DNA of 64,000 nt from Bdellovibrionales bacterium. Its GTDB lineage: Bacteria > Bdellovibrionota > Bdellovibrionia > Bdellovibrionales > UBA1609. A model generated the notes under the pieces. It did no database searches. It was given only the letters and a program-made list of their open reading frames with translations, and had not been told where the DNA came from. Shown in pieces: positions 1 through 64,000 of the stretch (the stretch's first letter is position 1; every line of letters starts with the position of its first letter). Both the position numbers and the translations under genes were made by a program. The DNA lies in NCBI GenBank assembly GCA_965202645.1, contig OZ241840.1, forward strand, positions 307,066 through 371,065, given 5' to 3'.

Positions 1-1383
1 AGAATACACAATAAAACGCGCGCCAAAAAGATATTTGATATATAGAGCCGGCTCCAAATGAAAATAGCCTTTAAAAAGCTGAGTCAACATGCCGCAGGCC
101 ATCACGGTTCCCAATAAGAGCGCCTGCAAAAAAGCCAGGCAAAAAATTTTAGAGAGAAAAGACACTCCATTGGAATAAGGCAGGGCGTCTGAGATAATGG
201 AGAGCTTAAGCCCTCTCTCCCGCCAAACCAGCTCACCGGAGTAATATACGATAAGAATAAAAGCGAACAAACCAAAACTTCCGTCAATTATGTCCAGCAT
301 GGCGTAAGTCACAGGCAAAACGGGCGCTCCGTAGACTTTTCCCGACTGGCTGGCTAATACAAAGATAAAAGAGACGCCGGCTAGGTAAATCAAAAGAAAA
401 TATATGTTTTTAAAAGCCTGGGAAAATTCAAAAACAGATAAAAACACGAGCTGTTTTATTTGTGAGGCCCAGCCAAAGTTTAGAGGGATGGGCGATAAGG
501 CCGTTCGGCTGGCGCTTTTGCTTTCTTTTTTTATTTGCCGCTTTGAGCCAATTCCAACAGCGCTGTCCTTAAAGCTCAGCACAGCCCAAGCCAGAGAGCC
601 GGCTCCAATGGCGAGCCAAAGCAAACGGTTGTAAAGATAAAAATGGCTCCATCCAATAAGCTTTGTGTTTCGCTCCTCTACGGGCCAATAATCTGTTAAA
701 TAAGAGAAGGCGCTCATTCCAAAAGGATCTAAAAGCGAGGCTGTCAGCTTATTGTCGATGCCCTTTTCCAAACTTCCGGCTATTAAATAGCAGATAAATA
801 AAAGGATGCCGGATATATAAGCTGTGGATATTTTTTTTGTCCAGCAGACCAGGGCAAAAAACAGGGAGCCAAAAATCACAAGATTGGGAAGAATGCTTGT
901 CAGATAGGGAAACAGGTAATGGATCAGTTTGTGCGGGGCAAAAAGCTCTTTTTGGACCCAAGGGTTGAGTCCCCCCAGCCACAGCCCCAAGGCGATGCCG
1001 GAAAAAATTATCAAAAGGGAGAGCAAAGCCCCCAGCCAGCGCCCTAAAAGATAAATTTCCCGCCGGACGGGGAGGGAAAATAAAATTTGATCCATCCGGC
1101 AGTGAAAATCCCTATAAAGAGACTGCCCAAACACAGGGGCCACAATTAAAATGCCGAAAAATCCCCCGAAAAGGCTAATCAGCGTGTGCAAGTTGAAGGG
1201 GGAGTTGAGGAGCGCATTGTCCGCAAATAGGCCAATAGAGACATTTAAGTTTATAGCCCCTCCGCCGGCAATAAAAATGGTAAAAAAAGCCAGGGAGAAA
1301 AAGACGCCAAAATAAATCCAGCTGGAAAGCCTCAGCAGTTGGATTTTCACTCCAAAAAAAACAATGGCTTTGAGCGCTCGCAT
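1..1383 (-). CDS. ABC transporter permease, N-terminal part (ABC-2 permease/M1 aminopeptidase fusion type); appears to run off the window edge
   Basis: Manual translation from ATG 1383 gives a hydrophobic frame (MRALKAIVFFGVKIQLLRLSSWIYF...LNSPFN...LDPFGM...W.VEERN...YNRLLWL), open for the ~290 codons read; absent from the ORF track, consistent with no stop in the window; directly downstream of an ABC ATPase. Confidence 0.8.
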   Translation of the reverse strand, partial: MRALKAIVFFGVKIQLLRLSSWIYFGVFFSLAFFTIFIAGGGAINLNVSIGLFADNALLNSPFNLHTLISLFGGFFGILIVAPVFGQSLYRDFHCRMDQILFSLPVRREIYLLGRWLGALLSLLIIFSGIALGLWLGGLNPWVQKELFAPHKLIHYLFPYLTSILPNLVIFGSLFFALVCWTKKISTAYISGILLFICYLIAGSLEKGIDNKLTASLLDPFGMSAFSYLTDYWPVEERNTKLIGWSHFYLYNRLLWLAIGAGSLAWAVLSFKDSAVGIGSKRQIKKESKSASRTALSPIPLNFGWASQIKQLVFLSVFEFSQAFKNIYFLLIYLAGVSFIFVLASQSGKVYGAPVLPVTYAMLDIIDGSFGLFAFILIVYYSGELVWRERGLKLSIISDALPYSNGVSFLSKIFCLAFLQALLLGTVMACGMLTQLFKGYFHLEPALYIKYLFGARFIVYS

Positions 1384-1386
1384 TTT

Positions 1387-2265
1387 TTAACTTTCTATAA
1401 AGTTATAAATAAAGGCGAAATAGCAGTCCTCTAAAAGAGGCGCAACCGGCTGAAACTCTTTTCCGGGAGACTGCTCAGAATAAATGCGCAATTGGATCTT
1501 CCCCATGAAAAAGCGGGAGGAGAGGACAGAATGCTTTTCTCTCATTTCAGGCTCCTTGCTTTTTTCCACCTCTGTTTCCCATACTTTGCCCTCCATGATT
1601 TTAATCGCTTGCCGGGGGCTGTCTTGCATGAGCATTTTGCCCTCTTGAATAATGGCTGTATTTTGGCAAATCGCGCTCACATCTCCGACAATATGAGTGG
1701 AGAGGATGACAGTTATGCTCCCCCCCAAATGGCTCAAGATATTATAAAACCTCACCCGCTCCTCCGGATCCAAGCCGGCGGTCGGCTCATCCACAATCAA
1801 AAGCTGGGGCTGGCCAATAAGAGCTTGGGCTATGCCCAATCTTTGTTTCATGCCGCCAGAGTATTTTCCCAATGGCCATTTCCCATAAGGGGCCAAATTG
1901 ACTAACTCCAAAAGCTCTTGAACAAGCTTTTTTCTTTGAGGCTTATTTGTTGCGCCTTTGAGGCAGGCTAAATAATTTAAAAGCTTTTCCGCGGAGATTA
2001 AAGGATAAAAGCCAAACTCTTGGGGGAGATAGCCTAAAACTTTTCGCAGTCTCTCTTTTTCCCTCAAGATGTTTATGCCGTTAAAGCTCAGGCTTCCCTC
2101 ATCCGGATCTTGAAGGGAGGCTATGGTATTCATCAATGTGCTTTTTCCGGCGCCATTGGGGCCTAAAAGGCCAAAAACCCCTTTTGGCGCTGTTAAGCTG
2201 ACATTGTTTAGAGCTTGGATTCCTCCGGGGTAGGTTTTAGATAAAGATTTTATTTGCAAAGCCAT
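1387..2265 (-). CDS. ABC transporter ATP-binding protein
   Basis: Walker A GPNGAGKS, signature YSGGMKQR, Walker B LIVDEP, STH switch. Confidence 0.95.
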   Translation of the reverse strand: MALQIKSLSKTYPGGIQALNNVSLTAPKGVFGLLGPNGAGKSTLMNTIASLQDPDEGSLSFNGINILREKERLRKVLGYLPQEFGFYPLISAEKLLNYLACLKGATNKPQRKKLVQELLELVNLAPYGKWPLGKYSGGMKQRLGIAQALIGQPQLLIVDEPTAGLDPEERVRFYNILSHLGGSITVILSTHIVGDVSAICQNTAIIQEGKMLMQDSPRQAIKIMEGKVWETEVEKSKEPEMREKHSVLSSRFFMGKIQLRIYSEQSPGKEFQPVAPLLEDCYFAFIYNFIES

Positions 2266-2334
2266 ATTTTTTTATTGGCTGTTTTTAAGCCCGCGCTCAG
2301 AGATTAAAAGCTTAACAAATGGTTGAGCGGGCAA

Positions 2335-2478
2335 CAACTTCCGCTTCAGGCGTTTTCATCAAAACAGGCCGAACTGCCAGCAACTTCCGCTTCAGGCGTT
2401 TTCATCAAAACAGGCCAAACTGCCAGCAACTTCCGCTTCAGGCGTTTTCATCAAAACAGGCCGAACTGCCAGCAACTC
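2335..2478. repeat. 46-bp tandem repeat, ~3.1 copies
   Basis: caacttccgcttcaggcgttttcatcaaaacaggccRaactgccag at 2335, 2381, 2427; no spacers. Confidence 0.95.
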
Positions 2479-2543
2479 CCTCACCCCCCGCCAGAGGGCA
2501 GGCTTTAAAAACCGGCTGAATAAAAATCCTGCATGGCTGGCTC

Positions 2544-3173
2544 TCAAGCTTTTTTGGCTGTTGTCTCCGCGTAAGCCATAACCAGATTCTCTATGGCACG
2601 GCCGGCTCCAACCGCTTTTTTGCCGGTTTTTTTTGAGTGGCAGTTAAAAAAATAAATTTGTTTTTCCGGATCTTTTCTCCAATGGGAAATCCGGCAGGCG
2701 CTTAATAAGAGCTGTGTTTGGCGCTCATAAAGGCATTTGAAGCCGGCCTCTTTAGCCGCCCATAAAAGGGCTGGAGAGGGCGCTGTTTGGATTTCCTCTG
2801 TTGAGGAGATTCGGCCAATGAGCTTTTTTGTTATTCGTTTTTTTTGCTCTATATCAAAGCCTATGGAAAGGCTCGTGTCAAAAACAAATAAAAAGCCCCC
2901 TATAAAAGGGCAGTGGGCAATAGATATGGACGCAAAAGGGCATTCCGGTTTTTGTCCAATTTTTAAAAGATGGCCCCAGTTAAAATTTTCCGAGCGCTCT
3001 CCGATCGCCTGCCGGCTTTTTATTTGATTTATCAATGCCTCTCTTAAAAATGTTCTTTCCTTCAGCTCAATTTTTTTATTTGGAAACCGAGTAAAATAAA
3101 TATGCGCGTCTGTCCGGCTTAAGCTGTCCAACATTTCTTTTGCGCTAAATTGGAGATTTTTTAAACGGCTCAT
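2544..3173 (-). CDS. 4'-phosphopantetheinyl transferase superfamily protein
   Basis: SISIAH, IGFDIE and WAAKEAGFK motifs. Confidence 0.8.
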   Translation of the reverse strand: MSRLKNLQFSAKEMLDSLSRTDAHIYFTRFPNKKIELKERTFLREALINQIKSRQAIGERSENFNWGHLLKIGQKPECPFASISIAHCPFIGGFLFVFDTSLSIGFDIEQKKRITKKLIGRISSTEEIQTAPSPALLWAAKEAGFKCLYERQTQLLLSACRISHWRKDPEKQIYFFNCHSKKTGKKAVGAGRAIENLVMAYAETTAKKA

Positions 3174-3220
3174 TGTTTTTCCGAGTAAAAGCTTTTATTA
3201 AGTAAATTATAGCTGAGCGC

Positions 3221-6200
3221 TTATTTTAGTGAAAATGATTTGTTATATCCGCTCTCAAAAAGAGAGGAGGATATGTTGATGGTGGAGTCTGTCCAATAAA
3301 GAAATATGCCAAAAAGTTTATTTGTGGGTGATAATTTTTCCGGACAAAGGCTGCTATTATAATCCTTTTTCATTTCCTCTAATTCCTCCTCTATTATGTC
3401 CCCCTTGTTATCCAAACTTTTCAAAAGAGAGCTATAATTTTTTTCCGCTTGCTTGAGCGCCGCTTTTAAAACCGAGGCATCTGGACTATGTGTCGCCATA
3501 CTGTGGCGGGTTTTAGCTGTTAATTCTTTTAGATAAGCCCCTTTTCTTTGAATCAGCTCTCCGATTTCCTCCTTGATCTTCAGAGCTTCCGTTTTCGCAA
3601 ACTTCCGCAAATCAGATATATAGGCTGGGCAAATGTTTAAACAGTATTGTGAGGCGCGCTTATAATTTTTAAAAAGCGCCTTCATTGTTTTAAAGGGAGC
3701 TGTCTTAATCTCGTTTAACGCGCAGTATTTTTGTTTGTTTTCCATGGCTTGAATCATAGGCTGAGTCAAGTGTGTGAGATTTGGCAAATGGGGCCCAAGA
3801 GGGGAGTCTCTCAAAATGGCCAAAGCCCTGTTTGTGTCTATTTTGCCCCTTAAATCACACCGGCTCAGATGGGTCCCTGTTAAAGAGCTGGTGGAATTAA
3901 TCGCTGCCTTAATTTCCTCTCTCTCTTTTTTTGCGCTTAACTCACATAAATAATGAATTTCAAAGCGATTCCATTTTTTGTCCTGATGATTCCCTTGAGA
4001 AAATTGTTTTTCCTGCTGAAATTCCCTCCAGCATAGCTCTTGTTGAACCAGATCGCCCAGGACCTCTTGACAGGCTGCTTGAGAGCAGCGCTCTGATCTT
4101 CCATATCTCTCCCAAGAGTAAAATTTGCGATCTTCACTACGTTTGGTATGGCATAATTTCCCAATACTCAGATCTTCCTGCTCTCTCCGCCATTCATCCC
4201 TAAGCTTTGAGCACGAAACCAGCTCATATACCGGCATATCACAATTGCTATTCCACATCTCTTTTGTATAAAGAAAGGCTATACCAGATAGTGTTGAGCT
4301 GATTTTATACGCGCTATCATAATCTAACTGCGCTTGCTCTAAAAGATCTTCAGATCGCTTTTGCTTTGCTGATTTTGCTCTCTCCGCCAGAATAGCCTCT
4401 GTTATTAAGGTTTTTATAAATTTAATCAACTGCTCTTTATTCACTTGGCCATCTGGCCTCACTGTCACAACTAAGTCCTGAGTCAAATGATCTGTGACTC
4501 CTAATCTTCTGCGCAGGTCATGAATTTTGCGCGCATTCACCTGATACTTGCTAACCACCTCAGCCGCTGTGGCCAGCTTTTTTCCAGCTGTTATTATATC
4601 TAAACTGGCTACATCGGTTAAAGTTTGCTTTTGTGTTTGTAAAAGCCTGTTTAATTGTTCGCGGAATTTTTGTTTTTCCGCTTGTGATTTTTGTTTTAAA
4701 GCGCTCAGCTTTTCTTCATATTTCCTCGTTTGCCGGTTAAACTCTTCCTCCCGTTTCTTTAATAGGGAGGTCTTTTGGGATAAAAGCCTGCAGACCTCTT
4801 TAACGCTGGGAGCTTTTTCTTTGGTTTTCAAAAGCACGAGTTTTTCTAAAGGATTAGCCGGCGAGTCGGCGCCAGCGGACTTGGAAGAGCGTGTTAAAGC
4901 TCCTCCCGCTAGAGCCGCAGCGCCCACAGCCGCAACGGCGCCAGCAGGATTTAAGCCATCAGATTTTGCGGCGCTCCCCGCGCCGGAGCTTTGTTCCGCA
5001 GATCCCGCGGCTCTCCCTGTGTCGAGGCTTTGTTTTGCAGGCGCAGATCTGCCTGCCTCCTTTGTGGAGCTGGCCGTGAAGTTGGGCTTTCCCGTCAGCC
5101 AGTTCCAAACGCTTTTAAAAGGGCCGGGCTTTTTGTCCGATGATGGGGAGGCCGGCTCCCGCACTGCGCTGGTTTCTGCGGCGGGGGCGGGGCTGTCTTT
5201 AACTTTCAGTTTATTTTCCCATAAATTTCTCCAAAAGCCCAGCTTTTTTTCCGTTGGCTGGGGAGCGGTTGGCGCTGAACTGCCTGCCGCCTCTTTGGAG
5301 CTTTCCGTGAAGTTGGGTTTCCCTGTCAGCCAGTTCCAAACACTTCTAAAAGGGCCGGGCTTTTGTTCCGGGGAGCTGGCCGGCTCATCAAAAAATGCTG
5401 GGTCGGCTGTTGGGCTGGGGCTGTCAGGGGAGCGGGAAGGATCGGGAGAGGGTGTTATGGGGCTGTCAGAGGAGCGAGGAGAGGATGGTATTTTTTGAGG
5501 CCCAGCGGTTGAATGTATCGGGCGCAAGACAGGAGAGTTTTTAGCGTTATCTGCAGGATCCTCAATTACCCCATATTTTTGATCTGGCGCATGGTGTAAT
5601 AAGGAATGTCCTACCGCGCTGTCAGCAGCCAGGGGCACAGCGGAAGCTTTTAGAGCAGACGGCGCTGAATCTGGCTGTTTGGCCGCCGCCGGCGCATGAG
5701 CGGGAGATCTGGCTTGGGCATTCCGCGCTTTCAATCCGCTGTATATCTCTCTGGCCGTTTGAAATTCCCACTTCGCTTTAGGGTATTGAGCATCTATCTT
5801 TTTTAAAGCTGTCTCCAGTTTGTCTTGGTTATTTTTTGCAGTCTTTTTATGATTTCGCAAACGGCTTAGCTGGGTATTAAGTTGAATAATTCGACTGTTC
5901 GCATTCTCATGGCAACGCTTTTCCCGGCAGGATGTCATTGATCTTTTTGCCGCTTGTATATGTGTTTGCGCGCTTTGTATGTCTGAGCTTAATCTTTGAA
6001 TGTCACGCTGCCTGTTTGTTTTTTGCTGAGTGAATATGCGCTTCTGTTCTTCTATGCTTCTAACCCTTGTTATTTTGTTGTTAAAAATCTGAAGAGCCGC
6101 TCGTGTTTTTTTGTCTAATGGGCCGGTTGAGGGCAATTTTTTGCTAATTGATTTTTCAATGTTCTCCTTTTCCTTTTGAGTGAGGCAATTTCTCAGATCT

Positions 6201-6310
6201 GGCGCTAGGCGCTCTTCCTGTTTTGTGCAGGTTTTAGGAATATCCTTTTCATTTAAAAATATCAGATCAGCCTCAGTCTGCCCTAAAATAAAACAAAGGG
6301 AGATCGCCAA
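3221..6310 (-). CDS. Large hypothetical, probably exported coiled-coil protein with a Pro/Ser/Ala-rich linker and internal duplication
   Basis: 1029-aa ORF; hydrophobic N-terminus, paired Cys, duplicated KPGPFxSVWNWLTGKPNFT segment; start codon uncertain. Confidence 0.75.
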   Translation of the reverse strand: MAISLCFILGQTEADLIFLNEKDIPKTCTKQEERLAPDLRNCLTQKEKENIEKSISKKLPSTGPLDKKTRAALQIFNNKITRVRSIEEQKRIFTQQKTNRQRDIQRLSSDIQSAQTHIQAAKRSMTSCREKRCHENANSRIIQLNTQLSRLRNHKKTAKNNQDKLETALKKIDAQYPKAKWEFQTAREIYSGLKARNAQARSPAHAPAAAKQPDSAPSALKASAVPLAADSAVGHSLLHHAPDQKYGVIEDPADNAKNSPVLRPIHSTAGPQKIPSSPRSSDSPITPSPDPSRSPDSPSPTADPAFFDEPASSPEQKPGPFRSVWNWLTGKPNFTESSKEAAGSSAPTAPQPTEKKLGFWRNLWENKLKVKDSPAPAAETSAVREPASPSSDKKPGPFKSVWNWLTGKPNFTASSTKEAGRSAPAKQSLDTGRAAGSAEQSSGAGSAAKSDGLNPAGAVAAVGAAALAGGALTRSSKSAGADSPANPLEKLVLLKTKEKAPSVKEVCRLLSQKTSLLKKREEEFNRQTRKYEEKLSALKQKSQAEKQKFREQLNRLLQTQKQTLTDVASLDIITAGKKLATAAEVVSKYQVNARKIHDLRRRLGVTDHLTQDLVVTVRPDGQVNKEQLIKFIKTLITEAILAERAKSAKQKRSEDLLEQAQLDYDSAYKISSTLSGIAFLYTKEMWNSNCDMPVYELVSCSKLRDEWRREQEDLSIGKLCHTKRSEDRKFYSWERYGRSERCSQAACQEVLGDLVQQELCWREFQQEKQFSQGNHQDKKWNRFEIHYLCELSAKKEREEIKAAINSTSSLTGTHLSRCDLRGKIDTNRALAILRDSPLGPHLPNLTHLTQPMIQAMENKQKYCALNEIKTAPFKTMKALFKNYKRASQYCLNICPAYISDLRKFAKTEALKIKEEIGELIQRKGAYLKELTAKTRHSMATHSPDASVLKAALKQAEKNYSSLLKSLDNKGDIIEEELEEMKKDYNSSLCPEKLSPTNKLFGIFLYWTDSTINISSSLFESGYNKSFSLK

Positions 6311-7121
6311 AAGGGCTGGCGGGGCTATAAAAGCCCTTTGGAAGTTATGAACAGGGTAAGTGAACTGTCATTTTTCGAGGATGATCCATTCAACGCAATA
6401 TGGAAATGCCTCATAACAGGAGTCCACTTTTTTAGCGCGATCCACTGCCAAAAGCTCATAAGGCTGTTTCCGATCAGTCCATTTTCGGGGATGATTTTCA
6501 TATTTATTTTATCGGCTAGATCCGGCATAATATTTAAATTCCCTCAATTATTAGGCTCATGGCGCTTATTCTCTGCCTATTTTTAGCCTCCCATTTTAAA
6601 GGAAAAACAGGCGCTTTTGAAGGCTCTGCAGTCTTGTCCGCCCCAGGCGAAGTCCGCGGGTCCCTGATGGCCATAAAGTTTTGTCCCTTAGTCTGCAGTT
6701 CTGTCCGCCCCAGGCGAAGTCCGCGGGATCGCAAGCTCTCCCTCTAAAAAATCCTGCAACTTTAAAAAAGGCTTAGGATAGGCGGGCACAGCTTTAGTTG
6801 AGGCTTGAAAAAAAGCCCCGGCTGGCCCTCTTCTTATTTCATGGTGAAGACTGCGTTTTTAAAGGCTGTTGCCTCACAGCTGGCGCCGGCGGGTTTGAGG
6901 TTAGGGCCGCCATGCCTTAAAAAGCTCAAGTTTTCCCTCTAAAAAAAATGTTTCAGGCTGTCCCATAAGCGCGCCGCCGGCGGGCCATTTTCCTCCCTGA
7001 ATGCCGGGCCAGTGTTAAATGGGGGATATTCAGGATTTAAGTCCAGCTCAACATGATCCAGAGAAATGGGCTGTTTTATAGCGTTTCAAGCTGAGAATAT
7101 AGCTCCAATTATATAATTTAG

Positions 7122-7324
7122 TAAGTTGGGCTGGCTCTCTTGGCCTAAATCCCATTATGGTCTTCAATTTTCCAGAGTCCAAGCTTGTTTTTGAAAGCTC
7201 CCGCTCCATGGCTGGCGCCGGCGGGTTTGAGGGCCGGACGCCCGTTTCGATAAAAATAAGCTTGGACTCTGGAATAAAGACAGATTTAGCCTCGTGAATA
7301 GGTCAAGAAAACTAGCTCAGTTTA
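7122..7324. mobile_element. ~200-bp MITE-like palindromic element, copy 1
   Basis: Imperfect terminal inverted repeats, internal inverted pair ttccagagtccaagctt/aagcttggactctggaa, TA at both ends; homologous to 30755-30952 and 44172-44373 (opposite orientation). Confidence 0.8.
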
Positions 7325-7575
7325 AATAATTTTGAGCTGTTTGTCTCAACCCTGATAGGCTATAAAAAGCTATGCCTTATGGAGGATTGGACACCAGCCA
7401 CCGCCCAGTCTGTAAATTTAGGGCAAAGGATAGGCTATAAAAAGCTATGCCTTATGGATTGACAGACTGGATTTTTGCCATCTCTCTGGGCTTATCGAGT
7501 GTTTCATGGTGAATAACAGGGAAAAGATTGAAAAAATAGCGGGAGCGGCATACACTGCTTTTTAAATAAAAGCTT

Positions 7576-7652
7576 AGGGCAGTAGCTCGAATTGGTAGAG
7601 CAGCGGACTCCAAATCCGCCGGTTGCAGGTTCGAATCCTGTCTGCCCTGCCA
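7576..7652 (+). tRNA. tRNA-Trp(CCA)
   Basis: Acceptor AGGGCAG/CTGCCCT, anticodon loop CTCCAAA, GGTTCGAATCC T-arm, encoded CCA end. Confidence 0.97.
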
Positions 7653-7764
7653 TCAGGGCGGAGAGCGTTTGGGCTGGTTTGAGGATAAGCCCGCTTTTTC
7701 GCATGCCCCTCCGCGCCGCAAATCTATGAAAATTAAATCAAATTGGTGTAATGTGGAAAAATCA

Positions 7765-7841
7765 GGTGGCGTAGCTCAACTGGATAGAGCAGCGGCCTTC
7801 TAAGCCGCAGGTTGCAGGTTCAAGTCCTGCCGCCATCGCCA
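7765..7841 (+). tRNA. tRNA-Arg(TCT)
   Basis: Acceptor GGTGGCG/CGCCATC, anticodon arm GCGGC-CTTCTAA-GCCGC, GGTTCAAGTCC, CCA end. Confidence 0.97.
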
Positions 7842-7964
7842 TTTTTAAAGTTATGGCATAGCATAACCGGCAAGTTCCGCCAGCTGTGTCTCAAGTCCCG
7901 CCGGCTGTGTCTCAAGTTCCGCAAGGCCCAAGTTCTTCAGCCATCGCTATTTTAAAGAAAAAAT

Positions 7965-7993
7965 TTGACAGACATTAAAGCCGGCCATACATT
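7965..7993 (+). promoter_or_regulatory. Putative sigma70 promoter of the multicopper oxidase gene
   Basis: TTGACA-17 nt-TACATT, about 40 nt upstream of ATG 8036. Confidence 0.55.
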
Positions 7994-8035
7994 TATATTC
8001 CCTGTTATGGAAAACGGAAAGGAGCGCAAATCAAA

Positions 8036-10357
8036 ATGAGCAGCCCGCGAGTCTTTTTTATTTTTAGCTGGGCTTTTTTATGCTCATTTATAGCCTTGCG
8101 GGCTAATGGCCAGACGCCGGCGGAAAGCTTTAGGGAGGCAAAAGGCTCTACAGTCATCTACCGGCTCACAATAGATTATAAAACAGTCCATTTTACCGGC
8201 CAGCCCAAAAAAGCTATGGCCATCAATAACTCTGTGCCGGCTCCCGCCCTTTATTTTAAGGAGGGGCAAACCGCTGTTATCCATGTCACCAACAAGATGG
8301 ATGTGGAAAGCTCTGTCCATTGGCATGGGATTCTCCTGCCCAATTTTCAGGACGGAGTTCCCTACTTAACCACTCCCCCCATTTTGCCGGGGAAAACCCA
8401 TACTTATAAATTCCCGCTAAAACAATCTGGAACTTACTGGTATCACTCCCACACCGGCTTGCAGGAGCAAAGAGGGCTTTATGGGGCTATTGTTGTTGAG
8501 CCAAAGCATAAAAGGCTAAAATATGATCGGGATTTGGTTTTGGTTTTATCGGATTGGACGGATGAAAATCCCCATGAAATTATGAGAGCTTTAAAAAGGA
8601 GAAGTGAATGGCACTCTATTAAAAAAGGCACAACGCAAAGCCTCATTCCCGTCGTTCAAAAAGGGGCTTTAATGGCTCAGCTTAAAATGTGGAGCCAGCG
8701 CATGCCGGGCATGGATATTTCTGATGTCTATTATCCCGCTTTTTTGCTGAATGGAAAAAAAGAGCAAAGCTATCCGAATTTTAAGCCGGGGGAAAGGGCG
8801 CGGCTCCGGGTGATTAACGCCTCAGCCTCCACTTATTTTTGGCTGACTTTTGGAGGAAAAAGCCCTCTGCTGGTTTCAGCGGATGGGGTGGATGTCCATC
8901 CAGCGCCCGCGCAAAAAATACTTCATGCCATTGGGGAAACCTATGATTTTTTAATAACAATTCCAAAAAAGAAAGCTATTGAGCTGCGGGCCACAGCTCA
9001 GGATGGCTCAGGGGCAGTGACAGCTGTTATAGGGAAGGGGCAAATCCTCAAAGCGCCTCTTGTGCCAAAACCGGACTTAATCCAACAAATGAGGGAAATG
9101 GCTAAAAGTCATGGATCAGGCTCTCACGCCAGCCATCATCAAAAGGCTGAGCTGGGGAGTCTTAAAAAAGATCCGCATAGCTCTCACGCCAGCCATCATC
9201 AAAAGGCTAAGCTGGGGAGTCTTAAAAAAGATCCGCATAGCTCTCACGCCAGCCATGAGGGGCGCGCAAAAATCGATAGAAATAAAAAGAATGCATTTCA
9301 CACAAAACATAAAGCTTATAAGGCTCGCCCCCCCGATCTGTTCTCGTATCAGCAGTTAAAAGCGCTTGAAAAAACAGCCGGAAAAAATCCTGTTCGGGAA
9401 ATCACTTTGAATTTAACCGGGAGCATGTGGCGCTATATATGGAGCATGAACGGCCAAACACTCTCTGAATCTGACTTTATTAAAATAAAAAAAGGAGAGA
9501 GGCTGAGGATCATCTTAAATAACCGGACTATGATGCATCATCCGATGCATCTTCATGGGCACTTTTTCAGATTCTTAAATAAGCATGGGGAATATTCGCC
9601 CCTCAAGCACACAGTGGACATTCCGCCTATGGAAAGCGCCGTTATTGAGTTTGAACCTGATGAGGCGGGGGACTGGCTTTTCCACTGTCATATTTTATAT
9701 CACATGATGGGGGGAATGGGCCGTGTGTTCAGCCATGGGGGGCCAAGGGACATCCGCCTGAAAAATTATCCTTCCGCCCGCATTATCAATGAGGACAGAC
9801 ACTGGCATAAATGGGCGGAAGTGTCTGTGATGAGCCATCAGGCCGATGGGGAATTGACAATCTCCAATGTCAGAAACAAAATTTTTCTGGCCGGTATTTT
9901 GTCTTGGCTGGATCACAAATACAGCTGGCATAAAAATTTTGAAATATCCGCCTCTTATGAGAGATTCATCAGTGAGTTTTTTCGTCTTTATATAGGGCTG
10001 GAGATGGAAAATGCCCAAGAGGGGCGCTTAGGCGGGCTGAGGGACGCGGATCATTCAGCGCAAATGGGCTTTCGCTGGCTTTTGCCTTATTTTATCAGTT
10101 GGGATATGAGTTTGGATCACAAGGCCCGGTGGCAGGCGGAATTAGATTATGAGCTTCTTCTTTTGCCGCGGCTGGAGCTTTTTGCCGATTGGAGCTTGAG
10201 AGGGGGCTTTAGCCATTTTAACAGCTCATCAAAAGAGACAGTGTGGAAACAGGAGTGGTCGGCCGGTTTTGAGTATATTTTGCTCCAAAATTTTTCCCTT
10301 GTGGGAAGTTACAGCAATCATTTTGGCTGGGGCGCGGGGCTTAATTTAAAACTTTAA
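8036..10357 (+). CDS. CopA-family multicopper oxidase with a C-terminal beta-barrel-like (CopB-like) region
   Basis: Copper motifs HWHG, WYHSH, HPMHLHGH, HCHILYHM; signal peptide; His-rich linker. Confidence 0.9.
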   Translation: MSSPRVFFIFSWAFLCSFIALRANGQTPAESFREAKGSTVIYRLTIDYKTVHFTGQPKKAMAINNSVPAPALYFKEGQTAVIHVTNKMDVESSVHWHGILLPNFQDGVPYLTTPPILPGKTHTYKFPLKQSGTYWYHSHTGLQEQRGLYGAIVVEPKHKRLKYDRDLVLVLSDWTDENPHEIMRALKRRSEWHSIKKGTTQSLIPVVQKGALMAQLKMWSQRMPGMDISDVYYPAFLLNGKKEQSYPNFKPGERARLRVINASASTYFWLTFGGKSPLLVSADGVDVHPAPAQKILHAIGETYDFLITIPKKKAIELRATAQDGSGAVTAVIGKGQILKAPLVPKPDLIQQMREMAKSHGSGSHASHHQKAELGSLKKDPHSSHASHHQKAKLGSLKKDPHSSHASHEGRAKIDRNKKNAFHTKHKAYKARPPDLFSYQQLKALEKTAGKNPVREITLNLTGSMWRYIWSMNGQTLSESDFIKIKKGERLRIILNNRTMMHHPMHLHGHFFRFLNKHGEYSPLKHTVDIPPMESAVIEFEPDEAGDWLFHCHILYHMMGGMGRVFSHGGPRDIRLKNYPSARIINEDRHWHKWAEVSVMSHQADGELTISNVRNKIFLAGILSWLDHKYSWHKNFEISASYERFISEFFRLYIGLEMENAQEGRLGGLRDADHSAQMGFRWLLPYFISWDMSLDHKARWQAELDYELLLLPRLELFADWSLRGGFSHFNSSSKETVWKQEWSAGFEYILLQNFSLVGSYSNHFGWGAGLNLKL
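9120..9256. repeat. In-frame 60-bp tandem duplication encoding His-rich SHASHHQKAxLGSLKKDPHS
   Basis: ctctcacgccagccat at 9121, 9181, 9241. Confidence 0.95.
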
Positions 10358-10670
10358 AAAAGCTAAAAATTGTCTTTCCAAATTGCGGCGGCTGAAATAT
10401 CCGGCATTTTACGTCACGGGCGCGGACAGCCGCCGGATCTGTTTTGCAGGCTGAGCGCTTTTTACGCTTTCTTTATAAGCGATTTGTCAGGAGGAGCGCT
10501 CCCTCCTGAAGCTGAGGGACAAAAGGGAGCGCCTTAAACAGCGCTAATATCCCCTTTGAAAAAGAGCGCTTTAGGCTATGAGCAATGGCCCGGATTAATT
10601 TTTTAAAAAAACCTTAAATCCGCGGCCTTTTGCTTTTATTTTTTTATTTTTTGAGTTATATTGGCTTTTT

Positions 10671-11168
10671 ATGAAGCTTTTAATTGTTCGCCACGCCATT
10701 GCGGAGGGCCTGATCCCCGGAGCCAGCGATAGAGATCGGCCTATCAGCGAAAAAGGCCAAAAAAAATTTCAGCAAATTTGTAAAAGCTTAGGCCATTTAA
10801 GCTTGCGGTTTGATCTTTTGATGGACAGCCCTTTGCTGAGATCCCGGCAAACAGCGGATATTTTTTGCAAGCATTTTTCAGTCGCAAAAAGGGAAACCAG
10901 CGCAAATCTTGATCCCTTTGCGGAAGTTTCAGATCTGCTTTTAGAGCTTAAATCTTATAATGTGAATCAGGCTGCGGTTGTGGGGCATCAGCCCTTTCTG
11001 GCAGAATTTATCAGCCATTGCGTTACAGAGGACAAAAGAGCTTTTGCCTTGCTCAAAAGGGGAGGCTTGGCTTTTTTAAATTTTCCTCTGGCTGTTCAGG
11101 CCGGCTCCGCTGTGATAGAGGCCCTGCTTCAGCCTAAATTTCTATTAAAAAAAAATGACTCTGTTTGA
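10671..11168 (+). CDS. sixA: Phosphohistidine phosphatase SixA family
   Basis: IVRHA, DRPIS, SPLLRSRQTA, VGHQP motifs. Confidence 0.85.
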   Translation: MKLLIVRHAIAEGLIPGASDRDRPISEKGQKKFQQICKSLGHLSLRFDLLMDSPLLRSRQTADIFCKHFSVAKRETSANLDPFAEVSDLLLELKSYNVNQAAVVGHQPFLAEFISHCVTEDKRAFALLKRGGLAFLNFPLAVQAGSAVIEALLQPKFLLKKNDSV

Positions 11169-11186
11169 TTGATTTGATAAGACGGG

Positions 11187-11273
11187 GCTTTTAAGCTGTA
11201 TAAGCTTTCGGCAGAGCCAGGGCATTCTCCCGCTCAATACGAATTAGGCCCGGTGTATAGTTGCGGGCAATGA
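11187..11273 (+). pseudogene. Isolated SEL1-like repeat fragment
   Basis: Translates to AFKLYKLSAEPGHSPAQYELGPVYSCGQ*, matching the SEL1 pattern A..WY..AA.QG...AQ..LG..Y..G; no start codon. Confidence 0.6.
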
Positions 11274-11669
11274 TAATATAGTAGGCTCATGACAACTTAA
11301 GGGGCCTGTTTCTAATGATTTTTAATATAAAAAAGCTTGGGGAGCTTTTTTTCATATAAATTATGGAAAAACTTTGGGGAAAGAAAAACATGGCGGAAAA
11401 TTTAATGAAATATAATCTTCGTAATAATTTATTTTGCAGAAAGGCTGTTCTGCAAACCCAATGATGAAGCCGGCTTATTTATTTAAAATTTTCTCGTGAA
11501 AAACTTGAGAAATGAGATAGCGGAGAGAGCGGAAAAATAGGCTTCAAAACGCTTAAAGAGGCATGCGGCGCCCCCATAGACTGAAAAAAGCATTTGTTGG
11601 CCAAAGGCGCTTTTTGTATTGTTTTTTAAAAAACGCTGTATTATAATAAATGATTGCCGGAGGCTAATA

Positions 11670-12416
11670 ATGAGCAATAGAGCGGAATCCCCCTTTTTTG
11701 ATGAAATTCGGGGCATCTTAAAAGAGGTGTCGATTGGCCATAAATTAGCTGAAAAAGAGATAAGAGAGCTAAGGGCCAGCCAAAAAGAGACCGATCGGCA
11801 ATTAAAAGAGTTTGCGGTTGAGCTAAAAGCCAGCCAAAAAGAGACCGATCGGCAGTTAAAAGAGTTTGCGGTTGAGCTAAAAGCCAGCCAAAAAGAGACC
11901 GATCGGCAGTTAAAAGAGTTTGCGGTTGAGCTGAAAGCCAGCCGACAAGAGACCGATCGGCAAATACAAAAGATAGGCGGCCGCTTTAACGAGCGCTGGG
12001 GCCGATTGGTGGAATCCTTAGTGGCGGGAAGTCTTTTGGAGCTTCTTAAAGCCCGGGGGATCCAAGTGGCCCAAATCTTTTCCAATGCGGAAGGGAGAAT
12101 AGAAAAAGAAAAGGGCATATTCCGTAAACAGGAGGCTGATATTATCGCCGCCAATGGATCGGAGGCTGTGATTGTGGAGGTCAAAACTGTTCTCTCTCCA
12201 AAAAAAGTGAGTCATTTTTTGGAGAGCCTGCAAAGCTTTACACGGTATTTTCCGGGCTATAAAAACAAAACTTTGTATGGGGCTGTGGCTTATTTAAGAA
12301 GAGAGGATAAAGCTGATTCTTTTGCGGAGGAAAAGGGCTTATTTGTTATCCGCGCCACAGGAGACAGCGCCAGCATCATCAATCAAAAGGATTTTAAGCC
12401 TAAAGCTTTTTCTTAA
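11670..12416 (+). CDS. PD-(D/E)XK nuclease-like protein with an N-terminal coiled-coil repeat (DUF3782-like)
   Basis: 3.5x 54-bp repeat ASQKETDRQLKEFAVELK, then WGRLVE...EADI...IVEVK; GGAGG RBS before ATG 11670. Confidence 0.8.
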   Translation: MSNRAESPFFDEIRGILKEVSIGHKLAEKEIRELRASQKETDRQLKEFAVELKASQKETDRQLKEFAVELKASQKETDRQLKEFAVELKASRQETDRQIQKIGGRFNERWGRLVESLVAGSLLELLKARGIQVAQIFSNAEGRIEKEKGIFRKQEADIIAANGSEAVIVEVKTVLSPKKVSHFLESLQSFTRYFPGYKNKTLYGAVAYLRREDKADSFAEEKGLFVIRATGDSASIINQKDFKPKAFS

Positions 12417-12481
12417 ACAAGCAATGTCAATTTCCAGCCAGCCTAAATGCCCGCAAATTTTGAATTAAACATTCCAGTTTG

Positions 12482-12796
12482 TTAACAACATTGACACTGA
12501 ACACAAAAGTTCGTGCTGCGTATAACGTCATCGCTGTCTGGCCGGTTTAATATTTTTAGCTTTTCAGCGGCTGATTTCACGGCTGAATTTAATATTTCGC
12601 TTACGCTTTTGCATGTCTCAATTTGTCTTCTAGCCTGTGCCAACTCTTCCGCCATTTGGATTAGGCGCTCAGTCAAATCTGGGGCTGCAGCCCTCGCAAC
12701 AGAAGATGTTGCATCTTTATCATGAGCCAAGGCCAAACTGGCTGAAAAGCTGTAGCATAATCCCGCTAGGGCCATTATTTGCAAAATCTTATTCAT
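12482..12796 (-). CDS. Small secreted hypothetical protein with a Cys-rich C-terminus
   Basis: AAGGAGG RBS, signal peptide MNKILQIMALAGLCYSFSASLALA, ends in FCVQCQCC. Confidence 0.65.
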   Translation of the reverse strand: MNKILQIMALAGLCYSFSASLALAHDKDATSSVARAAAPDLTERLIQMAEELAQARRQIETCKSVSEILNSAVKSAAEKLKILNRPDSDDVIRSTNFCVQCQCC

Positions 12797-13071
12797 AATC
12801 TCCTCCTTTGTTTTAAACTGACTGCTTATTATCATTTTTATATTGTCCCGGTCAAGCCTAAAGCTATGAGTGTGAAAATTTTTCATAGTGGATAAGTTAA
12901 TTTTATCCTCTGTTATTATTCTTTTTGGAGTTTATGACAGAAAAAGAGGAAAATTTTTCACTTTAAAATCCTCAATAAGCCCAACAAGGATTTTCTATAG
13001 CCATTATTGGTTTGACCCCTGAAAATAACGCATAGCATGAAAAATTTTGCTCTACAATAATCCATAAAACA

Positions 13072-13983
13072 TTGATAAAACCAAGCTCTCAGATGAGATT
13101 TTTAAAAAACAAATATATTTTTCATGCCTCTATTATTTTAGCTGTTATCGCCTTAGATCAGCTCAGCAAATATCTCGCTTTGCGATTTTTAGCCTCATCT
13201 GCCGGAAGTTTTCTGGGATTGTCTTTGCAAGAGCCTATAAAGAATTATCATTTGATTTTTGGCCTGCGTTTTATCTCGGACAGCTTGTTTATCAATACCG
13301 CCCTGACAGCCGTTTTTTGCCTATTCCTGTTTTACTATGCCCTCTCCCTTGTGTTTATTCCCCAATCGCTGTTTCATCTTAAAATCGGAATAAGCCTTTT
13401 GTTTGCGGGGTTTTCAAGCAATGTGATCAATAAATTGATTAACGGCTATGTTCCGGATTTTATCAAATGGTCTTTCTCTCAAACCGCGAGCGTTTATTTT
13501 AATGTCGCTGATATGGCTCAAACTTTGGCTTGGGCTGTGATCGCGCTCCAATTATTTTTTCTCAGAAAACATATTTGGCGGGAGAGGGAAAGAAGAAGGC
13601 GGCTCATTATCGCAAGAGCCCCTCAACTTCAATTTGTCGGCTATTCCGCTCTGGCTTTTTTGGCCGTTTCCGCTTTTTTTCTGATTTTGAACTATCAGTT
13701 TTTGGGCTTAATTGATGTGATGGATTTTGCCAATATCAAACAAATCAGCGCCTCTTTTTTAAAATACTCTGTTTTTATTTTAATTTTATTTGGTTTGTGC
13801 CTAGGCTCTTTTTTTGTGTATTTATCAAACAAGATCTATGGCCCTGTTTATGCTTTTGAGAGATATGTCAAAGCTTTAATTCAAGGGAAGAATCCCAAAG
13901 ATCTCCGACTGCGGAAAAATGATCAGTTCAAACAATTAGAGAGTTTAGCCAAAGAGATAAAAAACTCGATAAAGCCCGGCTGA
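13072..13983 (+). CDS. lspA: Signal peptidase II-like protein fused to a C-terminal TM/HAMP-like region
   Basis: LDQLSK, YVPDFI, FNVAD motifs; C-terminal KIYGPVYAF...LRKNDQF. Confidence 0.75.
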   Translation: MIKPSSQMRFLKNKYIFHASIILAVIALDQLSKYLALRFLASSAGSFLGLSLQEPIKNYHLIFGLRFISDSLFINTALTAVFCLFLFYYALSLVFIPQSLFHLKIGISLLFAGFSSNVINKLINGYVPDFIKWSFSQTASVYFNVADMAQTLAWAVIALQLFFLRKHIWRERERRRRLIIARAPQLQFVGYSALAFLAVSAFFLILNYQFLGLIDVMDFANIKQISASFLKYSVFILILFGLCLGSFFVYLSNKIYGPVYAFERYVKALIQGKNPKDLRLRKNDQFKQLESLAKEIKNSIKPG

Positions 13984-14120
13984 AACGGGTTATTGAGGTT
14001 TCATCTATGATCTCCGGTCTCAAGAGATAAGCCCCTCTGGGGTTCAGTTTTTTCCGCTCAAGCGCGCCGCCGGCCGGAAATATTTTGTAATTTTTAAAAA
14101 AACATATACAATCCGCTTTT

Positions 14121-14945
14121 ATGCGGACTTTTTTTTCAGCCGTCTGGCGGGAATATCTCAAGTGGCTTCAATCGCTTAAAACAGCCCTTTCAAAAAGCCT
14201 TCACTATAAAATTAACCTTTTTATTTTGATGATAGCCCCCTCAGCTATTTTTTTTATCATCAAATACAATTTGTGGACATCCATTTACTCTGTCCATTCC
14301 TCTGAGAGCATTCAAGGATATAGCCTGTCCCGGATGATTGAGTATCAATTTTGGATTTTAATTTTAGATCTTTTTGTGAGATCTGTTTTTTTTAGCCAGA
14401 GCCTCTCCCAAGACATCCGCTTAGGGAGAATATCCGCCTTTTTGCTTTATCCTTTCAATTATATCAGCTATCAGTCGAGTTTGTTTGCCGCCGATAAACT
14501 GCTTCAGCTTTTTATAGGGGGGCTTTCCCTGTTTTTGGCTGTTGTGTTTGGCTGGATTGCCCTCCCGCCGGCGGGCGTTTTGCTGAAAGCCGGGATTTTT
14601 ATTTTAATGGTCAGCGCTTTTTGGCTCTTTATCCAGCTGGCTGTGGGCTTTATGGCTTTTTGGCTGGAGGAGACATGGAGCATAAATGTCAGCGTTCGCT
14701 TTATCTCCGCTTTTTTGTCCGGCTCTATCATCCCCCTGGATCTTTACCCTAAAATTATGGCGGAATTTTTAATGTGGACGCCATTTCCTTATTTAGCTTA
14801 TGCGCCGGTCAAAATTTTAATGAGGGAGCCTGTTGAGTTTGGCTTTTCCCTTTTGATTTTATTTGTTTGGCTGTTGGCCCTTTTGTTTTTTGTCCAGCGG
14901 ATTTGGAAAAGGGGCCTGCGCCTTTACAGCGGAGCGGGAATTTAA
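14121..14945 (+). CDS. ABC-2 family transporter permease (DUF990 type)
   Basis: Multi-TM protein with IRLGRIS.FLLYP, LSGSIIPLDLYP, TPFPY and GLRLYSGAG motifs. Confidence 0.8.
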   Translation: MRTFFSAVWREYLKWLQSLKTALSKSLHYKINLFILMIAPSAIFFIIKYNLWTSIYSVHSSESIQGYSLSRMIEYQFWILILDLFVRSVFFSQSLSQDIRLGRISAFLLYPFNYISYQSSLFAADKLLQLFIGGLSLFLAVVFGWIALPPAGVLLKAGIFILMVSAFWLFIQLAVGFMAFWLEETWSINVSVRFISAFLSGSIIPLDLYPKIMAEFLMWTPFPYLAYAPVKILMREPVEFGFSLLILFVWLLALLFFVQRIWKRGLRLYSGAGI

Positions 14946-14994
14946 AATATTACCGGAAGGCTCATTCTTATACGAATATTTTTTAAGATTTTAT

Positions 14995-15275
14995 GGCCTC
15001 ACAGCCTTTGATATAAGCCCGCGCGTTTGTTTATGGTCTGACAGCCTTTGGCCGGATTAAACAGAGCTTGCGCTGTCCAAAGCCTTTGATATAAACCCGT
15101 GCGTTTATTTATGGCCTGAACAGCCTTTGGCCGGATTAAACAGAGCTTGCGCTGTCCAAAGCCTTTGATATAAGCCCGCGCGTTTGTTTATGGTCTGAAC
15201 AGCCTTTGGCCGGATCAAACAGAGCTTATGCTGTCTTAAGCCTTTGATATAAGCCCGCGCGTTTGTTTATGGCCT
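14995..15275. repeat. 78-79-bp tandem repeat, ~3.5 copies
   Basis: agcctttgatataa recurs at ~15003, 15081, 15160, 15239 with conserved intervening sequence. Confidence 0.9.
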
Positions 15276-15589
15276 AAAAGGAAGAGTCTATCCGGCTGTA
15301 GGATGAGGGCTGTTTATACACTGCGGCAGGATTTCGCCTTTTCTTGCTCGGCTGGACTTGCAAGATTTATACTATTTAGCTTGAGGCTGTGTATGTTGTG
15401 TTTTTAGGAGCTTTTAAAATGAGACAGCCGCAAATTTTGCAAAAAAAAGCGGTCAAAATGAATTTGCCTTGATCGCCCAGAGGATAAAAGGCGCTTGAAT
15501 ATTTAAACATCAGTTTAAAATTTTGAGTTTTATTTTGCGGCGGATTTTATAGGGGCTGGCGCTTTTGGAAGCGCTTAAATCCAATCTCA

Positions 15590-16579
15590 TTGCGTCACAG
15601 AGAGGGGAATATGCGGAATTTAAACTGGCTTATGGGCAATATGTCTTGGAACAAAGAGGAGTTCTTTCAGCAGGCCCGCCATGTTTTTGATTTCCTATTA
15701 TTTCAGTTCCCCACTTTTTGGAACTACACTTTATTTCATGTAGACAAAAATCCCATCACGGTGGGAAATATCATTTTTGGCATTGTTGTTATCATTGGCG
15801 GCTATATATTTATCCGCGTTTTTGTCTCTCAATTTGACAAAAGAATACTCTCCCGCTTTGACATTGACACCCCTCACCGCTACACCATTAAAATTTTTCT
15901 GTTTTATTTCTTAATTTTCATTTTATTTCTTTTCACTCTGTATTTCATGCAAGTCCCTTTGACTGTGTTTACTGTTTTGGGGGGAGCTTTGGCTTTGGGC
16001 CTGGGATTTGGGGCCAGAAATATTGTGAATAATTGGATTTGCGGCATAGTTATTGTGACAGAGCACCCCATTCGCGAGGGCGATTTGATTGAGGTCAATA
16101 ATTTAATTGGCGTTGTGGAGAATATCGGATTTCGCGCGACAGCTGTCCGATCTTTGGACAACACACATAGCCTGGTTCCCAACAGCGTGATTTTGGAGCA
16201 TAGCATTTTAAACTGGACCCTGTCCGACAAAGTGATTCGCTCCACTATTAAGGTTTCTGTCAGCTATGGCTCTCCTGTGGAAAAGGTCAGAGATCTTCTG
16301 CTCCGGGCGGCGCATGATCACTCGAGTGTTTTAACTTACAATAAAAAACAAAGCCCTATTGTGTTTTTCACAGACTTTGGGGACAGCGGGCTGATTTTTG
16401 AGCTGAGCTATTGGATAGTGATTGAGCATCCCATTGATATAAAGCTGATCTCCAGCGATTTGAGGTTTGCGATTAAAAAGCTTTTTAAAGAGGAGGGGAT
16501 CGTTATCCCTTTCAGCCAAAGGGATCTCCATGTCAAGGGGCCTGTTCAGATAGAGTGGAAAAAGGGGCCGGAGCTTTAA
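15590..16579 (+). CDS. mscS: Small-conductance mechanosensitive channel (MscS family)
   Basis: GGALALGLGFG, PIREGDLIEV, VPNS, FGDSGLIFEL, IPFSQRDLH. Confidence 0.9.
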   Translation: MRHREGNMRNLNWLMGNMSWNKEEFFQQARHVFDFLLFQFPTFWNYTLFHVDKNPITVGNIIFGIVVIIGGYIFIRVFVSQFDKRILSRFDIDTPHRYTIKIFLFYFLIFILFLFTLYFMQVPLTVFTVLGGALALGLGFGARNIVNNWICGIVIVTEHPIREGDLIEVNNLIGVVENIGFRATAVRSLDNTHSLVPNSVILEHSILNWTLSDKVIRSTIKVSVSYGSPVEKVRDLLLRAAHDHSSVLTYNKKQSPIVFFTDFGDSGLIFELSYWIVIEHPIDIKLISSDLRFAIKKLFKEEGIVIPFSQRDLHVKGPVQIEWKKGPEL

Positions 16580-16630
16580 GGCGCCGCGGGCCAAAACCTG
16601 AATTTTAACCTCCAGCCGCAGTATACGCTT

Positions 16631-17314
16631 ATGAAAAAACTGCCTTTATTTGTCGCCTTGGACACAGCCACACGGGAGCAGGCTGTGGCTCTGGCTCAAA
16701 AGACAAAAGATTACGCTCAGGCTTATAAAATTGGCCCTCGTTTGTTTTTAGCTCATGGGCCAGAGCTTATTGGGCAGATCAAAAATCATAACTCTCAGGT
16801 TTTTTTGGATTTTAAGTTTTATGACATTCCCTCCTCCACAGTGGAGGCTGTTCGCGCGGCTTTTGAAATGGGGGCGGATTTTGTGACTGTCCACGCCTCA
16901 GCGGGCCCGGAGGCTCTCCAGCTTTTATCTCAGTTTGAAAAAGAGGCCCGGCAAAAAAAATTTTTTCAAATTTTATGTGTCACAGTTTTATCCAGCGCCC
17001 CTGATTCTAAAAGCAATCAAAATAAAATTTTTCAGCTCGCTGAATCTGTCTGCCGGTCAGGGCTTAAAGGGCTGGTTTGCTCCCCTTGGGAGGCCCGGGC
17101 TTTAAAACAAAAATATCCGGATATGTTTTTAGCGACTCCCGGCATTCGCTTAAAGGGTGAAAATCCCGATGATCAAAAACGCTTTATGCCGCCTCTTCAG
17201 GCTTTGAGGGAGGGAAGCTCAGCTCTCATTATGGGGAGGAGCTTAGCCCGGGCTGAGGATCCGGAAAAGCTTTTGAGGGAGCTTTATGACTCTTTTACAG
17301 CGGGAAATTTTTGA
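16631..17314 (+). CDS. pyrF: Orotidine-5'-phosphate decarboxylase
   Basis: VALD, FLDFKFYDIP, TVHA, TPGIR, DDQKR, MGR motifs. Confidence 0.95.
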   Translation: MKKLPLFVALDTATREQAVALAQKTKDYAQAYKIGPRLFLAHGPELIGQIKNHNSQVFLDFKFYDIPSSTVEAVRAAFEMGADFVTVHASAGPEALQLLSQFEKEARQKKFFQILCVTVLSSAPDSKSNQNKIFQLAESVCRSGLKGLVCSPWEARALKQKYPDMFLATPGIRLKGENPDDQKRFMPPLQALREGSSALIMGRSLARAEDPEKLLRELYDSFTAGNF

Positions 17315-17325
17315 GGGCGCTCTCC

Positions 17326-18054
17326 ATGTCTCTTCGCTATGTGATAGGCATTCACTCTTGCCGGGAGGCTTTAAAAGCCCGCCCGCCTCAAGAGCTAAAA
17401 AAAATCTATTTTAAGCCAGAGTGGCAAAAGCGTCCGGCTCTGGCGGAGCTGGCTCATTTGGCCCGAGCTAAAAAATTAAATCCTGAAGTTTTGCCGCTCA
17501 AAAAAATAAATCAAATCGGAGAGTCTCACCAAGGGGTCTGTGTTGTGGTTTCCGCCCGCCCGCGTTTTAATTTATCCTCCGCCGGCAAAAATTCTGTTGT
17601 TTTGATTTTGGATCGCGCGCAAGATCCGAGAAATTTGGGCGCCATTGTCAGAACAGCCTGGCTTATGGCGGTGGATTGTGTTTTTATCCCTTCCCGGCAA
17701 AGCGCCGCTTTAAGCCCTTCTGTCATTAAGACAGCCAGCGGCGGAGCGGAGCATGTTCCTGTTGAGCCAAAGTCCAGTTTGCGCCAATGTTTAAGGGAGC
17801 TAAAAGAGCGTGAATTTGGGATTTACGCTTTGTCCTTTACTGCCAAAAAATCCATTTGGACAGAAAAATTTAAAGGGCGGACGGCTTTTTTGCTGGGCGG
17901 CGAGGCCTCCGGCTTCAGGAAAGGCCTGCAAAATTTTTGTGATGAGGCCTTGTATATTCCCCAAAAGGAGTCCTCCGCCAGCTACAATGTGTCTGTGGCG
18001 GCCGGCATTGTTTTAGGGGAGCTGTTTAGGCAAAAGAGAGGTTATAATGTTTGA
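17326..18054 (+). CDS. TrmH/SpoU family RNA methyltransferase (RlmB-like)
   Basis: HQGV, QDPRNLGAIVRT, LGGEASG, SYNVSVAAGI. Confidence 0.9.
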   Translation: MSLRYVIGIHSCREALKARPPQELKKIYFKPEWQKRPALAELAHLARAKKLNPEVLPLKKINQIGESHQGVCVVVSARPRFNLSSAGKNSVVLILDRAQDPRNLGAIVRTAWLMAVDCVFIPSRQSAALSPSVIKTASGGAEHVPVEPKSSLRQCLRELKEREFGIYALSFTAKKSIWTEKFKGRTAFLLGGEASGFRKGLQNFCDEALYIPQKESSASYNVSVAAGIVLGELFRQKRGYNV

Positions 18055-18859
18055 GGGCGCTTTACTGCTTCCGAATGGAGTTATTTGGGCCTTCTTTTTT
18101 GTCTATGGCTCTTTTTTGGGCAGTTTTGCCAATGTGCTGATTTATAGAATGCAGGAGGAGGAGCCTCTGGATCTTTTTAAAAAAAGCCATTGCTTTCAAT
18201 GTCATTGCTCTATTCCATTTTATCTCAATATCCCCATTATTTCATGGCATATTTTGCGGGGCCGCTGCCAAAGCTGCGGCCGGCCTTTTTCCTTCCGCTA
18301 CCCTTTTGTTGAGCTTTTAATGGCCGTCCTGTTTTTGGCTCTGTTTTTGGCCATAGGCTGGAAATGGTTTTTGCTGGAGGCTTTAATTTTCGTTTTTGCT
18401 TTGACTGTGGCCAGCTTTATTGACTGGGATCAAATGATTTTGCCGCCCTCTCTCACTTTTTCCGGGCTGGCTATTGGGCTTTTAGGCGCCTCATTAAACC
18501 CTGAGAGAATGTTTTTGGACGCCTTTTTAGGCGCTTTGCTGGGCGGCGGATTTTTATGGCTCATCTCTTATATTTATTTTTTGCTCCGGCGGGAAATGGG
18601 ACTGGGGGGAGGGGATGTGGCCCTGATCGCTTGGATTGGAGCTGTTTTGGGCTGGCCGTCTTTGTCTTTTGTGATTTTATGCTCTTGTTTTTTGGGCAGT
18701 TTGGCGGGCTTGGGAGTTATATGGCGCAGAGGCAGTCAAAAGGGCTTGCGGACAGCCATCCCTTTTGGGCCGTTTTTGGCCGTCAGCTCATTGATTTACA
18801 TATTTTTAAAGGAATGGATAGACAGCTCGGCTGGCTTTTTCATGCCTTTTTCCCTTTGA
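18047..18859 (+). CDS. pilD: Prepilin peptidase
   Basis: GSFANVLIYR, CxxC pairs, NIPIISW, GGGD, IPFGPFL. Confidence 0.93.
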   Translation: MFEGALLLPNGVIWAFFFVYGSFLGSFANVLIYRMQEEEPLDLFKKSHCFQCHCSIPFYLNIPIISWHILRGRCQSCGRPFSFRYPFVELLMAVLFLALFLAIGWKWFLLEALIFVFALTVASFIDWDQMILPPSLTFSGLAIGLLGASLNPERMFLDAFLGALLGGGFLWLISYIYFLLRREMGLGGGDVALIAWIGAVLGWPSLSFVILCSCFLGSLAGLGVIWRRGSQKGLRTAIPFGPFLAVSSLIYIFLKEWIDSSAGFFMPFSL

Positions 18860-18972
18860 TTTCCGGGAAATTAGCGCTTTGTTCCATGATCTTTATGGTT
18901 TTTTATTTCAGAGATTCCATTTTCAAGGTATAATTCAGCCTGCGGCTTAACCGGCCGGGGAGAGGAAGATTT

Positions 18973-20037
18973 ATGCCATTTAATCTATTTGGAAAACGGT
19001 CTAAACAAAGCTATTTAGCTTTGGATATAGGCAGTCAAAATACGAAGATGATGATTTTTCGGCCGGGGGAGGCTGTGGCGGATCAAATGATTATTAAGCC
19101 CACTCCCGCCAACTCTTTTCAGGATGGGGCTTTTATTGATGAGGAGGCCTTGCGTGATTTTCTGTCTCAAGGCGCCGCGGAGCTGGGGGCGGAAAATGAG
19201 ATGGATGTGGTGGCCGGCATTTCCGGGAAAGGGGTAATCGCCAAAAAATTAGATATTCCGCAAATGGATAAAAGCATGATTTCGGAGTTTGTGGAAATTG
19301 AGGCGGAGCAGGAGCTTTTTTATAATCAGGAGGAAATGGAGCTGGATTATGAGCTGTTGACAGGAGTGAATTTTAACAAACCGGAGGCTCAATCCCTTTT
19401 AGTGGTGACTGTGTTAAAAAAAATTATAGAGGGCTATAACAGCATTATCAAGCCGCCTTTTATGAATTGTAAAATTTTAGACACCAATTTTGCCGCTTTA
19501 TTTAACTCTTTTGAATACAATGAGAATTTGGATGAAAGCAAAAATTATTTGGTTATGGATATAGGCTGCGCCTCTACAAATCTTGTGGTTGTGCTTAAAA
19601 ATCAGGTGGTTTTTGTGAGGCATTTGTCTGTGGGAGGCCATTTTTTTACTCAGGAAATACAAAGAAAAATGAATGTGGATTACCAAGAGGCGGAGGAGCT
19701 GAAGATCAGAGCCAGCCGGGGGCAAGAGGCCCCGCAGGAGCTTGTTGCCTTAATATCCAATGAGCTGAATGAGGCCTTTGCGGAAGAGCTAAACTCCTGT
19801 TGTGATTTTTACAGCAGTTTGTTTCCGGAAAAAGAGATCAACTCTGTTTATGTGACAGGCGGAGCCAGCCAGACACTGGGTTTAATCCCGCATTTGCAAA
19901 AAAAGATGAATTTGCCAATAGAGCGCCTCAATCCCTTTCAAAATGTGAGCTTAAATTCAGATCTGCAAAAGAGGCGGGATGATCTGGCGCTTTTTTCAGC
20001 TGTGGTTTCCGGTTTAGCTTTAAGGTCTCTCGAATGA
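18973..20037 (+). CDS. pilM: Type IV pilus assembly protein PilM
   Basis: LALDIG, VMDIG, TGGAS, NPF and GLALR actin-like motifs; operon context. Confidence 0.9.
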   Translation: MPFNLFGKRSKQSYLALDIGSQNTKMMIFRPGEAVADQMIIKPTPANSFQDGAFIDEEALRDFLSQGAAELGAENEMDVVAGISGKGVIAKKLDIPQMDKSMISEFVEIEAEQELFYNQEEMELDYELLTGVNFNKPEAQSLLVVTVLKKIIEGYNSIIKPPFMNCKILDTNFAALFNSFEYNENLDESKNYLVMDIGCASTNLVVVLKNQVVFVRHLSVGGHFFTQEIQRKMNVDYQEAEELKIRASRGQEAPQELVALISNELNEAFAEELNSCCDFYSSLFPEKEINSVYVTGGASQTLGLIPHLQKKMNLPIERLNPFQNVSLNSDLQKRRDDLALFSAVVSGLALRSLE

Positions 20038-20678
20038 TAAAAGTTAATCTCAATAAAACAAAAAGCTCTGTGGTGTATCACACACGGAGCACAGGCATGG
20101 CCCCCGCCTCCACTATTTTTACAAATCTAAAAACAGCTCTGTCTGACAGCAACATTGCGTTTCAGCCGGCGATCCTCATAAGAATCGCCATCAATTTACT
20201 TTTGATAGCCTGCTTTCCTCTGGGGCTGAAAATTTATGAGAAGAGGCAAATAGATCGTTTGAATCGGGAGAATCAAAAAGTGGAGGCTCTGCTGGCGGGC
20301 GCGCAAAGCCGGTTGAATGAGTTGAGGGCGGAGCTTAAAAACTATGATCATCTGAATGAAAAAGCCAAAGAGTTTACGGAGAAAAAGAAGTTTTTAAAAG
20401 ACTTAGCTGAATCCCGCCTGACCATTCCGCGAGTGATTGATTTAATTGAAAACAGGCTTCCTAAGTCTGTTTGGCTGGAGCGCTTAAAGCTGAAAATATC
20501 GAAAGACAACAACGAGATTCAAATTACAGGAAAGGGATTGAATGAGGCTTATGTCAATCGTTTTGCCGGCTCCCTGCATGATCTTTTGGACGAAAACTCC
20601 ATTACTGTGGACACGAGGGATATAAAAGAGGGGGATGATATTGTTAAAGTGGATTTTAGCTTAAAAGGCGTTATGTGA
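20034..20678 (+). CDS. pilN: Type IV pilus assembly protein PilN
   Basis: N-terminal IKVNL, TM segment, coiled coil, P..VWL; overlaps the pilM stop. Confidence 0.8.
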   Translation: MIKVNLNKTKSSVVYHTRSTGMAPASTIFTNLKTALSDSNIAFQPAILIRIAINLLLIACFPLGLKIYEKRQIDRLNRENQKVEALLAGAQSRLNELRAELKNYDHLNEKAKEFTEKKKFLKDLAESRLTIPRVIDLIENRLPKSVWLERLKLKISKDNNEIQITGKGLNEAYVNRFAGSLHDLLDENSITVDTRDIKEGDDIVKVDFSLKGVM

Positions 20679-20688
20679 GGGGGCGCGT

Positions 20689-21288
20689 ATGCGGTTGCTG
20701 TTTGATCTGGCTCATTTTGGACTGATCCAAATTGTGGTTTTTGGAGGCTTTTTTTTAGGGGTGTATTATTTTACATTATATAATGACGGCAGCGCTTTGC
20801 AAAAATCCAGAGCTGATATTCAGGCGGGCATTCAGCAAACCGAGGCGCAAGTTAAAAAAACACAGCAGGAGCTTTTAGACATTAAAGCTTTTGAGAAAGA
20901 GGTTTTGAATCAGGAGGAGGATGTAAAATATTTAATGAACTTTATACCCAGCTCTTTGACATTTACAGATATATCCGATTTATTGATCAACGAGGCTAAG
21001 TCATCAGGGGTGAATATAGGGCTTAAGCGGGATGAGAGCATCGATCAAAAAGAGGGGGAGGAGTATCACACTTTAAATGTTAAGCTGTCGGTTAATGGCT
21101 CTTTTTCGCAAATTCTTTTATTTTTGTCTAAGTTGACTAATCAAAAGCGAATACTCATAGTCCACGATATAGATATGAGGGTAAACAGGCAGACTCGGCT
21201 TATAGAGGCTGATATGTCTATATCAGCTTACCGATATAAAGGCGATCAGGAAGAGGAGAAAGACACAGAGGAGCAGAGTCCATCATAA
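20689..21288 (+). CDS. pilO: Type IV pilus assembly protein PilO
   Basis: TM plus coiled coil, A..SGV, GSFSQILLFL...KRI; operon position. Confidence 0.85.
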   Translation: MRLLFDLAHFGLIQIVVFGGFFLGVYYFTLYNDGSALQKSRADIQAGIQQTEAQVKKTQQELLDIKAFEKEVLNQEEDVKYLMNFIPSSLTFTDISDLLINEAKSSGVNIGLKRDESIDQKEGEEYHTLNVKLSVNGSFSQILLFLSKLTNQKRILIVHDIDMRVNRQTRLIEADMSISAYRYKGDQEEEKDTEEQSPS

Positions 21289-21430
21289 AAACCCGGAAAA
21301 AGAGCGCTGAGTTTTTTATATGCGGGATATAAAGGTGATCTGGGAGAAGAGCAAAACACAGAGGAGCAGAGTCCATCATAAAAACCCGGAAAAAGAGCGC
21401 TGAGTTTTTTATATGCGGGATATAAAGGCG
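21233..21430. repeat. 93-bp tandem duplication of the pilO 3' end and downstream sequence
   Basis: gatataaagg at 21233, 21326, 21419; second unit repeats acacagaggagcagagtccatcataa. Confidence 0.9.
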
Positions 21431-22636
21431 GGAAGAGGATCAGTGGGGCAAATTTTTAAAAATTTTTTTTTAACCGGGGTTTATTCTTTGACAGCGCTGG
21501 GAGCTTGCTCTTTAGCTTTTGTTTTTGTGTTGAGCTTTTTAAGTCCGGCTATATCCGAAGAGCCAAAAAAACCGCCCGCCCAGCAAAAGGAAAAGATCAC
21601 ATTTAAAAAAGTTTTTGGGGATATTATTAAAAATTTAAAAACCATAGCTGGAGAAAAATTTTCAAGCCAGGATAAGCCCTCTCAAAACCCAGCGGAGGAG
21701 CCTCCGCCGGCGCCGCGGGAAGTTGATATTCCATCAGAGGATTTAAAGTCTTTTGAGGGCGCGGGCGGGAATCCGCCGCCTCCAGACTCTGAAGAAGCGG
21801 AAAGGGAAGCTGGGGGCTTATCCCCTGAGTCGTCAGGCCCGTCCCTTAAGCCAGCGGGTCAGCCGCTTGATCCGTCAGGCCTGTCCTCTGAGCAGCCAGC
21901 AGGGGGGCCGTCTCCTGATCCGTCCGGCCTGTCCCCTGAGTCGGCGGGGCCATCTTCTGAGCCAGCAGGCCCGCCACCTGAGCCGTCCGGCCCGTCTCCT
22001 GATCCGTCCGGCCTGTCCTCTGAGCCGTCAGGTCCGTCCTCTGAGCCGTCAGGTCCGTCCTCTGAGCTGTCCGGCCTGTCCTCTGATCCGTCAGGCCTGT
22101 CCTCTGAGCCGTCCGGTCCGTCTCCTGAGCCGTCCGGTTCGTCCTCTGAGCCGTCCGGTTCGTCCTCTGAGCCAGCAGGTTCGGCGCTTGATCGGCCTCC
22201 TGATGAGGGGCCGATAGATGAGAAGGGGGCCGAATCTTCAGAAGTGACCTTAGAGATTAAGTCCTATATGGCTCCTTTTATTTATGAATCTATAAGGAAA
22301 AAAGATCCTTTTGAGGATCCGACTGTTCAAAAAAGACAAGGAGTGGTTATTATTCCTAAAACTCCGCCGGAAAAATATACGCTAAAGGAAATTAGGCTAA
22401 AAGGGATTATATGGGACACAAAAAACCCCAAAGCCCTTTTTAAACTGCCGTCAGACGCTGGTTATTACACTCTTATCAAAGGCGATAAGCTTGGCAAAAG
22501 GGGGGTTATTGTTGATATTAGAGAAAGCGAAGTGGTTATTGTGGAGACAAATGATGTGGAGATTGATGGAAAAGCAAAAAAAGAGTTTGTCACAAAAATA
22601 AAAAGAATAGACAGAATTGGCCTTTCCGGCAAATGA
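21413..22636 (+). CDS. pilP: PilP with a long Ser/Pro/Gly/Glu repeat linker
   Basis: C-terminal KKDPF...PPEKY.LKEIRLKGIIW...KALF...GDKLG; degenerate 21-bp (SSEPSGP-like) repeats at ~21820-22180; start uncertain. Confidence 0.8.
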   Translation: MRDIKAGRGSVGQIFKNFFLTGVYSLTALGACSLAFVFVLSFLSPAISEEPKKPPAQQKEKITFKKVFGDIIKNLKTIAGEKFSSQDKPSQNPAEEPPPAPREVDIPSEDLKSFEGAGGNPPPPDSEEAEREAGGLSPESSGPSLKPAGQPLDPSGLSSEQPAGGPSPDPSGLSPESAGPSSEPAGPPPEPSGPSPDPSGLSSEPSGPSSEPSGPSSELSGLSSDPSGLSSEPSGPSPEPSGSSSEPSGSSSEPAGSALDRPPDEGPIDEKGAESSEVTLEIKSYMAPFIYESIRKKDPFEDPTVQKRQGVVIIPKTPPEKYTLKEIRLKGIIWDTKNPKALFKLPSDAGYYTLIKGDKLGKRGVIVDIRESEVVIVETNDVEIDGKAKKEFVTKIKRIDRIGLSGK

Positions 22637-22723
22637 CTTACCGCTCCATTTTCAGCGGATTGAATTTTAAAAATTTCCACAAATAATAGCCATTATTTAT
22701 AAAGCAAGATTATTCTAAGCCAA

Positions 22724-22896
22724 CTGTCCGAATATCAGGGACAGATCTGTCCAACTTCAGGGGCGCGCTTCAAGCTTTTCAGGGACGATTCATTGGTTAA
22801 AAAGTTTGAAAAACCCCATATTTTCAAGCTTTCAGGAAAAATGGCAAAATATACTAAACTTTTAACCAATCTGTCCAACTTTAGGCGCGCGCTCCA
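22724..22896. mobile_element. Cluster of IS3-like terminal repeat remnants
   Basis: ctgtccaacttcaggggcgcgcttca (~22748) and ctgtccaactttaggcgcgcgctcca (22871) resemble the IS end at 54697-54722. Confidence 0.5.
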
Positions 22897-23041
22897 AGCT
22901 CTTTGAAAAAATCAGCCGGTTAAAAATTTTATTGACCAGCGTTTTTATTTTCAGGACACTTTAGCGCGTGATCCCATATAGTTTGCGTAAATAAAAGATA
23001 TTTAATAAGCTAAAGGCGGAGCGCCACTTGAAGCAACATCC

Positions 23042-25360
23042 ATGATCAAGCCCATTATTTTAACATTTTTTCTTTTTCTATTTTTTAGTTATTCCTCTCT
23101 TTCTTTTTCTTTAATGAAGGACAGCCTTCTTGTGGCTCAGGAGGAATCTTTATTTGACGACAAGGATTTAGCGGATATTGAGGGAGGCGCTGAGCCGGCG
23201 GAGGAGACTGACTCTTTTAAGGAGGGGGATAATTTTGATGAGGAGGATTTTGAGGTTGTGGATGAGGAAGGGGAGTCTGCGGGGGATGAGGATTCTGAGG
23301 AGGCGGAGAGTGAGGATTCTGAGGAGGCTCAATTTGATGTGGGCGATTATGAAATTATCAGCGACCGGCCGGATTATGAAGTGAGCAGTGATGAGGAGCT
23401 GGAGAGGGAGTTTAAAGAGGACAGCGCGGAGGGCCAAAAGGACAGCGCGGGAGAGGATTTAGACGCTGAATTTGACGCGGAGCTGGAGGAGGAGGCTGAA
23501 TTTGAGGAAGTGGAGGGATTAGATGAATCCCCTGAAGAGGAGCTGGAGACAGAGGAGGGTCTGGCGGAAGAGGCTATTGAGGGAGGCGAGTTAGAGGAAA
23601 TTCCCTCTGAGGAGCTGGCTGGAGAGGATTCCGCTTTAGAGGAGGATGTGGCTGTTGAGAATGGGGAGGATTCGGGGGCTTTAAACTTGATTACCAATAT
23701 TCGCTACTTAGCGAATGAGGATCAAATTGTCATTGACTGTTCGGAGCCGACCTCTTACCAAGTGAGAAACAATGAGGAGACCCATCAATTTATTATTGAA
23801 ATTCTGCAGGCTAAGCTGGCTGACAATTTGCATTGGCCTTATGTGCTCAGGGATTTTAATACAGATTTTGGCTTGATTAAGGCGGATCAAAAAGACTCCA
23901 GCACAGTGAGAGTTATTATCCAGATCAAAGAGGGGGGCACGTTTCCTCAATCTGTTTTATCGGAGAGCGGCAATCAAATTTTAGTCGCTTATGGCGCGGT
24001 GGAGGGCCATCAAATCATTCCGGAGGCCGGAGGCCACAGCGCGGATCCCAGATCTGCTCTTCCCGCCAGAACTTTGGAGGACTTATACTTTGGAGACATT
24101 CAATTTTCCGGCGCTCCCATCTCCTTCCATGTTATTGACGCGCCCATTAAACAGGTTCTCCGCTTTATTTCGGAGGAAAGCGGCTTAAACATGGTGATAG
24201 GCGAAAAAGTCTCAGGCTCTATCACTTTAAAATTAGAGGATGTGCCTTGGGATCAGGCCCTGCACACCATTTTTAAAGTCAAATCTTTGGGCTATACCAG
24301 GGACGGCAATGTCATCACAATACTTCCTTTAGAGGAGATAGAGAAAAGAGCAAAAAAGCTTAAAGAGATTTCAGAGAGGCAAAAAGGCATGGCTCCTTTT
24401 GAGACTAAGGTGATCTCCGTTAATTATGCGAAAATCGGCGCTGTCGCGGATAAAATTAAGGAGTTTGCCACCCCTAAAAGCGATTTTTCCAAAGGCGGGC
24501 GAATTATAACTCATCCTGAAAGCAATACTTTTGTTATTATAGACAGCGCGGAGGCCATTAAAAAAATTGAGGCCATGGTTAAGCATTTAGATAAGCCGCC
24601 TAAGCAAGTTATGGTGGAGGCTAAAATTGTGGAAGTGATAGAAAATTTTGCCAAAAATTTTGGCTTGCAGTGGGGGTTAAGCGGAGATATTCCTGTGGTG
24701 CATAATCTCAACGATTTCATTGAAGTGGTTAGAAATCCGGAGTCATTGTCAGGAGCTTGGGGAACTAATTATGATGGCGGCCAAAGCGATGCCGCGCTAA
24801 GCATAGCTGGTCTTCCCATTTTGGGAAATATTTCCGCTAGTTTGAGCCTGGCGGAAAATGACGGCTACGCTAAAGTGATAAGCAATCCAAAATTGATTGT
24901 TATCAGCGGGAAGCAGGCTTCCATCAGCAGAGACTCCCCTATTCTTATTCCTAAGTCGGCCACCACAACAATTTCAACGGGAGGGGATCGATCAGACTCA
25001 CAGTCATTTGAAAAGCAGGAAGTGTCTATTAGCTTAGATGTGACCCCCACAGTGACCCCTACGGGGAGTATTTTTCTCAAAGTCAATGTGAACCGGGCCG
25101 ATCCGGGGGCAAAATCCCCCAAAGCCGGAGATACTGTGTCAGTAACAAAAAACGCAAAAACAGAGGTTTTAGTCAAAAATGGCCAAACAATTGTTATTGG
25201 GGGAATTTATGATCAGAACAAGATTGTGAATAACCAGGGCCTGCCCTGGTTAAGGCATATTCCCTTTTTAAATTTATTGTTTAATACAAAGGGAACTTCC
25301 GAAGTGCGAAACGAGCTTCTTGTGTTTATCACGCCTAAACTGCTGGATAGTCATGAATAG
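23042..25360 (+). CDS. pilQ: Type IV pilus secretin PilQ with an acidic N-terminal extension
   Basis: DVPWDQAL, QVMVEAKIVE, GQTIVIGGIY, ELLVFITP secretin motifs. Confidence 0.95.
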   Translation: MIKPIILTFFLFLFFSYSSLSFSLMKDSLLVAQEESLFDDKDLADIEGGAEPAEETDSFKEGDNFDEEDFEVVDEEGESAGDEDSEEAESEDSEEAQFDVGDYEIISDRPDYEVSSDEELEREFKEDSAEGQKDSAGEDLDAEFDAELEEEAEFEEVEGLDESPEEELETEEGLAEEAIEGGELEEIPSEELAGEDSALEEDVAVENGEDSGALNLITNIRYLANEDQIVIDCSEPTSYQVRNNEETHQFIIEILQAKLADNLHWPYVLRDFNTDFGLIKADQKDSSTVRVIIQIKEGGTFPQSVLSESGNQILVAYGAVEGHQIIPEAGGHSADPRSALPARTLEDLYFGDIQFSGAPISFHVIDAPIKQVLRFISEESGLNMVIGEKVSGSITLKLEDVPWDQALHTIFKVKSLGYTRDGNVITILPLEEIEKRAKKLKEISERQKGMAPFETKVISVNYAKIGAVADKIKEFATPKSDFSKGGRIITHPESNTFVIIDSAEAIKKIEAMVKHLDKPPKQVMVEAKIVEVIENFAKNFGLQWGLSGDIPVVHNLNDFIEVVRNPESLSGAWGTNYDGGQSDAALSIAGLPILGNISASLSLAENDGYAKVISNPKLIVISGKQASISRDSPILIPKSATTTISTGGDRSDSQSFEKQEVSISLDVTPTVTPTGSIFLKVNVNRADPGAKSPKAGDTVSVTKNAKTEVLVKNGQTIVIGGIYDQNKIVNNQGLPWLRHIPFLNLLFNTKGTSEVRNELLVFITPKLLDSHE

Positions 25361-26156
25361 AACTGCTTTTTTGGCTTTTTTTTTCGTTTTAAGCTCTTGT
25401 TTTTTTGGCGATCCTTCACGAGGGGGAAGATCTGCCAATGTTGTTGTTGCGTCTGTGCCCTATCATCCTGGATCAAGGATTCGTATTTTTCAATATGGCT
25501 TTAGGGAACAGCAAAAGTGCAGGAATATTCCCATTAGACTGAAAAATATTGAGACAGCGTTGAACAATGAAGATGTAATGGAGGCGATTTTTGGCGAAGA
25601 TTGGAAGGAGAGGCAGGCTGGGGATAGAGAAGAAGAGAGCAATGATCCTTCAACGATTGAAGTTAAAGATGGATGGATGAGATTTGGCTTGTTCATCCGT
25701 AATCATGATCCCCACCATCTCATTATTACTGAAATACAGTTTAGCGCGAAGGCCAAGCATAGCCGGAGGGTTTTTACGCATAGAGGAACGATCAGTGACA
25801 GCTACTGTGATTCTCAACTTCCTTATCTTTATCTTGTTCCCGGCAAAAAAGAAGTTAGCTATAAGCCTAATCATCACCTCCCTTCTCACAATTTGACCAT
25901 TTATCTTGACGGTTTCACCGGTCCTGATTCCAGCGGCTTTTCTCGCGATCTGCGGATCGAGCAGCCAGCCTCTGGATCAATCGCTTTTCCGTCCTCAGGA
26001 TCTGCAAGCCGGCAGAATCTTGACTCCGATGTAGTGATTCCCTCATACAGGATAGAGTTAGTGTTAAGGGGTTATTTTATAGACCAAACAGGCCAGCAAT
26101 CCGGCAGTTTTAGAAGGACAGTCCGAATTCCCTCTACTCCGCCTGTAAGAATCTAG
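25353..26156 (+). CDS. Putative lipoprotein, pil operon associated
   Basis: MNRTAFLAFFFVLSSC lipobox; overlaps the pilQ stop. Confidence 0.7.
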   Translation: MNRTAFLAFFFVLSSCFFGDPSRGGRSANVVVASVPYHPGSRIRIFQYGFREQQKCRNIPIRLKNIETALNNEDVMEAIFGEDWKERQAGDREEESNDPSTIEVKDGWMRFGLFIRNHDPHHLIITEIQFSAKAKHSRRVFTHRGTISDSYCDSQLPYLYLVPGKKEVSYKPNHHLPSHNLTIYLDGFTGPDSSGFSRDLRIEQPASGSIAFPSSGSASRQNLDSDVVIPSYRIELVLRGYFIDQTGQQSGSFRRTVRIPSTPPVRI

Positions 26157-26326
26157 CTTTTCGTAGGTTTATCCAGTCATTATAAGTCGGCCTTCTAAAG
26201 CTCAATTTAGTATTTTGAGTTTATCCAGCTATTGTCCGCCAGCCTTCTAAAGCCCCAGCTTTTGTCCTTGAAACAGCTAAAATCAGCCTCACAGCCCAGC
26301 TTTCAAGCTCAAGCTTTTGATGACAG

Positions 26327-27778
26327 TTATTTTGATTTTTTCTTTTTAAAGTTGGCTATGCCCTCTAAAACCTCCAGCTGGCCGGCGGGATCGTTTTCTT
26401 TTGGATTGGGATTATGGATTTCCATCTCCCGCCGAGGCTGTTTAGGATTTTTAAGCAGGGCGTCCACATTATCCGGGTCGTGGGGGATAACGGTGTTTGT
26501 GCGATCCGTTTGGTCGGATAAATCCACATTTCTGTCTCTCATGATCAAGGCTTCATAGGCGGATAGTTTTTTCCCCTGATTGACAGCCTCTTTTATTTTT
26601 TCTGTTCCCTGTCCGAATCCTGTTTTATCCACTTGGTTGATGATTTGCGGCATGCTCCATGTGGGGTATCGGGTTTTGACAAGAGCCACAACTCCTGTGG
26701 CAAAGGCGGTGGCTTGGGATGTGCCGGTCATTTTGCCATAGCGGTTGTGATTGTGGGTGTAAGCGGCTAAGCCTCTCAGCGCCCGGGCCGCCAAGTGGCT
26801 TTGGAGGTATATTCCGGGCGGAAGAGTGGATTGAATCCCCTCGCCGGGGGCAATTTGCGATTTTTGATTGTCCCAGCGGTTAAATTTTGGACGATTGCTG
26901 GATTTTAAAACTTTAGTCCCGTCTTGAGACACAACAGGCAAAATATTTTGAAAATTATAGCTGGCGGGGTAATATTTTTCGCGTTTCCCAATTTCCATCC
27001 CCTCATTTCCAAAAGCGGCGACAAAAATAATGCCTTTATCAGCCGCTTTGGCGATGCTGGCTTTTTCATCCGGCTGGGCGCCTGGCCCGCCGCCGGAGTA
27101 ATTGATAATATCCGCGCCATTTTGAACAGCATATTTTATGGCTTTAACTGTGTTCTCAATATTTTCATCGCTTTTGGCCTCCTCATCAAAGTATTTGAGA
27201 GTCATAATGCGGACATGCGGAGCCACTCCGATGACTTGGCATTCCGGGGATTGGGCGGTTTTGCCTCGCGCGGCGATAATCCCTGAAATATGGGTTCCAT
27301 GGCCGTGATAGTCCTGAATGTTATTGTTGTTATCAACAAAATTCCAGCCATGGATATCATCTACAAAGCCGTTGCGGTCATCATCTTTCCCATTGCCCGG
27401 AACTTCATCTGGATTTATCCAAAGGCTGGTTTTTAAGCAGGGGTGCTGCGTGTGAATCCCCGTATCCACAACAGCCACAGTGAGAGGGTCTGCTCTTTGC
27501 TTTTCCTCCTCCAAAACCGCCCAGGCTTTTAACAGGGAAATATCTTTTAGCCCCCACTGGCTCTCAACATGCTTTCTTAGGCTGGAGTATCTCACCTGGC
27601 TTTTTGGAACAAATTGAGGCTCTCCTAAAATAAGCTCTCTGTTTTTAAGCTCTTGAGCCTGATCCGATGGGATAGAGGAGCTTTTGCGGACTGATTTGTC
27701 TGTTTGAAAGGCAAACCAGCCCATTAAAGCGATGGCAAAGAGAGCTAAGAGGCCAAACCCCATTCGTTTTCGTGACAT
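26327..27778 (-). CDS. S8 family (subtilisin-like) serine protease
   Basis: VAVVDTG, HGTHISG, GTSQAT catalytic triad motifs; N-terminal TM/signal. Confidence 0.93.
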   Translation of the reverse strand: MSRKRMGFGLLALFAIALMGWFAFQTDKSVRKSSSIPSDQAQELKNRELILGEPQFVPKSQVRYSSLRKHVESQWGLKDISLLKAWAVLEEEKQRADPLTVAVVDTGIHTQHPCLKTSLWINPDEVPGNGKDDDRNGFVDDIHGWNFVDNNNNIQDYHGHGTHISGIIAARGKTAQSPECQVIGVAPHVRIMTLKYFDEEAKSDENIENTVKAIKYAVQNGADIINYSGGGPGAQPDEKASIAKAADKGIIFVAAFGNEGMEIGKREKYYPASYNFQNILPVVSQDGTKVLKSSNRPKFNRWDNQKSQIAPGEGIQSTLPPGIYLQSHLAARALRGLAAYTHNHNRYGKMTGTSQATAFATGVVALVKTRYPTWSMPQIINQVDKTGFGQGTEKIKEAVNQGKKLSAYEALIMRDRNVDLSDQTDRTNTVIPHDPDNVDALLKNPKQPRREMEIHNPNPKENDPAGQLEVLEGIANFKKKKSK

Positions 27779-27929
27779 AACCTGAACAATAATCGGCTGT
27801 TTGATAAATTTTTTTAAATATATTTTACCAACCGCCTGATTTATTGTAATTTAGGCTGGCTCTAGCCGGCTCAAGGGCTGGCCGCCCGCCCCGATAAAAA
27901 TAAGCTTGGTCTCTGGAAAAAAGACAGAT

Positions 27930-28721
27930 TTAGGCTTGGCCCACCAAATAGGCGATCCAGGTGTCGCAAATCTCCCCTTGGGCGGTTTTTTTAAAAACGC
28001 CGGATCCATCCCCCTTTTTGTCTGACTGCTCCCAATAGACATGAGTTTTTGAAAACCCCGCGTCTTCCAGAATTTCCCTTAACTCAGGGATAGACCACAT
28101 CCTCCAATGGTAAGAGAATACTTTTTTTCGTTTTGCCACGCCCTTTGTTTTAAAGTGAATATAAAATTGCGCTGTTCTGCTTATGGGGTCAAAGCTATCT
28201 TGATCCCAATAGTAATCAAAGCTTTTGTGCTCTATTTTTTCCTCAGAAATCCCCTCACAGTCCGGCCCGCCAAAAACATCAATGATAAACAGCCCTTTTT
28301 TGAGCAAGGCTTTTTTTATGTTTTTAAAGTATTTTAGCAAAAGCCCCCTTTGTTTGAAAACAAAGTAGGAAAAATTGCTGACAGCGATAATTTCCGCCGA
28401 GGGAAGCTTTTTGTCCAGCACATTTTGATTTAAAATTTTCAGCCGGGATTTTTGGGAGGCGCTGAGCTTTTTAAAATGGCGCTCCACTCCATACTCCAGC
28501 GGCTTTTTGTCCGCGTCAATGACAAAGGCCTTATTGCGCGGATGAGCCTTGACCCAATGATAGCCCACATAAAAAGTTCCGCAAAAATCCTCCCGAAAAA
28601 TTCTGGGGGCTTTTTTAAAGATCTGAATGTAGGTTTGCCTAAAAAATTGAATATCCTTTTTGGGGCTTTGAACTGATTGTTTATAATAAAAATATTTGTC
28701 AAATTTTGGCCGGCGCTTCAT
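27930..28721 (-). CDS. Class I SAM-dependent methyltransferase-like protein
   Basis: Y.QSVQSP, REDFCGT, GLFIIDVFGG, FSYHWRMWSIPE. Confidence 0.75.
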   Translation of the reverse strand: MKRRPKFDKYFYYKQSVQSPKKDIQFFRQTYIQIFKKAPRIFREDFCGTFYVGYHWVKAHPRNKAFVIDADKKPLEYGVERHFKKLSASQKSRLKILNQNVLDKKLPSAEIIAVSNFSYFVFKQRGLLLKYFKNIKKALLKKGLFIIDVFGGPDCEGISEEKIEHKSFDYYWDQDSFDPISRTAQFYIHFKTKGVAKRKKVFSYHWRMWSIPELREILEDAGFSKTHVYWEQSDKKGDGSGVFKKTAQGEICDTWIAYLVGQA

Positions 28722-29101
28722 AGCTGGAGTTTATGCTGGTTTGGGTTTTAAGCTTTATTGAGCAACTTATGATATAAAAGGGCTGGTTAAAAAACAAGAT
28801 CAATAAGCGGGACTCTCTCTAAACCAGCGATCTGTAAATGCTGAGCTGTTGTTTCCAGACAAAAGTCCAATAGATTATTGGGTGGCCCCCTAAAAGCGGG
28901 CGTCTAAGGCCAGTTTAAATCTTGGCTTTTAGCGCTTTCTTAATTAGGGGATTGAAAAAGGAGTTAGCTTCCAGCCAGTTAAAAACAAACCAGCTAAAAA
29001 AACATGAAATCGCAAAATTATTGAAGGGATTGTAATTTTTCATGCCAAGCTGTCCGTATACTATGAAAAAGGCGGGGGATCCAGACACAAACAAAATTTT
29101 G

Positions 29102-29317
29102 TCAGCTCCCGTTTTGGAGCTTTTTTATCTCCTTTTCAGAAAGTCCTGTCACTTCTGAAATGAAAGCAATATCCGCCTCTTTTTTTAGCATGCTTAAAAC
29201 AACCTCCTGCCGTCCTTTTTGTATGCCTGCTTGTATGCCTTCCTGCCGTCCCTCCTGTCGTCCCTCCTGTCGTCCTTCCTGTCGTCCTTCCTCTTTGATA
29301 TATTCTCTTATATTCAT
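29102..29317 (-). CDS. Stand-alone duplicate of the Rpn C-terminal module (RpnS-like small protein)
   Basis: Near-identical to 29357-29560 with one extra QEGR; retains AAGGAGG RBS and ATG. Confidence 0.75.
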   Translation of the reverse strand: MNIREYIKEEGRQEGRQEGRQEGRQEGIQAGIQKGRQEVVLSMLKKEADIAFISEVTGLSEKEIKKLQNGS

Positions 29318-29356
29318 ATAGCCTCCTTTTGTAAAAATGCGGGAAACAAAATTTTG

Positions 29357-30328
29357 TCAATTTCCGTTTTGGAGCTTTTTTATCTCCTTTTCAGAAAGCC
29401 CTGTCACTTCTGAAATGAAAGCAATATCCGCCTCTTTTTTCAGCATGCTTAAAACAACCTCCTGCCGTCCTTTTTGTATGCCTGCTTGTATGCCCTCCTG
29501 TCGTCCTTCCTGTCGTCCCTCCTGTCGTCCTTCCTCTTTGATATATTCTCTTATATTCATATAGCCTCCTTTTGTAAAAATGCCCTTTTTGACAGCCGCC
29601 CGCTCTAATCTCTCCCATAATTCCCGTGTTATGCCGGGAACAGAAGACCAAAAATAATCCCCAACGCTTAAAACCAAATCCTCCCTGTCCCCAGTCCAGT
29701 TGTCAAACAGAGAAATCGCCTCTTTCAATGCCTCCTCTTCCGCTTTTAAAGTCCATACCTTTTTTAAAGCGCTTAAAAAACCGCGGCTTTTAAAACTTCT
29801 GTCGCCAATCGCCTCCTTCACAGAGCGGCCGTGGGTGTCTAAAACTCTTATCCCATAATCTAACACATCCTTTTCCAAAGAGGAAGGAATTTCCGGCAAA
29901 ATCCGCCCCCAAAGCCCTTTTTTAAGGGACTTTGGCCATTTCCAAGGCTCTCGACCGTGATAAAACACAACAGCGATCACCAGGCAGTCCTCCTCCGTCT
30001 CCTCTAAACTTTTGCCTATAATGAGAGTCTTATATTTGAGAATTTGATGGTAAATCCGGCGGCTAAAGCTGGATTTATGCTCTAAAAGGAGGCAAAGCTT
30101 AGCTCTCCGCTCTGGCTTATTTTTAAACGGAACAGAGAAGACTAAGTCCGCCCTGAGTTCCTGAAAAGTGTCTTTTTCCGGCCGAAGGCCTCTCCAATCA
30201 AAAACAGCCATCTCCTCTGCGGAAAAAGCTATCTGAAACAGCTCAACAGCGCTCTTCGGCTCAGAATAGCAGGCCTTAAAAAATATATCATGATGGCCGG
30301 ATTTCTTTTTTTCCTCTGATTTAGTCAT
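29357..30328 (-). CDS. Rpn family recombination-promoting nuclease/putative transposase
   Basis: HDIFFK, RADLVFS, LLLEHKS, VVFYHG, EGRQEG repeats, C-terminal ISEVTGLS HTH. Confidence 0.9.
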   Translation of the reverse strand: MTKSEEKKKSGHHDIFFKACYSEPKSAVELFQIAFSAEEMAVFDWRGLRPEKDTFQELRADLVFSVPFKNKPERRAKLCLLLEHKSSFSRRIYHQILKYKTLIIGKSLEETEEDCLVIAVVFYHGREPWKWPKSLKKGLWGRILPEIPSSLEKDVLDYGIRVLDTHGRSVKEAIGDRSFKSRGFLSALKKVWTLKAEEEALKEAISLFDNWTGDREDLVLSVGDYFWSSVPGITRELWERLERAAVKKGIFTKGGYMNIREYIKEEGRQEGRQEGRQEGIQAGIQKGRQEVVLSMLKKEADIAFISEVTGLSEKEIKKLQNGN

Positions 30329-30754
30329 TGTGTCTCCCTCCTTTTGGCTTGTTTCCGCCTAAACTTTTGCCTAAACACAGGCGCTGACTTTACCCCGCCA
30401 TTTCCCATAAGGCAACAAACTAAACCATAACATTATTTTTTTGGAAATTATATATTTGACACCGCATTTGTAAAACCTTGAACGGTTTATGCACGGCAAA
30501 AGTTAAACAAAATCAATAATTTATATTATTAACTATCTGTTTTCTTAGTTTTATGCACGCTTTTTGCGCTAAATCATTAAAACCTCCTGTAAGCCTTACA
30601 TTTAAAGGCCATCACAGGTTTTATGCGGCTTTAAGTGTATAATTCCCATTTTTTTGGAAGTTTTTGCGCCTTCACATCCCACAGCTATAAATTTTATGGC
30701 CGCCCTCAAGGCTTTTATCGTTTTTACATCTCACATCCTGCAACTATACAATTA

Positions 30755-30952
30755 TAAACTGAGTTAGTTTCTTGACCTATTCACAAGGATAAATTTGCCT
30801 TTATTCCAAAGTCCAAGCTTATTTTTATCGGGACGGGCGTCCGGCCATCAAACCAGCTGTCCCCATCCGTATAGCGACCAGCCCTCAAAGCTTGGACTCT
30901 GGAAAATTGAAGATCATAATGGAATTTAGGTCAAGAGATCCAGTCCAACTTA
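30755..30952. mobile_element. MITE-like element, copy 2
   Basis: Reverse-complement homolog of 7122-7324, TA flanks. Confidence 0.8.
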
Positions 30953-31010
30953 AATAATGAAGTGTGCGCTTTAGGCAATTAACCAAGAATTTTGTCACTG
31001 AGAGGAGGCA

Positions 31011-31298
31011 CAGTATGAGAGAAAGGCGGATTTATTCCCAGCGTGGCAATAAGAAAAGTCCAGCATGAGAAAAAAGCGGATTTATTCCCAGCTTGACAAT
31101 AAGAAAAGCCCAGTATAAGGAGAAGGCGGATTTATTCCCAGCGTGGCAATAAGAAAAGTCCAGCATGAGAAAAAAGCGGATTTATTCCCAGCGTGGCAAT
31201 AAGAAAAGCCCAGTATAAGGAGAAGGCGGATTTATTCCCAGCGTGGCAATAAGAAAAGTCCAGCATGAGAAAAAAGCGGATTTATTCCCAGCTTGACA
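31011..31298. repeat. 50-bp tandem repeat, ~5.8 copies, with alternating variants
   Basis: cagYat units at 31011, 31061, 31111, 31161, 31211, 31261; conserved core gcggatttattcccagc. Confidence 0.95.
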
Positions 31299-31449
31299 AA
31301 TAAGAGCCTATTGATTTATAAACTGAGCGAGTTGTCCATTTTTTCAGAGATGATTTACAGGGGCACAAGCGGGATTTATGAATAACCAGAGAGCTTTTTT
31401 GAAAACCCCGCCTTTCATCAGATGATCCACTGGGGCACAAGCGGGATTT

Positions 31450-32571
31450 ATGAATAAACGGGCCAATCTATCCTCTTTTTTAAATAAAGTGATTTTAGGG
31501 GATTCCACAAAAAAATTAAAAAGCCTGCCGGATGAGTCCATTGATTTGATTTTTGCCGATCCTCCTTACAATCTTCAGCTCCAGCGGGATCTGTTTCGCC
31601 CCAATAGGACGAAAGTTCAGGGTGTGGATGACAAATGGGACAAATTTTCCAGCTTTCAGGAGTATGATGATTTTTCAAAAAGCTGGCTGGCGGAATGCCA
31701 AAGAGTCTTAAAGCCCACAGGTAGCCTTTGGGTGATTGGATCTTATCATAATATTTTTAGGGTGGGGGCGATTTTACAGGATTTAGGCTTTTGGATTTTA
31801 AATGACATTATCTGGATCAAAACAAACCCCATGCCTAATTTTAGAGGCTCCCGGTTTAACAACGCCCATGAGACTTTGATATGGGCTGGAAAATCTCAAA
31901 AGGCTAAAGTGACATTCAACTATAAAACCATGAAGGCTTTTAATGATGACAAACAAATGCGAAGCGACTGGCGTCTGCCTATATGCTCCGGCCGGGAAAG
32001 GCTAAAGGACGCAAAAGGCCATAAGGCGCATTCCGCTCAAAAGCCGGAAGCGCTTTTAAGGCGGGTCATTTTGTCCAGCTCTAAAGAGGGGGATATTGTT
32101 TTAGATCCTTTTTTTGGCTCCGGCGCCACAGGAGCTGTGGCTAAAATGCTGAACAGGCGGTTTATCGGCTTTGAAAAAGAAAAAAAATACGCGGACCTGG
32201 CTCGAAAAAGAATAAAGGGCGTTAAGCCTTACAGCCACTCGCTCACATTTCAATCTCAGGAGCTGTCTAAGCCTAAAGTCCCTTTCGGCCAGCTTGTGGA
32301 GAGCGCTTATATTGCGCCCGGCGAGAAACTTTGCTCCGCAGATAAAAAATATTGGGCAAAGGTGATGGCGGACGGAACATTAAAGAGTGGAAAGCGCTCC
32401 GGATCCATTCATAAAGTCAGCGCTAAAATGCTGAATCTGGCCAGCCACAATGGCTGGGATTTTTGGTGTGTGAAAAGGGAGGGAGAGCTTGTCAGCATTG
32501 ACAAATTGAGAGAAAAATATTTTATAGAGAGCCGCGGCGGATCAAGTGTTTTTTTGAGGAAAGCCGGCTAA
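31450..32571 (+). CDS. Beta-class DNA adenine methyltransferase, CcrM/M.HinfI-like
   Basis: FADPPYNLQL, WVIGSYHNIFRVG, NPMPNFRG, QKPEALL, LDPFFGSG; C-terminal GSIHK...NGWDFW domain. Confidence 0.9.
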   Translation: MNKRANLSSFLNKVILGDSTKKLKSLPDESIDLIFADPPYNLQLQRDLFRPNRTKVQGVDDKWDKFSSFQEYDDFSKSWLAECQRVLKPTGSLWVIGSYHNIFRVGAILQDLGFWILNDIIWIKTNPMPNFRGSRFNNAHETLIWAGKSQKAKVTFNYKTMKAFNDDKQMRSDWRLPICSGRERLKDAKGHKAHSAQKPEALLRRVILSSSKEGDIVLDPFFGSGATGAVAKMLNRRFIGFEKEKKYADLARKRIKGVKPYSHSLTFQSQELSKPKVPFGQLVESAYIAPGEKLCSADKKYWAKVMADGTLKSGKRSGSIHKVSAKMLNLASHNGWDFWCVKREGELVSIDKLREKYFIESRGGSSVFLRKAG

Positions 32572-33296
32572 TGAAAAGAGATAATCGGGAAAAGCTGGAG
32601 CTGCGAAAAATTGTTATAACCCCTCATGTGAATGATTGGGCGGAGGGCAGCGCTGAAATCAGCATGGGAAAGACTAAAGTTTTGTGCATGGCCAGCGTTT
32701 TGGAGACCACCCCAAAATGGCTGAACCGCCCGGGCCATGGCTGGATTACAGCGGAGTATGCTATGCTTCCCCGATCGGGGAATTTTAGAATCAGCCGGGA
32801 GAGGGGATTTCAAAGCGGGCGCTCTCAGGAAATTTCCCGCCTCATTGGCCGGAGCTTGAGGTCAGCTGTGGATATGCAAAATCTGGGGGAAAGGCAAATT
32901 TATGTAGACTGTGATGTTTTGCAGGCTGATGGGGGAACTCGAGCGGCCGGAGTCACAGGCGGTTTTGTGGCTTTGGCTTTGGCTTTAAAAAATTTGCAAT
33001 CCAGATCCATTATCAAAGATATTCCCTTAAGGCATTATGTTTGCGCTGTCAGCCTGGGTTTAATTCATGATGAAATTTATTTGGATTTGGATTCTCAAGA
33101 GGATAAAAATTGTGAGACAGATATGAATTTTGTTATGAATGAGCAGGGCCAGTTTGTTGAAATTCAAGGGACAGCTGAAAAACGAAGTTTTACAAAAAAT
33201 CAAATGGCCGGCATGATGGAGACCGCTCATCAAGCGGGCGCCGATCTTATAAAAAAACAAAAGGCGATTGTTCAGGATTTTTTTCCGCAATCCTAG
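32571..33296 (+). CDS. rph: Ribonuclease PH
   Basis: GWITAEYAMLPR, GRSQEISRLIGRSLR, DCDVLQADGGTR, EIQGTAE. Confidence 0.97.
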   Translation: MKRDNREKLELRKIVITPHVNDWAEGSAEISMGKTKVLCMASVLETTPKWLNRPGHGWITAEYAMLPRSGNFRISRERGFQSGRSQEISRLIGRSLRSAVDMQNLGERQIYVDCDVLQADGGTRAAGVTGGFVALALALKNLQSRSIIKDIPLRHYVCAVSLGLIHDEIYLDLDSQEDKNCETDMNFVMNEQGQFVEIQGTAEKRSFTKNQMAGMMETAHQAGADLIKKQKAIVQDFFPQS

Positions 33297-33450
33297 AGGC
33301 GCTGAGGCTGTATGTTTAACCGGTTGAGGCTTGATGATATTAGAGGCGCCGAGGCTGTATGTTTAACTGACTGAGGCTTGATGATATTAGAGGCGCTTTT
33401 ATGTTTAACCGGCTGTGGCTTGACAGTAATTTAGATGCGCTGAGGCTATT
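33294..33450. repeat. ~47-bp degenerate tandem repeat between rph and the first radical SAM gene
   Basis: tagaggcgc at ~33295, 33342, 33388 and tagatgcgc at 33432; units contain tatgtttaa like the downstream start. Confidence 0.8.
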
Positions 33451-33465
33451 TTGGGAGATAACTTT

Positions 33466-34830
33466 ATGTTTAAAAGCGCCAGAGCGCTTCGCAAAATAAG
33501 GGGCAAGCTTTATTCAGCTCCAGACATATCCCCGACTTTTTGTGTGTATCCCTGGATGGAGTTTATAGCGGGGCCTACGGAGCATATCAAAATATGCTGT
33601 ATTGCCGAAGACGCTGTGCTGGATGAAAAGGGGAGAGCTTACACTTGCGCTGAGGACTCTTTGGAGGGCTATTGGAACGGCTATGGCTTGAGGCGCATTC
33701 GCAAAAAGATGCTGGCAGGCGAAAAGCTTTCCGCCTGCCGGCATTGCTATTATCAAGAATCTATAGGCCGAACATCCTATAGGCAGTCTTTTAACAAACA
33801 ATGGTTTAAGTCAGAATACGGAAGGGATATTTTTGACAGAGTGGAAAAAAGCAGAGGCAATGGCTACAGGGTGGAGGCGCCGCCTCTTTATCTGGATATT
33901 CGGCCGGGAAACTTATGCAATCTGAAATGCCGGATGTGCAATCCGGGGAACAGCTCAAAAATTTACAAAGAGCAAAAGGAAATGCTTAAAAGCCATTCGG
34001 AATTTGGCCCCTTGGTTGACAGCAATTATTTTATTAAAGACGAAAAAGCTTTTCATAATTGGCATAAAAATAAAAGCCTGTGGAAGTCTGTTTATAAATG
34101 GGCGGAGGGGGCAAAGCAGTTGTATTTTACCGGCGGCGAGCCAACCCTGATTAAAGAGAACTGGCGCTTAATCGATCATTTGAAGTCCAAGGGTATCTCA
34201 AAAAATATAGATTTAATTTTTAATATCAACTGCACACAGTCCCCGGACAAGCTTTTAGAGGCTTTTGACGCCTTTTCAACTGTCACTGTCACATTTAGCA
34301 TAGACGGCTATAAGGAGACTCAGGAGTATATCCGGCATCCATCAAAATGGCGGGACATTGAGAGCCATATCATAAAAATTTTAAAACACAGAAAAAGCCG
34401 CGGATCAAGCAATGTCCAATTTTACTTTTCCCCTGTGGCTCAAGTTTATAATATTTTGGATTTGCCGAGGCTTCTGCGATGGATTGACAAGCTCCAGGAG
34501 GATTATGGAAAGATAGGAAACAGTATGATTATGCTCACAGGGCCGGACTATTTGGATATTTCCATTTTGCCCAATACAATAAAAAAGAGGGCTTTGTTGA
34601 GCATTGAGGAGTATGAAAGCGCCTATAAAGGCTCTGATCAATTTCTTTTAGAGTGTTTGCGCTCGATCAAAAATGTTTTAAAGAGGGATGAAGGCCCCGA
34701 TGCGGGAAAAAAGCTAAAGAGATTTTACAAATACACTAAATTATTGGATGAAAAGCGGGGGGAGAGCTTTTTTAAAGCTTTTCCAAAGCTTAGCCGTTTA
34801 TTGGATGAGGATGGCCGATGGAAAAATTAA
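33466..34830 (+). CDS. Twitch/SPASM-domain radical SAM protein 1
   Basis: N-terminal CVYPW...CC...CRHC; CNLKCRMC; FTGGEP. Confidence 0.9.
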   Translation: MFKSARALRKIRGKLYSAPDISPTFCVYPWMEFIAGPTEHIKICCIAEDAVLDEKGRAYTCAEDSLEGYWNGYGLRRIRKKMLAGEKLSACRHCYYQESIGRTSYRQSFNKQWFKSEYGRDIFDRVEKSRGNGYRVEAPPLYLDIRPGNLCNLKCRMCNPGNSSKIYKEQKEMLKSHSEFGPLVDSNYFIKDEKAFHNWHKNKSLWKSVYKWAEGAKQLYFTGGEPTLIKENWRLIDHLKSKGISKNIDLIFNINCTQSPDKLLEAFDAFSTVTVTFSIDGYKETQEYIRHPSKWRDIESHIIKILKHRKSRGSSNVQFYFSPVAQVYNILDLPRLLRWIDKLQEDYGKIGNSMIMLTGPDYLDISILPNTIKKRALLSIEEYESAYKGSDQFLLECLRSIKNVLKRDEGPDAGKKLKRFYKYTKLLDEKRGESFFKAFPKLSRLLDEDGRWKN

Positions 34831-36101
34831 ATCCCACAGAGGCGAAAAATAACAAGCCTCTTTCCCCGACTTTTTGTGTTTTGCCCTGGATTCATATAGC
34901 CACAAAGACTTATGGAAATGTGACTCCCTGCTGTGTGGGCGAGCCTTTAAAGGAGAATTTGAATGAGACTGTATTTTCGGAGGTTTGGAACTCTCTTTCC
35001 CTGAGAGATATGAGAGTTGGCATGCTGAAGGGGCAAAAGCTGGATGTTTGCAGGAGGTGCTATGATGAGGAAAAGGCGGGCATAGCCTCCCACAGAGTCA
35101 GATCCAATGGCTACTGGAGGGATTATTACTCTTTCGCGGAGCTGGCAAAAAAAACAAATTCCGAAGGCGCTTTTGCGGAGCCGGCCGTTTATTTGGATTT
35201 GCGGCTGGGCAATAAATGCAACTTGGAGTGTGTCATGTGCGGCCCTCAGGAAACCATCCGCTGGGAGAGTTTGTCAAAAAAGATTTATAATGAGGCTCAG
35301 ACGGCTAACTTAAAGGAATACTTAAAAAACACAATGGATTTTATGGAGCAGGCCTCTTCTAAATTATGGTATGAGAGGGAGGAGATCAAGCGGGATATTT
35401 ATAGGCAAATTCCCTTTTTAAAGCGGGTCACTATAGCCGGGGGAGAGCCTCTTTTAATTCGAGAGCATCATAAATTTTTGGACGCGTGCATTGAGCAAAA
35501 ACAAGCCCATCATATATCCCTTCATTATCACACCAACGGCACGGCCCTGAGCGCGGAGTTATTTGACAAGTGGAGGCGCTTTGAGTCAGTTATTGTTTTT
35601 ATAAGCTTAGACGATATTGGGGAGAGAAACCGCTATATTCGCTACCCCTGCTCCTGGCGGCGGATTGAAAACAATCTGGAAATGATTGATCAAAAATCCC
35701 CTCCCAATGTTCATCCTATGATTCTTTGCACTATTCAGATTAAAAATATATTTTATTTTGATGAGTTTCTCTCCTATTTCACCGGAAAGCGCTTTAAAAA
35801 GGTTCACGCCTATTATGATGATTTAGTCCATACTGAGGTTGTTCATCACCCTTACTTTTTAAACTGCCAGCTCCTTCCCCCTGGAGTGAAAAAAATTGTC
35901 TCCCAAAAATTTGAGGATATTTATAAAAAATTTCCCGCTAAAACCAACCGGTTTAAAACTATAGCCGGCTTTATGAATAAAGAGGACAAAAGCCATTTGC
36001 TGTATGTGTTTCAGGATTATATTCAGGCTTTAGATAAAGCCAGAGGGACTTCGTTTTCCAAAACTTTTCCCCAGCTGGCGGAGCTTTTAGAGATGAGCTG
36101 A
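34818..36101 (+). CDS. Twitch/SPASM-domain radical SAM protein 2
   Basis: CVLPW...CC...CRRC; CNLECVMC; AGGEP. Confidence 0.9.
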   Translation: MEKLNPTEAKNNKPLSPTFCVLPWIHIATKTYGNVTPCCVGEPLKENLNETVFSEVWNSLSLRDMRVGMLKGQKLDVCRRCYDEEKAGIASHRVRSNGYWRDYYSFAELAKKTNSEGAFAEPAVYLDLRLGNKCNLECVMCGPQETIRWESLSKKIYNEAQTANLKEYLKNTMDFMEQASSKLWYEREEIKRDIYRQIPFLKRVTIAGGEPLLIREHHKFLDACIEQKQAHHISLHYHTNGTALSAELFDKWRRFESVIVFISLDDIGERNRYIRYPCSWRRIENNLEMIDQKSPPNVHPMILCTIQIKNIFYFDEFLSYFTGKRFKKVHAYYDDLVHTEVVHHPYFLNCQLLPPGVKKIVSQKFEDIYKKFPAKTNRFKTIAGFMNKEDKSHLLYVFQDYIQALDKARGTSFSKTFPQLAELLEMS

Positions 36102-36362
36102 TGGATAAAACAGGAGGCTTTATTAAACGCTGTTGAGGCGGAGCTTTATGGATAACATAGAAGGCTTTATTAAACGCTGTTGAGGCGGAGCTTTATGGAT
36201 AACATAGAAGGCTTTATTAAACGCTGTTGAGGCGGAGCTTTTGGAGATGAGTTGATAAAAACAGGGGGCTTTATCAAACGCTGTTGAGGCGGAGCTTTAT
36301 GGATAACATAGAAGGCTTTATTAAACGCTGTTGAGGCAGAGCTTTTGGAATGGATAAAACAG
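36077..36362. repeat. ~47-bp tandem repeat (~5 copies) built around the rSAM2 stop/rSAM3 start junction
   Basis: Units join ggcggagcttt (rSAM2 end) to atggataa (rSAM3 start). Confidence 0.9.
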
Positions 36363-37624
36363 ACGAAAAAATGAAAACTTTTTGCCCTTTGCCCTGGACG
36401 CATATCAGCGCCGGCCCAGAGGGCAAAGGGAGAATTTGCTGTGATGGCTACGAGTGGCTTAAAAATGGCTCAAATAATGTGTTATGGAGGAAGTCAGAAA
36501 ATCTCCGCTCCTATTTTAATTCTGAAAGCTATAAGCGGACTAGAGTGAAAATGCTGAAAGGGGAGAGGCCCCGGCACTGTTTTTATTGTTTTCAGCAAGA
36601 GGATCATGGAGTAAAAAGCATGCGCCTGCAATTTATAGATCAGTATAAAGAGGATATTGAGAGTATGATCAGCTCCACCCATCCGGACGGCTCAATAGAT
36701 CATCCTCAAATCACTTATATAGACATGGCTCTGGGCAACAAATGCAATTTGAAATGCCGGATGTGCTCCCCTTGGAACTCTTACGCGATCGGAAAAGACT
36801 GGCAAAAAATGGGACTGCTTTTTAATGAGAGCGGCGCCAAAAAGATATTTGAGGACAAGTGGTATGCGTCAGATAATTCTTTGAGAATGATTAAAGAGGC
36901 CTTGCCTCATGTTCGCGCTATTTTTACAACCGGCGGCGAGCCTATGATTATAAAAGAGCACTTAAGCCTTTTGAGGATGATCGCAAAGGAGGGCCATGCC
37001 CATCATATTTGTTTGAGATATAACTCCAATCAGACAGTCATCCCGGAAGAGATTATAGAGCTTTGGAGGCCTTTTCAGGCCGTGGATTTTAACTGCTCTG
37101 TTGAGGCTTATGGGGCGCTCAATGACTATATTCGCTATCCCTCTAAATGGGAAAAGCTGGAAAAAAATCTTTTCTTTTTAGATAAGCTCTCATCTGAAAG
37201 GCGGGGCTTAAATGTTTATATTCACACCACTTTGCAGGCTTATAATGTGATAAAAATTCCGGAGTTTTTAAGCTGGTTAAGGCGGGCGGACTTTAAAAGC
37301 GTCCATCGATTTCCTTTTTTTATTTGGGTCCGGATTCCTCAATGGCTGTCTCCCGCGTTGCTCCCTGAAAAGATGAGGCGTGAGGCTGGCGATAAAATTT
37401 TGGAAAGCTTGAGAGAGCATGAGGAGTTTTTTCTCAATTATAACCCTGAGCATCGGGGCTGGTCCTCTCAAAGGATTCAAATTTTGAAAGAGTTTTGCGG
37501 GATGATCAAAAACAGCGAGGAGCCAGGCTTGAGCGAATTTGTCGAGCAGACCAAAAAACATGACAGCTTAAGGGGCCAGTCTATTTTGAGGGTTTTGCCG
37601 GAATTTCAGCCATTTTTCTCTTAG
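36350..37624 (+). CDS. Twitch/SPASM-domain radical SAM protein 3
   Basis: CPLPW...CC...CFYC; CNLKCRMC; TGGEP. Confidence 0.9.
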   Translation: MDKTDEKMKTFCPLPWTHISAGPEGKGRICCDGYEWLKNGSNNVLWRKSENLRSYFNSESYKRTRVKMLKGERPRHCFYCFQQEDHGVKSMRLQFIDQYKEDIESMISSTHPDGSIDHPQITYIDMALGNKCNLKCRMCSPWNSYAIGKDWQKMGLLFNESGAKKIFEDKWYASDNSLRMIKEALPHVRAIFTTGGEPMIIKEHLSLLRMIAKEGHAHHICLRYNSNQTVIPEEIIELWRPFQAVDFNCSVEAYGALNDYIRYPSKWEKLEKNLFFLDKLSSERRGLNVYIHTTLQAYNVIKIPEFLSWLRRADFKSVHRFPFFIWVRIPQWLSPALLPEKMRREAGDKILESLREHEEFFLNYNPEHRGWSSQRIQILKEFCGMIKNSEEPGLSEFVEQTKKHDSLRGQSILRVLPEFQPFFS

Positions 37625-37706
37625 CTGGCCTGTTGGCTGGTGGAATCATCAGGCTCTGTTTGACTCTCTATAAATTTAAAAAACAGGGAAAAAGCGCGAA
37701 ATCAAA

Positions 37707-39197
37707 ATGGAGCAAAAATCTTTAGAGCAAAGGGAGCTGGCTCATATCAAGAGAAAATTGGATTCTGTCAGCCCCTCTATGTGTTTGGCTAAATGGATGC
37801 AGGTCAGTTTGCATTTAACAACGGGCCGGACGCATAGCTGTTATCATCCTCCGGCTCACAGCATTGATCCGGCGGAGCTGTTAAAAGATCCCTCAGCTCT
37901 TCACAACACAAAACAAAAAAAAGAGGAGCGGGCCTTAATGCTAAAAGGGGAAAGGCCGGAAGGCTGCTCTTACTGCTGGAGCATAGAGGACTCGGGAAAT
38001 CATTACAGCGACAGGCATTACCGCTCTTTAGAGCCTTGGGCAGAGAAAAATTTTCAAGAAGTCCTTCAAAAAGGCTGTGACAGCCCCATTATTCCCTCCT
38101 ATATGGAGGTTAATTTTAATCCAGCCTGCCAGTTTAAATGCAGTTATTGCTCTCCGCATCTGTCGACAACATGGATGGAGGAGATTAAGCGGCACGGCGC
38201 TTATCCCACAATCGTTCCCCATAATGACATAGAAAATTTAAAAAAGATGAGCTTATGGCCCATCAGCTCTAAAGAGGATAATCCTTATGTGGAGGCTTTT
38301 TGGAAGTGGTGGCCGGAGCTTTATCCCCGCTTAAGGGTGTTTCGAATGACCGGAGGAGAGCCATTGATTGATCCCAACACTTATCGTGTTTTAGAGTATA
38401 TCCGCTTCCATCCTCATCCGGAGTTGGAGCTGGCCATTACCAGCAATCTTTGCCCGCCTGAAAAAATGATGAATCGATTCCAAAGCGAGTTAAGAGGCAT
38501 TTTAAAAGACAGAAAAATAGCCCGTTTCATGCTTTTTCCCTCCATAGACGGCTGGGGGCGACAGGCGGAGTATATCCGTTTTGGCTTGGATATCAGGGAA
38601 TTTGAAAAAAATGTGAGATCGCTGATAAAAAATATACCGGAGACGCTCATCAGTTTTATTGTGACAGTCAACGCTCTGTCCCCTTTCTCTTTGGAAGATC
38701 TTTTGGACAGAATTTTGGAGTGGCAAAAAGAGGCCTTTTATCTCTATAAGGGGAATTATAGACGCGTCTTTTTTGATTTGCCTTATTTGCGGGCTCCCGC
38801 CTGGCAGGCTTTAAATATTCTTCCGGAGGGAATGGCCGGCTCTTATTTTAAAAGGGGGCTTGATTTTATGGAAAAAAACAAGGTGAATCTCCCTAAAGGC
38901 AAGCCTTATGGCTTTTCGGATTTTCAAATCAATAAAATGAGGCGGCTTATTGATTTATCCAACAAGACTCCGGATCAAAAGCAGTTGGAAATCAATCGGA
39001 TAAATTTTTATAAATTTTTTAGCGAGCATGATCGCAGAAGACAAACTGATTTTGTGGAGGCTTTTCCAGAGTTAAAATTGTTTTGGAGGAGCTGTCGGGC
39101 GCTGAGCAAAAAATGGGACAGAGCGCAGGAGAAAGCCCGTCTTAAGACAGCTCGTCTTGAGGCGAAGAAGAAAGCCCGGAGCCGGCAGTCCGGCTAA
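37707..39197 (+). CDS. Twitch-domain radical SAM protein 4 (divergent subtype)
   Basis: CLAKW...SCYHP...CSYCW; CQFKCSYC; TGGEP. Confidence 0.9.
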   Translation: MEQKSLEQRELAHIKRKLDSVSPSMCLAKWMQVSLHLTTGRTHSCYHPPAHSIDPAELLKDPSALHNTKQKKEERALMLKGERPEGCSYCWSIEDSGNHYSDRHYRSLEPWAEKNFQEVLQKGCDSPIIPSYMEVNFNPACQFKCSYCSPHLSTTWMEEIKRHGAYPTIVPHNDIENLKKMSLWPISSKEDNPYVEAFWKWWPELYPRLRVFRMTGGEPLIDPNTYRVLEYIRFHPHPELELAITSNLCPPEKMMNRFQSELRGILKDRKIARFMLFPSIDGWGRQAEYIRFGLDIREFEKNVRSLIKNIPETLISFIVTVNALSPFSLEDLLDRILEWQKEAFYLYKGNYRRVFFDLPYLRAPAWQALNILPEGMAGSYFKRGLDFMEKNKVNLPKGKPYGFSDFQINKMRRLIDLSNKTPDQKQLEINRINFYKFFSEHDRRRQTDFVEAFPELKLFWRSCRALSKKWDRAQEKARLKTARLEAKKKARSRQSG

Positions 39198-39354
39198 AAA
39201 CTGAGCCTATATCTCTCAATCGGAGTATTGCCATGCCCTCCGTCTCTGTCTTTTAAAAGGCTGTTTCCTGTTTTTGAGATAAGGCGGATGGAAAAGCCTC
39301 TTTATTGTTATAAAAACTTGCTATTGCATGGCCGATTTGATAAAATAAAGCTTT

Positions 39355-40767
39355 ATGTCCAGCAAACTAAAAAAGCTTAATCGGCAATCAATTTACCCCC
39401 CCCCCCCCCCCCCCCCCCGATTTTTTTCGCTTATAAATAAGCTCTCTAAAACCCCATTACATGACGGGTTTAGCCTGATTGAAGTTTTAATAACCGCCAC
39501 AGTTGGTTTAATACTGGGCGCCGGGGTTTTAAAGCTAAGCCAAGTCGCTATCCAAAATACTAACATTGTCCAGACAAGCCTTGTGGAGAGTGAGCTTAAA
39601 AGAGCGATTGATAAATTTTTAAACGATCCGGATAATCCGACACAATGCCAAGATGTTTTAGGCCCTTTTCATGCCAGCGATTTGTCAGCCTCTCCCGTGT
39701 CAGTTTATCCCCAGACTCCAGTCCCAACCGCAGACCCGGCTAAAACAGCTTATGAGAAGTTAGGAAAACTGGCCGGAGAGACAGGGCTTATCTCCATTGA
39801 AAAAATAGAGCTTAAGGATAAGTCCGATCCAGTGAGACAGTTTATAGTTTATTATAAAAAGCCTAGACTGGGAAAGTATGAGACTATCGGCGGCGGCAGA
39901 TGCACCGGCGGGACAGCGGCGGGAGATCAAAACGGCTGTTATTTTGTCAGCTGTGACATAAAATACAGATGCTCAAATGCCGATTGTGATGGCAAGGGCG
40001 CGGACACTGATCCCGCCGTGACAGATGATGACGATATAAAATGCCAGCTTATAAAGTGTGAGGGCACGGGAAAAAGCCTATCGGATGTTGGCGAATGCGG
40101 CGACAATGAGCATCTTAAAGGCTTTGACTCCACAGGGAATCCAATTTGCCAGCAGAATTGCACTGGCGGAAGGCAATGGGATGAGTCAACCACGCCGCCC
40201 GGATGCGGATGCCCGGCTAATACTCGATGGAATGATATTTTTAGGAGATGCACTTTTTGTCAGCCGCATCAAAGGCTTGGCTCTGATGGAAACTGTGTTG
40301 ATGTTTGCCCGCCAAGCTCAACGGAGATAAGGCAAGTATGGAATGGGATGCAATGTATTTGTCCTTTTACCACAGTTGTTAACAATAAAGGCGACTGTGT
40401 ATGTCCACAATCCGAGTTTATTTCAGTCCAGCCTAGCTGGGATTCTGGATTGCAAAAGTGTCAATGCCCGCAAAATAATACCAGAAAATATTTTAATGGC
40501 AGAAAATGCACGACTTGTCCCAATGGCCAACACAGACGGGGTGATGCGGACTCCATGGATCCTAACCCTAATAGATGCTTGGCTTATAATTCAATAGGAG
40601 AAGGTATAAACCCAGTCGCCGGAAAAATTTATTGTAAAAAGCGCAACACGATCAAATATCTCTATGATCTTGAAACAAAAAGCTGTTGGCCTAATCCTAT
40701 GCAAAATGGGATATATATGGGAGAGCATGCCGGTCATACAAGCTGGACAGGACAGCCATCTTTTTAA
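39355..40767 (+). CDS. Prepilin-type N-terminal cleavage/methylation protein with Cys-rich (EGF-like) repeats
   Basis: G|FSLIEVLI plus hydrophobic helix; repeated WD/WN...C.CP units. Confidence 0.8.
   Translation: MSSKLKKLNRQSIYPPPPPPPRFFSLINKLSKTPLHDGFSLIEVLITATVGLILGAGVLKLSQVAIQNTNIVQTSLVESELKRAIDKFLNDPDNPTQCQDVLGPFHASDLSASPVSVYPQTPVPTADPAKTAYEKLGKLAGETGLISIEKIELKDKSDPVRQFIVYYKKPRLGKYETIGGGRCTGGTAAGDQNGCYFVSCDIKYRCSNADCDGKGADTDPAVTDDDDIKCQLIKCEGTGKSLSDVGECGDNEHLKGFDSTGNPICQQNCTGGRQWDESTTPPGCGCPANTRWNDIFRRCTFCQPHQRLGSDGNCVDVCPPSSTEIRQVWNGMQCICPFTTVVNNKGDCVCPQSEFISVQPSWDSGLQKCQCPQNNTRKYFNGRKCTTCPNGQHRRGDADSMDPNPNRCLAYNSIGEGINPVAGKIYCKKRNTIKYLYDLETKSCWPNPMQNGIYMGEHAGHTSWTGQPSF
39396..39418 (+). 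repeat. C23 homopolymer in the prepilin leader (candidate phase-variation tract)
   Basis: 23 consecutive C, currently in frame (YPPPPPPPR). Confidence 0.85.
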
Positions 40768-40808
40768 AGAGCAAGCCGGAGCCAGCCGATAAAAAAAGCG
40801 GAGTGTCC

Positions 40809-40991
40809 ATGAGGCTGGCTTTTCTTTTTTTGCTGTTTAGCTTTTGTCTTAATCTTGAGGCGACTCCTGATAAACAAATCTCTGAAGATCAATCGCCGGA
40901 GAGTTTAGATATTATGCCGCTGGCCACACAAGCAATCATAAAGAGCAAAGCGCAAGGCAAAGACTCACAAGCGCAAAAGCCCAAAGCATAA
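40809..40991 (+). pseudogene. Short signal-peptide-bearing ORF, probably a truncated secreted protein
   Basis: MRLAFLFLLFSFCLNLEA signal peptide; 5' part recurs at ~43106-43175. Confidence 0.5.
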
Positions 40992-41017
40992 AACAAAACC
41001 ATAAGGAGACTTACCTG

Positions 41018-41104
41018 TGGTTTAAACACGCGGCAGAGAATGGCAATCCTTTTGCTCAATTCAGTTTAGACAGACTCAATAAGCTCAATAATAAAGAGCG
41101 CTAA
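41018..41104 (+). pseudogene. SEL1-like repeat fragment
   Basis: WFKHAAENGNPFAQFSLDRL...*. Confidence 0.6.
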
Positions 41105-41389
41105 GATCAGGCTTATGCCCGGCGGAAAAAGCTGGCCAGCCGGAGAGATAAAAGAATCGGGCAAGGCTCAGCTGAATTGAGGCCCGCGGCTGGGAGTCAA
41201 TTCAGCCGGCAGTTTCCGCCGGCAATTAAAGCGCCAGCCGGAGCCAGCCGATAAATAAAGCCGTCCGCCGCTTTGTTTGTGGCCAGCGGCTTAATAACCT
41301 AGTTTGTAAAATATTCACACTAGAGAGATTTAAATTTGCTTTTTTTTTTACTGTGATATAAAATCCTCAAATAAACCATAGGAGGATTT

Positions 41390-42358
41390 ATGCAAAAAAA
41401 TATTATAAGGCTTTTCTCTGCCTTAACCAAAGAGATAAAAATCGGCTTTATCGGAGTCTTAGCCGCTGGGGCTATCCTGTTTTGTCAAAGCGCTCTAGCC
41501 TCTAATAAAGTTCAATCGGCAGAGAGCGTAAAGCTTAAAGCGGAAGGCAGAGACCCACAGGCTCAAACTGAATCCGAGTTTGAATTTTTATTTGAGCCGG
41601 CGGGAAATGTTATCTTGATTGGCGAGAATCATACTTCGGCTTTGCATTCAGCTATAAACAAAGCTCTTATAAAAAAGAGCGCCTTTGGCGACATTTGCCT
41701 GGTTTCTGAAGGCTTTACACCTAATGAAGGAAGACATATTAGGGAACATGCGCCAAAAGCTTGTTTTTTTGGAATAGATGATAAAATTTTAAACCAGATG
41801 GGTGTTTTTTTAAAGGACTATATATTGTTGTCAAAACCAAATCAAAGGGATATTGATATTGGAGCGAAGGAGCTTAGGCTGATGCTTTCTCAATTAGAAA
41901 ATGAAGATAATTTTATATTAAGGCATGCCGTAAAAAACACGCAAACTTTAAACTATGTGAATACGATTTTAAAAAACAGCCAGCCTTTTGACACAGAGAT
42001 AGTAAAACATATAGCTCAGGAAATGTCTCGAATCGCCAGAGATGGCCAATTGCTTCCGGTAAGCCTTCTAGATGTATATGACGCCACAATTAATAATCCA
42101 AAAAGCTACAATTTGTTTGTTCAAGCTTTTCTTATAGAGGCCAGAGATTTATCTTTTGTAAAAAATATTTTGCCAATATACGAAAAAAAGGCTTTAGAGG
42201 AAAACAAACCAGTCATAGTCTCTGTAGGAGCGGCGCATCTCGATGGCTTATATGATCTTCTTGCGGCAGAAGGCATAAAATCCAGACGGCTTAATTTAAT
42301 TAATTTGTCTAACCAAGAGCTTATGAGCTTGTTCGATTTTATACTTGATGGATTTTAG
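41390..42358 (+). CDS. Secreted protein with a TIKI/TraB/EreA-ChaN-like motif set
   Basis: Shared leader MQKNIIRLFSALTKEIKIGF; ILIGENH, VSEG, EARD, SVGAAHL motifs. Confidence 0.6.
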   Translation: MQKNIIRLFSALTKEIKIGFIGVLAAGAILFCQSALASNKVQSAESVKLKAEGRDPQAQTESEFEFLFEPAGNVILIGENHTSALHSAINKALIKKSAFGDICLVSEGFTPNEGRHIREHAPKACFFGIDDKILNQMGVFLKDYILLSKPNQRDIDIGAKELRLMLSQLENEDNFILRHAVKNTQTLNYVNTILKNSQPFDTEIVKHIAQEMSRIARDGQLLPVSLLDVYDATINNPKSYNLFVQAFLIEARDLSFVKNILPIYEKKALEENKPVIVSVGAAHLDGLYDLLAAEGIKSRRLNLINLSNQELMSLFDFILDGF

Positions 42359-42588
42359 TTTGGCAAATGAGCGGAAAAAGCTGGCCAGCCGGAGAGATAA
42401 AAGAATCGGGCAAGGCTCAGCTGAATTGAGGCCGCGGCTGGGAGTCAATTCAGCCGGCAAATCAGTTTGAGCCTCACAGCTCAGGTCTGGTTAGGCGGAT
42501 TTTGTAAAATTTTCAAACTAGAGAGATTTAAGATGATTTAAGTTTTTTGCTGTGATATAAAATCCTCAAATAAACCATAGGAGGATTT

Positions 42589-43044
42589 ATGAAAAAAATC
42601 ATTATAAGGCTTCTCTCTGCCTTAACCAAAGAGATAAAAATCGGCTTTAAGCGTTTAGCCGTGATATGCATTATCGGACTAATCGGCTTTTCTAATTATG
42701 GTTATGGATCGGTGAATGGTGAAGATAGGGACGGATGGACTCCCCTTTTCTACAGCGTCATAAATGGAAATTATGAGGCCTCAAAGAGTTTAATATATGA
42801 CGGAGCTGATGTCAATGCTAGAGATAATACCGGAGCGACTGCTTTTCATTATGCCGCATTTTTAGGAAAAAGTAAAATTGCAAAATTGCTGATCGACTCC
42901 GGATCTAATTTCAAATCTCTAGATAATGATAAATGGACTCCTTGGCACTATGCCACTGTTCGTAACAAAATTAAAAGCATACTATCTATAATAAAAAGAA
43001 AAGCACCGGGGACGCTGGAGGGCAAGAAGGTTTGCCAGCCTTAA
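42589..43044 (+). CDS. Secreted ankyrin-repeat protein
   Basis: GWTPLFY, GADVNARDNTGATAFHYAA, WTPWHYA; shared leader. Confidence 0.85.
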   Translation: MKKIIIRLLSALTKEIKIGFKRLAVICIIGLIGFSNYGYGSVNGEDRDGWTPLFYSVINGNYEASKSLIYDGADVNARDNTGATAFHYAAFLGKSKIAKLLIDSGSNFKSLDNDKWTPWHYATVRNKIKSILSIIKRKAPGTLEGKKVCQP

Positions 43045-43340
43045 GCTAGAGGGCAAGGCCACGCCAAAGGCTAACTAAGCCGGCTCAATCTATTTAAGTT
43101 TGCTTTGAGGCTGGCTTTTCTTTTTTTGCTGTTTATCTTTTGTCTTAATCTTGAGGCGACTCCTGATAAACAAATACCTAAAGCTCAGGCTTATGCCCGG
43201 CCGTCCGCCGCTTTGTTTGTGGCTAGAGGCTTAATAACCCAGCTTGTAAAATGTTCACACTAGAGAGATTTAAAATAATTTAAGTTTTTTCTTTTTTTTT
43301 ACTGTGATATAAAATCCTCAAACAAACCATAGAAGGAGTT

Positions 43341-43403
43341 ATGCAAAAAATCATCACAAGGCTTTTATCCGCCTTAACCAAAGAGAGAGCCAGCCCAGTT
43401 TAA
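43341..43403 (+). pseudogene. Truncated third copy of the shared-leader cassette, ending in a MITE terminus
   Basis: MQKIITRLLSALTKE then agagagccagcccagtttaa (MITE end) and stop. Confidence 0.7.
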
Positions 43404-43407
43404 AAGC

Positions 43408-44097
43408 TTATTTTTTATCGCGTTTAGCTGTGGGTTTGGCGGGCGCTTCCTTTTTTTCCTCAACAGCCGGTTGAGTCTCAGATGGAGCTGTTCCCGCCTC
43501 TCCGGCTGTTTCAGCCGGCTCTTTTTTCTCCTCCTCTTCTTTGGCTGGAACCACAGAGCATAAGGCCATTTGGCCTTTGGTTATTCTTTTGATATTTTTA
43601 GGCAGGCTTATATCTGAAACATGTATGTTTTGATTGAGGGATAAATTTGAGACATCCGCCTCAATGAAAGAGGGTATTTCAGCGGGGAGGCACTCAATTT
43701 CAATTTTTCGCAAGATAATGTTGAGCGCTCCGCTCTCCTCTTTGACTCCTTTGGGAGTCCCTTTAAAGCGAACTTCCACATAAACGCGAATAGGCGCTGT
43801 CATATCTAAAGAGAGAAAGTCCATGTGAATGGCCTGCTGGCTGGTTTTATGGCGGGATATGGATTTTTTTATAACTTTTAAGCCCTTTAAGTTTTGATCT
43901 TCTGAATCAAAAGTGAAAATTTTGTTTTCAAATTCTTTTTTAGAGTATTTTTCGGCCAGCCGTATATCCAGAGAGAAAGCGATATTTTTTTGGCCCTTGC
44001 CGTAGACAATAGCCGGAATCCGCTTGTTTTTGCGGATTTTTTTGTTTTGTTTTCCTCTTTCGGCCCTAGGGGACACTTGTATTATCAGGCTTTCCAT
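43408..44097 (-). CDS. rplY: 50S ribosomal protein L25 (Ctc form)
   Basis: IPAIVYG, HMDF, GTPKGVKE, ECLPAEIP; downstream of prs. Confidence 0.93.
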   Translation of the reverse strand: MESLIIQVSPRAERGKQNKKIRKNKRIPAIVYGKGQKNIAFSLDIRLAEKYSKKEFENKIFTFDSEDQNLKGLKVIKKSISRHKTSQQAIHMDFLSLDMTAPIRVYVEVRFKGTPKGVKEESGALNIILRKIEIECLPAEIPSFIEADVSNLSLNQNIHVSDISLPKNIKRITKGQMALCSVVPAKEEEEKKEPAETAGEAGTAPSETQPAVEEKKEAPAKPTAKRDKK

Positions 44098-44171
44098 TTT
44101 TCCCTCTTCAGGGCTGTTTCTAAAAGACAATTTAGGATCTGTCAATCTTTTATTGGATAGGGAAAAAAATT

Positions 44172-44373
44172 TAACTGATATGGCTCTCTTGACCTATTCA
44201 CGAGGCTAAATCTGTTTTTATTCCAGAGTCCAAGCTTATCTTTATCGGGATGGGCGTCTTGCCCTTACCCGCTTTTGGCCATCTGTGGAGCAGCCAGTCC
44301 TCAAAAACAAGCTTGGACTCTGGAAAATTAAAGATCATAATGGGGTTTAGATCAAGAGAGCCAGCCCAACTTA
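44172..44373. mobile_element. MITE-like element, copy 3
   Basis: Same ends and internal palindrome as 30755-30952. Confidence 0.8.
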
Positions 44374-44647
44374 AAAAAATTTTTTAGGCTGAGTCATTCT
44401 CGGCTGACATATTCTTTTTTAGAGTTGTAGCGGACGCCATTGATCTTGAGGCTGAGTCATTCCCGGCTGAAACATTTTTTTTTAAAGAGGGCTAGAGCTT
44501 TTTAAGGCGTGACATCCCTGTTGTGGGCAGGCTTTAAGCCAGCTGGCCGGCGGAAGCTGAGGGAGCGTTAATTTCCCTCTGGCATGAGAGGAGATTCTCG
44601 CAAAAAAGCCTGCAAAATAAGCGCTTGGGCTTGAAAAATTTAAAAGA

Positions 44648-45583
44648 TCAGTCAAAAAGAGAGCTGACTGAGTTTTTGTTGGCAATTCTTTTTATGGCCT
44701 CCGCCACAAGAGGGGCTAAGCTGACTGTTCGGATTTTTTTGCATTTTTTCGCGGAGGAGGAGAGAGGGATGGTGTCTGTCACGAGGACTTCTTTTAAAGG
44801 GCTTTTTTCGATTCTGTCCACAGCGGATCCGGAAAATAAAGGGTGGGTGGCCAGGGCCATAACCTCTTGAGCTCCCGAATCTAAAAGAATAACAGAGGCT
44901 TCGCACAAGGTGCCGGCTGTGTCAACCATGTCATCTAAAATCAAAGCTGTTTTGCCTTTCACATCGCCAATAAGATTAAGGGCTTTGGCTTTGTTGTGAT
45001 CCTGCCGCCTTTTGTCGATCATGGCCACGCCGGCGTTGTCTATTTTTTTGGCAAAGGCTCTGGCTCTCTCCGCGCCGCCGGCGTCTGGGCTGACAACAAC
45101 AATATTTTTTCCGGAGTGATTGCGCCTCCAAGCTTGCGCCAAAACAGGAGAGGCGAAAAGGTTGTCTACGGGAATATTGAAAAATCCTTGAATTTGCGGG
45201 GCATGCAAATCCACTACAAGCAATCTGTTGGCTCCCGCCGCGGCGGACATGTCCGCCACACATTTTGCGGAGATGGGAACACGGGGAGCGGATTTTCGGT
45301 CTTGCCGGGAGTAGCCATAGTAGGGCATGACCAAAGTGATCTCCTGAGCGGAAGCCCTTTTTAGGGCGTCCAGCATTAAAAACAGCTCCATATAGTTTTC
45401 ATTTACCGGCGGGCAGGCGCTTTGTATGACGAAGACATGGAGGCCGCGGACATTTTCCTTGATTTGAATAAAAATTTCGCCATCCGCAAAACGGGAAATT
45501 TCAATATTCCCCAATTTTGTGTTTAAGCATTTCGCTGTGTTAGAGGCAAAAAGAGGGTTGGAGCTTCCGGAAAATATTTTCAT
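44648..45583 (-). CDS. prs: Ribose-phosphate pyrophosphokinase
   Basis: FADGE, PYYGYSRQDRK, DLHAPQIQGFF, VSPDAGG, DDMVDTAGT. Confidence 0.98.
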   Translation of the reverse strand: MKIFSGSSNPLFASNTAKCLNTKLGNIEISRFADGEIFIQIKENVRGLHVFVIQSACPPVNENYMELFLMLDALKRASAQEITLVMPYYGYSRQDRKSAPRVPISAKCVADMSAAAGANRLLVVDLHAPQIQGFFNIPVDNLFASPVLAQAWRRNHSGKNIVVVSPDAGGAERARAFAKKIDNAGVAMIDKRRQDHNKAKALNLIGDVKGKTALILDDMVDTAGTLCEASVILLDSGAQEVMALATHPLFSGSAVDRIEKSPLKEVLVTDTIPLSSSAKKCKKIRTVSLAPLVAEAIKRIANKNSVSSLFD

Positions 45584-45766
45584 TTTTCGCCTTTAGCTAG
45601 CTGTTTTTTTGCCTTTAGCTAGCTGTTTCTCGCTTTTAGCGGGCTGTTTTTTCGCCTTTAGCTAGCTGTTTTTTCGCCTTTAAGCTGGCTGTTTCTCGCT
45701 TTTAGCGGGCTGTTTTTTCGCCTTTAGCTAGCTGTTTTCTGCCTTTAGCTGGCTGTTTTCTCGCCA
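45584..45766. repeat. ~22-bp tandem repeat (~8 copies) of the prs translation-initiation region
   Basis: On the minus strand, cagctagctaaaggcgaaaaa repeats right up to the ATG. Confidence 0.9.
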
Positions 45767-45936
45767 GCCATTATATTGGCTTTTTTTCAGCCATGCCAGA
45801 AAATTATTGTCCGGCTCATAAATATTCTAACATAGCGGCAAAGCCTGCGCCCAGCCCGCCGGCTTTTGCGGGATTCAGCCTAAAATCTTGCAAAAAAGCT
45901 GGTTTCCTCAATGTATATAAGCGGAAGGTTCACAAA

Positions 45937-46215
45937 ATGAGACACATATTAATTTTTTTATGCTTATTTTTACTCAGTGGATGCGTAAAATATATAAATT
46001 GCCTGAATGCTCAATATTCAGAGGAAGCTTGGGAAAAATGCGCTAAAGAAAACGGCAAACTCCTAGTAAGCTCTTGTTATAATCCTGACGGAACAAAAGG
46101 GCATTTGAGCATTTTACAGATTGTAAGGAGGCGCAAGAAAATGGCAAATCTGATAAGGGGACAGACAATGAATCAAACGAAAATACAAAGGCTCATCCGG
46201 CCAATGAAGTTATAA
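45937..46215 (+). CDS. Small putative lipoprotein, possibly frameshifted
   Basis: MRHILIFLCLFLLSGC lipobox. Confidence 0.5.
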   Translation: MRHILIFLCLFLLSGCVKYINCLNAQYSEEAWEKCAKENGKLLVSSCYNPDGTKGHLSILQIVRRRKKMANLIRGQTMNQTKIQRLIRPMKL

Positions 46216-46621
46216 GCGGGGTTATTATATGCTGTGGAAATATTTTTGGGATTTTCAATGTGGAAAAGGCCGGCCTGAGCCTTGACCCGTGCGCCGGGCG
46301 GAGAGCCAGATCATTTTCAATGTGGAAAAGGCCGGCCTGAGCCTTGACAGCAAAATTTCTCTGATGTATGGGTAAATTTGCGCTGTTGGGAGGCTAGGCT
46401 CTGTATTTAATGGGAGGCAGTGGTCTTGTTTTCCGTATTTGAGCTTTCATAATTGGCTTTGTTGGGGGACGGCGCTCTGTATTTGATGGAGCACGGCCTG
46501 GGGATGATTTTCCACAGCTTAAATGTTTGGGCGATTTTGTGAAATTTCAAGTCCAGCGGATGTGTTTCCCGGCTGATTTAAAAATCAATAGCGATAAAGC
46601 TGTTAGATAAAGGAGCATAAA

Positions 46622-48223
46622 ATGATCTCATGTTTTTTTAGGAAAATTGGCTGGGGCGCGTTTTTCGCTTTTTGCTGTTTGCCCGGATTTGTTTACAGCG
46701 ATACTTTAATTTATTGCTCGGAGGCCAGTCCGGATTATTTTAACCCTCAAATGAGCATCAGCGGATCGGCTTTTGACGCCAGCAATTTGCTTTACAGCCG
46801 GCTGATAGAGTTTTCGCTGGAGGGAGACAAGCTCATCCCCGGTCTGGCTGAAAAATGGACAGTCTCCAAAGCCGGGAGAGTTTACACATTTTATTTGAGA
46901 AAAAATGTCTTATTTCATTCTAAAGGCGGATTTAAAGCCTCCCGCCCCTTCAGCGCGGAGGATGTTTTGTTTTCCTTTAACAGGCAAAAAGACAAAACCC
47001 ATCCCTTTCACAATGTGAATGGGGGCAGTTATAAATTTTTTTACTCTCTGGATTTGCAAAACCAAATAACAGAGATCAAAAAGCTCAACGATCACACAGT
47101 CCAGTTTAAGCTTAAAAAGCCTTTAGCTTTGTTTCCCTACATGCTGGCTATGGAGTTTGCTGTGATTTTATCCAAAGAGTATGGCGATTTTCTCTCCCGG
47201 AAAAGGCAAATGGAGAAAATAGATTTTGAGCCGGTCGGGACAGGCCCATTCATTTTGGAAAAATATGTGAAAGGAAATCTCATCCGCTATAAAAGAAATG
47301 AAAATTATTATTTAGGCCCGGCTCAATTAAGGCGCATTGTTTTTTCCATCACGCCGGATCCCAGTGTCCGCTTTCAAAAATTAAAAAGGGAGGAGTGCCA
47401 CTTTGCGGCTAAGCCCCAGCCTGTGGATATACCCGCCATGAGGCGGCATAAAAAAATTCGCGTGATCCAGGGGATGTCTCATAATTTGAGCTATTTGGCC
47501 ATGAACACACAAAAGCCTCCTTTAGACAATAAATTAGTCCGCAAAGCCATCGCCCACGCCTTAAACCGAAAGCTTTACATTGAGGCTATTTACAAAGGGC
47601 TGGCGGAAACTTTGGACAGCCCTCTTCCTCCGGCGCTTTGGGGGCATGACCCTAAAATCAAACTCCCTGAATACAATCCGGAAAAAGCCAAAACCCTTTT
47701 AAAATCAGCGGGATTTGAAAAAGGCTTTAAAATCAAACTTTGGACACTCCCTGTCTCGCGCCCCTACAACCCCAATGGGAAAAAAATGGGCGAGCTGATG
47801 CAGTCTGATTTAAAAAAAGCGGGCATAGAGGCGGAGCTTTTCACTTATGATTGGCCCGCTTATCTGGCCAAAAGCTCTCAAGGGGAGCATGAGCTGATTC
47901 AGATGGGCTGGTCTGCGGATATTCCCGATCCCAGCAATTTTTTGCAAATCCTTTTAACTTGTGATTCTGTCGCCTCCGGCTCCAATTTATCCCGATGGTG
48001 CAATAAAAAATATGATCTGCTGATCTCAAAAGCGATGGAGATGTCTGATCGCAAAAAAGCGGAGCGAATTTATAAAAAAGCCCAAGCCCTTTGGCAGAAA
48101 AATCTTCCCTTTATTCCCATTGCCCACGCTTACAAACATTCAGCCCTCTCCTTCAGAGTCAAAGGCTATCGCTCCAGGCCTTTCGGCTCAGAGCGCTTTT
48201 ATCATTTGTCTTTGTCTAAATAA
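46622..48223 (+). CDS. dppA: Dipeptide ABC transporter substrate-binding protein (family 5, DppA-like)
   Basis: LIYCSEASP, PGLAEKW, PVGTGPF, VRKAIAHA, PVSRPYNPNG. Confidence 0.9.
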   Translation: MISCFFRKIGWGAFFAFCCLPGFVYSDTLIYCSEASPDYFNPQMSISGSAFDASNLLYSRLIEFSLEGDKLIPGLAEKWTVSKAGRVYTFYLRKNVLFHSKGGFKASRPFSAEDVLFSFNRQKDKTHPFHNVNGGSYKFFYSLDLQNQITEIKKLNDHTVQFKLKKPLALFPYMLAMEFAVILSKEYGDFLSRKRQMEKIDFEPVGTGPFILEKYVKGNLIRYKRNENYYLGPAQLRRIVFSITPDPSVRFQKLKREECHFAAKPQPVDIPAMRRHKKIRVIQGMSHNLSYLAMNTQKPPLDNKLVRKAIAHALNRKLYIEAIYKGLAETLDSPLPPALWGHDPKIKLPEYNPEKAKTLLKSAGFEKGFKIKLWTLPVSRPYNPNGKKMGELMQSDLKKAGIEAELFTYDWPAYLAKSSQGEHELIQMGWSADIPDPSNFLQILLTCDSVASGSNLSRWCNKKYDLLISKAMEMSDRKKAERIYKKAQALWQKNLPFIPIAHAYKHSALSFRVKGYRSRPFGSERFYHLSLSK

Positions 48224-48564
48224 GCCGGCTGAATGCTCTGCTTCACGGCTTGAAACATTCTTTTTCAGGGGGAATATTAGCGCTTTTTAAGGCGGCTGCT
48301 CTCCTTTTTTTAACTGCCAACACGGCATGTTTCCTCTCAATTTCACTGTGAGATTTTTTTAGAGGCCAGGCCTAACGCCCTTGGGACAGGATGAAGCCAT
48401 CCGCGAGCGGGAGTCGCGGGCGCTCCAGCTTTCCCTTTGATAGGGGCCATCTCTTAAACGAGACTGCGCATAAATCCTCAGCTTGCTAAATAGGCTAAGC
48501 GCCTTGTCTCCTCCCAAAGTCAAAAGTTTTATCATTTGTCTTTGTCTAAATAGCCGGCAAAAGG

Positions 48565-49653
48565 CTAAGCGCCTTTAGGCGCGGAGGGGGATTCCCAAAG
48601 CTCCGCCAATTTATAAATTCTGTTTGTGTAATCATAAAAAATATGAATGATTAGATCCCCATAATCTAAAACAATCCATTGGGATTCTGTCCAGCCTTCC
48701 TCATTTATGGGCAGTAATTCAAAATATTTTTTAATTTGCGCTTTGATATGCGTGGCCGCTGTTTTGGTTTGCCTGATATTGGAGCAAGAGGCGATCAAGC
48801 CAAAAGAGAAGGGCAGGGGGCGAAGGCGGAGATCAAAGGATTTAATGTCATAAGCCTTTTTTTTGCCCAGCTCTTTCGCGCTGAACTCAATGAGTCTCAG
48901 CGCTTTGTCCGGCTCCTCCCCGCTAAGATAGAGCTTGTGTTTTTTGATATATGAAAAAATGGCTTGAGGGAGCAAATGCTCAGTCTCTTTTCCCTCCTGA
49001 AGCCTCTGCCTTATATCGGAGGATGAAATGTCCATATCTTTTAAGGGGCAGAAATAGATTTTTTGTGCTGGGGCGCGCAAAGAGATTTCATCCCTTGTTT
49101 TTTTTTTGATGAGGGGCTTTAAGCCTCTAGGGAGGCCGGAGGCTGTTTGGGGAAAGACAGCTGGGGATAAACGGCAGGAGGCGGGATGTTTTGCTTTAGG
49201 GAGGCTGGAGGCTGTTTGGGGAAAGACAGCGCCCGGACGGCTGGTGACTATGAGATTTGTCTTTTTTAAAATGTCTGTCCAATTTTTCCATTGGTCAAAA
49301 ATATGGAATTGATCCAGCCCCATAATAAAAAACAGCTCTCCCATCTCCTTATTTTTTAAAAGCTGTGTGATGGTCTCCTGTGTATAGCTGATCCCCTTTC
49401 GGCGAATCTCCTGATCGTCCACCTGAAAAAAAGGCCAGGGGCTTAGGGCTTTTTTCAGCATTTTCAGCCGGTGGGAGGGGCTGGCTGTCTCCTCGCGGCT
49501 CAAAGGGGTTTGAAAAGAGGGAATGACTATAATGTTTTTTAGAGAAAACCGCTCTCTCACAGTCAGCAGGCTGTTTAAGTGAGCCAGATGAAAGGGGTCA
49601 AAGCTTCCCCCCATAACCCCAGTTTTAATTTTTAAAGTTTTTGTTTGAGTCAA
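48565..49653 (-). CDS. nadD: Fused nicotinate-nucleotide adenylyltransferase and ribosome silencing factor RsfS
   Basis: GGSFDPFHLAH, FIMGLD, ISSSDIR; C-terminal KKAYDI...WIVLDYGDLIIHIF...LAELW. Confidence 0.9.
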   Translation of the reverse strand: MTQTKTLKIKTGVMGGSFDPFHLAHLNSLLTVRERFSLKNIIVIPSFQTPLSREETASPSHRLKMLKKALSPWPFFQVDDQEIRRKGISYTQETITQLLKNKEMGELFFIMGLDQFHIFDQWKNWTDILKKTNLIVTSRPGAVFPQTASSLPKAKHPASCRLSPAVFPQTASGLPRGLKPLIKKKTRDEISLRAPAQKIYFCPLKDMDISSSDIRQRLQEGKETEHLLPQAIFSYIKKHKLYLSGEEPDKALRLIEFSAKELGKKKAYDIKSFDLRLRPLPFSFGLIASCSNIRQTKTAATHIKAQIKKYFELLPINEEGWTESQWIVLDYGDLIIHIFYDYTNRIYKLAELWESPSAPKGA

Positions 49654-49753
49654 AGTCTCCCTATTCTATACTGAAGTTTTTAACGAAAACTGTTCCGCTT
49701 TAGGGGGGCGCTGAAAAGGCACAAGATTGATGTTTAAATTTTGCTCCATAACA

Positions 49754-52390
49754 TTAACCTGTTCTAAAAACTTTATTTAGAGCCTCCCGCCATTCATTTT
49801 GAAGGATAAGATCAAATGTCATTTTTTGGTCCTGAATTTCAATAGTTCCGGAGTCTATGGATTTTTTAGAGTATTCCGTAAAAAGATCAAAGAGCTTTCT
49901 CTTGTATTCTGTATCAGGATTTCCCATAAGATGCCGCCCCTTTGTCTCTAAAATGGAAAAAGAGGCAGAGCCGTTTTTAGAAGACTTAACACAAACCAAA
50001 AAATCAGGATAGATTTTATTTTTTTGCCAGCCCTGCAAATGCCAATCCTGCCTCTCTATAATCCTATGCCACCACTTTATAGCTGAATCCTCGTCCAAAT
50101 ACCAAGCCACTTTTTTTTCCAAATCGTTAAATTTAAACTCCTCTTTGTAAATATCCTCAAAAAGGGAAAGCTGTAAATCCGTATCGTTTTGCCTTCTTAA
50201 TACAGGGCTTTTGCTGGAAACAGAAAGATTCAAGGTTTCCGCCATTTCCCAATTCAAGTCCGAATCTCCCGCGCTGACCAGTTTAAATATAATCTCATGA
50301 TTTTTCAGCTTTTCTCTAAAAATCTTTTCTGTTTTTTGGCTTATTTGCTCTTGAAAGTTATTTCTTAAAAAATCCAAAATATAAAAAATGTTTGCCCGCG
50401 CGCTTTTTGCCTCAATCTTTTTTTTTAAAAAAGATAAAGCTTTATTCAATATAGCGCTGGCGTCCCAAGGGTTAGGGATAATATCAGAAAGTCTGGAGCA
50501 TAAAAAACCAAAATTCATATCCAAACTTTCAGCGCTTTCCTCCTCCCTCCCTTGATAAGAGGAAATTAACTCCAGCTGCTCTTTTATATCAACCTGCGTA
50601 TGAGATATATCGGAGGTTTTATTATCTAAGGGGACATCTTTATTAAATTTTAATTTTGACCAGTTAATATTATAAAGCAAATCCTTTTCATAGCTAAATA
50701 ACCTTAATTTTTCTCCTGACCTATATAAAACTTTTGGCAGAAAAATCTGTAATCCTCTAAAGGGCTTTCTTCTTTTTATTTTTACTTGCTTTCTGATTTT
50801 TTGTTTAGTGTCTAAAAACTTTATATCTCCCGCTAGCCCATCCATTCCCTCGTTTTGAAGGCCTCTGCGAACTCCCTCCACAGCCTGAGCCACATCTTGA
50901 TCCATACATATAATGTAGCATTGATTAAAAGACTCAATGCTTGTTTTTCTGGTATGAGGCTGTCTTAAAACCCGCCCTATCATTTGCTCAATGGCCACAG
51001 GGGCTTTTGTCTTGGATAAAATAGTTAAGACATAAGCAAAAGGGCAATCCCAGCCCTCCTTTAAAGCCTCTTTGGTAATGATATATTTGACTTTGGAATA
51101 CTCGGATAATAAATCTTCATTCCCTAATTCGTCTCGGACAGCGGATTTAACCCGTATTTCCAAAGGATCCACATCAAAATTTTTTATTAAATATTCCCTG
51201 ACATCCTCTGAATGAACAAATCTCTTTTCTCTCTGATCTTTCCCTGTCCTCTCCGCTCTTATAAGCATAATAGGCCGGACATATCGATTTTCTTTTGTTT
51301 GCAATTTTGTTGCGTTTTTTGACAGTTTGCGCAGTGTCTCATGGCCTTTAGCCAGAGCTTTTTTCCAGTCTTTGCTTTCCAAGTTAAAAATGTTGATAGG
51401 CAACTTTATCATTTCCTCTTTTTTAAGCGCGCCTCCTGAAACAGAAACCAAGACATTGCTGTGATGCTCTTTTTTATTAGGGGTGGCTGAAAGCTCCAAA
51501 ATAAACCTGGGATTCAAGTCCGTTAAAGCGCTTTTTGCCTTTTCAGCATAAGCCCGATGGCCTTCATCTATTACAATCAAAGGCTGAATCAGTTTTAAAA
51601 CATTCCCCAGACTGTGTTTTATAGAAAGATTATCTCCGCCAGAAGACAAACCATAAGAGTCTAAATTGGGGCATATATTTAATAGCTTTTTATTTTCATG
51701 ATAATCATCCAGTTCAGGAAAAAAATAGGGGAATTTGCCGGAATCCCTGAACATTCTCAAAGTCTCTTTGGTTTGTCTTCCGGCGGATTGAAGCATCAAA
51801 AGCATAATACATAAATAGTCCTTTATATCCTGTGGATGAAAGCTGTCTGTTTTTTGCAGGATTTTTACTTTGCCAAGAGAGGATCGATCCAGGATTTGTC
51901 TATAAAGGCTTTCCCGATCAGACAAAGCTTTTAGAGTTTGTTTATAGATAGAATCGCTTGGGACCACCCACAAGACAAAACCCTTGTTTCTTTCAAAAAA
52001 ATCCATGTTGATTCTCTCCACACTGGCAGCTCCAAGAATAGTTTTCCCTCCTCCTGTGGGAACTTTAAGGCATATATTAGGAACAGGCCGATCCATTCCG
52101 CTTACACGGCTTTTATAAGAGGCCAGAGTCATTTCTTGACTTTTAGGAATAAAAAGAGCTTCGTTTTTATCAATAATTTTTCTGTTTATAAGAGGGAGCA
52201 GTCTTTTTTCATTCAGCTCCTCCCAAGCTCTCTGGCAGTAATTAAAATCCCCTGATGTCCAATGGACAGGGAGCTTTCTGCTTTTTCTGGATTCGGCTAA
52301 AGCCAGCGCGTCTTGTTTTTTTTCTTTTAGAGCATTAAGGTAAAGAGAGAGCCTTTCCAATACTCCTTCTTGATAGTCTTTTAACTCCAA
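49754..52390 (-). CDS. res: Type III restriction enzyme Res subunit
   Basis: VPTGGGKT, DEGH, LSATP, LKEGWDCP, QMIGRVLR; C-terminal YPDF...LETKG nuclease motif. Confidence 0.9.
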   Translation of the reverse strand: MELKDYQEGVLERLSLYLNALKEKKQDALALAESRKSRKLPVHWTSGDFNYCQRAWEELNEKRLLPLINRKIIDKNEALFIPKSQEMTLASYKSRVSGMDRPVPNICLKVPTGGGKTILGAASVERINMDFFERNKGFVLWVVPSDSIYKQTLKALSDRESLYRQILDRSSLGKVKILQKTDSFHPQDIKDYLCIMLLMLQSAGRQTKETLRMFRDSGKFPYFFPELDDYHENKKLLNICPNLDSYGLSSGGDNLSIKHSLGNVLKLIQPLIVIDEGHRAYAEKAKSALTDLNPRFILELSATPNKKEHHSNVLVSVSGGALKKEEMIKLPINIFNLESKDWKKALAKGHETLRKLSKNATKLQTKENRYVRPIMLIRAERTGKDQREKRFVHSEDVREYLIKNFDVDPLEIRVKSAVRDELGNEDLLSEYSKVKYIITKEALKEGWDCPFAYVLTILSKTKAPVAIEQMIGRVLRQPHTRKTSIESFNQCYIICMDQDVAQAVEGVRRGLQNEGMDGLAGDIKFLDTKQKIRKQVKIKRRKPFRGLQIFLPKVLYRSGEKLRLFSYEKDLLYNINWSKLKFNKDVPLDNKTSDISHTQVDIKEQLELISSYQGREEESAESLDMNFGFLCSRLSDIIPNPWDASAILNKALSFLKKKIEAKSARANIFYILDFLRNNFQEQISQKTEKIFREKLKNHEIIFKLVSAGDSDLNWEMAETLNLSVSSKSPVLRRQNDTDLQLSLFEDIYKEEFKFNDLEKKVAWYLDEDSAIKWWHRIIERQDWHLQGWQKNKIYPDFLVCVKSSKNGSASFSILETKGRHLMGNPDTEYKRKLFDLFTEYSKKSIDSGTIEIQDQKMTFDLILQNEWREALNKVFRTG

Positions 52391-54073
52391 TTAAGCCTCC
52401 ATAATTTTGTGAATGTCATAGGGAAGCTGACAAAATTGAATATTATAATCCTTTAAAAGCTCTTTTTGTGTGATGTATTTTGCCGGAGCAAAAACAAGAT
52501 TTGTTTTGTTTGACAGTTTGTTAAATTGCTTTATTGTTTCAGCTAAATCCTCATGCAAAGCGCTGTCTTTGCCCCTTAAAAAATCCAAATCCGGCTTATA
52601 AACAAGGTGAATCCTATAGGCTGAAGTTTCTCCGATAAACCAAGCGGGATTGGCTTTAGCCATTTGATTTAAGCTTCCCCCTGTTGCCGTGTAAAAAACA
52701 TATTCCGCCAACTGCTTGTAATCGGGAAGTTTGCCCTTGAGCATATTCTCCACGTTAATTTCAGCCCCTAAAGAGCAATAAGTGAAGGAGCCGCCTAAGC
52801 CTTTTTTTAGTTTTTCATCTTTTGCTTTGGGGGCGCCCTGGATCACACGGCGAACCCGCTCTGCTGTGATTGTATCCGCGTAGTCCTCACACTCAACAAG
52901 GATGAATTTGCGGTTGCCTCCATCCTCTTTATTTAAGTCCAGAGCCGCATGGGCTGTTGTGCCGGAACCGGCAAAAGAATCTAGGATAATGGAATCTTTA
53001 TCACTCACAATTTTAAATAAACGGATTAGCAAATCAACTGGCTTGCTATTATTAAAAATTTTTTTGCCAAATATGCCTTTTTGCTCATTTGTGGCGTCAG
53101 TTGTAGTTGCCAAATCATAAAAAATGGTCCGCTCTTTTATTGTTTTTGTCTGTCCGTTTAATTCGTCAAGATATTCAACTTCAAATGGAGTCCAGAGGTT
53201 TTTTCTTTTTTCCCAATGAATATACTCTTTGCCCAAATTCAATGGACGTGTCCGCCAGTTGCCGTCTCTTCCATCAGGCGCTTTGGGATAAAAATCTTTG
53301 CCATCAGGATCTTTAATGGGATAAAACATTGTCGGCCGATCCTCGCGATAAGCATTAGACCCCCATTTTTCCAGTTTTGTAAAACGGCACTTTCTCCCGT
53401 TTTTAACTTTGTTGAAAGATTTTGGATTGATTTCAGTTGTTCGAAAACTCATGCGAAAACTGTCACTTTTCCGATAGCATAATATATAATCATGCTCTCT
53501 GGCAAAATATTCACTGTCTTGGCCGCCGCCTGTTTTTTTTCGCCAGACTATTTCATTTATAAAATTCTCTTCTCCAAAAATTTCATCCATTATCATTCGC
53601 AAATGGTGTTGCTCATTATCATCGATGCTGACAAAAATCACTCCGTCATCGGAAAGCAGCTCCTTTAATAACTGGAGCCTTGGCCACATCATGCAAAGCC
53701 ATTTGTCATGTCTTTCCAGGTCATCGGCTCCAATGCCGTTTTGTTTTAGCCATTCCTTTATTATGGGGCTGTTCACTTTATCGTTGTATTTCCAGCCCTC
53801 ATTTCCGGTATTGTAGGGCGGGTCAATATAAATACACTTAATTTTCCCGGAATATCTTGGCAAAAGGGCTTTTAGGGCATGAAGATTGTCTCCATGAATA
53901 ATTAAATTGTCATCCAGACTTCCAGCCTTCGGCTCTGTTCCGGAACCCTTGTCAGCCTTGCTCTTCTTAATGGGACAGCAGGATTTTTTTGCATCAACTT
54001 TAAGCGTTCGGAAAGGAACTCCTAAGTGATGCGAATAGATGACAGATTTTCCCTTAAAATCTAAAAAAGGCAT
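52391..54073 (-). CDS. mod: Type III R-M DNA methyltransferase Mod
   Basis: IHGDNL, IYIDPPYNTG, DSFAGSGTT; abuts res. Confidence 0.93.
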   Translation of the reverse strand: MPFLDFKGKSVIYSHHLGVPFRTLKVDAKKSCCPIKKSKADKGSGTEPKAGSLDDNLIIHGDNLHALKALLPRYSGKIKCIYIDPPYNTGNEGWKYNDKVNSPIIKEWLKQNGIGADDLERHDKWLCMMWPRLQLLKELLSDDGVIFVSIDDNEQHHLRMIMDEIFGEENFINEIVWRKKTGGGQDSEYFAREHDYILCYRKSDSFRMSFRTTEINPKSFNKVKNGRKCRFTKLEKWGSNAYREDRPTMFYPIKDPDGKDFYPKAPDGRDGNWRTRPLNLGKEYIHWEKRKNLWTPFEVEYLDELNGQTKTIKERTIFYDLATTTDATNEQKGIFGKKIFNNSKPVDLLIRLFKIVSDKDSIILDSFAGSGTTAHAALDLNKEDGGNRKFILVECEDYADTITAERVRRVIQGAPKAKDEKLKKGLGGSFTYCSLGAEINVENMLKGKLPDYKQLAEYVFYTATGGSLNQMAKANPAWFIGETSAYRIHLVYKPDLDFLRGKDSALHEDLAETIKQFNKLSNKTNLVFAPAKYITQKELLKDYNIQFCQLPYDIHKIMEA

Positions 54074-54489
54074 GTTTCCCCTCTCAGTTGTATTGTTTCA
54101 TTAAAGTATGCTTCTTGTAAATCCTAAGATTACTTTATATCCAGCGTAAATTTCATAAATTAGCAATAAAAGCTTGCTCCTTCCAGTGGCTTTCAAAAAA
54201 TTCTCATAGCATAATGGAAAGGCTTTTTATGAAAATCGCCTGCCCCGCCTCAATTTAGCAGTAAACAGCTTGTAAAGGCAAGCTAAACAGCTGTTCTTTA
54301 AAAAGGAGATGCTCGCTGTTTTTTTGAGCACACTTGTAAAGGCAAGCGCAAACAGCTGTTTTTTAACAGCTTTTATAAGCTCCTCAAAACATAATGTCCT
54401 GCGTTAATCAAATCTTTAGTCCGCTCAAATCTTTTGCAAGCGTTGCTTGATCAAGGCTATAGACCTGTTCCGATTTTGGCGCGTGGGTT

Positions 54490-54722
54490 TGAATTAAGCC
54501 CCATTGATTGGACAGGAAAAGCCTGAAGTTTAGGTTCTGCCATTTCACCTAATTTAACTTCAAATTTATAAGGGGCCAAATATCCCAGGGAGGAATGCGG
54601 TTTTTTCTTGTTATGAGCCTCCTCGATAAAACAAGGCAGTTGTCTCAATACATCCGCGAAAGTCTCATAATTCTTCAAAATGGCAAATCTATTAATCTGT
54701 CCAACTTTAGGGGAGCGCTCCA
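54490..54722 (-). mobile_element. Internally deleted IS3-family element (233 bp)
   Basis: Ends tgaattaagccccattgattggacag / ctgtccaactttaggggagcgctcca; interior encodes an integrase tail FIEEAHNKKKPHSSLGYLAPYKFE. Confidence 0.75.
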
Positions 54723-54833
54723 ATATGAGGCGAAAAAGCGGATCGATAGGGGGAGCGCTTTTTGATTTTTTTTGAGCCGGATGCGCTTAATTAAACGGCT
54801 CAGCCGTTTTTTTCAACGGCTCAGCCGTTTTTT

Positions 54834-55847
54834 TCAATGGGAAAATAGAGTTGTTTGAATGGCTGATAAGGCGCCCTTTAAGCCTTCTTTGGTTTTGTTG
54901 GATAGGGGAAGCGCTTTTTGATTTTTTTTGAGCTGCATGCGCTTTATTAACCGGCTCAGCCGGGCTTTATTTTTTAATTGATCGGTTTTAGTCAAAATAA
55001 AGAGTTTTTTTTTCCTGCTGAAAGCTTGAAAATAGCTTTCTCCATATTTGTCATCAAAAGCTTTTAGCTCCTCCTCTATCTCTTTTTTATCTGCCAGAGC
55101 TTGCTCACAGGCGCTGTCAATAAAACACAGCAGGAGCTTTGCCCTTTGAATGCTCCTTAAAAAAGACAAGCCTTTTGAGAGGCTTTGGACAGCTCCCTTT
55201 TCCAGACCGGGAATATCCATAATAAAACAGCGCTCGGAAAATCCGCTCATCTGGCCTATATGCGGAGCCAGAGTGGTGTAGGGATAGTCAGCTGTTTTGG
55301 ATTTTGCTCTGGTGACAAGATTAAAAAAAGAGGATTTTCCTGTGTTTGTTTTTCCAATAATGGCGATTTGAATTAAAGGCTTTAGCTCTAAAAGCGCTTT
55401 TTGGCTTTGGCCTCTTTCCCCTTTTTGAGCCTGCCTCGGCGCTTGGTTTAAACTGCTTTTAAAAAAAGCGTTTCCCCGGCCGCCTTTTCCGCCCTTTAAA
55501 AAAACCTCTTTTTCAGCCTTTTGAAAGTCTTTGAGAATTTGCCCTTTAGCGTTTCTGACCAGAGTTCCCAAGGGCAGGCTTAAGCTTAAGTCTTTCCCTC
55601 TTTTGCCTTGTTTTAACTGTTTTCCGCCGGCTGTCCCTGAGCCGGCTCTGTATATTTTTGTTTTTTTAAGATGATCAAAATTACTGACTCTAGGGGAAGA
55701 GACAAAAATCACATCTCCGCCGGGGCCGCCGTCCCCGCCATCCGGCCCTCCGCGCGGTTTTTTTCTGGCTCTGTGAAAGCTGACACAGCCCCCTCCGCCA
55801 GCCCCGGAAATAAGGCTGAGCGCCAGCTGATCCTCATAATGAAACAA
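54834..55847 (-). CDS. obgE: GTPase Obg/CgtA
   Basis: GGPDGGDGG, GGKGGRGN, GKTNTGKS, DYPYTTL, DIPGL. Confidence 0.93.
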   Translation of the reverse strand: MFHYEDQLALSLISGAGGGGCVSFHRARKKPRGGPDGGDGGPGGDVIFVSSPRVSNFDHLKKTKIYRAGSGTAGGKQLKQGKRGKDLSLSLPLGTLVRNAKGQILKDFQKAEKEVFLKGGKGGRGNAFFKSSLNQAPRQAQKGERGQSQKALLELKPLIQIAIIGKTNTGKSSFFNLVTRAKSKTADYPYTTLAPHIGQMSGFSERCFIMDIPGLEKGAVQSLSKGLSFLRSIQRAKLLLCFIDSACEQALADKKEIEEELKAFDDKYGESYFQAFSRKKKLFILTKTDQLKNKARLSRLIKRMQLKKNQKALPLSNKTKEGLKGALSAIQTTLFSH

Positions 55848-55873
55848 AATACCCTCCTAACAATTAAAGCAAA

Positions 55874-55978
55874 TCAAAAATATGCGGCTTTTTGCTTCAT
55901 ATCTTTGCGATACTCCAAATAAGATCTGGATTTAATATCGCTGGATTGGGCGTATATTGTCTTTGTGTCCGGCATCAT
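55874..55978 (-). pseudogene. 5' fragment of the methylase partner gene (possible restriction endonuclease)
   Basis: MMPDTKTIYAQSSDIKSRSYLEYRKDMKQKAAYF* starts 7 nt after the MTase stop; identity inferred from position. Confidence 0.4.
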
Positions 55979-55985
55979 TCTTTTG

Positions 55986-56720
55986 CTAAGCGAATAATCT
56001 ATTTTGATAGCTCTTTAAGCTATTGATCGCCGTTATAGCAATTTCGGGAGCAATTTCATACCCTACACTATTTCTTTTTAAATCCGCGGCGGATTTGATT
56101 GTTGTTCCGCTTCCCACAAAAGGATCTAACACAGTTTCCCCCACATAAGCAAAAGCTTTAATAATTCTATAAGGAAGCTCATAAGGAAATGGGGCGACAT
56201 GAGAGCGGCTGTCCCCGCTGTTTTCCGGCTTCATCTTCCAAACATCTGTGTTTTTAATGCTTAACCAGAAATCTTTGCTCAGTTTTGAAATTTCTTTTTG
56301 CTTTTTTGTCAAGTGGCCATATTTATTAAATCCTTTTTTATCCGGTTTATTAAACTCCAAAATAAACTCGTGCATATTGTTGATTAAAATGCCTCCTGGA
56401 TAGGGATAAGTTCCAAAGTGAGCTTTCACTCCATTTGTTTTATGCCATATAATATCCCTTTTAAAAATGAATCCAATTTTTTCCATGGTTTCTATGGTTC
56501 TGCCGGTTAAATTTAAGGTTTTAAATCCTTTGTCAATTCTTACCGGCAAATTCATAATATTTATAAAAGCTTTCCGGCCCGGCTGGAGGACTCTAAAAGA
56601 CTCTTTCCAAACCATTTCAATTTTCTCAAACCATTTATCAAGGTCATGAATATTGCCCAAGTCATTTTTTATAGGATTTTTCGTATACATCTTTGCATTA
56701 AAATAAGGAGGGGAGGTCAC
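55986..56720 (-). pseudogene. 5'-truncated N4-C/N6-A DNA methyltransferase (beta class)
   Basis: Begins abruptly at VTSPPY; HVAPFP and LDPFVGSGTT present; abuts an IS-like end. Confidence 0.8.
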
Positions 56721-56746
56721 TGGTTTGACCCCTTAAAAGTGGACAC
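56721..56746 (+). mobile_element. Isolated IS3-like terminal inverted repeat
   Basis: tggtttgaccccttaaaagtggacac; similar to tggtttgacccctgaaaataa at 13008. Confidence 0.55.
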
Positions 56747-56785
56747 TTAAGACCAATTAGTCAAGGATCTAAAGAAGGGTTTTTT

Positions 56786-59284
56786 TTAGGTTTTTTTCTC
56801 TTCGCTTTTAATGGCCTCTTTAATTTCCGAAAGAGATCGAGCTTTAAATTCGCTAAAAACCTCTTCGCTTTGTTTGGAATAGCCGCTAAGCCCCTCTTTC
56901 CCGCTTGTGTCCAAAAACTTATAATTTTCAATTTTTAGTTTGATGCTGTCCAGAGAAATATAATTTTTAAAATGATTATCTTCTGCCAGCTGTTCGCGAA
57001 ACAGCTTTTTAAGGTTGTTATCTTCTGCCAGCTGTTTGTGAAACGGCTTTTTAAGGTCGTTATCTTCTGCCAGCTGTTTGTGAAACGGCTTTCTGTTTTC
57101 ACCCTCTTTGATTTGCCTATAGACGAGATAGGCTTTTAAGTCGTGGATTTTCTCCCATTTTAAGTTGACTCTTTTAAATTTCCTTTTGCCAAAGCTGAGC
57201 AAAAACTCATCGCCTTTTTTTAAAATGACTGTTTCATTGGGATCTGTTAATTTTTTTCCGTCTTTTCTCACCGCTCCGGATAAAATTCCCCTTCGAGCCT
57301 CGCTCTTAGACAGGCTAAGCCCCGCCTCCTTGATGAGGCCGCAAACGCTTATTTCTTTTTTATCCTTTGATTTAGGAGAGTAAATTTTTGTTTTTTCCGG
57401 TTTTTTCTCTTTGTTAGGGACATGCTGTTTAGGGCTTCTAGGATCGGTTAGCCAAATAGGCTGGCTGGCTTTTATATTAGCCGGGTTTGATTTTTTAGGG
57501 GTTTTTGTCTCTTTAGAAAGCTGATTTTTTAAATTTGTCTGGTGTGAGAGATCTTGCTTTTTATAGTCTGTTAGCCCAATAGGCTTTCTTTGATTCTTTA
57601 AATTTGGCTGGCATAAAAGATCTTGCTCTTCCGGAATTTGATCCGGCAATCCTCTTTTGGCAAACACTTGCTGAAAATCCTTTTGCGCTTGATTGGCCTC
57701 GTCCTCCCCATAAAAAGAGCAAACCAAGAGCCAAGCCAGCTTTTCTTTTTCTTTTTTGGGATGAAGGCTTTTAGCCTGAAAAGGCTCCTCCAGCTTTCTT
57801 TTTCCATCAGTAAAAAGATCCCAATAGTGAATCAACAGTTCATCTGAAATTTTCATTGTTTTTCCATAAATGTCTTTGGGGCGGTCATTAAAAGAAATAG
57901 CGTTGTTTAAGCTTTTAGACATTTTCCAAGCGTCTGGCATATTCCAGTTTTCCGTTTTTATGTTTTGGCTTTTCATCATGTTTTGTTTTGAGTGAGTTGT
58001 TTGGGGTTTTGCGCCTTGTCGTGGGTCAGCGCTCTCTAGGCTGTGTTGTTTTGCGCCTTGTCGTGGGTCAGCGCTCTCTAGGCTGTGTTGTTTTGCGCCT
58101 TGTCGTGGGTCAGCGCTCTCTAGGCTGTGTTGTTTTGCGCCTTGTCGTGGGTCAGCGCTCTCTAGGCTGTGTTGTTTTGCGCCTTGTCGTGGGTCAGCGC
58201 TCTCTGGGCTGTGTTGTTTTGCGCCTTGTCGGGTTTCAGCGCTCTCTAGGCTGTGTTGTTTTGCGCCTTGTCGTGGGTCAGCGCTCTCTGGGCTGTGTTG
58301 TTTTGCGCCTTGTCGTGGGTCAGCGCTCTCTAGGCTGTGTTGTTTTGCGCCTTGTCGTGGGTCAGCGCTCTCTAGGCTGTGTTGTTTTGCGCCTTGTCGT
58401 GGGTCAGCGCTCTCTAGGCTGTGTTGTTTTGCGCCTTGTCGTGGGTCAGCGCTCTCTAGGCTGTGTTGTTTTGCGCCTTGTTGGATTTCAGCGCTCTCTG
58501 GGCTGTGTTGTTTTGCGCCCCGCCGGGAGTCGATGCCCTCTAAAAGCGGAAGGGTTAAAACTGTTTGCGGCTTTTGGCCAAATTCTTTTTGAAGCTCCCG
58601 GCCTAAAAGCAAATTAAAAAGCTGATCTGTTCCCCCCAGCTCCACATCCGCCTCTATTTGAACAGAATCATAAGCCTGCAATAAAGGGTATAAAAACTCA
58701 TGCAGGCCGATAGGCTTTTTATCCTTGTATCTTAAAGAAAAATCGTTTCTCTCCAACTGCCGGGCCACAGTGAATTTTGAGGAAATTTTAAGGATAAACT
58801 CTTTTAGAGAGAGCTTATCCAGCCAGTTTGAATTGTAGCTCCGCTCTGTCTTTGCGGGATCCAGCCTTTTAAAAAAGCGCAAAATCAATCGCTCTTCATC
58901 GCTTAAATCTTTTTTAGCTTCAAAATTGGCTTTTGTGGCCTGCTCCATATAAGTTTGAGCGTTTTTTTGCGCCTCTTCAAAGGAGAGGCTGGGGCGGGTT
59001 TTATTTTGGCCGGAGGGATCTCCCACACAGGCTGTCCAGTCCCCCACAATAAAATGCGCGATGTGCCCCAGCTCTTGAAATTGGCGAAGCTTTCGGATCA
59101 AAAGGGAATGGCCGAGATGCAGGTCCGGCTTTGAGGGATCAAAACCGGCTTTTACCCGCAGGGGCAGGCCCTTCTTTAGTTTGTCTAAAAGCTCCCCCTC
59201 ATCAATTATATCCACAGCGCCGCGTTTTAAAATATCCAGCTGTTTCTCAGGAGAGAGGCGGGGAGATAAATTTTCAACAGCCAT
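56786..59284 (-). CDS. tyrS: Tyrosine--tRNA ligase with large repeat insertions and a C-terminal extension
   Basis: [36 protein letters not shown]4 domain SKSEARR.I.SGAV...GKRKF. Confidence 0.95.
58007..58524. repeat. In-frame 42-bp tandem repeat (12 full copies plus a partial) inside tyrS
   Basis: Unit encodes [14 protein letters not shown]. Confidence 0.97.
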
Positions 59285-59330
59285 AATAAGCTCCTTTTAA
59301 AAGCGGTTAAGAGGGTTGAAGCGCATTTCA

Positions 59331-59972
59331 ATCTATTAGCGGTCCTGCTCCACAATGCCGGTATTCCCGAATCACGCTCCAGTCTATTAGCGGTCCTGCT
59401 CCACAATGCCGGTATCCCTGAATCACGCCTAAATCTATTAGCGGTCCTGCTCCACAATGCGGTATCCCTGAATCACACCTAAATCTATTAGCGGTCCTGC
59501 TCCACAATGCGGCATTCCCGAATCACGCTCCAGCCTATTAGCGAGCATGCTCCACAATGCCGGTATTCCCGAATCACACTCCAGCCTATTAGCGGTTCTG
59601 CTCCACAATGCGGCATTCCCGAATCACGCTCCAGCCTATTAGCGGTCCTGCTCCACACTGCGGTATCCCTAAATCACGCCCAAACAACCTACGGCTCCAA
59701 AATGCCGGCATCCCTGAATTACGCTCCAATCTATTAGCGGTCCGGTTCCACAATGCCGGTATCCCTGAATCACGCTCCAGCCTATTAGCGGTCCGGCTCC
59801 ACACTGCGGCATTTCTGAATCACGCTCCAGCCTAGCGGTCCGGTTCCACAATGCCGGTATCCCTGAATCACGCTCCAGCCTATTAGCGGTCCGGCTCCAC
59901 ACTGCGGCATTTCTGAATCACGCTCCAGCCTAGCGGGCATGCTCCACGATGCGGTATTCCCGAATCACGCTC
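59331..59972. repeat. ~50-51-bp tandem array (~12 copies) derived from the rny 3' end
   Basis: Unit ctattagcggtcctgctccacaatgccggtattcccgaatcacgctccag aligns with rny terminal ctagcgggcatgctccacgatgcggtattcccgaatcacgctc. Confidence 0.95.
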
Positions 59973-61513
59973 ACCTTGACATCCTCGCTCAAATTCATCT
60001 CCCGTTTAATTTTCTTCGCAATATCCCAGCTGAGCATGGACATTTGCTCTTCGTCAGTGACTTTAAAAGTGTCCACTAAAACGCGGACCTCTTTGCCCGC
60101 TTGAATGGCAAAGCTCCTTTTCACCCCATCAAAGCTGTTGGCCAGAGATTCCAAATCTTTTAAGCGGTTGATGTAGCTGTCCAGCATGGATCTTTTAGCT
60201 CCTGATCGGGAGCGGGATAAGTTGTAAGCGCACTGCAGGATATGATCCAAAAGGCTTCGGGCCGGCTCCTTGCCGTCATGGCATAAAATAGCCTGACAGA
60301 CAGCCTTTTCCTCTCCCTGTTTTTGGCAAAATTGCGCCCCCACATAAGAGTAGCTTCCCTCCACAAAGTGGGGGACTCCCAAGCCAATGGCGCTCAGCAG
60401 TCCCGCCCGGCAGGCTGTTTTTTTATCCGCCCCCAGCTCTCCAGCCAAAAGGGAGGCGATATAAGCCATCTCCTCAGAATATTTTAAGAGATTTTGCCCT
60501 TCAATAAAGCGGTATTTTAAATGGCCTAAAACCCTGATAATTTCCGGGCTGATGTCATGTATGCCCAAATCGAAACAGATTTTTTTCCCCTCCTCCATCA
60601 TTTCAGAAAAAATCTCCTTGCGGATTTTTTCCACCACTTCCTCAATAAAGGCGGGATGAATGCGCCCCTCCTCCATCAGCCTTTCCACGGTTTTTTTAGC
60701 GATGGCCCGGCGAACAGGATCAAAACAGGAAATGGTTATAATCTCCTGCCCCTCTCCTATCAGCAAGTCCACTCCGCAGGCTGACTCTAATGCCCGAATG
60801 TTCCGGCCCTCCCGCCCAATAATTTTCCCTTTTGTGGAAGAGCCGACAATGGGCAAAGTTTCAATAGTTCTTTCCGCTGTCACCTCCGCCGAATAGCGCG
60901 CCATAGCCTGAGCCAAAGCCAATTTAGCCTTTTCCTCCTGAGTTTTTTTCATTTCCTCCTCAATTTTTAGCAGTTTTGCGCCAATTTCTTTTCGCGCGTC
61001 CGCCTCAAAAGCTTTTTTTAAATGATTTCTGGCCTCCTCTTTTGTCATTACAGCCAGTTTCTCGACAATCTGCTCCGACTCCTCTTTTTTCCTCTGAACC
61101 TGGCCCTTCAGAGCTTGAACTTGCTTTTGAGAAACCTCTAACAGCTCTTTTTCCTGCTGAAGATCGGAGGACATTTTTTTCAATTCCCCCTCTTTCATCT
61201 GAATATCCATTTCCATTTTGTCTTTTTTTTGTTTTAATCTGTATTCCTGATTTTTGAGCTGCTCTTTAGATTCTTTGATTTCCCTCTCCACCCTTTTGAT
61301 TTCCGCTTCCTCCCAGTCCTTTGTTTTTTGTTTGGACACCCTTTCTATTTTAGCGGCTTGGGACTTGGCGCGGTTTAAAATCATATCCTCCTCTTTTTTT
61401 AAGCTTTGCTCTCTTCGCCGGGCCGTCAGGCGAAAGTAGAGAAGAAAAAATAGGGAGCCGGCAAACAAACCGGAAATAAACACGGCTAAAGTTTTTATAA
61501 ACATTGCTTCCAT
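59930..61513 (-). CDS. rny: Ribonuclease Y homolog with a degenerate HD domain
   Basis: N-terminal TM, coiled coil, KH motif KGKIIGREGRNIRALE, FDPVRR, C-terminal AIQAGKEVRV and VIRE.R; HD motif replaced by SA. Confidence 0.92.
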   Translation of the reverse strand: MEAMFIKTLAVFISGLFAGSLFFLLYFRLTARRREQSLKKEEDMILNRAKSQAAKIERVSKQKTKDWEEAEIKRVEREIKESKEQLKNQEYRLKQKKDKMEMDIQMKEGELKKMSSDLQQEKELLEVSQKQVQALKGQVQRKKEESEQIVEKLAVMTKEEARNHLKKAFEADARKEIGAKLLKIEEEMKKTQEEKAKLALAQAMARYSAEVTAERTIETLPIVGSSTKGKIIGREGRNIRALESACGVDLLIGEGQEIITISCFDPVRRAIAKKTVERLMEEGRIHPAFIEEVVEKIRKEIFSEMMEEGKKICFDLGIHDISPEIIRVLGHLKYRFIEGQNLLKYSEEMAYIASLLAGELGADKKTACRAGLLSAIGLGVPHFVEGSYSYVGAQFCQKQGEEKAVCQAILCHDGKEPARSLLDHILQCAYNLSRSRSGAKRSMLDSYINRLKDLESLANSFDGVKRSFAIQAGKEVRVLVDTFKVTDEEQMSMLSWDIAKKIKREMNLSEDVKVSVIREYRIVEHAR

Positions 61514-61525
61514 AGCGCTGGGCCT

Positions 61526-62212
61526 TTATTTTGTGTTTTTCCTTATCCGTTTATTTAAAGGCATAAGGATAAAACGATCTGTGACTAAAAAATCCATCAA
61601 AATATCATGGGGGAGCAGAGGGAGAGGCTCATTGTGAACTTGATCGGAAAAAGCTATCCCTATAAACGGCGCTCGGCCCCATTTGTCAAAATTCCAGCTG
61701 GCTGAAGAGGGAGCGCCTGTTTTATAAGCGGAGGCCAAAGTTTTGTCATAATATCCTTTTCCTCTTCCCAGCCGCCCTCCATTCCGGTCAAAAGCCTGTC
61801 CGGGAACAAGGAAGACAGAAATGCTCTTAAGAGAGACTTTATTTTTTGGCTGAGCCGGAGGCTCCAGGGCTTTTAAACGGCTGGCCCGCCAGGAGCCATC
61901 GCTTTTGTAAAAGCTGAGGGAATCTCCCTCAACGGCGGGAAAGCAAACTTTGCCTTTCCGCAAATTGCAAAACGCCAGAAGACAAGGCTCGTTTTTCAGG
62001 GCTTTGTAAACGGCGATGGAGGAGGCTTTTTTCCAAAAGGGCAGTTTATTCAAAAAATAGACAATTTTTTTCTCCTTTTCCTTTTTTAAGGAAGGGGAAA
62101 GAAGGGCGGATTTCCGCCTGTAAAAAGCTCTGAGAGATTTTTTTTCTGCGCCCGCTTTAAAGCTTAGAGGCTGTTGAAAAGATGTTTGAAACCGATTTTG
62201 ATTCCCCCGCAT
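61526..62212 (-). CDS. 5-formyltetrahydrofolate cyclo-ligase
   Basis: VPGQAFDRNGGRLGRGKGYYDK, HDILMD; AAGGAGG RBS before ATG 62212. Confidence 0.9.
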   Translation of the reverse strand: MRGNQNRFQTSFQQPLSFKAGAEKKSLRAFYRRKSALLSPSLKKEKEKKIVYFLNKLPFWKKASSIAVYKALKNEPCLLAFCNLRKGKVCFPAVEGDSLSFYKSDGSWRASRLKALEPPAQPKNKVSLKSISVFLVPGQAFDRNGGRLGRGKGYYDKTLASAYKTGAPSSASWNFDKWGRAPFIGIAFSDQVHNEPLPLLPHDILMDFLVTDRFILMPLNKRIRKNTK

Positions 62213-62282
62213 GGCGAACCCCTCCTTATTTGAGTTAAGGAGTTTGAGCGGGAAGGGCAATGCAGAGTCTTTATAAAAAGAC

Positions 62283-62591
62283 TTAAGCTCTTGTCTCCGG
62301 CCCTGCGCTCTCAGAGGAAGCTTCGAGGCTGCTTAGAATGTCTTTGGCTTGAGATTCCAAACTGTCCATATTGTCATTGACAGCTTTTTTTAGAACAAGC
62401 TTGTCTTCCGCCAGACGAAGACAAGTTAAAAATAAAGCGCTCTCAATAGATATTTGCTTATGAGAGTTTTGAACCTCATCGAGCTTTTTTTCCACTTCTG
62501 ATTTTAAGGCCTGAAAGGCCTCTAAATCATACTCTGTCATTAGCTTAAAAGATCGGGATTGAAATTCCACATTATAAGTGTTCATTGACAT
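62283..62591 (-). CDS. zapA: Cell division protein ZapA family
   Basis: Size, V..KL..V, AL.LTCL.LAE pattern, coiled-coil tail; zapA/cyclo-ligase/rny synteny. Confidence 0.7.
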   Translation of the reverse strand: MSMNTYNVEFQSRSFKLMTEYDLEAFQALKSEVEKKLDEVQNSHKQISIESALFLTCLRLAEDKLVLKKAVNDNMDSLESQAKDILSSLEASSESAGPETRA

Positions 62592-62772
62592 TCCTAAAAG
62601 CTGGCCTGGAGCTTCCCAACTCCTTAATGGCGAAAATTATAGATTAAACTGAGGCGCCCGTCAAATTTTATTGAAATTTTTTATTTCAGCCGCCTGAAAG
62701 CGTCAAAAAGGCCGTATTCTCCCTGTTTTTCTTAAAAAATGATGGCCGGCCTTCGCTTTAGCGGCTATCTCT

Positions 62773-63411
62773 TTAGTCATCAAGAAAGTTACACCTGCTG
62801 TTGGTGTAAAGAACGGCAACGCCCACAACGCCCTCAAAGACATATTTACACGCTCTATAACGACCCTCATCCTCATTCATGCTATCATCAGAAACTTCCG
62901 TATCGCCAGAAACTTCCGCTCTGCCAGAAACTAGCGCTTCATCATAAATTTTTGCTGTGCCATAAATTTTTGCTTTGTTATAAACTTCCGCTCTGCCATA
63001 AACTTCCGCTTTATCATAAACTTCCGCTGTGCCAGAAACTAGCGCTTCATCATAAATTTTTGCTGTGCCAGAAACTTCCGCTTTGCCATAAATTTTTGCT
63101 TTGTTATAAACTTCCGCTTTGCCATAAATTTTCGCCTCACCATAAACTTTCGCTGTGCCAGAAACTCTAGCATAATCACAAACTTGAGCATTAGGCCCAA
63201 CATAAGCTGTGGAGTCCGCCTTCGCGGTTTTAGCCACAAAACCTCCACCGTTGGAATGAGGCGCGCCCTCTGCTCCCCCGCAAGGAATAAGAGAATCTTG
63301 ACCGGCCGCATCCCCTTGCTCCGCGCTCCAGCCATAATTAGAAAAGCCGGCTAATCCGATAATGCCTATCACGGCTAAACGCTTTATCAGAGAAAATATA
63401 ATAGTTTGCAT
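62773..63411 (-). CDS. Secreted hexapeptide-repeat (left-handed beta-helix-like) protein
   Basis: HSNGGGFVA...AYVGPNAQV followed by A[KEL][VI][YS][GDN]x repeats; signal peptide related to that of 42589. Confidence 0.8.
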   Translation of the reverse strand: MQTIIFSLIKRLAVIGIIGLAGFSNYGWSAEQGDAAGQDSLIPCGGAEGAPHSNGGGFVAKTAKADSTAYVGPNAQVCDYARVSGTAKVYGEAKIYGKAEVYNKAKIYGKAEVSGTAKIYDEALVSGTAEVYDKAEVYGRAEVYNKAKIYGTAKIYDEALVSGRAEVSGDTEVSDDSMNEDEGRYRACKYVFEGVVGVAVLYTNSRCNFLDD

Positions 63412-63630
63412 AAGTTTGCCTCCTATAGTTTGTTTGAGTATTTATTTGCTGTTACTATGTTCTATTAGGATATGCCAGCTTTTCCTGAAAACAGGAAAAT
63501 TTTTCCCAAAAAAAGGGAAAAGCCAAGCTTTGCCAGCTTTAGAGCATAAAAAAATGCTGGACAATGGAGCCAAAAAGGTTTAAAATAAAGCCTAACCAGT
63601 ATACTCTGAAACCTTACAATGGCTGAGTTG

Positions 63631-64000
63631 CTATGTTTCAGGGGGGAGTGTTAAAATTTCATAATTGACGCCCCCCCCGCCGTCAGTGATTAAAATGGTG
63701 TGCTCAAATTGAGCGGATAGGGAGTGATCCGCTGTGTGGTAGTATTTCACGCTGGAGTTGGGAATGGGAAACTCTTTAATAGCCGATGAGTTTTGATTGA
63801 CCATAGGCTCAACAGTGATACAGCTCCAGGGCTTTAAAATATCCCCCCGCCCCTTTTTTCCATAAGAGGGGACAAAAGGATCATCGTGGAACTTTTTGCC
63901 GATGCCGTGCCCTCCTATTTCTTTCACGGGGAAAAAGCCCTTCCGAACAACATGCCTTTCCACGGCAAAGCCAATGTCGCCCGTCCGGCCATTTGGCCGG
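63631..64000 (-). CDS. map: Methionine aminopeptidase, C-terminal part
   Basis: GGHGIG..FHDDP, TVEPMVN, SAQFEHTILIT. Confidence 0.93.
   Translation of the reverse strand, partial: RPNGRTGDIGFAVERHVVRKGFFPVKEIGGHGIGKKFHDDPFVPSYGKKGRGDILKPWSCITVEPMVNQNSSAIKEFPIPNSSVKYYHTADHSLSAQFEHTILITDGGGGVNYEILTLPPET

Follow-up and report, generated by a model that had tools for sequence, protein, structure and literature searches.

In terminal reassortment, an N-terminal secretion and expression module is reportedly shuffled in single steps onto unrelated resident genes, with variable junctions and with chimeras and stubs among the products. In integron cassettes, shufflons and Piv-type pilin inversion, the cargo varies between flanks that are repeated. 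For type III effectors, terminal reassortment goes back to Stavrinides, Ma and Guttman 2006, as described in PMC2668190. In phytoplasmas, the sequence-variable mosaic (SVM, PF12113) is one presumed signal peptide found on the unrelated proteins SAP11 and SAP54, according to PMC8026896.

Here we analyse a leader, L1, that is shared by many ORFs of the genome under study (G000). Coordinates prefixed C1 are those of its chromosome; all others are positions in the window, the whole stretch of 64,000 nucleotides that was analysed. We consider it probable that L1 is a pilin N-terminus without its glutamate, that it heads six or more mutually unrelated cargo families, where it likely acts as a Sec signal, and that general recombination without a dedicated recombinase spread it. 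As a process, such shuffling is of a kind already known. The pilin origin is new here and was missed by the initial annotation; our search, which left most subscription journals outside its reach, found no report of a pilin-derived signal peptide or of terminal reassortment of Sec signals.

As in terminal reassortment, the same N-terminal module stands on non-homologous cargo (16 ORFs in 6 clusters), and module-free donors and variable junctions exist. Unlike it, the L1 module is no type III signal but a pilin-derived, hydrophobic, cleavable-looking one with A-x-A; a pilin gene can be named as its source, and its host is no known pathogen. With SVM, L1 shares the arrangement of one conserved presumed signal heading unrelated proteins in a repeat-rich, reduced genome, but the two differ in sequence and in the pilin ancestry of L1, and no common transposon-like unit was identified around the L1 copies; two Pfam scans gave no PF12113 match at E<=0.1 or E<=0.01. 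L1 is homologous to the type IV prepilin (class III) signal, in DNA and protein, over the RBS, n-region and first hydrophobic helix. It differs from that signal in that the FSLIELLVV segment, which holds Glu5, is missing or changed, no pilin globular domain remains and A-x-A follows. Repeated flanks and a hairpin after many stops recall integrons, shufflons and Piv; however, searches for PF00589 and PF01548 found no linked recombinase, there is no fixed crossover, and the copies occupy 11 loci. As for REP/BIME elements with RAYT, the genome gave 0 matches to PF01797 (Y1 transposase).

The shared leader and its cargo

The L1 block occurs in the window at 41344-41450, 42543-42649 (95%) and 43295-43401 (82%). 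It heads a TIKI-fold protein of 322 aa, an ankyrin protein of 151 aa (Pfam Ank_2, E 1e-16) and a 20-codon stub, as the initial annotation had claimed, and every repeat block that it listed was found in place. By BLASTN (E-values 1e-72 to 4e-5), chance is excluded as the source of the L1 repeats. The upstream block of copy 1 contains a putative promoter element, an extended -10 look-alike spotted by eye (TG-a-TATAAA, 41354-41362), and an RBS, AGGAGG, at 41380-41385. Because none of the three window copies gave a site in a sigma-70 scan, the promoter proposed earlier remains putative. Of the common expression signal proposed with it, the RBS and leader are indeed shared, but the promoter part is not common, the upstream regions of L1 copies falling into at least three classes. 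The truncated leader breaks off after codon 15-16, where the sequence resembles the end of a repeat at 44355, and adjoins a convergent ribosomal L25 gene.

Table 1. Features of the L1 locus in the window. Rows for leader L1 and for the truncated leader open with the ATG start codon; rows for upstream blocks open where the upstream part of the L1 block begins.
Feature	Positions	Strand	Remarks
Cys-rich pilin-like gene	39355..40767	+	N-methylation motif (N_methyl E 3e-4)
Block A (gagccagccgataa)	40764..40802	+	repeated spacer preceding leader 2
Second leader family (MRLAFLFLL...) on frameshifted Sel1 remnant	40809..41104	+	
1,608-bp duplicated segment	41042..42649	+	twin C1:1374490-1376097, 3 mismatches (99.8%)
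Trailer T, copy 1	41122..41211	+	hairpin arms 41171-41180 / 41197-41206
Block D3	41260..41303	+	second copy 43200-43243
Upstream block class I, copy 1	41304..41389	+	basis: sequence
Leader L1 type A	41390..41500	+	n-region and hydrophobic region of pilin origin, followed by A-L-A as predicted site for signal peptidase I
Sel1 gene stub	41501..41569	+	remnant between leader L1 type A and TIKI-fold cargo; ~22 codons, 91% identical to Sel1 gene C1:280685
TIKI/EreA/ChaN-fold cargo (predicted)	41570..42358	+	E79, H81, E107, R217, H283
Trailer T, copy 2	42371..42459	+	hairpin arms 42420-42429 / 42445-42454
Upstream block class I, copy 2	42502..42588	+	RBS 42579-42584
Leader L1 type B (…KIG-FKRLAVICIIGLIG…)	42589..42710	+	
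Ankyrin-repeat cargo	42711..43044	+	66% aa to L1-ankyrin gene C1:507745
Stub of second leader family	43105..43263	+	continues into block D3
Upstream block class I, copy 3	43244..43340	+	
Truncated leader, 20 codons	43341..43403	+	

Over the whole genome, L1 heads 17 ORFs dispersed over 11 loci and belonging to 6 cargo clusters: nine Sel1, two ankyrin, two TIKI-fold, one β-solenoid, one unknown and one frameshifted fusion, plus one stub, with Pfam matches of the cargo to Sel1, Ank, B_solenoid or none. These numbers exclude a lone decayed tandem duplication and bear out the proposal that one RBS/leader module has been joined to unrelated cargo (Sel1, ankyrin, TIKI-fold, β-solenoid). There are 82 shared 5′-end families; among those listed, L1 leads in cargo clusters (16 ORFs, 6 clusters), and the other multi-cluster families are mostly truncated copies. 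Two L1 loci (C1:506394 and 749206) have IS copies nearby, and the window locus has none. The Cys-rich pilin-like gene has seven genomic paralogs, six of which have L1 copies within 5 kb, and 11 of the 17 L1 copies follow pilin-like paralogs within the same distance.

At the DNA level, a search of 40 relatives yielded weak matches in two, namely two in G001, each at the start of a pilin, and one in G009, and a profile search of nine genus genomes returned pilin-like segments only, in three of them. Genome contigs gave two short hydrophobic matches, metagenome contigs gave none, and a protein search recovered nine proteins, all apparently from G000. Across the relatives, genus genomes, contigs and proteins searched, collections that may lack records very close to this genome, the leader with the deletion thus appears confined to G000.

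The TIKI-fold cargo is a putative member of a hydrolase superfamily. Its Pfam TraB match (E 0.0027) falls below the cut-off, Foldseek gave E>0.001 for the model, and PDB sequence searches gave no relevant match. The model (pLDDT 92.3; 39 in an earlier two-sequence fold) has the parallel β-sheet core of the TIKI superfamily, and the top six VIA-align rows are ChaN/EreC/BcR135 (Z 8.1-7.4, rmsd 3.4-7.3, 130-172 aligned), the next unrelated row standing at Z 6.7. The residues of a 2His/2Glu plus Arg motif listed in Table 1, assigned to the published motif by pattern and not by superposition, vary little or not at all among 13 aligned homologs (alignment A3, without P0005 and P0006, two representative hits with unrelated repeats, and without P0008). 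Set beside the TIKI/EreA/ChaN superfamily as presented in PMC6254334, the cargo is alike in predicted fold and motif but differs in lying below all Pfam cut-offs, at 14-18% identity to solved members; it is also without the membrane-localisation lobe. It was found in none of the nine genus genomes (0/9). Atlas returned viral clusters only, at 0.89-0.91, which were not used as evidence. A paralog at C1:387443 (70% aa, dN/dS 0.38) has a different signal peptide, and since the outside homolog P0003 carries this donor's signal peptide, the L1-TIKI fusion is the derived form.

Donors without L1, or differently led, exist for four cargos (TIKI, C1:232952, β-solenoid and C1:2190121); the L1-free donors lie at C1:387443, 1540135, 967692 and 695113. 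The cargo of C1:232952 is 96% identical to its donor in amino acids, with dN/dS 0.37. That pair and the TIKI pair (dN/dS ~0.4, though divergence may predate fusion) speak against a reading in which a recombination-prone genome has left the chimeras behind as largely neutral debris, with function restricted to the Sel1 family and the other fusions being transient accidents. So do the 15 of 17 copies that have a hydrophobic region in frame and cargo of 151-324 aa, and the TIKI fusion, which occurs twice in the genome with all five predicted active-site residues intact. Debris would nevertheless be expected to look like some of what is seen: of the five units in the window, three are no longer intact, the leader at C1:2190121 is frameshifted and sits upstream of the donor's own start, and the ankyrin pair (dN/dS ~1.2) carries no purifying signal. 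About 21% of the chromosome is self-repeat, and 5′ ends of housekeeping and non-secreted genes are duplicated as well (C1:1909779-1910145, 877307/877465, 2107327), so that any adaptive value is putative. On balance we regard this largely neutral reading as unlikely.

Pilin ancestry and signal anatomy

By alignment, L1 derives from the N-terminus of a type IV pilin, remodelled so that the glutamate of pilus assembly is gone. Two pilin genes of G001, a genome of the same genus, start RLFSAFTKE(K/R)K-x-TLG/FSL, and in the DNA alignment of L1 with their 5′ end a clean in-frame gap of 39 nt removes the processing/Glu5 segment. Type A lacks 13 codons, covering G/FSLIELLVV, and type B lacks three, with Glu5 changed to Lys. 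All 17 copies score 60-102 against the G001 pilin 5′ end (shuffle maxima 26-34), the top 20 of 2,363 gene 5′ ends compared with it are L1 genes or pilins, and hhalign gives the relation a probability of 97.2% (E 4e-11). The hydrophobic part of one L1 copy matches G000's own pilin C1:1727827 at 35/35 nt. A hairpin of the pilin 5′ UTR is also found in five L1 copies (two by BLASTN, E 4e-8 and 1e-4), with a mean identity of 80% in a six-way alignment and covariation at 1/27 pairs only.

The direction would be from pilin to L1, because full pilins occur genus-wide (10/10 genus genomes), the deleted leader is found in G000 only, and the Sel1-like proteins of relatives (12 proteins, 15 stretches, five relatives) have N-termini that differ from L1. 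No intact pilin with an L1-type n-region is present in G000, whose pilins have other leaders, and so we infer the parent gene from G001. In sequencing run X2, pilin-type sequence behind the leader matches the G001 pilin, whereas G000 holds nothing identical to it or one mismatch away. It may stem from a G001-like organism and was therefore rejected as evidence for this strain.

L1 has the class I (Sec/SPase I) features of a positive n-region (script-computed net charge +3 to +6), a hydrophobic h-region (12-residue hydropathy 2.1-3.1 by script in 15 in-frame copies) and small residues at -3/-1; A-L/F-A stands at positions 35-37 in 9 of 12 type-A copies. Its predicted and likely role is that of an ordinary Sec signal peptide; 'secreted' and 'effector' are likewise predictions for its products. 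L1 pN/pS is no lower than 0.64, over 45 non-independent pairs.

A class III feature, Gly followed by a hydrophobic residue, also persists: Gly19, preceded by basic residues, is constant in 11/11 aligned type-A copies and is followed by F/I/L, and both intact window copies read KIG/F. Prepilin peptidase might then still cut after Gly19, with type IV pilus or type II machinery delivering or displaying the cargo. The genome encodes two prepilin peptidases and four secretins, the pilin 5′ UTR is kept in five copies, and the 11 copies within 5 kb of pilin-like genes fit such a role. Glu at +5 is nevertheless absent in all copies; according to PMC5207764, TcpB lacking Glu5 can still initiate pilus assembly, but efficient assembly requires it. 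PF07963 (N_methyl) gave no match on the L1 proteins scanned and matched four pilins, the hydrophobic stretch is shorter, type B has two basic residues after G/F, A-x-A has arisen where the pilin has none, and one copy (C1:232952) has Ser at residue 19. Retained class III processing therefore seems to us distinctly improbable. There is a slender chance that the pilin 5′ end is a portable address for pilus-coupled export, with the cut after Gly19, and with co-regulation with pili and on/off switching of those copies that carry the pilin UTR and a poly-G promoter tract; if so, a single recombination event would be enough to make the product of any captured gene a contact-delivered protein.

Trailers, junctions and the route of exchange

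The recurring short blocks claimed earlier are present at 40764/41226, 40810/43106 and 41260/43200 (the second copy of block A spans 41226-41261), but as genome-wide repeats and not as a local feature. The 40810/43106 block is a second predicted signal-peptide leader that heads Sel1 genes elsewhere in the genome; in the window its first copy consists of a 60-aa ORF stopping at 40991 and a Sel1-like tail in another frame. Both copies of the trailer with its inverted repeat are there too, identical except for a 1-nt gap. Copy 1, however, trails a Sel1 remnant that is frameshifted, not an undamaged cargo gene, and the ankyrin gene has no trailer behind it. The trailer hairpin, which has no U-tail, recurs in about 20 copies genome-wide, many directly after stop codons. 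The trailer was found in 0/9 genus genomes, and Rfam gave no credible family for trailer and UTR in 6 loci.

The 1,608-bp duplicate has both ends in repeated blocks. It ends in L1 at the n/h boundary (~42649), after which ankyrin follows here and β-solenoid at the other locus, so that the cargo swap by exchange inside the leader proposed in the initial annotation is directly visible. L1 cargo junctions take at least six different positions, and two joins show short microhomology (TGAT; GGCT-AA). General recombination between dispersed repeats fits this picture, and a programmed cassette system does not.

The following course emerges. As the alignment shows, the 5′ end of a pilin gene, comprising the RBS, the prepilin leader and the first hydrophobic helix, lost codons to give types A and B, and in type A the pilin segment IPAYQS is predicted to have become ILFCQS-ALA, creating a signal peptidase I site. 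L1 may then have expanded on Sel1 genes, partly within duplicated loci of Cys-rich pilin-like gene, trailer and Sel1, and it was joined at variable points to other resident genes, as donors surviving in the genome show. Exchange between copies of the leader and trailer, through homologous recombination or gene conversion, would move whole units from locus to locus and swap cargo, first-time fusions presumably arising by microhomology joins. Many products would decay, and intact ones would add periplasmic or secreted repeat proteins of a kind common in host-associated bacteria. Loss of mismatch repair was rejected as a cause, MutS being present with an open frame.

The modular system of the initial annotation, if taken as a dedicated, integron- or shufflon-like exchange of cassettes at defined leader and trailer sites, is very unlikely. 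The trailers are direct repeats flanking the TIKI unit, 1,249 bp apart, and one low-depth contig of run X5 joins a Sel1 end, trailer and upstream block without that unit, an order absent from G000; RecA-type recombination between the two trailers would be equally expected to produce it. The switch between types A and B falls at one motif (ATCGGC), and G005, of the same genus, has headless pilin cassettes, but crossovers differ from gene to gene. The only two tyrosine recombinases (PF00589; C1:147422 and 1542289) are of Xer-like size and far from L1 loci, IS110/Piv (PF01548) and RAYT have 0 matches in a genome that is 88% complete, and the hairpin is by inspection without attC core motifs.

That the cargo swap is a misassembly across repeats is barely credible: the duplicate is nearly identical with both ends in repeats, and short-read contigs, none of which spans the whole stretch, cannot phase the long arrangement, but separate contigs show the stub-TIKI (crossed without mismatch), type A-β-solenoid and n-region-type B joins, TIKI has ~2x single-copy depth in runs X1 and X3 (which may be G000's source sample), and the pilin origin and older fusions (70-96% donors) are independent of the duplicate. 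In run X2, the β-solenoid contig has depth 126, TIKI 68/32, ankyrin 12 and single-copy sequence 20-25; contig depth is no copy number, and these differences may weakly hint at copy-number variation.

The origins of signal peptides are usually untraceable. Here parent, edits, donors and products survive at 70-100% identity, and therefore one can follow at single-base resolution how a signal peptide arose and a secretome grew, with the edits, two different in-frame deletions and a new A-x-A, preserved. The locus offers a DNA-level example of new, predicted secreted proteins made by pasting one leader onto existing genes. If export is confirmed, L1 would be a case in which nature has turned a class III signal into a class I signal; it would also provide a testable route to the expansion of Sel1 and ankyrin repertoires in small-genome, likely host-associated bacteria.

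Leader copies and their cargo

One leader on unrelated, predicted secreted cargo, as the initial annotation proposed, holds across the genome. When all six-frame ORFs of the source genome (G000) were searched with a leader profile, 19 matched at E below 0.05, 17 of them with the n-region of the shared leader, L1, and two with the hydrophobic part only. Nine of the 17 L1 copies head Sel1 proteins, two ankyrin and two TIKI-fold proteins, one a β-solenoid and one a protein without a Pfam family; of the remaining two, one is a stub and the other is fused, with a frameshift, to a 1,175-aa repeat protein. As a control, 2,363 called genes were clustered by their 5′-ends, and L1 had the most cargo clusters of the resulting 82 families (16 ORFs, 6 clusters); the other multi-cluster families, among those listed, were mainly truncated copies, with a few two- or three-member exceptions. 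Eleven of the 17 copies have one of seven Cys-rich pilin-like paralogs within 5 kb, so the leader has apparently spread partly with duplicated loci. These paralogs have unlike C-terminal halves, and a poly-C (polyproline) tract marks their N-termini (near 39400–39420 in the window).

The repeated blocks named earlier were all recovered at their positions by sequence and repeat comparison, and three of the five units in the window cluster are broken. G000 comprises 2.25 Mb in two contigs (88% complete); the window is C1:307066–371065, and for ~21% of C1, BLAST finds a counterpart elsewhere in G000. Contigs of read run X5 (labelled sponge metagenome) are 90–99% alike over parts of the region; thus, a close relative is present in that sample. 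Reduced sponge Bdellovibrionota are known (PMC9944714), and the two MAGs concerned are without type IV pili, whereas G000 has pilins, four secretins and two prepilin peptidases.

Features of the cluster, its surroundings and related loci (plain coordinates are window positions; L0xx, extracted genome stretches)
Feature	Position	Context
Prepilin peptidase and secretin domain	18383–18709 and 24851–25345	15–22 kb from cluster
Four tandem radical-SAM-like genes (459, 427, 424, 496 aa)	33451–39197	directly upstream of cluster; PF04055 match on first, the one scanned
Cys-rich pilin-like gene	39355–40767	leftmost element of region
Second leader family on frameshifted Sel1 remnant	40809–41104	block A before; trailer after
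L1 + Sel1 stub + TIKI-fold cargo	41390–42358	preceded by trailer, block A, block D3, upstream block
L1 + ankyrin cargo	42589–43044	preceded by trailer, then upstream block
Right-hand order after ankyrin unit		second-leader stub, D3, upstream block, 20-codon L1 stub
20-codon L1 stub	ends 43403	abuts convergent ribosomal L25 gene
Truncated leader (the same L1 stub)	43385–43414	finishes in sequence resembling end of 44160–44390 repeat
MITE-like high-copy repeat	44160–44390	between L25 and prs genes; ~66 overlapping matches, very high read depth
Imperfect 21–23-bp tandem repeat	45583–45765	immediately 5′ of prs
TIKI donor	C1:387443	paralog, 70% aa
Donor of C1:232952 cargo	C1:1540135	96% aa over 234 residues
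β-Solenoid donor	C1:967692	
Repeat-family donor	C1:695113	
Poly-G tracts (16–32) 5′ of four L1 genes	L018:4010–4040 (−), L010, L016, L009:10230–10255; C1:749020, 381643, 233065, 1378235	
Class I block before protease-like gene	L016:1364–1800 (C1:227364–227799)	
Pilin N-terminus fusion	L021:4729–5127	
Four major-pilin paralogs	L021/L022 (C1:1727827, 1737744, 1740941, 1748689)	both orientations
Headless pilin cassettes of G005	L043 (G005:C8:1–3775), L044 (G005:C60)	both orientations, beside one full pilin

Relation of the leader to type IV pilins and its predicted export role

In the same-genus genome G001, leader DNA matches where two type IV pilin genes begin (TIGR02532 and N_methyl matches). 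In DNA alignment, L1 of type A, one of its two forms, equals the RBS, prepilin leader and first helix of a pilin, apart from a 9-nt gap near the start and an in-frame gap of 39 nt that takes out STLGFSLIELLVV; pilin IPAYQS aligns with ILFCQS, just ahead of the new ALA in L1. In type B, the G|F of the prepilin cleavage point is retained, three codons are missing and Lys replaces the pilus-assembly glutamate, Glu5. Against the pilin 5′-end, all 17 copies score 60–102 (shuffle maxima, 26–34), and the 20 highest-scoring of 2,363 gene starts are all L1 genes or pilins; hhalign of L1 with pilin gives a probability of 97.2%. One copy has a hydrophobic part that shares 35 of 35 nt with the G000 pilin at C1:1727827. 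Five copies have a UTR alignable to that of the G001 pilin, with the same hairpin, in which only 1 of 27 pairs covaries.

Full pilins occur in all ten genus genomes with varied leaders, the closest being those of G001; the deleted form was found in G000 alone in searches of relatives, genome and metagenome contigs, and proteins; and 12 Sel1-like proteins, among those listed from 15 stretches of relatives, have N-termini other than L1. Together these point to a direction from pilin to L1. A caveat is that G000 itself lacks an intact pilin with an L1-type n-region. We infer that L1 arose from a type IV pilin N-terminus, much more firmly than we assign its export route.

Sec signal peptides cleaved by signal peptidase I combine a positive n-region, a hydrophobic stretch and A-x-A. 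In L1, all 15 in-frame copies show a net positive charge in the n-region, and their 12-residue hydropathy is 2.1–3.1; type-A copies (n = 12) carry A-L/F-A at 35–37 in nine cases, a later A-x-A in two and a lipobox-like Cys end in one. This fits a Sec signal cut by signal peptidase I. Glu5, required for efficient pilus assembly (PMC5207764), is missing from L1, but Gly19 followed by F/I/L could still be a prepilin peptidase site, so a pilus-routed L1 is a live though less likely alternative.

Other pilin loci may also be rearranged. A complete pilin N-terminus (G|F, Glu5 intact) on a 90-aa non-pilin tail, itself without a paralog in G000, is possibly an intermediate type of fusion. Just one of the four major-pilin paralogs has an obvious RBS-linked longer leader, and they may form a pilin variation locus. 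The headless cassettes of the same-genus genome G005 share a start at an LVVVGIIG-coding motif and resemble either a pilin shufflon or a silent-cassette system, although these short contigs contain no recombinase.

Junctions and exchange of units

Donors without L1 are known within G000 for four cargos, and an outside TIKI homolog (P0003) has a signal peptide of the donor type. Junctions fall at the boundary of n-region and hydrophobic part (n/h), past A-x-A, in a donor's 5′ UTR, at codon 15–16 (stub), and ~22 codons inside either a Sel1 gene, as in the TIKI fusion of the window, or an ankyrin gene, with short microhomology at two. The segment 41042–42649 is duplicated at C1:1374490–1376097 with three mismatches. 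Its left end lies inside a six-copy block and its right end at the n/h boundary, where the window continues with type B and ankyrin and the other locus with type A and β-solenoid. Cargo swapping by recombination, as first proposed, thus stands in so far as exchange is visible at this boundary; the junctions varied, and tests for integron, shufflon and REP/RAYT systems were each negative. Searches of G000 for tyrosine recombinases, IS110/Piv and RAYT found two tyrosine recombinases, both far from L1 loci, and neither of the others; MutS has an open reading frame. Units would move by homologous recombination or gene conversion among the dispersed repeats, and microhomology joins would create first-time fusions. 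Since 5′-ends of housekeeping genes are likewise duplicated in G000, dedicated machinery is not required.

Contigs of read runs X1, X2 and X3 span the stub–TIKI join mismatch-free, and TIKI depth is ~2× single-copy in X1 and X3, two runs of a single sample that may itself be the source. The join of type A to β-solenoid is present in X2. From another study, one X5 contig (depth 3.8) passes from a Sel1 end through trailer and upstream block to the start codon with the TIKI unit absent, an order missing from the G000 block map; in a second (depth 4.5), a shortened leader is followed by sequence without G000 match (up to 3 mismatches). These single low-depth contigs of a relative hint at strain-variable cargo.

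Flanking blocks, cargo and overall reading

The common promoter of the initial annotation was not borne out, the upstream sequence not being the same in all copies. In the window's upstream block (class I), an extended −10 look-alike is all that is seen, and a sigma-70 scan found no match at the window's class I copies. In a second class, four copies carry a G16–G32 tract, of a length that may reflect assembly errors, between TTGATT and TAAAAT/TAAATT, and the fifth a 16-bp spacer without a tract; G/C runs at least 11 long number 21 in G000. Such an arrangement suggests candidate phase-variable promoters. The class I block also precedes a protease-like gene, so it moves without L1 too; this gene, interrupted by an IS1595-family element, has a signal peptide of the same family as the TIKI donor.

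The trailer, a ~90-nt hairpin block frequently just after stop codons, has folding z-scores of −3.2 (114 nt) and −1.8 (hairpin alone), no U-tail and no Rfam family. Its possible roles are to stabilise transcripts or end them, and to provide homology for exchange.

The 322-aa TIKI-fold cargo has 15 relatives at E ≤ 0.001 in a protein library search. Its model from 13 sequences (pLDDT 92) has ChaN, EreC and BcR135 as its six best structural matches (Z 7.4–8.1), with Foldseek E-values above 0.001. The 2His/2Glu and Arg pattern of TIKI enzymes (PMC6254334) is retained, so the protein is likely a hydrolase, as predicted from sequence and model. dN/dS is 0.38 between this cargo and its paralog, 0.37 between the C1:232952 cargo and its donor, and ~1.2 within the ankyrin pair; leader pN/pS is 0.64.

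L1 shuffling is real. It works like terminal reassortment (PMC2668190, PMC2722093) and the phytoplasma SVM leader (PMC8026896), but by sequence belongs to neither. Among the literature listings searched, none described the conversion of a pilin N-terminus into a general signal peptide. We hold the full mechanism, a pilin-derived leader with likely Sec export spread by general recombination, to be somewhat on the probable side. Gene remodelling of this sort is already known; what is unusual here is the traceable origin of the leader.
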